Origin: Octopus bimaculoides
Lineage: Eukaryota
Length of the DNA: 41,165 nucleotides
Direction: 5' to 3'
Assembly: GCF_001194135.2 (NCBI RefSeq)
Contig: NC_068983.1
Span: 95,283,570 to 95,324,734, forward strand
The position numbers were made by a program, and so were the translations under genes. The notes beneath the pieces are model-generated. The model was not told the origin of the DNA and did no database searches. It saw only the letters and a list, made by a program, of their open reading frames with translations. The stretch's first letter is position 1; every line of letters begins with the position of its first letter. Shown here in pieces: positions 1 to 41,165 of the stretch.

Positions 1-87
1 ATACGAACTCATACATTTTGTTTATTCGTTTGTCCTGTATTGTACCCATCTTTGTATTCGAGCCATAGTGATCATAATAAAAATTTA
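1..87 (+). mobile_element. Possible 3' end of a retroelement
   Basis: T-rich tract ending in AATAAAAA, loosely similar to the Tx1 3' end at 13555-13632 and to the GTCCTGTA motif of the 31 kb and 37 kb repeats. Confidence 0.25.
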
Positions 88-88
88 T

Positions 89-169
89 CAGCTAGCCGGT
101 CATGCTACTTCAGGCTGATGACGAGCAAAGACTCAGAAACATGTCCCTGAATGCAAGCTGGGCTCGCTG
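89..169 (+). ncRNA. Minimal type I hammerhead ribozyme with extended stem I
   Basis: TTCAGG(109-114) CTGATGA(115-121) cGAG-caaaga-CTCa GAAA(136-139) CATG TC(144-145) CCTGAA(146-151). Stem I has 6 perfect pairs and extends imperfectly to CAGC(89-92)/GCTG(166-169). Stem III is the palindrome ACATGT. The triplet is GUC. Confidence 0.75.
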
Positions 170-573
170 GAGGAGTTTGTCTCCCCTTCGTAAGGATAAG
201 GGCACAGAAAGTGTGTCAAGGCCTAATAGGAAGCGGTCTGGCTTCTTAGGGCTAAACAGCCGTAGTATATTCCCTTATTGGGACTGTCACGTTAAGTTGG
301 CAGTATACAACTACTTTATATATATATATATTAATCTATCTATTTAATTATCTGCTCCGTTGCAAGTTTTAAGAGGTTTCAAAATATACGTAAAGCATAA
401 CACTACAATAACAGTAACAACAACATATCAGATTAAAGGTGGAGACACTTCAAAGAACGTTGCGCAGTTATTGTTTAACTCAAGGTCAATCCTGATCGAG
501 AAAACTTGTGAATTATAAGCATTTTTTCTTATGTGCATCTAAGATATCGTTATCTGCTTTGAAAACTCCAAGG

Positions 574-640
574 CAGTAGTTACCAACCTTTTTTGCACAA
601 TGCAACGATATTATGTAAGGCAATTTTTCCACAGACTGAA
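574..640 (+). mobile_element. Degenerate hAT/Charlie (MER1-like) end
   Basis: CAGTAGTTACCAACCTTTTTTGCAC...GCAATTTTTCCACAGAC resembles the MER1-type terminus as I recall it. The other end was not found. Confidence 0.3.
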
Positions 641-759
641 TAGAGAGGGAGTGCGGGGGTAGGTGGAATGTCATGCGCATAATAAAGCAAAATAAATTCC
701 ATAATATATAATTTAGTTATTACATTTATAATACATATTGAGTTCAAATTTGACACAAT

Positions 760-835
760 TTGGCCAGCAATTTCAGGTGCAATTTACATCCACCCCAGTG
801 GTCAACTGATACTTATTTTATCGACTTATTTTGTC
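760..835 (-). mobile_element. Degraded SINE (family B) tail fragment
   Basis: GGCCAGCAATTT...CCCAGTGGTCAACTGATACTTATTTTATCGAC matches the tail of the copy at 25709-25929. Confidence 0.45.
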
Positions 836-839
836 GAAA

Positions 840-1082
840 GGCAGCTCGAAAAACTCACTCTGGTCGCCCTGATAAGAAAAGAAATCTTGAATCTGTTGCT
901 GAGATTTAGGCCATGATTTAGGCCATGATTGACAACGATCCGTCCAAGTCAATCAGGTCCATTGCCAGAGACATGGGACTGTCTGAGTTTCTTATCATTA
1001 AGCCATTCGGTTTTCCTCATACAAGATGAGAAAGGGCCAATTTTTATCCCAAGCCATCAAGGACAAGAGGAAAGACTGCGCT
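840..1082 (+). pseudogene. Tc1/mariner (maT/DD37D-like) transposase, middle fragment
   Basis: Reads AARKTHSGRPDKKR..EI*AMIDNDPSKSIRSIARDMGLSEFLI..YKMRKGQFLSQAIKDKRKDCA (second HTH region), with stops, a deletion and a 12-bp tandem duplication GATTTAGGCCAT. Confidence 0.7.
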
Positions 1083-1368
1083 TCGTAATCCCCATTAGAC
1101 TCGTCCAATTCCGAATCCTCTGCACTGTTCTCAGATTGACAACCAAACACTCTAAAATGTTCGCACTGGAGCTTCCGGCGCGAATTACAAGTAGTACAGC
1201 ATGTTGTTTCCAGATTTCTGGCAGAGTGAATTGCGTCATAGTGCTGTTTTTCTCACAGACGATGCCTAACTGACCCTATTATACTGAGTAGTCGACAAAA
1301 TCAAAACCCAACAATGTGCATATGTGAAATTAAAAATATAAAATGGCGACAATTTACCCATCGCACAT
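1080..1368 (-). pseudogene. Same transposase, N-terminal fragment and 5' region, opposite orientation
   Basis: MTQFTLPEIWKQHAVLLVIRAGSSSANILECLVVNLRTVQRIR then (frameshift) ELDESNGDYE; a first-HTH region. It runs into the N gap at 1369. Confidence 0.7.
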
Positions 1369-1742
1369 NNNNNNNNNNNNNNNNNNNNNNNNNNNNNNNN
1401 NNNNNNNNNNNNNNNNNNNNNNNNNNNNNNNNNNNNNNNNNNNNNNNNNNNNNNNNNNNNNNNNNNNNNNNNNNNNNNNNNNNNNNNNNNNNNNNNNNNN
1501 NNNNNNNNNNNNNNNNNNNNNNNNNNNNNNNNNNNNNNNNNNNNNNNNNNNNNNNNNNNNNNNNNNNNNNNNNNNNNNNNNNNNNNNNNNNNNNNNNNNN
1601 NNNNNNNNNNNNNNNNNNNNNNNNNNNNNNNNNNNNNNNNNNNNNNNNNNNNNNNNNNNNNNNNNNNNNNNNNNNNNNNNNNNNNNNNNNNNNNNNNGAC
1701 CTTCCTTTATGTTGTTCTGTCAATTACAACCCAAATACTCGC

Positions 1743-1744
<2 letters not shown>

Positions 1745-1788
<44 letters not shown>

Positions 1789-2448
1789 ATAAAATTCTTA
1801 CAATTTCGCATGCGCACATCCACTCGTGCACATAACGTATATATTCGCAAATACCTACACATACACGCAATTACAAATGCACAAGCACACACGGACACAT
1901 TCACTGCCACACACAGAGACAGTCTCACATGCATACGCACACATACGTGTACACTTATATTCACTCCTACACTTAATGATACTATCATATACATACACAC
2001 TTAAACTCAGTCACACACAAACACACCACACACGTACAAACACGCTTCCACTTATACAGACATTCTTATCCACCTATAGCTTCACATATACACACTTCCA
2101 CACAAACGTATACATAAACTGATTCACATACACACACACACACACGCACACACACATACACACAAACACACACACACATTTACAGTTCCATGTATTCAGA
2201 CTCTATCATATATCTCCACGTATATACATTCCCACACACACAAACGGAGGAGCTCAAACACGCACACACACACACATATACACACACGCATACAAATGCA
2301 CATACACACATACACACAGACACTCACACATGCGCGTGCACACAATTTCACACATTTACATATTTCAACACTACCACATACACCTTCACAGTTACACCCA
2401 TACACAGACACTAGATGCTTTCGCACACATACCCACAAACATGCATAG

Positions 2449-2509
<61 letters not shown>

Positions 2510-2542
2510 CACACCCTCAGAAAACCCATAAAGTCTCACACA

Positions 2543-2572
<30 letters not shown>
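1745..2572. repeat. (CA)n-rich degenerate microsatellite field plus (AG)n
   Basis: Pure (CA)n at about 1745-1786 and 2452-2507, (AG)n at 2546-2572, cryptic CA-rich sequence in between. Confidence 0.95.
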
Positions 2573-2578
<6 letters not shown>

Positions 2579-2957
2579 GATGGAAGAGAAGGAGGAAAAC
2601 GAAGAAGAATGAGTTAGAGATTGATGAACATTTAATCGTTAAGCACCTCATGAACTGTCAACCAGTTACATAAATAGGTCGTGTGATTACTGTGTAAGAT
2701 GGCCTGTAGAGATAATAGACGGATTATCTGGCATCGTACATTAGTTGGAGAGGGAGGATTAGTGTGGTTTAGAGATTACCCGCTCACAATAGCTACAAAC
2801 ATTTGACATAGCGTACTAACGAGGGGTACCTCAACGCGGTTGGTCTATCTGCTAGAAATAGCAATTAGAAATCGGTTAAGATGCAGTTTAGTGTTGTTAA
2901 AAGTGAAAGTAAATTGCAATAGAAACCGGAAGTAACGTAACGGCCGTGAAATCCCAT

Positions 2958-3082
2958 TGTTTCATTCTATTAAAACAATGTTTCATTCTATTAAAACAAT
3001 GTTTCATTCTATTAAAACAATGTTTCATTCTATTAAAACAATGTTTCATTCTATTAAAACAATGTTTCATTCTATTAAAACA
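2958..3082. repeat. 21-bp minisatellite, 6 copies
   Basis: Unit TGTTTCATTCTATTAAAACAA, exact except the last base of copy 6. Confidence 0.97.
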
Positions 3083-3107
3083 TAACATTAAAACAATGCA
3101 TAGAACG

Positions 3108-3517
3108 TATCTTTTATCTTTTAACTGTTTCAGTCATTTGACTGTGGTCATGCTGGGGCACCGCTTTCAAGGGGTTTTCGTCGAACAAACCGACCCCGGG
3201 ACATTTTTAAGCCAAGTACTTATTCTGTCGGTTCTTTTGCCGAACCACTAAGTTACGGTGGTATAAAGACATCAACACCGGTTGTCAGGCGGTGGTGAGG
3301 GGACTAACACATACAAAGACACATGCATATAGATATATACATACATATATATATATATATATGGGCTTCTTCCAGTCTCTGTCTACCAAATCCACTCACA
3401 AGGCTTTGGTCGGCACAAGGCTATAGTAGAAGACATTTACAAAAGGTGCCACGCAATCGGACTAAACCCAGAACCATGTAGTTAGGAAGGAAACTTCGTA
3501 CGATACAACCACACCTA
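3108..3517 (-). mobile_element. tRNA-derived SINE, family A
   Basis: Aligns end to end with copies at 14341, 16131 and 23980: tRNA-like head, internal microsatellite, conserved tail ...GCATGACC.CAGTCAAATGACTGAAACAG. Confidence 0.9.
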
Positions 3518-3819
3518 GCGTCTGCACGGTCTCAGCCTATTTTGCTACCTATGTTCATACAAATACGATGCAAATAAAGCAACTCCTGTACAGCATTGTA
3601 ACCTGAATTTCTTGGCATGCATCCATCACTCTTCGACAGACTGTGTATGGATATGCTCATCGCTGGACCAATACAATTCAAAGAATCATTCAGAACTTTA
3701 CAACTGTACATGTTGCCAAGACTGACGTACGGAGCTTACATGTCAGATTTCAAACGCTTCTCTGGGATCTTTCTGGTTTTTGTCACTGTTTACAATTATC
3801 GTTAAAAAATTTTTTTAAT

Positions 3820-4640
3820 GTATCATATAGATGTAATTTTTGACGCTGAATCGGAATTTGTTATTCGTTTGTTCCAGAAAAATCTTGCAAAAGTGTTACA
3901 GGTGTTCAAAGTTTGATAATTTTCAGAATTTTCAACCAATCAGAAAACAGCACATTCGCTGCCTCTTCCATCATCAGAGTAGGGGAAAATCGGCATGCCA
4001 AAACGTTAAACTAGCTACAGTAAACAGTGGAAAACATGAAAACATTCGCGAGCAAATTAAATATTTAAAAGCTACGAACAAACCAAGAAGAGTTGCTAGA
4101 AATAACAGTCAAAACATTGCTTAAAACAGTCATTTATTTGTTAAAAACCTCAAGAATAAAAGTTTGTATTACATTCTAGGATTTTAAAAAATATATTACC
4201 TTTCTCATATCTCCTTCTCCACATAAATCCACAAAGATAAGAGTCAACCATGGAACGGTGTGTCCCACACCAGCGTTTGTTTCCACGCTTTAAAGATGTC
4301 CGGGTACTCTCAATTTGTTGATTACACTCAATTTGGTGGTTACACTCCTTGTGCGCATGCGCAGCATCTTTGGTTACTATGGAAACAGAATTCTTCGCAA
4401 TCAGCTATGCAATACGTGGTGCTTCTTTGCTTTGGTTACTAAGGAAACAGAGTTTTTCGCCAGGGTGATGTGTAAAATATGCGCTTCTGATTGGCTAAAA
4501 TACCCAAAGTTTGCAAATTTTAAAGGCTAATAAGTTTTTAATTATGGATTTATAGGAAAAATGAATTTCATTTTCGTAATTAGTATCCAAAACTTAATCC
4601 ATGAATCAAATTTGAAAACAATTGGAGCAAAATTGTAAAC
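3820..4640. mobile_element. Unclassified non-coding element, possibly a DNA-transposon derivative
   Basis: Inverted CCAATCAGAA(3936)/TTCTGATTGG(4485) motifs and short internal duplications. No clear TIRs or TSD. Confidence 0.25.
4352..4494. promoter_or_regulatory. Cluster of NRF1-, RFX X-box- and NF-Y-type motifs
   Basis: TGCGCATGCGCA 4352-4363; GTTACTATGGAAAC 4373-4386; GTTACTAAGGAAAC 4435-4448; ATTGG 4490-4494. Motif matches only. Confidence 0.4.
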
Positions 4641-5890
4641 ACTGGTGTTGCTGGATATATTACATTGCAGCGGGGTGCTTCAGCTGCTATTTCAGAAATG
4701 CTCATGCTGTCACAAGAAGATATTAGGTGTCACTGTAAGGTTTGAGAAAAAAAGGCCGGTAAATAAGGCTTACCACATCATCCGCATCAACAGTCATAGC
4801 AGGATTTGTGATAGAGTCACAACACAGTCAACAGTTACTATTATTACAGTCAACAGTTACTATGATTACTAAACAAGTGAATTGATGAGGCCAGAAAAAC
4901 AGCAATGGGTAACATGAGCGAAAGCAAAACCAGCTTCATGAAACTAATGTTGAGTGTCATTCTGTATCTATTTGTTGAGGGACTGAAAGGACTGTCCTAG
5001 CGGTCAAAGTCATAGCCTGTAGAGACATACATGCATGCATACATACATACATACATAATACATACATACTGAAAAGCAGACAAACAGACAGATGGACACA
5101 CTGGCATAAACATAGTCACCGAAGCGATCAGTCCGATATTTGAGCGTATGTCATTACCGTGTAGACGAAGGCAACATATGGGCTAGTTGAGCTACAGGAT
5201 GCTGGTTAAAATTACATATCAATATTTCTATATAAGTATCTACACAGTAACGTACATATATAAGCATACATACACAAACTAGCCGCGCAACGCTCCTGAC
5301 ATAAAGTTACGACCGTGTTTTATGGTCATAACTCCATATGTCCTCTTTGATACAATCGCAGAACCGGGTCAAAATTGAAAGGAAAGAAAATCCATGTCGT
5401 GAACATACCCTGAATATGCCCTTTACTGATCAACCCTTCCTCTTGCCATCAACTTATATTCCTTTAGAATTGTACTATTTCCGTGATGTCCAACACATTA
5501 AAGGGATATGGCGTACACCGACACTGCCCTCCCGCATCATAGGTCGAAAGGGATGCCCTTCAGCAGTTTTGCTCTCGCAGTAATGGCTTCAGGGACAGTA
5601 CATACAGAAGAGGTGATTAAAGATCGAGCTCACGACATGAAACAGTTCCGAGAGGCGGAAGTTTAATCTGATCACCTGGAAGGTGTGTGAATCGCTGCGA
5701 TCTAGCTTTTATAATCAGATCCTATGCCAACCGCTTTCAGGAGGGCCACCAAGTAGTGATGGCCGACTCCTATCGAAAGCTTTCGAACGATCGAAATTGA
5801 TCCGAGTCACATTGAAGCCAGATTTAATCCTCATCCACTCCATGATATACTACATGAGGTGGGGTTTGTCGTAGATGGATCCCAAAGGGA

Positions 5891-5926
5891 TTGCGCAGGC
5901 TTGCGCAGGCTTGCGCAGGCTTGCGC
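5891..5926. repeat. 10-bp tandem repeat, 3.6 copies
   Basis: Unit TTGCGCAGGC, exact. Confidence 0.95.
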
Positions 5927-7787
5927 TTCTCCAATAAAACTATCGACAAGTGCCAATCTTTTTGCTAAGAGTTTGGCCAAAATTATGGTTTGTGTAACTG
6001 ACTAATTTGAATTAAGGGCATCCTTCAATATTTCTATCAACTACTCTAACAACTGAACCGGTCTGAACGACATACATATTAATAAAAAATAAAACAAGAA
6101 AAAAAACTCTTGATTCTTCCAACAGTTTGCCATTCTTAGTCACTTTCCTTGCCTTCTTTATCTTCACGAAGTAGATGGGGTTATGGCCGTTGGATAAGGT
6201 CCCTTCGATGTTTCCGGAATTGCGCCCGGTAGTACCCTAAGAACAGCGGCTTTCAATGTTTTCTGTTCTCTAACTTTTCAAGCTCTTCTGAGTGGGAAGC
6301 ACTTAAAACAATAATTACTGGCACGTGGATGATAATTGAACGTTTTTGTAATTTGGAGGTGAGTTCATGAAGGCTTATATATCCACAGAATCCCCTTAGA
6401 CGACATATCATCTATGGATACATCAGCGCTCTGATCTATGGAAAGGTGTGTGACGCACTAACTGAGTTTGCCTCTTCGATTAGTCCTCAGTGTTAAAAGC
6501 AGCACAATTGAACCAAATGGTTTCTATGACTCGATGCAAGAGACCTCACTCCATAAATCGGTGAGGGATATCTCCAACTATCCTTTCAAGGACACAATGA
6601 GAGCCCCAGTAGGTTAAGTACTATGTAGTGGCTTCCTCATTGATTCGAGAATACCTTTGCATTAGCTCAAGGGGGTGGGATGAGGAAGAGCCTTCTCTTT
6701 GATTGAGCTTCCTCATTGGCTAGTAACACAACACTATGGATTTAGAAGGCTAAAAATTAGCGGTAAAGTTTTTATTTAGATTATATAACTGATGGCTTCT
6801 GCCATAGATTACTTCAGCTTGGTCAAGTTTTGCTGAGGTCAGCTAAAACGAGAAGACATGACGAACAAATGCTAAAAAATTACGCTATGCCTAACAATGC
6901 GAAATTTTAGTTCACTGCTGAGAGATCTATCGGTAACTCCACCCATAGTAAGGTGATCATTGCTTAAAACGGATTGGTATTAAGATGTTAATCTTTATCC
7001 TTTATTATTGGCCTGGTCAGAATAAGCAACACAACATTGTAGCGTTCATCGCATTATCTGTTTTGATGTTGAAGATGTTGAATTATTGCAGAGGCAAGAA
7101 AATGGTCAAGATATGCAACACCTAAAAGGTAGATTGTGCCAGTAGTTTCAAATAACTGTTCTGGATCGATAACACATTAATTAGATGAATCGCATAAATT
7201 TACCGTCCATGAGAGAGCTTTTACGTGATCGCCTGGACTGCCAGAAATTGCAATCAAATCTGTCTCAATATCCCCCAGACACATTAAATAATGTAGTCCT
7301 AGATACGCTATATCTGAAAAAGGAATACTCACGGCTAGAAGAGGGATAAACTGGTGCTAAACAAGTACAAAACTAGGAAGAGTCTTGCGTGAAAGCAAGA
7401 TATCTTTCTCAAACATCTTACATAACTACTTTTCATTTTAATACCGAATAAATTCAGTACTAAGCACGTCTGACTATTTCAATAATATTAATTATAAATA
7501 CTTCATCTTAATCATAAGTGCTCCATCGTTAACACTTTTTAAATTGTCTTTATTCTAATGCGTCACATAAAGTTTGTTTCCAAATTTTTCATTTCTAAAC
7601 GATCTATAATTTCTTGACAGTCTGTCAGTTCAGTCTTGCCCAATCAATTATTTTTTCTCGTATTTTAGTAAGCAAATCAAGTGTTCTTAAACACAGAAAT
7701 ACAAATCGTATTGCAGTTCTGCAAGATCATAAAGTCTTCAAGAGTTGGTTAGCACAAATTCTGTTTGTTGTTGTTGTTCCTGTTACT

Positions 7788-8012
7788 GCGACAGCTGGCA
7801 GAATCGTTAGCACGCTGGGTGAAATACTTACCGGTATTTTATCCGTCTTTACGTTCTGAGTTCAAATTCCATCGAGGTCAGCTTTGCTTTTCATCCTTTT
7901 AGGGTCGATAAATTAAGTACCAGAGAAACAATGGGGTCGATGCAATCGACTACTCATCTTCCCATAAATTTCAGCCCTTTTGCCTTTAGTAGAAGAGATT
8001 ATTATTATTATT
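7788..8012 (+). mobile_element. tRNA-derived SINE, family B
   Basis: CTGGCAGAATCGTTAGCA (A-box-like) ... GAGTTCAAATTCC (B-box-like), body homologous to 25709-25929 and 30740-30836, (TTA)n tail. Confidence 0.9.
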
Positions 8013-8630
8013 AATATTATTGTCATCTTCTTTCAATTCTGTTTCTATTTCTTGCCGAGTGTCTTCCTGACACCTAGGGCGGAGAAACGCACTGTATACA
8101 TTGGTAGGCCATTAAAATAAACACGCCGCTAGATTGTTCCTTTACAAAGTAATGTGATAGAGAAAATGGGAAAAAAGACAGAGAGAAAAAGGAAAAAATT
8201 GAAAATTGAAAAGAAGTAAACAAAGAAAAAGGTGAAAAAAGAAAGAAAATTCACAGCGACAATGCTCTCTCTTCTCAGTACGTGTGACGTACCAGTTAAG
8301 ACAATTTTTCGCACTTCCTTCATGGATGGTAAGCCAGGGATCATTCTTAAATAATTTTTAGTTCCTTTTTTGATCATTCCAAGCGCTCCTACAATCACTG
8401 GAATTGGAACCGTCCTGAGATGCCACATCTTTTCGATTTCAATTAGCAAATCTTTATATTTTCTGAGCTTATCAAATTCATTTGCCGAGATATTATGGTT
8501 ACAGGTTATGTTCATGTCAATCAATAAACTTTATTGTTTTGGTCTTTCACAGCAATATCCGGTTTATTTACTTTGATGATCCAGTCTGTACATAATGGAA
8601 AGTCCCAAAGAATAGTTATTGGATTGGTTT
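8013..8630 (-). mobile_element. 5'-truncated RLE-type non-LTR retrotransposon (R4/Dong-like), C-terminal endonuclease plus 3' UTR
   Basis: ITILWDFPLCTDWIIKVNKPDIAVKD..LIDMNITCNHNISANEFDKLRKYKDLLIEIEKMWHLRTVPIPVIVGALG..IVLTGTSHVLRR shows the PD-(D/E)xK restriction-like endonuclease pattern. It ends in (TAA)n. Confidence 0.85.
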
Positions 8631-8834
8631 ATTTCATACGTGAGTGTTGCATTGTTGGATTGTTATTGTTGGAACTCTTCTGTGTTTTGTTTTTGTTGTT
8701 GTTTAAGTTCTGCAGACTTTTTTTAACATCCCCCCCCTCGTGTGAGGGGGTAGGGTGGGAATTATTAATTTTATATTTTGTGCCATTTGTGGGAATTTTA
8801 ATTCCCAAGCCTCTGTAGAGAAAAAAAAAAACCA

Positions 8835-10079
8835 ATGGATAACATGCTTAACATGCCGTCAGGCAAGGATTTCCTAGAAGGTCGTCAACAAGAACAGCTG
8901 AACAAAGCAAATTTCGCCGCTGCAGCTGGTATATCGAAAGAAAGATTAATGTGAAACCAGTTGTATTAAACAAGCACAAAGAGATGTTTCAGAGGGAGGG
9001 TCACGAATTGAAAGCCACCCTCCCCAGTGAATTAATAGAAAACACTACAAAGAAAATAATTGTACATTTCAAAAGTGAGGGAAAAACTAGGCAACACACC
9101 ATTAAACCTATGAAACCAACCGAGGTAGTGCTGCTACCAACCTACCTAGGAAGGCGCACTTCCAAAATAACGGTGGGAGAAATCCCTCCTAAGATATACG
9201 TTAACTGGTTTTGTGCAGCACTTATCATGGGCTTAGAAGACAAAATATCAATCGTTGAAGACACTAAAATCGAGCAGCAGAACTGGAAAGGCCAGGGGCT
9301 CGAAATAGTTATTCAAGCAGCCCCCACACACCTCGAAGAAATTGCAGAGACTATCCAGATTAGAAAGGAGACCAAGTTACGTGTGATGGTCGAGGGGAGG
9401 AGGCCTCGCTGCTTTAAATGTAGCGAGAAAGGCTACGTAAAAGTAGAATGCCCCTCTCCTCCCCCATGCATCCCTCAGAACCACCAACCACAGCTGATGC
9501 AAAGGATCCACCCATACAGGAGAATACAACTCCAACAACCGAAAAAGAGGAAACCAAAAAATGATTGGGCTGCAACCCACAAAAGAAAGTACAAAAATGA
9601 AGAAACACCCCTCTAGCCTCAACACCAACAAGAGAAAATCTCTCCCTGCAGACACACACGATTCCCAGATAGTCCACCCAACCCTAACATTGACAGAAAA
9701 TAGCCAAATCTACCCCTCCCAGTCTCGAAAAAGAATCTCACCCCTCTTCCCAACAGCAGCCGAGTTCAATTTAATGGAATTAAATATCAAGAATAATTTC
9801 TTAGCAGATGAACTACAAGACATACCAACTGAAGAATTTTTCAAAGGACATTTCACCATCCTACCAGAGGGAATTCAAATTTATTCCATAGATAGGATAA
9901 ATTATAATATGTTGTTCTCCCGATTCCCCAACAACATAGACCCTCTCAGAAAGGACTTCTGTACGTCTATGTACGAGGGCCTAACCAAAAGAATCCCCGC
10001 AAGACGGACGATATTGAGAAGGGATTATAATCCCTTCTCCTGCAAAAGCAAGCCTTTTTTATGGATACACTCACTGTAG
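8835..10079 (+). pseudogene. LINE ORF1 (gag-like)
   Basis: MDNMLNMP.. from 8835, frameshifts near 8950 and 9615, degenerate CCHC knuckle RPRCFKCSEKGYVKVECP (H to Y), Pro-rich linker, further C-terminal segment. Confidence 0.75.
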
Positions 10080-23300: not shown

Positions 23301-23795
23301 GTGGAAATCAGCTACTCAGAAGATGTTAACACAAGACTAAAGATTAACAAAAAAGAGAATACCTACACTGAACTGTTGAGACATCTACAGTTACTCTACC
23401 CAGATTAGAAGTTCGGGTTTATACCAGTATTTACTGGAGCTCTTGGATATGTAACACACTGCCTAAGTACCAGCCTTGAAAAATTGGGCTTCTCAAAACC
23501 AGAAAGGAGAAAACTGATTCGAAGATTATAGATCCAAGCCATTACTGGAACTGTAAAAATTTGTAAAACTTTCCAGAAGTTTATCATTTAAGTATATACA
23601 AGCATGTCTAGACAGACAACTATATGCATGAGAATACATACATAAAACAAAACATACGAATCTGCACATATACTGACTCCAAATAATACACATGTACATG
23701 ATGTTGATATTCCAATGATAGAGTCTTGGATCCAGGTTAGAAACCGAATCTTCCTCTCTTGGCAAGAAATCTTGAAATAAAACTGAATAATGACA
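23301..23795 (+). mobile_element. 5'-truncated RLE-type non-LTR retrotransposon (second family)
   Basis: 23301-23591 reads VEISYSEDVN..KKENTYTELLRHLQLLYPD*KFGFIPVFTGALGY..IQAITGTVKICKTF, an RLE C-terminus with two in-frame stops. 3' UTR follows; (TACA)n on both sides. Confidence 0.8.
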
Positions 23796-23979
23796 TACAT
23801 ACATAAATACATATCAACACGTAGGCATACGCCCATGCATAACATTAGGTGCCCCAAAATTTATCAAATGAAAATGTTTCGTACTAATGTGGCTGGATAC
23901 ATACATATTTGCGCGAGTGTGTGTATGTGTATGCGTGTGAATAAGTGCGTGTTTGTGTGTGTATGTGTGTGTGTGTGTA

Positions 23980-24174
23980 GGCGCAGGCGTGGCTGTGTGG
24001 TAAGATGCCTATTTCCCAATCACATGGTTCCGAGTTCAATACCACTGCGTGGTACCTTCGGCAAGTGTCTTCTACTACAGCCACGAACCTACAAAGCCTT
24101 GTGAGTTGATCTGGTAGACGGAAACTGAAAGCAGTCCGTCGTACACACACACATACACACTCACACACACACAC

Positions 24175-24216
<42 letters not shown>

Positions 24217-24442
24217 GTATATATTTATGTGTGTGTGTGTCTGTGTTTGTCCCCTGCCATCGCTTGACAACCGATGCTGGTGTGTTTATGTCCCCGTAAC
24301 TTAGTGGTTACGCAAGAGAGACCGATAGAATAAGTAGTAGGGTCACAAAATAGAAAGTGCTTGGGTCGATCTCTTCGACTTAAACCCGTTAAGGCGGTGC
24401 TCCAGCCTGACTGCAGTTAAATCACTGAAACAAGTAAAAGAA
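23980..24442 (+). mobile_element. tRNA-derived SINE, family A
   Basis: A box TGGCTGTGTGG, B box GAGTTCAATACC, internal (CA)/(TA)/(TG) tract, tail ending GAAACAAGTAAAAGA. Confidence 0.92.
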
Positions 24443-24544
24443 CAATAACAAAACAATAACAAAACAATAACAAAAAAACAACAAAGTGAGGACGTGATAC
24501 GGATAGTGTTATTGGAGGCTCAGGAAAGGAAGGAGAGAGAGTAT

Positions 24545-24571
24545 GACGTTTCGGGCGGAGCCCTTCGTCGG
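24545..24571 (-). ncRNA. Minimal Penelope-type hammerhead-like motif, degenerate
   Basis: CCGACGA A GGG-CTCCG-CCC GAAA CG TC: perfect stem II and palindromic ACGT stem III, but U4 to C in the core and no convincing stem I. It lies in a pyrimidine-rich element at about 24443-24720. Confidence 0.5.
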
Positions 24572-25273
24572 AAAGACAGAAAGTTCGGAGAATGGAAAAA
24601 CGGAGGAAGAGGAAAATGGCACCGATGCCCACGAGGTTACATTGTGAAAGGACCGGAAGGGGAGGTGGTGGGGGAAAAGTTCTTTCTCAGACAGGAGAGT
24701 GAAAAAGGGAGGTGAATATCTGTGCATGCGCGAGNNNNNNNNNNNNNNNNNNNNNNNNNNNNNNNNNNNNNNNNNNNNNNNNNNNNNNNNNNNNNNNNNN
24801 NNNNNNNNNNNNNNNNNNNNNNNNNNNNNNNNNNNTGGTTTGGTGGTTTATCTGTTAGTGTGTATGTGTGTTTGTGTGTGTGACGTAGTGGAAGGAATTA
24901 GTAGCAGGAATAGTTAGTGGGTGCTTATAGACAATGGTTAGTGGAAGGTCAGCAGGTAGTTTTTGCGTATGTGTGTGTTCGTGTGTGTGTTTGTGTGGGG
25001 TTGTAGGTGTTGGGTACGTGTGCGTGTGTGTGTGTATTTTGTACGTGCGCGTGTGTATATGTGTATGTTTTTGTGCGTGCGTGTGTGTTTGTATATATAT
25101 ATATATATATATATAATTTTTTTCAGAATGAGATAACAAACCAAGGCTGTGAAGATTTTAGAACATTTATAAATAGAAGTTCTTAGAGCTGTTTCCAGGA
25201 TATTTATTATATCACTTTATCGGAGACTGTGTGAGAAAATTTATATATATATATACATACATACACACACACA

Positions 25274-25475
25274 TACGCGGTCGGCTGAAAATTTCATAGT
25301 CTGACCAAGACACTCGTTTGGAATGTGACTAAATTAAGTTTATTTTTCAACATAGCCCTCACTTGTGGTCCTCACACTTCTTCAATCTGTGTTACAATGC
25401 TTGCATCCCACTGCTGAAGAAACTTTCATCGTGTTGGTCAAAACAACTCAACAGCAGATATGACGCCATCATTAA
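25274..25475. mobile_element. Mariner-type terminal fragment
   Basis: TACGCGGTCGGCTGAAAATTTCATAG..TTTATTTTTCAACATAGCCCTC.. has the style of a mariner TIR and subterminal region after TA. Confidence 0.6.
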
Positions 25476-25578
25476 TGCTATACTTTTATTTCTTTTAAGC
25501 GTTTCAGCCATGTTGCTACACTTAACTAACTAACTATCTATCTATCTATCTATCTATCTATCATTCTATCTCACACAC

Positions 25579-25630
<52 letters not shown>

Positions 25631-25708
25631 GCCCGTCTGTCTGCCTGTATGTTTACGCAGAGAGTTATTGAGACGTATCAACATTCTTTTTCTATACCAC
25701 ATATGTAA

Positions 25709-25929
25709 TATCGGTTTTAAATTTTGGCACAAGGCCAGCAATTTCGTGGGAAGAAGTAAGTCGATTACATCGACCACAGTGCTCAAGTAGAACTTATTTT
25801 ATCGAACCCCTAAATGATGAAAGGAAAAGTCGACCTCAGAGGAATTTGAACTCAGAAAGTGAAGACGGGCGAAATGCCGCTAAGTATCGTGCCCAGCATG
25901 CTAACGATTCTGACTGTTCGCCGCCTTAC
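25709..25929 (-). mobile_element. tRNA-derived SINE, family B
   Basis: Reverse-complement homolog of 7788-8012. Confidence 0.88.
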
Positions 25930-25979
25930 ATACAGATCTGATGCACGAAGTATGTTATGTACTTAGCTACAGTTTCTTG

Positions 25980-26022
<43 letters not shown>

Positions 26023-26131
26023 TTATGTATGCATGTGTGTATGCATGTGTGTGTGTGCGTGCGCGCGCGTGTATGCTTGTGTGGGTGCGTGCGTGCGTGC
26101 GTGCGTGTATGTCTGTGTGTATGTATATATA

Positions 26132-26165
<34 letters not shown>

Positions 26166-26342
26166 TATGCATATATATATATGCGTGTGTGTGTGTTTGT
26201 ATGTGCGTGTTTAGGTACAGACTCTTTCTCGCACGCACATATATACACGCGCACACACATGTATGCACAGACATATAACCGTGTATTCAAATTTGTGTCT
26301 CTGCAATAATCTCTATCTTTTTCTGCATGCGCGCGCGCGCGC

Positions 26343-26373
<31 letters not shown>

Positions 26374-26387
26374 TATGTTACTGTGCA

Positions 26388-26431
<44 letters not shown>

Positions 26432-26471
26432 ATTCTATCATGTTTTATGTATACATCTATGTGTATATATG

Positions 26472-26508
<37 letters not shown>

Positions 26509-26688
26509 ATGTACACACACATACGCACGTGCATACACACACACACACATAGGCACGCAAACATTCCCTTGCACACAAACTCACATTCAGGCGCGCACAC
26601 ATACACGTATGCACACACACACGCGCACACACACACACACACACACATATAAATATATATATACACGGACACATATACGCAAGCAGAT

Positions 26689-26734
<46 letters not shown>

Positions 26735-26740
26735 ACATTG
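25980..26740. repeat. Compound microsatellite field
   Basis: (TA)n, (TG)n, (CG)n at about 26328-26357, (CTAT)n, (CA)n, (CT)n. Confidence 0.95.
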
Positions 26741-26809
26741 AACATGCAGAATCACAACATCACCCAATGACTATAATATCATTTTCAAAAGATAATCCCT
26801 TTCCTACAG

Positions 26810-27094
26810 AGCACTATGGTTGATCAACTGAAATCTCCTTTCAACCAGTTAGATATTAACTCTGGAGATGACTGTGCACAGAGAGGAGGGCCTTTATCTT
26901 ATGCAGCTTCGCCTTTTTCCCCCCAACAAACTCTCATTGCTAAGCCTTCCATACGTAGCGCAAGACAAAAATCTACTGAACCATGCAGGAAATTCGTGGC
27001 TTCAAGAAGAGGCGAACTACTACATCCTGCTTCACGCTCATGAAATATATTGAACATTCCGGTCGAACGGTAAAGTTTACTGAGGAATTATGTG
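26810..27094 (+). other. Candidate host exon
   Basis: Unique sequence between acceptor CCCTTTCCTACAG and donor GTG|GTAAGT. The frame from ATG 26983 is open to the donor (MQEIRGFKKRR..KFTEELC). Confidence 0.4.
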
Positions 27095-27304
27095 GTAAGT
27101 CTGATTTCGTTTTCCAATTTGGTCTTGAAGTTGTTGGTAACTCGACTTAGGAAGTCAGAAATAGAGTAGAGCGCTCTATGAACTTTGGTAAACTTTGATA
27201 AACTTTGACAAACTTCGTTACATAAGTATATGTACACAGGCACACGCACACATGCATATGCATATACGTACGTACACACATATGCGTGTGTATACACACA
27301 CACA

Positions 27305-27366
<62 letters not shown>

Positions 27367-28360
27367 GAAAAAGAGAAAGCAAGAGAGATACATATATATA
27401 TATATTTATATAAGTCTGCATGCATGCATATATATGTATACATATATGTTTAGATACAAAATAGGTCCATACATGTGTACATGCACACTTATGTTCGACA
27501 ATACATATGTATATGTGTATATATATATACATACATTGTGTGTGTGTGCATTGAAACGATTAAGAAGGATTGTGAAGTAAATTAGAAAATTAAAATGGGA
27601 AAAAAATCTTATGTTATATTTTGATGGCAAGATGAAAAAAGGAATATGCATGTGGTTACATTTTGATTCGAAGATAAACAACATCTATGTTGTTTGTAAA
27701 TGTGGAAAATGTCGTGTACGGGGGTATGTTCATACTTGTACCGTCGACCCACACATTTTGCCACATTTGGGTATAAACACCTTATATAAGCGAAGGTGGC
27801 TGTGTATCTTTAAGTAAAATGAATTTCTCTGCGTATCTACGTTTTCTGAACGCTTAAGACTTATTTGAATATAGCGCAGGGTGCCGTGAAGGTTTTAAGA
27901 TCAAACTTTTTCTCCTTAGTGCATAGACCACATCTGTCGTTGTAATTTTACGGGGTCTTGATCTTTTAATGTTGTTTTAATAGATATAATGTTCCAAATT
28001 GTTTTTCTTCAGTAACCACGTATAACGCATACCTTGTTGGTTTTCATGATCAATGTCTGAATGAGGAGATGTAATTGTAAACATTTACTTTTGACTATCT
28101 CTTCTGTGATTCTAGAATCAAGGTTCAAATTCATTAGATTTTACTTCGTATAAGATGGAGTTTGCATTGTAGGGTCTTTCAACGGATATTTACTGATTTA
28201 TCTACATCATCAGTTGGTCCCAGTAGATAAGGTACGCATATAGCATATAATATTCTTCATAATGGCAATAGAACAAAAACTTCTTGGTTATGACTTTTGA
28301 ATAACTTTCAATACCTATGGCTAGCCCAGTTATATAAATAAATATATATATCTATATTTA

Positions 28361-29608
28361 CAAGGGTTGGACAAAATAATGGAAAAACCTTAAAATTTCA
28401 AACAAATTTACTTTAATGTGGGGTAGGGCCGCCTTTGGTAGTAATTACAGCTTGAATTCTACGAGGTATGGACTCGTAGAAAGTTTGAATTGTTTCCAAA
28501 GGAATTTTTGTCCATTCTTCAGCTAAAACAGTCTCCAGTTCTTGTAGTGATAATAGTGGAGGATAACGACTGCTTACTTGTTTTTCTAAAATGCACCATA
28601 AATGTCCAATAATATTGAGATCTAGGGACTGTGGTGACCAGATTAGAATGCTCCTCGTGCCATTCAGTAACAACTTTTGCTGTGTGAATTGGTGCATTAT
28701 CATCCTGAAATATTGCATTTCCCTCCGGAAACAGTTCCGCAACCATAGGATGAATTTGATCAGATAAAATGCTTAAATAGTCTTGACTATTAATTCTACC
28801 ATGAAGGGAAACCATTGGATCGACGGATTTCGAAGATATAGCCTCCCAGATTATCACAAAGCCTCCTCCATGTTTAACAGTTGGAAGAAGGCAATCTAGG
28901 TCAAATGCTTCTTTTGGCTGTCTCCACAGGTATACTCGGCCAGTGGTCGGAAATAAGGTAAAGGATGACTCGTCCGAGAAAATGACATTTTTCCACTGCT
29001 CTAGAGACCAATTCTATAGGTTTTTGCTCCACTTTAAACGCTTTGCAACGCTTGTTTTTGAAAATAGTGGTTTTCTGATTGCAACCCTCCCATGAAATCC
29101 GGCTTTGTGCAGCTCACGGCGAACAGTTTTTGTGGAAATTGGATGCTCGAGGTGGTCGTTAAGCTCTGCAGTAATTTTGGGAGCTGTACATTTGTGATCC
29201 NNNNNNNNNNNNNNNNNNNNNNNNNNNNNNNNNNNNNNNNNNNNNNNNNNNNNNNNNNNNNNNNNNNNNNNNNNNNNNNNNNNNCTTTCTCAAAGGATGT
29301 TATTACTTTCGAGACAGTACTTCTTGATACACTAAATATTTCAGCTGTTTTCGTTACGCTAGCCCCTGCCATACGATCACCAACAATTTGAGCTCTTTGA
29401 AAGTCCGATAGATCTGTCATTTAAATGAATTTTAATTACGTTTTTTTTATGATATCTGAAAAGAAAAGCAATTTTAGCAAAACGTATTAAACAACACTAA
29501 TAATAACTCAAAAAACATAAAAATAAACAAGCTTTTGACGGTTTTATAGATATTTCAAAATTATGATGCTATGATGCTAGGTGTTTCCATTATTTTGTCC
29601 AACCCCTG
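28361..29608 (-). mobile_element. Tc1-like DNA transposon with both TIRs and TA TSD
   Basis: TA-CAAGGGTTGGACAAAATAATGGAAA (28361) and TTTCCATTATTTTGTCCAACCCCTG-TA (29608). Confidence 0.95.
28413..29420 (-). pseudogene. Tc1 transposase (DD34E), inactive
   Basis: MTDLSDFQRAQIVG.., VIFSDES, FQDDNAPIHTA, SLDLNIIGHLW (catalytic E to G), GGPTPH*. Frameshifts; partly in an N gap. Confidence 0.92.
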
Positions 29609-30004
29609 TATATATAATTATCTACTATATATAACTATCAGTTAAATTGAAGATGGTTTGATATGTTGGTCTCGATATTTAACGAGTACGGGTGTACACA
29701 AAAGAATACCGCAATCTCTTTTCTTATTTTGCTGGGTGCAGGGTAGGAGATATGATTGATCTTATTCTCGAATCCGATTTTTTTAAAGGCTTATTATAGT
29801 AAGATACAGCCCGGCCTAAATTATGCTTATCTGAAATTAACATCCAAAATCTTATAAAAATTTTACTTAAATAAACACAGAATCATTTTCTCTATCCCTT
29901 GTTTGTGTAAATGAGATTTTCATTTGGTATTCAAAATAGTTTGTATGGGCTACTATTTAAATCTATATTGCCATCAGGAAATTAACTATGTACATTTGTG
30001 TCTA

Positions 30005-30247
30005 GTGGAGGCAAGTGGATTAGTGGTTAGTACTTTGCACTGATGATCGTAAGATTGTGGTTTCGATTCCTGGATTGAGCGATGCGTTGTGTTCTTGAGC
30101 AAAACACTTAATTTCATGTTACTCCAGTCAATTTAGCTGGCAAAAATGCGTATCCTGCCTCGGACCGGTTCCGTCTGGGAGAGAAATATATACACCATAG
30201 AATCCAAGAAACGGGCCTTATGAGCCTATGGTTCGGAAAGGACTTTT
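30005..30247 (+). mobile_element. tRNA-derived SINE, family D
   Basis: TGGATTAGTGGTTAG (A box), GGTTTCGATTCC (B box), CTTGAGCAAAACACTT, body ending GAGCCTATGGTTCGGAAAGGACTTTT. Confidence 0.75.
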
Positions 30248-30739
30248 GACTGACCTGCCCCCTTTCTTTTACGTTTGTCTCTGAAGAGATTAAAGGCCGA
30301 AAGTAATGAATTATTAGATAAAATCTTTCTTTAGTGTTTCTAGTATATGCCAAAATCTATAGAGATAATGATCAGCATCAACAGAGGTAAATTTCTTACT
30401 TTATCTACAATAAGATCGTATAAGATCACTTATAGCAGCGCTGTTGAATGGCCCCTACTTGCATCAAAGGAACCGTACAAGTCGTATCTCTTATCTCTGG
30501 AGGAGTTCTCATAAAAAAACCAGTCATTTTAACCTGCATTATAACTTCTACATTACTACTATAATTATTGTTATCAATTTTAGGGAAATCTCGTGCTCAG
30601 GAAAATCTAGCGTGACATAGAACATTACCCGTCGAATTTTAAAGGATAACTACATTTTAATTATATAACCACTCCCTCCCCTTCACGAACACATACATTT
30701 ATACATGCATGTATTTATATATCATTATGTATGCGTATA

Positions 30740-30836
30740 AGGCGACGATCTGGCAGAATCGTTAGCACGCTGGATGGAATGCTTAGCGGTATTTCGTCCG
30801 TCGCTACGTTCTGAGTTCAAATTTCGCCGAGGTCAC
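30740..30836 (+). mobile_element. Family B SINE head, 3'-truncated
   Basis: Matches about 7788-7880. Confidence 0.85.
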
Positions 30837-30944
30837 ATGGGTGGTATTATTCGAAAGAGTAAACAATGCGTAGTACATTGTGACCAGCGGTGTATAAAAA
30901 AAAAACATCAGATAGTCTTGTCGATACCGTGATATATGCATATA

Positions 30945-30985
<41 letters not shown>

Positions 30986-30987
<2 letters not shown>

Positions 30988-31127
30988 CGTTTTTTTGCAT
31001 ACCCAACGGTATTTTTGTATTTCATGTTTGTTTACGTTTTGTGATGTCCTGTATCCATATATGCATAAGCTATATACATACATACATACGCATGTATGTA
31101 CATTTGTTTGTCTATATATGCATATGT
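30986..31127 (+). repeat. Partial direct duplicate of 31726-31858
   Basis: About 140 bp, highly similar: TCGTTTTTT..ACCCAA.GGTATTTT.GTATTTCATGTTTGTTTACGTTTT.TGA.GTCCTGTA.CCATATATGCAT. Confidence 0.9.
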
Positions 31128-31149
31128 AAATATATNNNNNNNNNNATTA

Positions 31150-31853
31150 TTATTATTATTATTATTTGATTGAACGCCACGCATCCATTTCCAAGTAAGT
31201 TTTTTCTTAATATAATCGATGCGACTCCCTCCTTTACTTTACCCCTCTCTCTCATCCTTTCTCTAATTCTTTTTTCTCCCTTTCACCGTTTTCTATCTGT
31301 CTGTCCCTCTCGCTCTCCCTCTTCCTCCTTTACTCTCGTTGCTCACACGTGACCATCATCCATCCTTCCTTTCCTCACGTGATCTTTCTTTTCCTTCACT
31401 CTGTTGCGCAGCTCGGATGCATTCGTATCTGTCTCCTCTCTTTTCTCTTATCAAAGAATCTTCTTCAAGCGTTCGCTACTTTACCTCGTCTGAGCCTAAT
31501 GGCCCTTCCTGTTTGTATTCGTTTCATTCGGTTTGTTGTATGTCCTGTTTTTGTTACCAACTTTGACCCTCTGCAAATCCCATTTTTATTTTCGGTTCGC
31601 GGGAGCAACTGCCTTCAAAGTCTTATCTTGTCGTTTGATTGATCGAAATAAGGAATAGAAGGACACGCGACAACTGATGAAGGGTCGTTTTTTATGTTAC
31701 TTGTCTTGTTTTCCATTCGTTTCTCTCGTTTTTTGCGTACCCAATGGTATTTTCGTATTTCATGTTTGTTTACGTTTTATGACGTCCTGTACCCATATAT
31801 GCATAGCTATATACATATATACTTAGGTATGTACATGTGTGTCTATATATGCA

Positions 31854-31860
<7 letters not shown>
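31150..31860 (+). mobile_element. Pyrimidine-rich repeat carrying a permuted hammerhead (copy A); possibly Penelope pLTR-derived
   Basis: Shares CTCTCGTTGCTCAC (31333-31346, exact) and GTCCTGTACCCA.ATATGCA (31784-31803, 19/20) with 37700-38238 in the same order. Confidence 0.7.
31621..31689 (+). ncRNA. Non-circularly permuted hammerhead ribozyme candidate, copy A
   Basis: CTTAT-C-TTGTCGT ... GATC-GAAA-TAAG ... GCGACAA-CTGATGA-A-GGGTC. Stem III has 5 WC pairs plus 1 GU, stem I has 6 WC plus 1 GU, stem II is short with a bulge. Confidence 0.7.
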
Positions 31861-31906
<46 letters not shown>

Positions 31907-32289
31907 TGCCCCATCGTTATCGAGAATGGTCATTGCACGAGGCTTAACTGTTAACAGTACTGTGATCGAGTGTGACATTTTAGCCCAGCTAAAGATCTAC
32001 AATGTTTTGTATAGAATTGGCATCTAAGACTAGCCGGCTGTAATTGTAATTGGGCTTCATATACCGTTGCATGTCGTTTAAGTCCTCCCGCCGAATCGCA
32101 CTCCCTTTCACATGCCTGACAGATATGATTAGTATGGTGTGTAGCACCACCACCAGCGGCATGGTAGTCAATCATCGTATATCAATATTTTTTATATATT
32201 GTACGTTTTTCAATATTTATATATCAATATCTTTTATATACTGTATATTTTTCTTTTACTTATATCTATTTTATCCAGCCTGTGGCTGT

Positions 32290-33055
32290 ATCTTGCTCGG
32301 CGACATAGAAATAATCGGTGTGAATACCCGATCACGCGGTTAGACCATTGGGAGTGAAGGACCCCTATCCTTTGTTAGGGCATCCTTCTAGGAGAAGGCA
32401 ACTCAGGCAACTGGGATAACTCCGACATAAAACCTGCGGCTCAGTGGTTACCGATGATGTTGAATTGTTCTTTTCGGGTTATGGCTACTGTTGCTTAGTG
32501 AGTGGGATTGACTCAGTGCACAGATTTTCCTCACTTTAAAAAAATCTTCTTGCACAGGCATTGCACGATAACAATATTGATTGATTAATTAATTAACTAA
32601 TTGATGATTGTTGATAGTGCTATGAGTCTCAACTGAATGGCTGACTGTAGCTTAAAAAGCAAACGATCAATGAAGTTCCAAAACAGTATAAAAATAAATG
32701 GCAGTAAGGACTCTGAAACCACATCAGATGAAAGGGTCTGGCCCGGCAGGGGCTCCAGAGCATCACAGTCTGAACCCGGCCGTCATCATGCTACTGTGAT
32801 AGAACCAAATAAAATATTGAATATTGGCTGTTGGAATGTACGGACACTGCTTGAACGCGATTCCTCAGATTCCGCTGAGACGATATTAGCTGGAGATTGT
32901 CATCTTACAGAATCTTGTGGAAAATATATATTCTTTTGGAAAGGGGGAGATGAAGAGCTTAGAAGAGAAGCTGGAGTGGCATTTGCCGTTAAGACTACTC
33001 TTGTGGAGAAGTTGAAAGAATTCCCAGTCGGGATTAACGAGCGTCTTATGTCCAT
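32290..33055 (+). mobile_element. RTE-clade LINE 5' portion with APE fragment
   Basis: LNIGCWNVRTLL..ETILAGDCHLTE..YIFFWKG..RREAGVAFAVK..PVGINERLM is an RTE-type APE N-terminus with an internal deletion; it ends at a microsatellite. The 5' boundary is approximate. Confidence 0.85.
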
Positions 33056-33112
33056 ATATATATATATATACATACATATATACATGTGTGTATGTTTTTG
33101 TATGTATGTGTG

Positions 33113-33175
<63 letters not shown>

Positions 33176-33381
33176 AAGTACTACGTTGTTATTTTCCCAC
33201 CCGCAACCCAAGGGGAAGAAATGTGAACCCTAAAGCCTGAAAATACATGCAAACTAAAAGTTTTGAAATAGGATGCTTATAGGCTTTACTAGGGATATCT
33301 TTACAACCAAGGCGTATATCACCATTATCGAGGCTGTTGGAAGGAAAAAAACTGAAACAGTTTGTCCATACAAAAAGAAGG

Positions 33382-33547
33382 TTAATTTGTCACTGTATAG
33401 CGTTGGCGTTCCGTCCATGGTTTCTCATTCGTAATAGCTATGTACTCAGATTCTTTATGGATAGTAATAGGCGAATACACTATGGTCTCTGTAGGGCCGA
33501 TTCTTAAAGGACTGAAACCAGTCAGGATGACATCCACTTTTCCTCTC
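33382..33547 (-). other. Candidate coding exon
   Basis: Acceptor TTTACAGTTTCTTTTAG, phase 2, open for 54 codons: RGKVDVILTGFSPLRIGPTETIVYSPITIHKESEYIAITNEKPWTERQRYTVTN*. No homolog recognised. Confidence 0.35.
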
Positions 33548-33884
33548 CTAAAAGAAACTGTAAATTAAAAAAATCAAAAGTGTCCACTGTATAAGATATA
33601 GCGATAGTGTTTTTGAGGTGGCGGGGGCGTTGACGTGAACAGTAGACAATATAAGAAGTGCTTAGGTGGTACCAGAAGAAGATTATTTGTTTCTTATATT
33701 TTAGATAAGGTGTTGAGCGAATAAAGACACTGGCGATCACCATGTCACGCACACAGTCTAACTAATAGTTACACACAAACATATGCAAATGAACAAATAT
33801 GCTCTCTCTTTCTTTCTCTCTCTCTCTCTATCTTTCTCTCCCTCTCTCTCTCTTTCTTTCTCTCTCTATCTCTCTCTCTTTCTT

Positions 33885-33916
<32 letters not shown>

Positions 33917-34162
33917 GCACATACACATACACATACACACACACATACACACACACATACACACACAAAAACACGTACATAAACACATGCTTATGCGCAC
34001 ACATAAATATGGGCAGGTTACCTCACATAGACAAACAATATTGAAACGAGTGTAACTGCGAAAGTTTGGTGCAACAACCTTTTAAACTGCTCACCTAAAA
34101 TTCAATATTTAATCTACTCCGGGATCAGGTGGGTGCTACTATTTTGACCTTTGAAACCGCAG

Positions 34163-34239
34163 GTCTATGTGTTCTTCCAAATCCAAGGTACTTCTGTCCT
34201 GATATTTGGCGCTTCCAATACGACTTTCAACATACGAAG
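34163..34239 (+). other. Candidate exon
   Basis: Acceptor CCGCAG, GC-type donor AAG|GCAAGT; reads GLCVLPNPRYFCPDIWRFQYDFQHTK. Confidence 0.25.
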
Positions 34240-34545
34240 GCAAGTAGGGCAGCTATGGCTCATTCTAACTATATTTGGATGTGTTTGTGCAATTACTTCT
34301 GTTTATGCATCATCAAACTACTTCGATCGATTAAATAATCACTAAAGCAAAACTCTAAGTAACGAGACGAAATATTTCAGATTCAAATAAAATGAACGAT
34401 CTCTATGTGATAAATAATTTTTCGTTTGTAAAAACTAATCCATGGGTGTGAATAGGGTTGGGGGCATGTAGTTCTTAAAATACATTGATAATGCATTGTA
34501 AAGAAGGAATTCTCTAGAATGTTCTTGAAACTACATTTTCTACAG

Positions 34546-34659
34546 GTGTTGCAAATCCCTGATTTCCTCTGCCTGTATCTTAACTGCTGTCTTCTATCAT
34601 CAGATGTTCTAACTGAATATTTATCGTGTCGAGTTGACCATTTTGAGTTTCTTCAATGA
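34546..34659 (+). other. Candidate terminal exon (coding part)
   Basis: Acceptor ACATTTTCTACAG; phase 0 is open for 37 codons to TGA. Confidence 0.25.
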
Positions 34660-35508
34660 CAAGATGCAATGCATCTCTCATCATTTAATGTACATTTGTC
34701 AACTGCCCCACCTACGAATGGCTATTTAACCAGCGTAACATCTTCTGTAGTGTTATATAAATAGCTTATGTCTTTCTAGCGCATGGGTGTTACATCATCT
34801 GCTTTCAACACTTGAAGCAGTTTACATTTTCACGAGTAAAAATTTTGCTATATTTGGGTAAATCGAAAGGCTATAAAGCATCTCCCGCGTTTGTTCATCC
34901 TTTCTAAGGGCTTAGAAATAATAACTCGACATCATAAAATATAAGACTGCACAGATATACTAAAGGAAAACATGACTACTTTTTTTCTTTATATTCCACA
35001 AAGTTCAGTATCTAAAATTTAAAATCCTTCGTTGGTTAGCGAAATTGTCGTTGCTAGCGTGGCATTATAAAGATTAAGTCGACTTCAATTCCAATGTCGA
35101 AATCAGCTTTGAAAATTAAAAAAAAAATACAACTAATAAATAAAACATTTCCCCGCCAAACCAGCAAAATCGAAGTAACAACAGTAACAGTGAGAAAACA
35201 GCAAAATAAAATGGCGAATATTTGGCGTCTCAAAATGTTAAAAAAGGTCATTTCGCAAGCAGAAAAATGAACAAATAAAAGAAAAAACAGCAAGCAGCTT
35301 TGAACAGATCTATTTCCAAAAGGCTTCTCCCTGCTTATTTATAAGTTTATTTAGTTGATTCATTACCTTAGGAGAAAAAACTCATAAATAACCTGGTATT
35401 TTATTTCTTTAGATTTTTCAATCATTTTCCTGTTACTTTTTATGGCTTTTTTTCTCATGTTTTGTAATGTATTATAATGTTCTCGACGGTGATTGTTCTT
35501 ATTGGTAC

Positions 35509-35670
35509 CTTCTTCTTCTTCTTCTTCTTCTTCTTCTTCTTCTTCTTCTTCTTCTTCTTCTTCTTCTTCTTCTTCTTCTTCTTCTTCTTCTTCTTCTTCT
35601 TCTTCTTCTTCTTCTTCTTCTTCTTCTTCTTCTTCTTCTTCTTCTTCTTCTTCTTCTTCTTCTTCTTCTT
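35509..35670. repeat. Pure (CTT)54
   Basis: 162 bp uninterrupted. A purine-rich low-complexity tract follows at about 35790-36240. Confidence 0.98.
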
Positions 35671-37699
35671 CCTCCTCCTTTGGTCTAATTAATTGTTTTC
35701 AATGGTTTCTTTCTATTTTCTTATTTACTAACTGACTGTGTCGCCCACTCATCTACTCTCACCACAAAACAGAGTTTCGGATGTTTTGATGGTGAGTATA
35801 TGAGATAAAATATAGAAAAGCGAAAGAGAAATAGTTATTCTTGAAGAAAATTATAGGAGAAAGTGTAGAGTGCTCTAGGTAGAAAAGAGAGACTGGGGTG
35901 TAGTCAATTAAATAGGAAGGGAAGGAAAAGAAGGTGAACATAGGGGAGAAGATGGCGGAGAAATATTAAAGGGAAAAGAGAAGTGAGAATATAATGAAAG
36001 AGAAAGCGATTTGGTTCAAATATAAATGGAGACAAAGAAAGTGATATGCGAGAAAGTAGGAAAGAAAGGAAAAACAGACAGAAAAGAAAAGAGAAAGAGA
36101 TGGAAAGAGAGAAAAAGAGGGGGTGAAGGAGAAAGAAAGATAGAAAGCGCAAGAAAGAAATGGAAAGAGAAAGAGAGTAGGAACAAGGAAAAGAATTGGT
36201 GAACACAACGTGGAAATGAGCAATAAACGAGTGCACAAGGGCGGCAGAGCGACGTAAGAGATGTTTGTGGTATTAGATGGAGCCGAAAGAGTTGTTAGTC
36301 GTATGAATTATGATGCCTGTCTTCAAACTGCTAATTATTCAGCTCAGAGTTCGTCTTCAACAGTTGCTACCATTGGACGATTCTCTTTCTCTCCTAGTAA
36401 CTGTTTTATCCACTACACTTGGTTTTGTAATATAGGGGCGTTAGTTTTCTTAGTTTAACAGTTTCGTCTCCGCTCAACATACGGACATATCTACTTATAC
36501 ACTTACATGCATATACACGCAATCACATATATTATGTATGTATGTATGTATGTATGTATGTGTGTACGTGTGTTTATGTGTGTGTGTGTATGTGTGTGTA
36601 ATAAATTTATCTTCCTCTTAAAGCAAATTGTTACTTGCAGTAGATAACTTGGATATAAATTTCTATTTTACTAGTTTTACTGGTGAAGTAATACAGTAAG
36701 AAGTGGAGTTCGAAATAATATCAGTAACCATTGTATCTATGTGTCAATATTTTTTCTGAAAGATTGTGTTAAACGCCGTAAAGTAAAATGTAAATCTATG
36801 ACAGGTTGAATAAGCAACACAGTTTCAATTCTCAATTGAAATTGTTTCATTCTCTCCTTGAAATTTAAAGCCAACATTTACGAGGTGTATATCTGTTAAC
36901 TATTTCGTTGATGAAGCAGTAGTAAGTGCAAATAGAGTTTGTAATGGTATCAGTTTTATCCGGCGTTCTACCGTATTTGCTAATCCACTGTAATAGTGTT
37001 TTATGTAGAGAAGGATAAACGATAAGAATAGATGAATACCAAACTTATCCACTACGCTAATTTTTTGGAATTCAGTGGTCTTCATATACTTTCCATTATA
37101 TTTCTATACAAATGCACGAGGGCAAAATGTTCACGACAGGTGAGGACTAAAGACACCGGAAAATAACCTTCTTTTGAGCCCTACATCAGGATATAAATTT
37201 CTATTTTACTAGAACTTCAAAATATATCCTGGGCAAGAAGTTGTTAAAAGGCCTTTCAAGGGCCTCGCTACAAGATTATCTTTTAACCAACACAAGAAAT
37301 CATATAATAATATAAATAATATATATATNNNNNNNNNNNNNNNNNNNNNNNNNNNNNNNNNNNNNNNNNNNNNNNNNNNNNNNNNNNNNNNNNNNNNNNN
37401 NNNNNNNNNNNNNNNNNNNNNNNNNNNNNNNNNNNNNNNNNNNNNNNNNNNNNNNNNNNNNNNNNNNNNNNNNNNNNNNNNNNNNNNNNNNNNNNNNNNN
37501 NNNNNNNNNNNNNNNNNNNNNNNNNNNNNNNNNNNNNNNNNNNNNNNNNNNNNNNNNNNNNNNNNNNNNNNNNNNNNNNNNNNNNNNNNNNNNNNNNNNN
37601 NNNNNNNNNNNNNNNNNNNNNNNNNNNNNNNNNNNNNNNNNNNNNNNNNNNNNNNNNNNNNNNNNNNNNNNNNNNNNNNNNNNNNNNNNNNNNATATAT

Positions 37700-38238
37700 A
37701 TGAGTATATGCATATATACATACACGCATGTGCATACCTACATCTACCTGTGTATATAGGTGCATATCTGGGTACAGGACAATGCAAACAAAACGTAGAC
37801 AAAAAAATAATAATAACCAGAGTACAGAAAACACGCAGGCCACATAGAGAACATTTTCCTTCATCAGCTGCCCCCATTCTAACACAGGCGTTTCGAAGAG
37901 TTAGGGCAGGACCCATCGTTAAAATGGCTCTTCCCACGGACCACAAATTAAATTTGTACCACGGAGGAATGTCATGGCGGACAGAAAACAAGACAAGAAA
38001 ACAAACGGAAAAGGCTATACGGCCAGACGTGAAAAATTATGTGTATATTGAACGCTGTGAAGCAACGAACTGGAAGCGGGACGAAGTAGGTTCGTATGTT
38101 TGCTCGGCGATAGCCAAGAAAGAAAAGAATTAGTAACTGGACACATGTGACCAGCGAGGGTTAAATAGAGAGAGTGGTAGAGGGAGAAACAAGGAGAGGA
38201 AGTAGAAAATAGGTGAGCAACGAGAGAAAGAGTATATA
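37700..38238 (-). mobile_element. Pyrimidine-rich repeat carrying a permuted hammerhead (copy B)
   Basis: Homologous to 31150-31860; bounded by N gaps. Confidence 0.7.
37855..37921 (-). ncRNA. Non-circularly permuted hammerhead ribozyme candidate, copy B
   Basis: GGGT-C-CTGCCCT ... TTC-GAAA-CGCC ... GGGGCAG-CTGATGA-A-GGA. Stem I has 6 WC pairs plus 1 GU; stems II and III are weaker than in copy A. Confidence 0.6.
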
Positions 38239-39737
38239 NNNNNNNNNNNNNNNNNNNNNNNNNNNNNNNNNNNNNNNNNNNNNNNNNNNNNNNNNNNNNN
38301 NNNNNNNNNNNNNNNNNNNNNNNNNNNNNNNNNNNNNNNNNNNNNNNNNNNNNNNNNNNNNNNNNNNNNNNNNNNNNNNNNNNNNNNNNNNNNNNNNNNN
38401 NNNNNNNNNNNNNNNNNNNNNNNNNNNNNNNNNNNNNNNNNNNNNNNNNNNNNNNNNNNNNNNNNNNNNNNNNNNNNNNNNNNNNNNNNNNNNNNNNNNN
38501 NNNNNNNNNNNNNNNNNNNNNNNNNNNNNNNNNNNNNNNNNNNNNNNNNNNNNNNNNNNNNNNNNNNNNNNNNNNNNNNNNNNNNNNNNNNNNNNNNNNN
38601 NNNNNNNNNNNNNNNNNNNNNNNNNNNNNNNNNNNNNNNNNNNNNNNNNNNNNNNNNNNNNNNNNNNNNNNNNNNNNNNNNNNNNNNNNNNNNNNNNNNN
38701 NNNNNNNNNNNNNNNNNNNNNNNNNNNNNNNNNNNNNNNNNNNNNNNNNNNNNNNNNNNNNNNNNNNNNNNNNNNNNNNNNNNNNNNNNNNNNNNNNNNN
38801 NNNNNNNNNNNNNNNNNNNNNNNNNNNNNNNNNNNNNNNNNNNNNNNNNNNNNNNNNNNNNNNNNNNNNNNNNNNNNNNNNNNNNNNNNNNNNNNNNNNN
38901 NNNNNNNNNNNNNNNNNNNNNNNNNNNNNNNNNNNNNNNNNNNNNNNNNNNNNNNNNNNNNNNNNNNNNNNNNNNNNNNNNNNNNNNNNNNNNNNNNNNN
39001 NNNNNNNNNNNNNNNNNNNNNNNNNNNNNNNNNNNNNNNNNNNNNNNNNNNNNNNNNNNNNNNNNNNNNNNNNNNNNNNNNNNNNNNNNNNNNNNNNNNN
39101 NNNNNNNNNNNNNNNNNNNNNNNNNNNNNNNNNNNNNNNNNNNNNNNNNNNNNNNNNNNNNNNNNNNNNNNNNNNNNNNNNNNNNNNNNNNNNNNNNNNN
39201 NNNNNNNNNNNNNNNNNNNNNNNNNNNNNNNNNNNNATATATATATATATATATATATACATATATATACACATACATACATACATACATATATGCGTGC
39301 ATGTGTGTGGTTTGTGCGTGTCTGTGAATATATGCACACATATGATTGTATGTATACATGTATATGTATGCCTGTGTAAATACGTTCACAATCACAGATC
39401 ATCATGCATGACCAGATCGCTGTAGAAGCAAACGTACAGGCATACATATGACACAAATGCATCGCACATACGACAGAAGTACCTACATGCATACAAACAT
39501 ACATACATACACACATGCATACACACATAAACACTCACACACACATACACATACACACGCATACACACACACATGCACGACTAACATGGAACATTCTTGT
39601 TCATACATGCATAGTTAGCTTAAGTAAACTATAAGACTATCATCCAATCAAGTTTAGTGCAACTTGCAAGGGAATGTAGCCAAAGCATATGTGAACCTGT
39701 AACTGCACGCTTCTTTCTTCTACATGTACAGACTTAC

Positions 39738-39819
39738 CATTCTAATGGCGCCACCATCTGATCTGATTCGTCGTTAACGGGGATTTGAACTCTGAATTTC
39801 TTCATAAGTCGGAAAAGAT
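39738..39819 (-). CDS. Candidate coding exon of an unidentified host gene
   Basis: Acceptor TATTTTCTACAG and donor ATG|GTAAGT. 82 nt with only one open frame: LFRLMKKFRVQIPVNDESDQMVAPLE. Confidence 0.55.
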
Positions 39820-40675
39820 CTGTAGAAAATACTTTCTCTCATACGTGATGGGATTAATGAGTATTTTGACAATTCGTACGGTTTGCTTCACGGCACACTT
39901 AACCAGTTTTTAGAGATAGTCTCACTTCCTCTCTCTCAATTTGTAACCCTCCGAAACTTTATATGTATATATATATATGCATGTATATATATATATATAT
40001 ATATNNNNNNNNNNNNNNNNNNNNNNNNNNNNNNNNNNNNNNNNNNNNNNNNNNNNNNNNNNNNNNNNNNNNNNNNNNNNNNNNNNNNNNNNNNNNNNNN
40101 NNNNNNNNNNNNNNNNNNNNNNNNNNNNNNNNNNNNNNNNNNNNNNNNNNNNNNNNNNNNNNNNNNNNNNNNNNNNNNNNNNNNNNNNNNNNNNNNNNNN
40201 NNNNNNNNNNNNNNNNNNNNNNNNNNNNNNNNNNNNNNNNNNNNNNNNNNNNNNNNNNNNNNNNNNNNNNNNNNNNNNNNNNNNNNNNNNNNNNNNNNNN
40301 NNNNNNNNNNNNNNNNNNNNNNNNNNNNNNNNNNNNNNNNNNNNNNNNNNNNNNNNNNNNNNNNNNNNNNNNNNNNNNNNNNNNNNNNNNNNNNNNNNNN
40401 NNNNNNNNNNNNNNNNNNNNNNNNNNNNNNNNNNNNNNNNNNNNNNNNNNNNNNNNNNNNNNNNNNNNNNNNNNNNNNNNNNNNNNNNNNNNNNNNNNNN
40501 NNNNNNNNNNNNNNNNNNNNNNNNNNNNNNNNNNNNNNNNNNNNNNNNNNNNNNNNNNNNNNNNNNNNNNNNNNNNNNNNNNNNNNNNNNNNNNNTATAT
40601 ATATAAACACGTACATTGCATAAATAGACACATACATTGCACTATGCTCTCTGTCTAATTTTCTGTCACACTTCC

Positions 40676-40676
<1 letters not shown>

Positions 40677-40738
<62 letters not shown>

Positions 40739-40935
40739 GTGATTGTTAGATATTTATTGTTATAAACAATACGACAGAGCAAGACAGTGACAAAATGAAA
40801 TGGAAATAAATATGAAGAGATACCAAAATGGATCGGGTCTTAAGTTTAAATGTTAAATCATACATATGAAGTGAGTGAAGGAGAGGGGGAGTAGGGAGTG
40901 GAAGTGCGACTGTTTGCATTCATGTATACATTTTC

Positions 40936-41007
<72 letters not shown>
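40677..41007. repeat. (CTAT)n and (ATAG)n tracts in inverted orientation
   Basis: (CTAT)n at 40677-40738; (TAGA)n at about 40936-41007. Confidence 0.95.
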
Positions 41008-41008
<1 letters not shown>

Positions 41009-41165
41009 GGATGGTGAATGGATGGATGGATGGATAGGAAGATGTTTGGACAGATAGGCGAACAGCAGACAGACAGACTGACTGATAGATAGATAGACAG
41101 ATATCTTTTTATTATAGCCACACAGGGCTAAATACAGAAAATGGACAAATTACAAAGTAGAGCTT

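What the first reader, a model, noticed from the sequence alone, without database searches (positions are those of the whole stretch)
31621..31689. Hammerhead ribozyme core with its three strands in a non-circular (X-Z-Y) order
Seen in sequence: all conserved hammerhead elements are present in a scrambled order. Strand X = CUUAU-C17(31627)-UUGUCGU; strand Z = GAUC-GAAA(31645-48)-UAAG; strand Y = GCGACAA-CUGAUGA(31674-80)-A-GGGUC. Stem III: A31648-U31626, U-A, A-U, A-U, G-C, G.U. Stem I: 31628-34 with 31667-73. Stem II: G31682-C31644, G.U, bulge, U-A, C-G. Established: types I, II and III are the circular orders Y-Z-X, Z-X-Y and X-Y-Z, so X-Z-Y needs a pseudoknotted fold and is missed by standard descriptors. 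The extra A after CUGAUGA is typical of Penelope-associated hammerheads. Inference: the short linker joins the distal ends of stems I and II, which lie close together in the known 3D fold, so cis folding is plausible; dimer cleavage is the alternative. As I recall, natural non-circular hammerhead permutations were reported from the Weinberg lab (NAR 2023), so the class may have precedent; whether this family is known needs checking.
Basis: partly seen in the sequence, partly recalled or inferred. Interest (0 to 1): 0.9.

Follow-up and report, generated by a model that had tools for sequence, protein, structure and literature searches.

The report
Lone scrambled-order hammerhead look-alike, probably chance
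The letters of a hammerhead ribozyme in the already published "type SGC" scrambled order really are at 31621-31689, but it is a single unconserved copy with a weak second stem in repeat-rich animal DNA, so it is most likely a chance match and not a working ribozyme.

Summary
CUUAU-C31627-UUGUCGU, GAUC-GAAA-UAAG and GCGACAA-CUGAUGA-A-GGGUC sit where stated. They can form stem I (7 bp), stem III (6 bp) and a poor stem II (2 bp, a bulge, then 3 bp, two of them G.U). The X-Z-Y order is not a new class. It is the "type SGC" hammerhead of Eckert et al., NAR 2023 (PMC10085705), validated in metatranscriptome circular RNAs and not found in genomes of known organisms. I found nothing to show that this copy is a selected ribozyme. 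Rfam gives no hit. There is no second copy in the window, and no relative in the metagenome, viral or protein collections I could reach. Stem II (+1.7 kcal/mol) and the fourth helix (+0.5) are unstable, where validated SGC ribozymes have -2.1 to -7.1 and -6.5. Nested folds compete on equal terms. In 4000 composition-preserving shuffles, 3.0% of windows gave an equally good hit in any block order, 1.4% in a non-circular order and 0.4% in SGC order. Real DNA here is about 2.6 times richer in such helix triples. If this is a gigabase-size genome, that means hundreds to thousands of chance hits. My verdict is a probable chance match (about 0.8). A genuine SGC ribozyme is about 0.07. Weak cleavage in vitro is still possible.

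The parts
31621..31634 (+). Block S: the 5' strand of stem III (31621-26), the putative cleavage-site C17 (31627, cut expected between 31627 and 31628) and the 5' strand of stem I (31628-34)
   Evidence: Sequence; descriptor hit
31635..31639 (+). Linker of 5 nt (uugau) from the far end of stem I to the far end of stem II. Published SGC ribozymes typically have 3 nt here.
31640..31653 (+). Block G: the 3' strand of stem II (31640-44), GAAA (31645-48) and the 3' strand of stem III (31648-53)
31654..31666 (+). Linker of 13 nt (aauagaaggacac). Its GAAGGA (31658-63) could form a weak fourth helix of A-U and G.U pairs only with U31688-93.
   Evidence: duplex energy +0.5 kcal/mol
31667..31687 (+). 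Block C: the 3' strand of stem I (31667-73), CUGAUGA (31674-80), the extra A31681 and the 5' strand of stem II (31682-87, with G31684 bulged)
31699..31710 (+). A second substrate-like strand (cuugu-C31705-uuguu). It could pair with the same G and C blocks in GCS order (I=5, III=5). This is not significant.
   Evidence: arises in 366 of 5000 shuffles of the flanks

Best explanation
This is a chance match to the hammerhead consensus in the type-SGC block order. It lies in T-rich, repeat- and microsatellite-rich non-coding DNA of an animal genome, and it has no selected function as a ribozyme. The pyrimidine-rich strand CUUAUCUUGUCGU happens to lie near two purine-rich stretches that flank a GAAA and a CUGAUGA. 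With G.U pairs, a bulge and an inserted base allowed, three helices can be drawn. If transcribed, the RNA would mostly adopt nested hairpins. At best it would cleave slowly in vitro.
For: (1) It is a single copy. Self-BLAST of 31400-31820 against the window finds no second copy of 31621-31689. Only the neighbouring 31729-31820 repeats, at 30991-31083, and the alignment shows that the repeat does not reach the candidate. (2) I found no relatives. There was no Rfam hit at gathering scores and no hammerhead hit even at E<=10. An exact pattern for the G and C blocks gave 0 hits in metagenome and viral contigs. A protein-space search of the ORF covering block S gave none. (3) Chance rate. 3.0% of shuffled windows hold a hit at least this good in any order, 1.4% in a non-circular order and 0.4% in SGC order. 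Real DNA here has about 2.6 times more helix triples of this geometry than shuffles do. For a gigabase-size genome that would mean hundreds to thousands of chance hits. (4) Weak parts. Stem II has a duplex energy of +1.7 kcal/mol and the fourth helix +0.5. Validated SGC-1 and SGC-3 have -7.1 and -2.1 for stem II and -6.5 for the fourth helix. In SGC-3, disrupting either helix abolished cleavage. (5) Competition. In the nested ensemble the stem I pairs have probability 0.02 and the stem II pairs 0.0. The MFE fold is unremarkable (z = -0.98). A crude energy for the hammerhead fold is -14.0, or -11.8 with the fourth helix, against a nested MFE of -14.4. By the same measure SGC-1 and SGC-3 beat their nested MFE by 3.4 and 6.5 kcal/mol. 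(6) Prior. Eckert et al. searched RefSeq for SGC patterns, expected false positives, and report no such RNA in genomes of known organisms.
Against: All core nucleotides are intact: C3-A9, G12-A14, the A15.1-U16.1 pair and C17. Stems I (7 bp) and III (6 bp) lie directly against the core and are longer than in many natural hammerheads. For this one window the hit is unusual (p about 0.004-0.03). The inserted base after A9, the short S-G linker and a possible fourth helix all mirror published SGC ribozymes. I had no access to the rest of this genome or to related species, so absence of a family was tested only within 41 kb and in collections that do not appear to hold this organism.
Confidence: 0.8

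Rival explanations
1. It is a genuine type-SGC hammerhead ribozyme encoded in an animal genome. The transcript folds into the doubly pseudoknotted core and cleaves itself in cis after C31627. It might process a transcript of a mobile element or an unannotated non-coding RNA.
For: The core and the three stems are complete and in register. The architecture parallels SGC-1 and SGC-3, including an extra base after A9 and a short stem I to stem II linker. The per-window chance of an SGC hit this good is 0.4%. The region is rich in retroelements, which is where animal hammerheads usually occur.
Against: There is no second copy and no relatives. Stem II and the fourth helix are unstable. The hammerhead fold is not favoured over nested folds, unlike in validated SGC ribozymes. 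The candidate is not part of the neighbouring repeat or of the SINE. Published SGC searches found none in genomes of known organisms.
Confidence: 0.07
2. It is a chance-born sequence that nevertheless self-cleaves or dimer-cleaves weakly in vitro, with no biological role. The single type-GCS sequence from Caballeronia is the published parallel.
For: GCS-1 was a lone descriptor hit without covariation, and it cleaved partially at the predicted site. The minimal hammerhead requirements are met here on paper.
Against: Stem II is much weaker than in GCS-1 (GACC/GGUC). Strong nested alternatives tie up GAAA, the stem II strand and block C.
Confidence: 0.12
3. It is another kind of RNA gene that uses the UGAUGA/CUGA letters, for example a C/D-box snoRNA.
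For: There is a weak SNORD49 match at 31635-31699 (15 bits, E=0.69).
Against: The score is far below the gathering score of 37. There is no CUGA D box downstream of the UGAUGA. The fold is not significant (z = -0.98).
Confidence: 0.01

Closest known systems
[quoted passage not shown]
   Same: The block order is the same (cleavage site, then GAAA, then CUGAnGA). All core nucleotides are the same. A short linker joins stem I to stem II. An extra unpaired base follows A9 (U in SGC-1 and SGC-3, A here). The position where a fourth helix would form is the same.
   Different: The known ones come from metatranscriptome circular virus-like RNAs and not from cellular genomes. They form families of 407 and 176 sequences with covariation. 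HRIMA-1 has an invariant stem I (AUGUU/AACAU), which this copy lacks. Their stem II and fourth helix are Watson-Crick and stable, whereas here they are bulged, rich in G.U and unstable. The linker is 5 nt here, not the typical 3.
The type-GCS candidate GCS-1 of Caballeronia peredens (same paper)
   Same: It is a lone genomic descriptor hit with a full core in a non-circular order, with no covariation and no obvious biological role.
   Different: GCS-1 has GC-rich stems and was shown to cleave partially in vitro. This sequence is untested and has a far weaker stem II.
Minimal type I hammerheads of Penelope-like elements and animal retrozymes (Cervera and de la Pena 2014, PMC4209133)
   Same: The setting is an animal genome rich in retroelements, and there is an unpaired base at the 5' end of stem II.
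   Different: Those are type I (order C-G-S) with a long helix II hairpin (6-8 bp) and almost no helix III. They act as dimers and occur in hundreds to thousands of copies within PLTR repeats. None of this applies here: no GAAA follows the CUGAUGA, and no other hammerhead-like site occurs in the window.

Membership tests
Hammerhead ribozyme (any type) | Conserved core: C3 U4 G5 A6 N7 G8 A9, G12 A13 A14, the A15.1-U16.1 pair, and H17 not G | tested here: met
   CUGAUGA is at 31674-80, GAAA at 31645-48, the pair is A31648-U31626, and H17 is C31627
Hammerhead ribozyme (any type) | Three helices lying directly against the core, including a stable stem II with G10.1-C11.1 | tested here: inconclusive
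   Stem I has 7 bp (-7.4 kcal/mol) and stem III 6 bp (-1.8). Stem II has G82-C44 after an inserted A, but it is 2 bp, a bulge, then 3 bp with two G.U pairs, at +1.7 kcal/mol
Hammerhead ribozyme (any type) | Site-specific self-cleavage 3' of H17, abolished by a G5 mutation | not testable with these tools
   This needs an in vitro transcription and cleavage assay
Type-SGC hammerhead (Eckert et al. 2023) | 5'-to-3' block order S, G, C | tested here: met
   Descriptor hit with order SGC; the definition is
Type-SGC hammerhead (Eckert et al. 2023) | A fourth helix tying together the other sides of stems I and II, required for cleavage in SGC-3 | tested here: inconclusive
   Only GAAGGA (31658-63) with UUUUUU (31688-93) is available. 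It has 3 A-U and 3 G.U pairs at +0.5 kcal/mol, against -6.5 in SGC-1 and SGC-3
Type-SGC hammerhead (Eckert et al. 2023) | Membership of a family with conserved core and covariation in stems I-III | tested here: not met
   I found no second copy or relative. The rest of this genome and its sister species could not be reached, so the test is incomplete.
HRIMA-1 motif | A stem I of five invariant base pairs (AUGUU/AACAU in SGC-1) | tested here: not met
   Stem I here is UUGUCGU/GCGACAA
Rfam hammerhead families (types I, II, III, HH9, HH10) | A covariance-model match | tested here: not met
   There were 0 hits at gathering scores in the window and no hammerhead hit at E<=10 in 31300-32000. This is expected for a non-circular order, so it carries little weight.
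Penelope-like-element minimal hammerhead | Type I order with a long helix II hairpin followed by GAAA, repeated in PLTRs | tested here: not met
   No stem II hairpin plus GAAA lies downstream of the 31674 core, and there are no repeated copies

The most novel reading that the evidence does not exclude
This would be the first type-SGC (non-circularly permuted) hammerhead ribozyme encoded in the DNA genome of an animal. It may have two alternative substrate strands (C31627 upstream and C31705 downstream) flanking one catalytic G-C unit, so that double cleavage would release a 78-nt RNA with ligatable ends.
Probability: 0.05. Interest if true: 0.7.

Novelty: not a real feature. Interest (0 to 1): 0.15.

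Why it matters
If it were real, it would move non-circularly permuted hammerheads from environmental circular RNAs into a cellular animal genome. That would imply standard descriptors and Rfam models miss a whole layer of genomic ribozymes. As it stands, the case shows something more ordinary. A complete hammerhead core with three drawable stems, in any of six block orders and with G.U pairs, a bulge and an insertion allowed, turns up by chance in a few per cent of 41-kb windows. A lone hit without family evidence should therefore not be scored as a discovery.

Tried and rejected
1. Rfam at gathering scores and at E<=10 gave no hammerhead. The only local hit was a sub-threshold SNORD49 match, which I rejected because there is no D box.

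2. I looked for a repeat family. Self-BLAST, repeat finding and tandem-repeat finding show the candidate is unique in the window. The adjacent 92-nt repeat (31729-31820 matching 30991-31083) and the SINE copies do not include it.

3. I looked for external relatives.
   - The G+C block pattern gave 0 hits in metagenome and viral contigs.
   - The conserved flank repeat gave 0 hits in metagenome contigs.
   - A protein search with the 97-aa ORF over block S gave none.
   - Exact look-ups of five window ORFs found nothing on record.
   - As a result, neither the organism nor its paralogues or orthologues could be reached.

4. A literature search for the SINE head sequence found nothing.

5. The alignments of the SGC families are held only as images in the supplement, so I could not build a covariance model of the known families.

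6. The second substrate-like strand at 31699-31710 is not significant. It arises in 7% of flank shuffles.

7. A Penelope-type minimal hammerhead or tandem dimer reading is rejected. No stem II hairpin plus GAAA follows the core, and no circular permutation of S-G-C repeats gives a standard type.

Full report
**What is in the sequence**

The stretch 31621-31689 reads, on the + strand, u-CUUAU-C-UUGUCGU-uugau-UGAUC-GAAA-UAAGG-aauagaaggacac-GCGACAA-CUGAUGA-A-GG(G)UCG-uu.

- Stem III is A31648-U31626, U-A, A-U, A-U, G-C, G.U (6 pairs).
- Stem I is 31628-34 with 31673-67 (6 Watson-Crick pairs plus one G.U).
- Stem II is G31682-C31644, G83.U43, G84 bulged, U85-A42, C86-G41, plus G87.U40.

A descriptor I wrote myself recovered exactly this site. 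It asks for CUGANGA, with or without one inserted base, then GAAA and UH, with stems contiguous to the core, G.U pairs allowed, one bulge allowed in stem II, and any of the six block orders within 150 nt. The hit was order S-G-C with I=7, II=5, III=6. The only other combination it found uses the same G and C blocks with a second pyrimidine-rich strand at 31699-31710. None of the other 17 CUGANGA sites in the window gives anything comparable.

**What the arrangement is called**

The order X-Z-Y is not unprecedented. Eckert, Friedrich, C.E. Weinberg and Z. Weinberg (NAR 2023, PMC10085705) divide the hammerhead into blocks S (cleavage site), G (GAAA) and C (CUGAnGA). Types I, II and III are CGS, GSC and SCG. 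The first non-circular permutation they found and validated is type SGC, which is the order seen here.

- They describe 407 HRIMA-1 sequences and 176 variants.
- All come from metatranscriptomes, associated with hairpin-ribozyme circular RNAs.
- The families show covariation in stems I-III.
- The linker between stems I and II is typically 3 nt.
- A fourth helix ties the other sides of stems I and II together, and SGC-3 needs it for cleavage.
- They expected many false positives from descriptor searches and accepted only candidates with covariation.

I rebuilt SGC-1 and SGC-3 from the oligonucleotide table. Both have an extra U between A9 and G10.1, which parallels the extra A31681 here.

**Context**

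The window is animal DNA with assembly gaps (3502 N). It is dense in microsatellites and retroelements.

- A LINE lies at about 8950-13100, with endonuclease, RT and zf-RVT domains.
- A tRNA-derived SINE head occurs three times. From memory it resembles the abundant octopus SINE. I could not verify this.
- A transposase HTH fragment lies at 29034-29420 (-).
- A C2H2 zinc-finger ORF lies at 31951-32175 (-).
- An ORF at 32637-33173 (+) looks by eye like the N-terminus of a LINE endonuclease, but it had no Pfam match.

The candidate sits in a T-rich stretch (31170-31760) between a gap and an (AT)22 array. It is not part of the SINE or of the 92-nt repeat next to it (31729-31820 matching 30991-31083, 91% identity). 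It has no second copy in the window.

**Is it more than chance?**

I ran 4000 dinucleotide-preserving shuffles in 1-kb blocks and counted the fraction of windows with a hit of at least 18 stem pairs.

| Block order allowed | Windows with a hit this good |
|---|---|
| Any of the six orders | 3.0% |
| The three non-circular orders | 1.4% |
| SGC only | 0.4% |
| Strict per-stem thresholds (I>=7, II>=5, III>=6), any order | 12 of 4000 |

Shuffles understate real DNA. If the core letters are ignored, helix triples with this geometry occur at 42 non-microsatellite loci in the real window, against 16 +/- 4 in shuffles. So the hit is unusual for one window. For a gigabase-size animal genome, which I assume and cannot verify, it would be one of hundreds to thousands expected by chance. 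The second substrate-like strand is not significant either: it arises in 7% of flank shuffles.

**Would it fold and cut?**

The table gives duplex energies in kcal/mol for each helix.

| Helix | Candidate | SGC-1 | SGC-3 |
|---|---|---|---|
| Stem I | -7.4 | -1.2 | -2.9 |
| Stem II | +1.7 | -7.1 | -2.1 |
| Stem III | -1.8 | -7.1 | -2.9 |
| Fourth helix | +0.5 | -6.5 | -6.5 |

- The candidate's fourth helix can only be GAAGGA with U6.
- The nested MFE of 31610-31700 is unremarkable: -20.1 kcal/mol, z = -0.98.
- That fold ties up G12/A13 and the stem II strand by pairing them with the stem I strand. It also folds block C on itself (GCGAC/GUCGU).
- In the nested ensemble the stem I pairs have probability 0.02, stem II 0.0 and stem III about 0.25.
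- I made a crude energy for the hammerhead fold: the nested part plus the stacking of the crossing helices, with no pseudoknot penalty. It gives -14.0 (-11.8 with the fourth helix) against a nested MFE of -14.4 for the candidate.
- By the same measure SGC-1 gives -27.8 against -24.4, and SGC-3 gives -19.9 against -13.4.

So the validated ribozymes favour the active fold, and this sequence does not. The connectivity itself is sterically acceptable, because it is the connectivity of the published type-SGC ribozymes. This is an inference.

**Search for relatives**

Nothing was found.

- Rfam gave no hammerhead.
- The exact G+C block pattern gave no hit in metagenome or viral contigs.
- The flank repeat gave no hit in metagenome contigs.
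- A protein-space search of the ORF over block S gave none.
- Exact look-ups of five window ORFs found nothing on record.

The collections at hand do not seem to hold this organism. The absence of a family is therefore shown only within 41 kb.

**Verdict**

This copy lacks every kind of evidence that separates a ribozyme from a descriptor hit: a family, covariation, a stable stem II and fourth helix, and a favoured active fold. The published RefSeq-wide search for this very order found none in genomes of known organisms, which makes the prior low. My estimates are:

| Reading | Probability |
|---|---|
| Chance match without function | about 0.8 |
| Chance sequence that would still show weak cleavage in vitro, as the lone GCS-1 did | about 0.12 |
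| Genuinely selected type-SGC ribozyme | about 0.07 |
| Another kind of RNA gene (C/D-box snoRNA) | about 0.01 |

The decisive tests are a whole-genome and sister-species homology search with a covariation analysis, and a cleavage assay with G5 and compensatory stem mutants.

Noticed in passing
window 7797-8000 (+), 25700-25914 (-), 30740-30850 (+): There are three copies of a tRNA-derived SINE head (GGCAGAATCGTTAGCACGC...GTTCTGAGTTCAAATT). Two continue into a shared body, and the third is cut off after about 100 nt. From memory it resembles the abundant octopus SINE, which would make the window cephalopod DNA. This is unverified.
   Followed up: partly
window 30991-31083 and 31729-31820 (+): A 92-nt dispersed repeat (91% identity) is followed in both copies by AT/AC-rich microsatellite-like sequence and preceded in one copy by (TG)n. 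Its family is unknown, and it had no exact match in metagenome contigs.
   Followed up: partly
window 8950-13100 (+): A degenerate LINE is split over several frames. It has an ORF1-like CCHC protein, an Exo_endo_phos endonuclease, RVT_1 and zf-RVT.
   Followed up: partly
window 31951-32175 (-) and 32637-33173 (+): Just downstream of the candidate there is a C2H2 zinc-finger ORF fragment, and then an ORF that looks by eye like the N-terminus of a LINE endonuclease (no Pfam match) and runs into a (TG)n array. These may be further retroelement remnants.
   Followed up: partly
window 29034-29420 (-): An HTH_23/HTH_28 DNA-binding fragment, by eye like the N-terminus of a Tc1/mariner-type transposase, is interrupted by an assembly gap.
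   Followed up: no
window 31699-31710 (+): A second substrate-like strand (CUUGU-C-UUGUU) can pair with the same GAAA and CUGAUGA blocks in GCS order. This gives an S-G-C-S layout. It occurs in 7% of flank shuffles, so it is probably a by-product of the T/G-rich context.
   Followed up: yes
window 2958-3082, 15694-15902, 35509-35671: Three perfect or near-perfect tandem arrays are present: a 21-nt unit x6 (100% identical), a 14-nt CT-rich unit x15, and (CTT)54.
   Followed up: no
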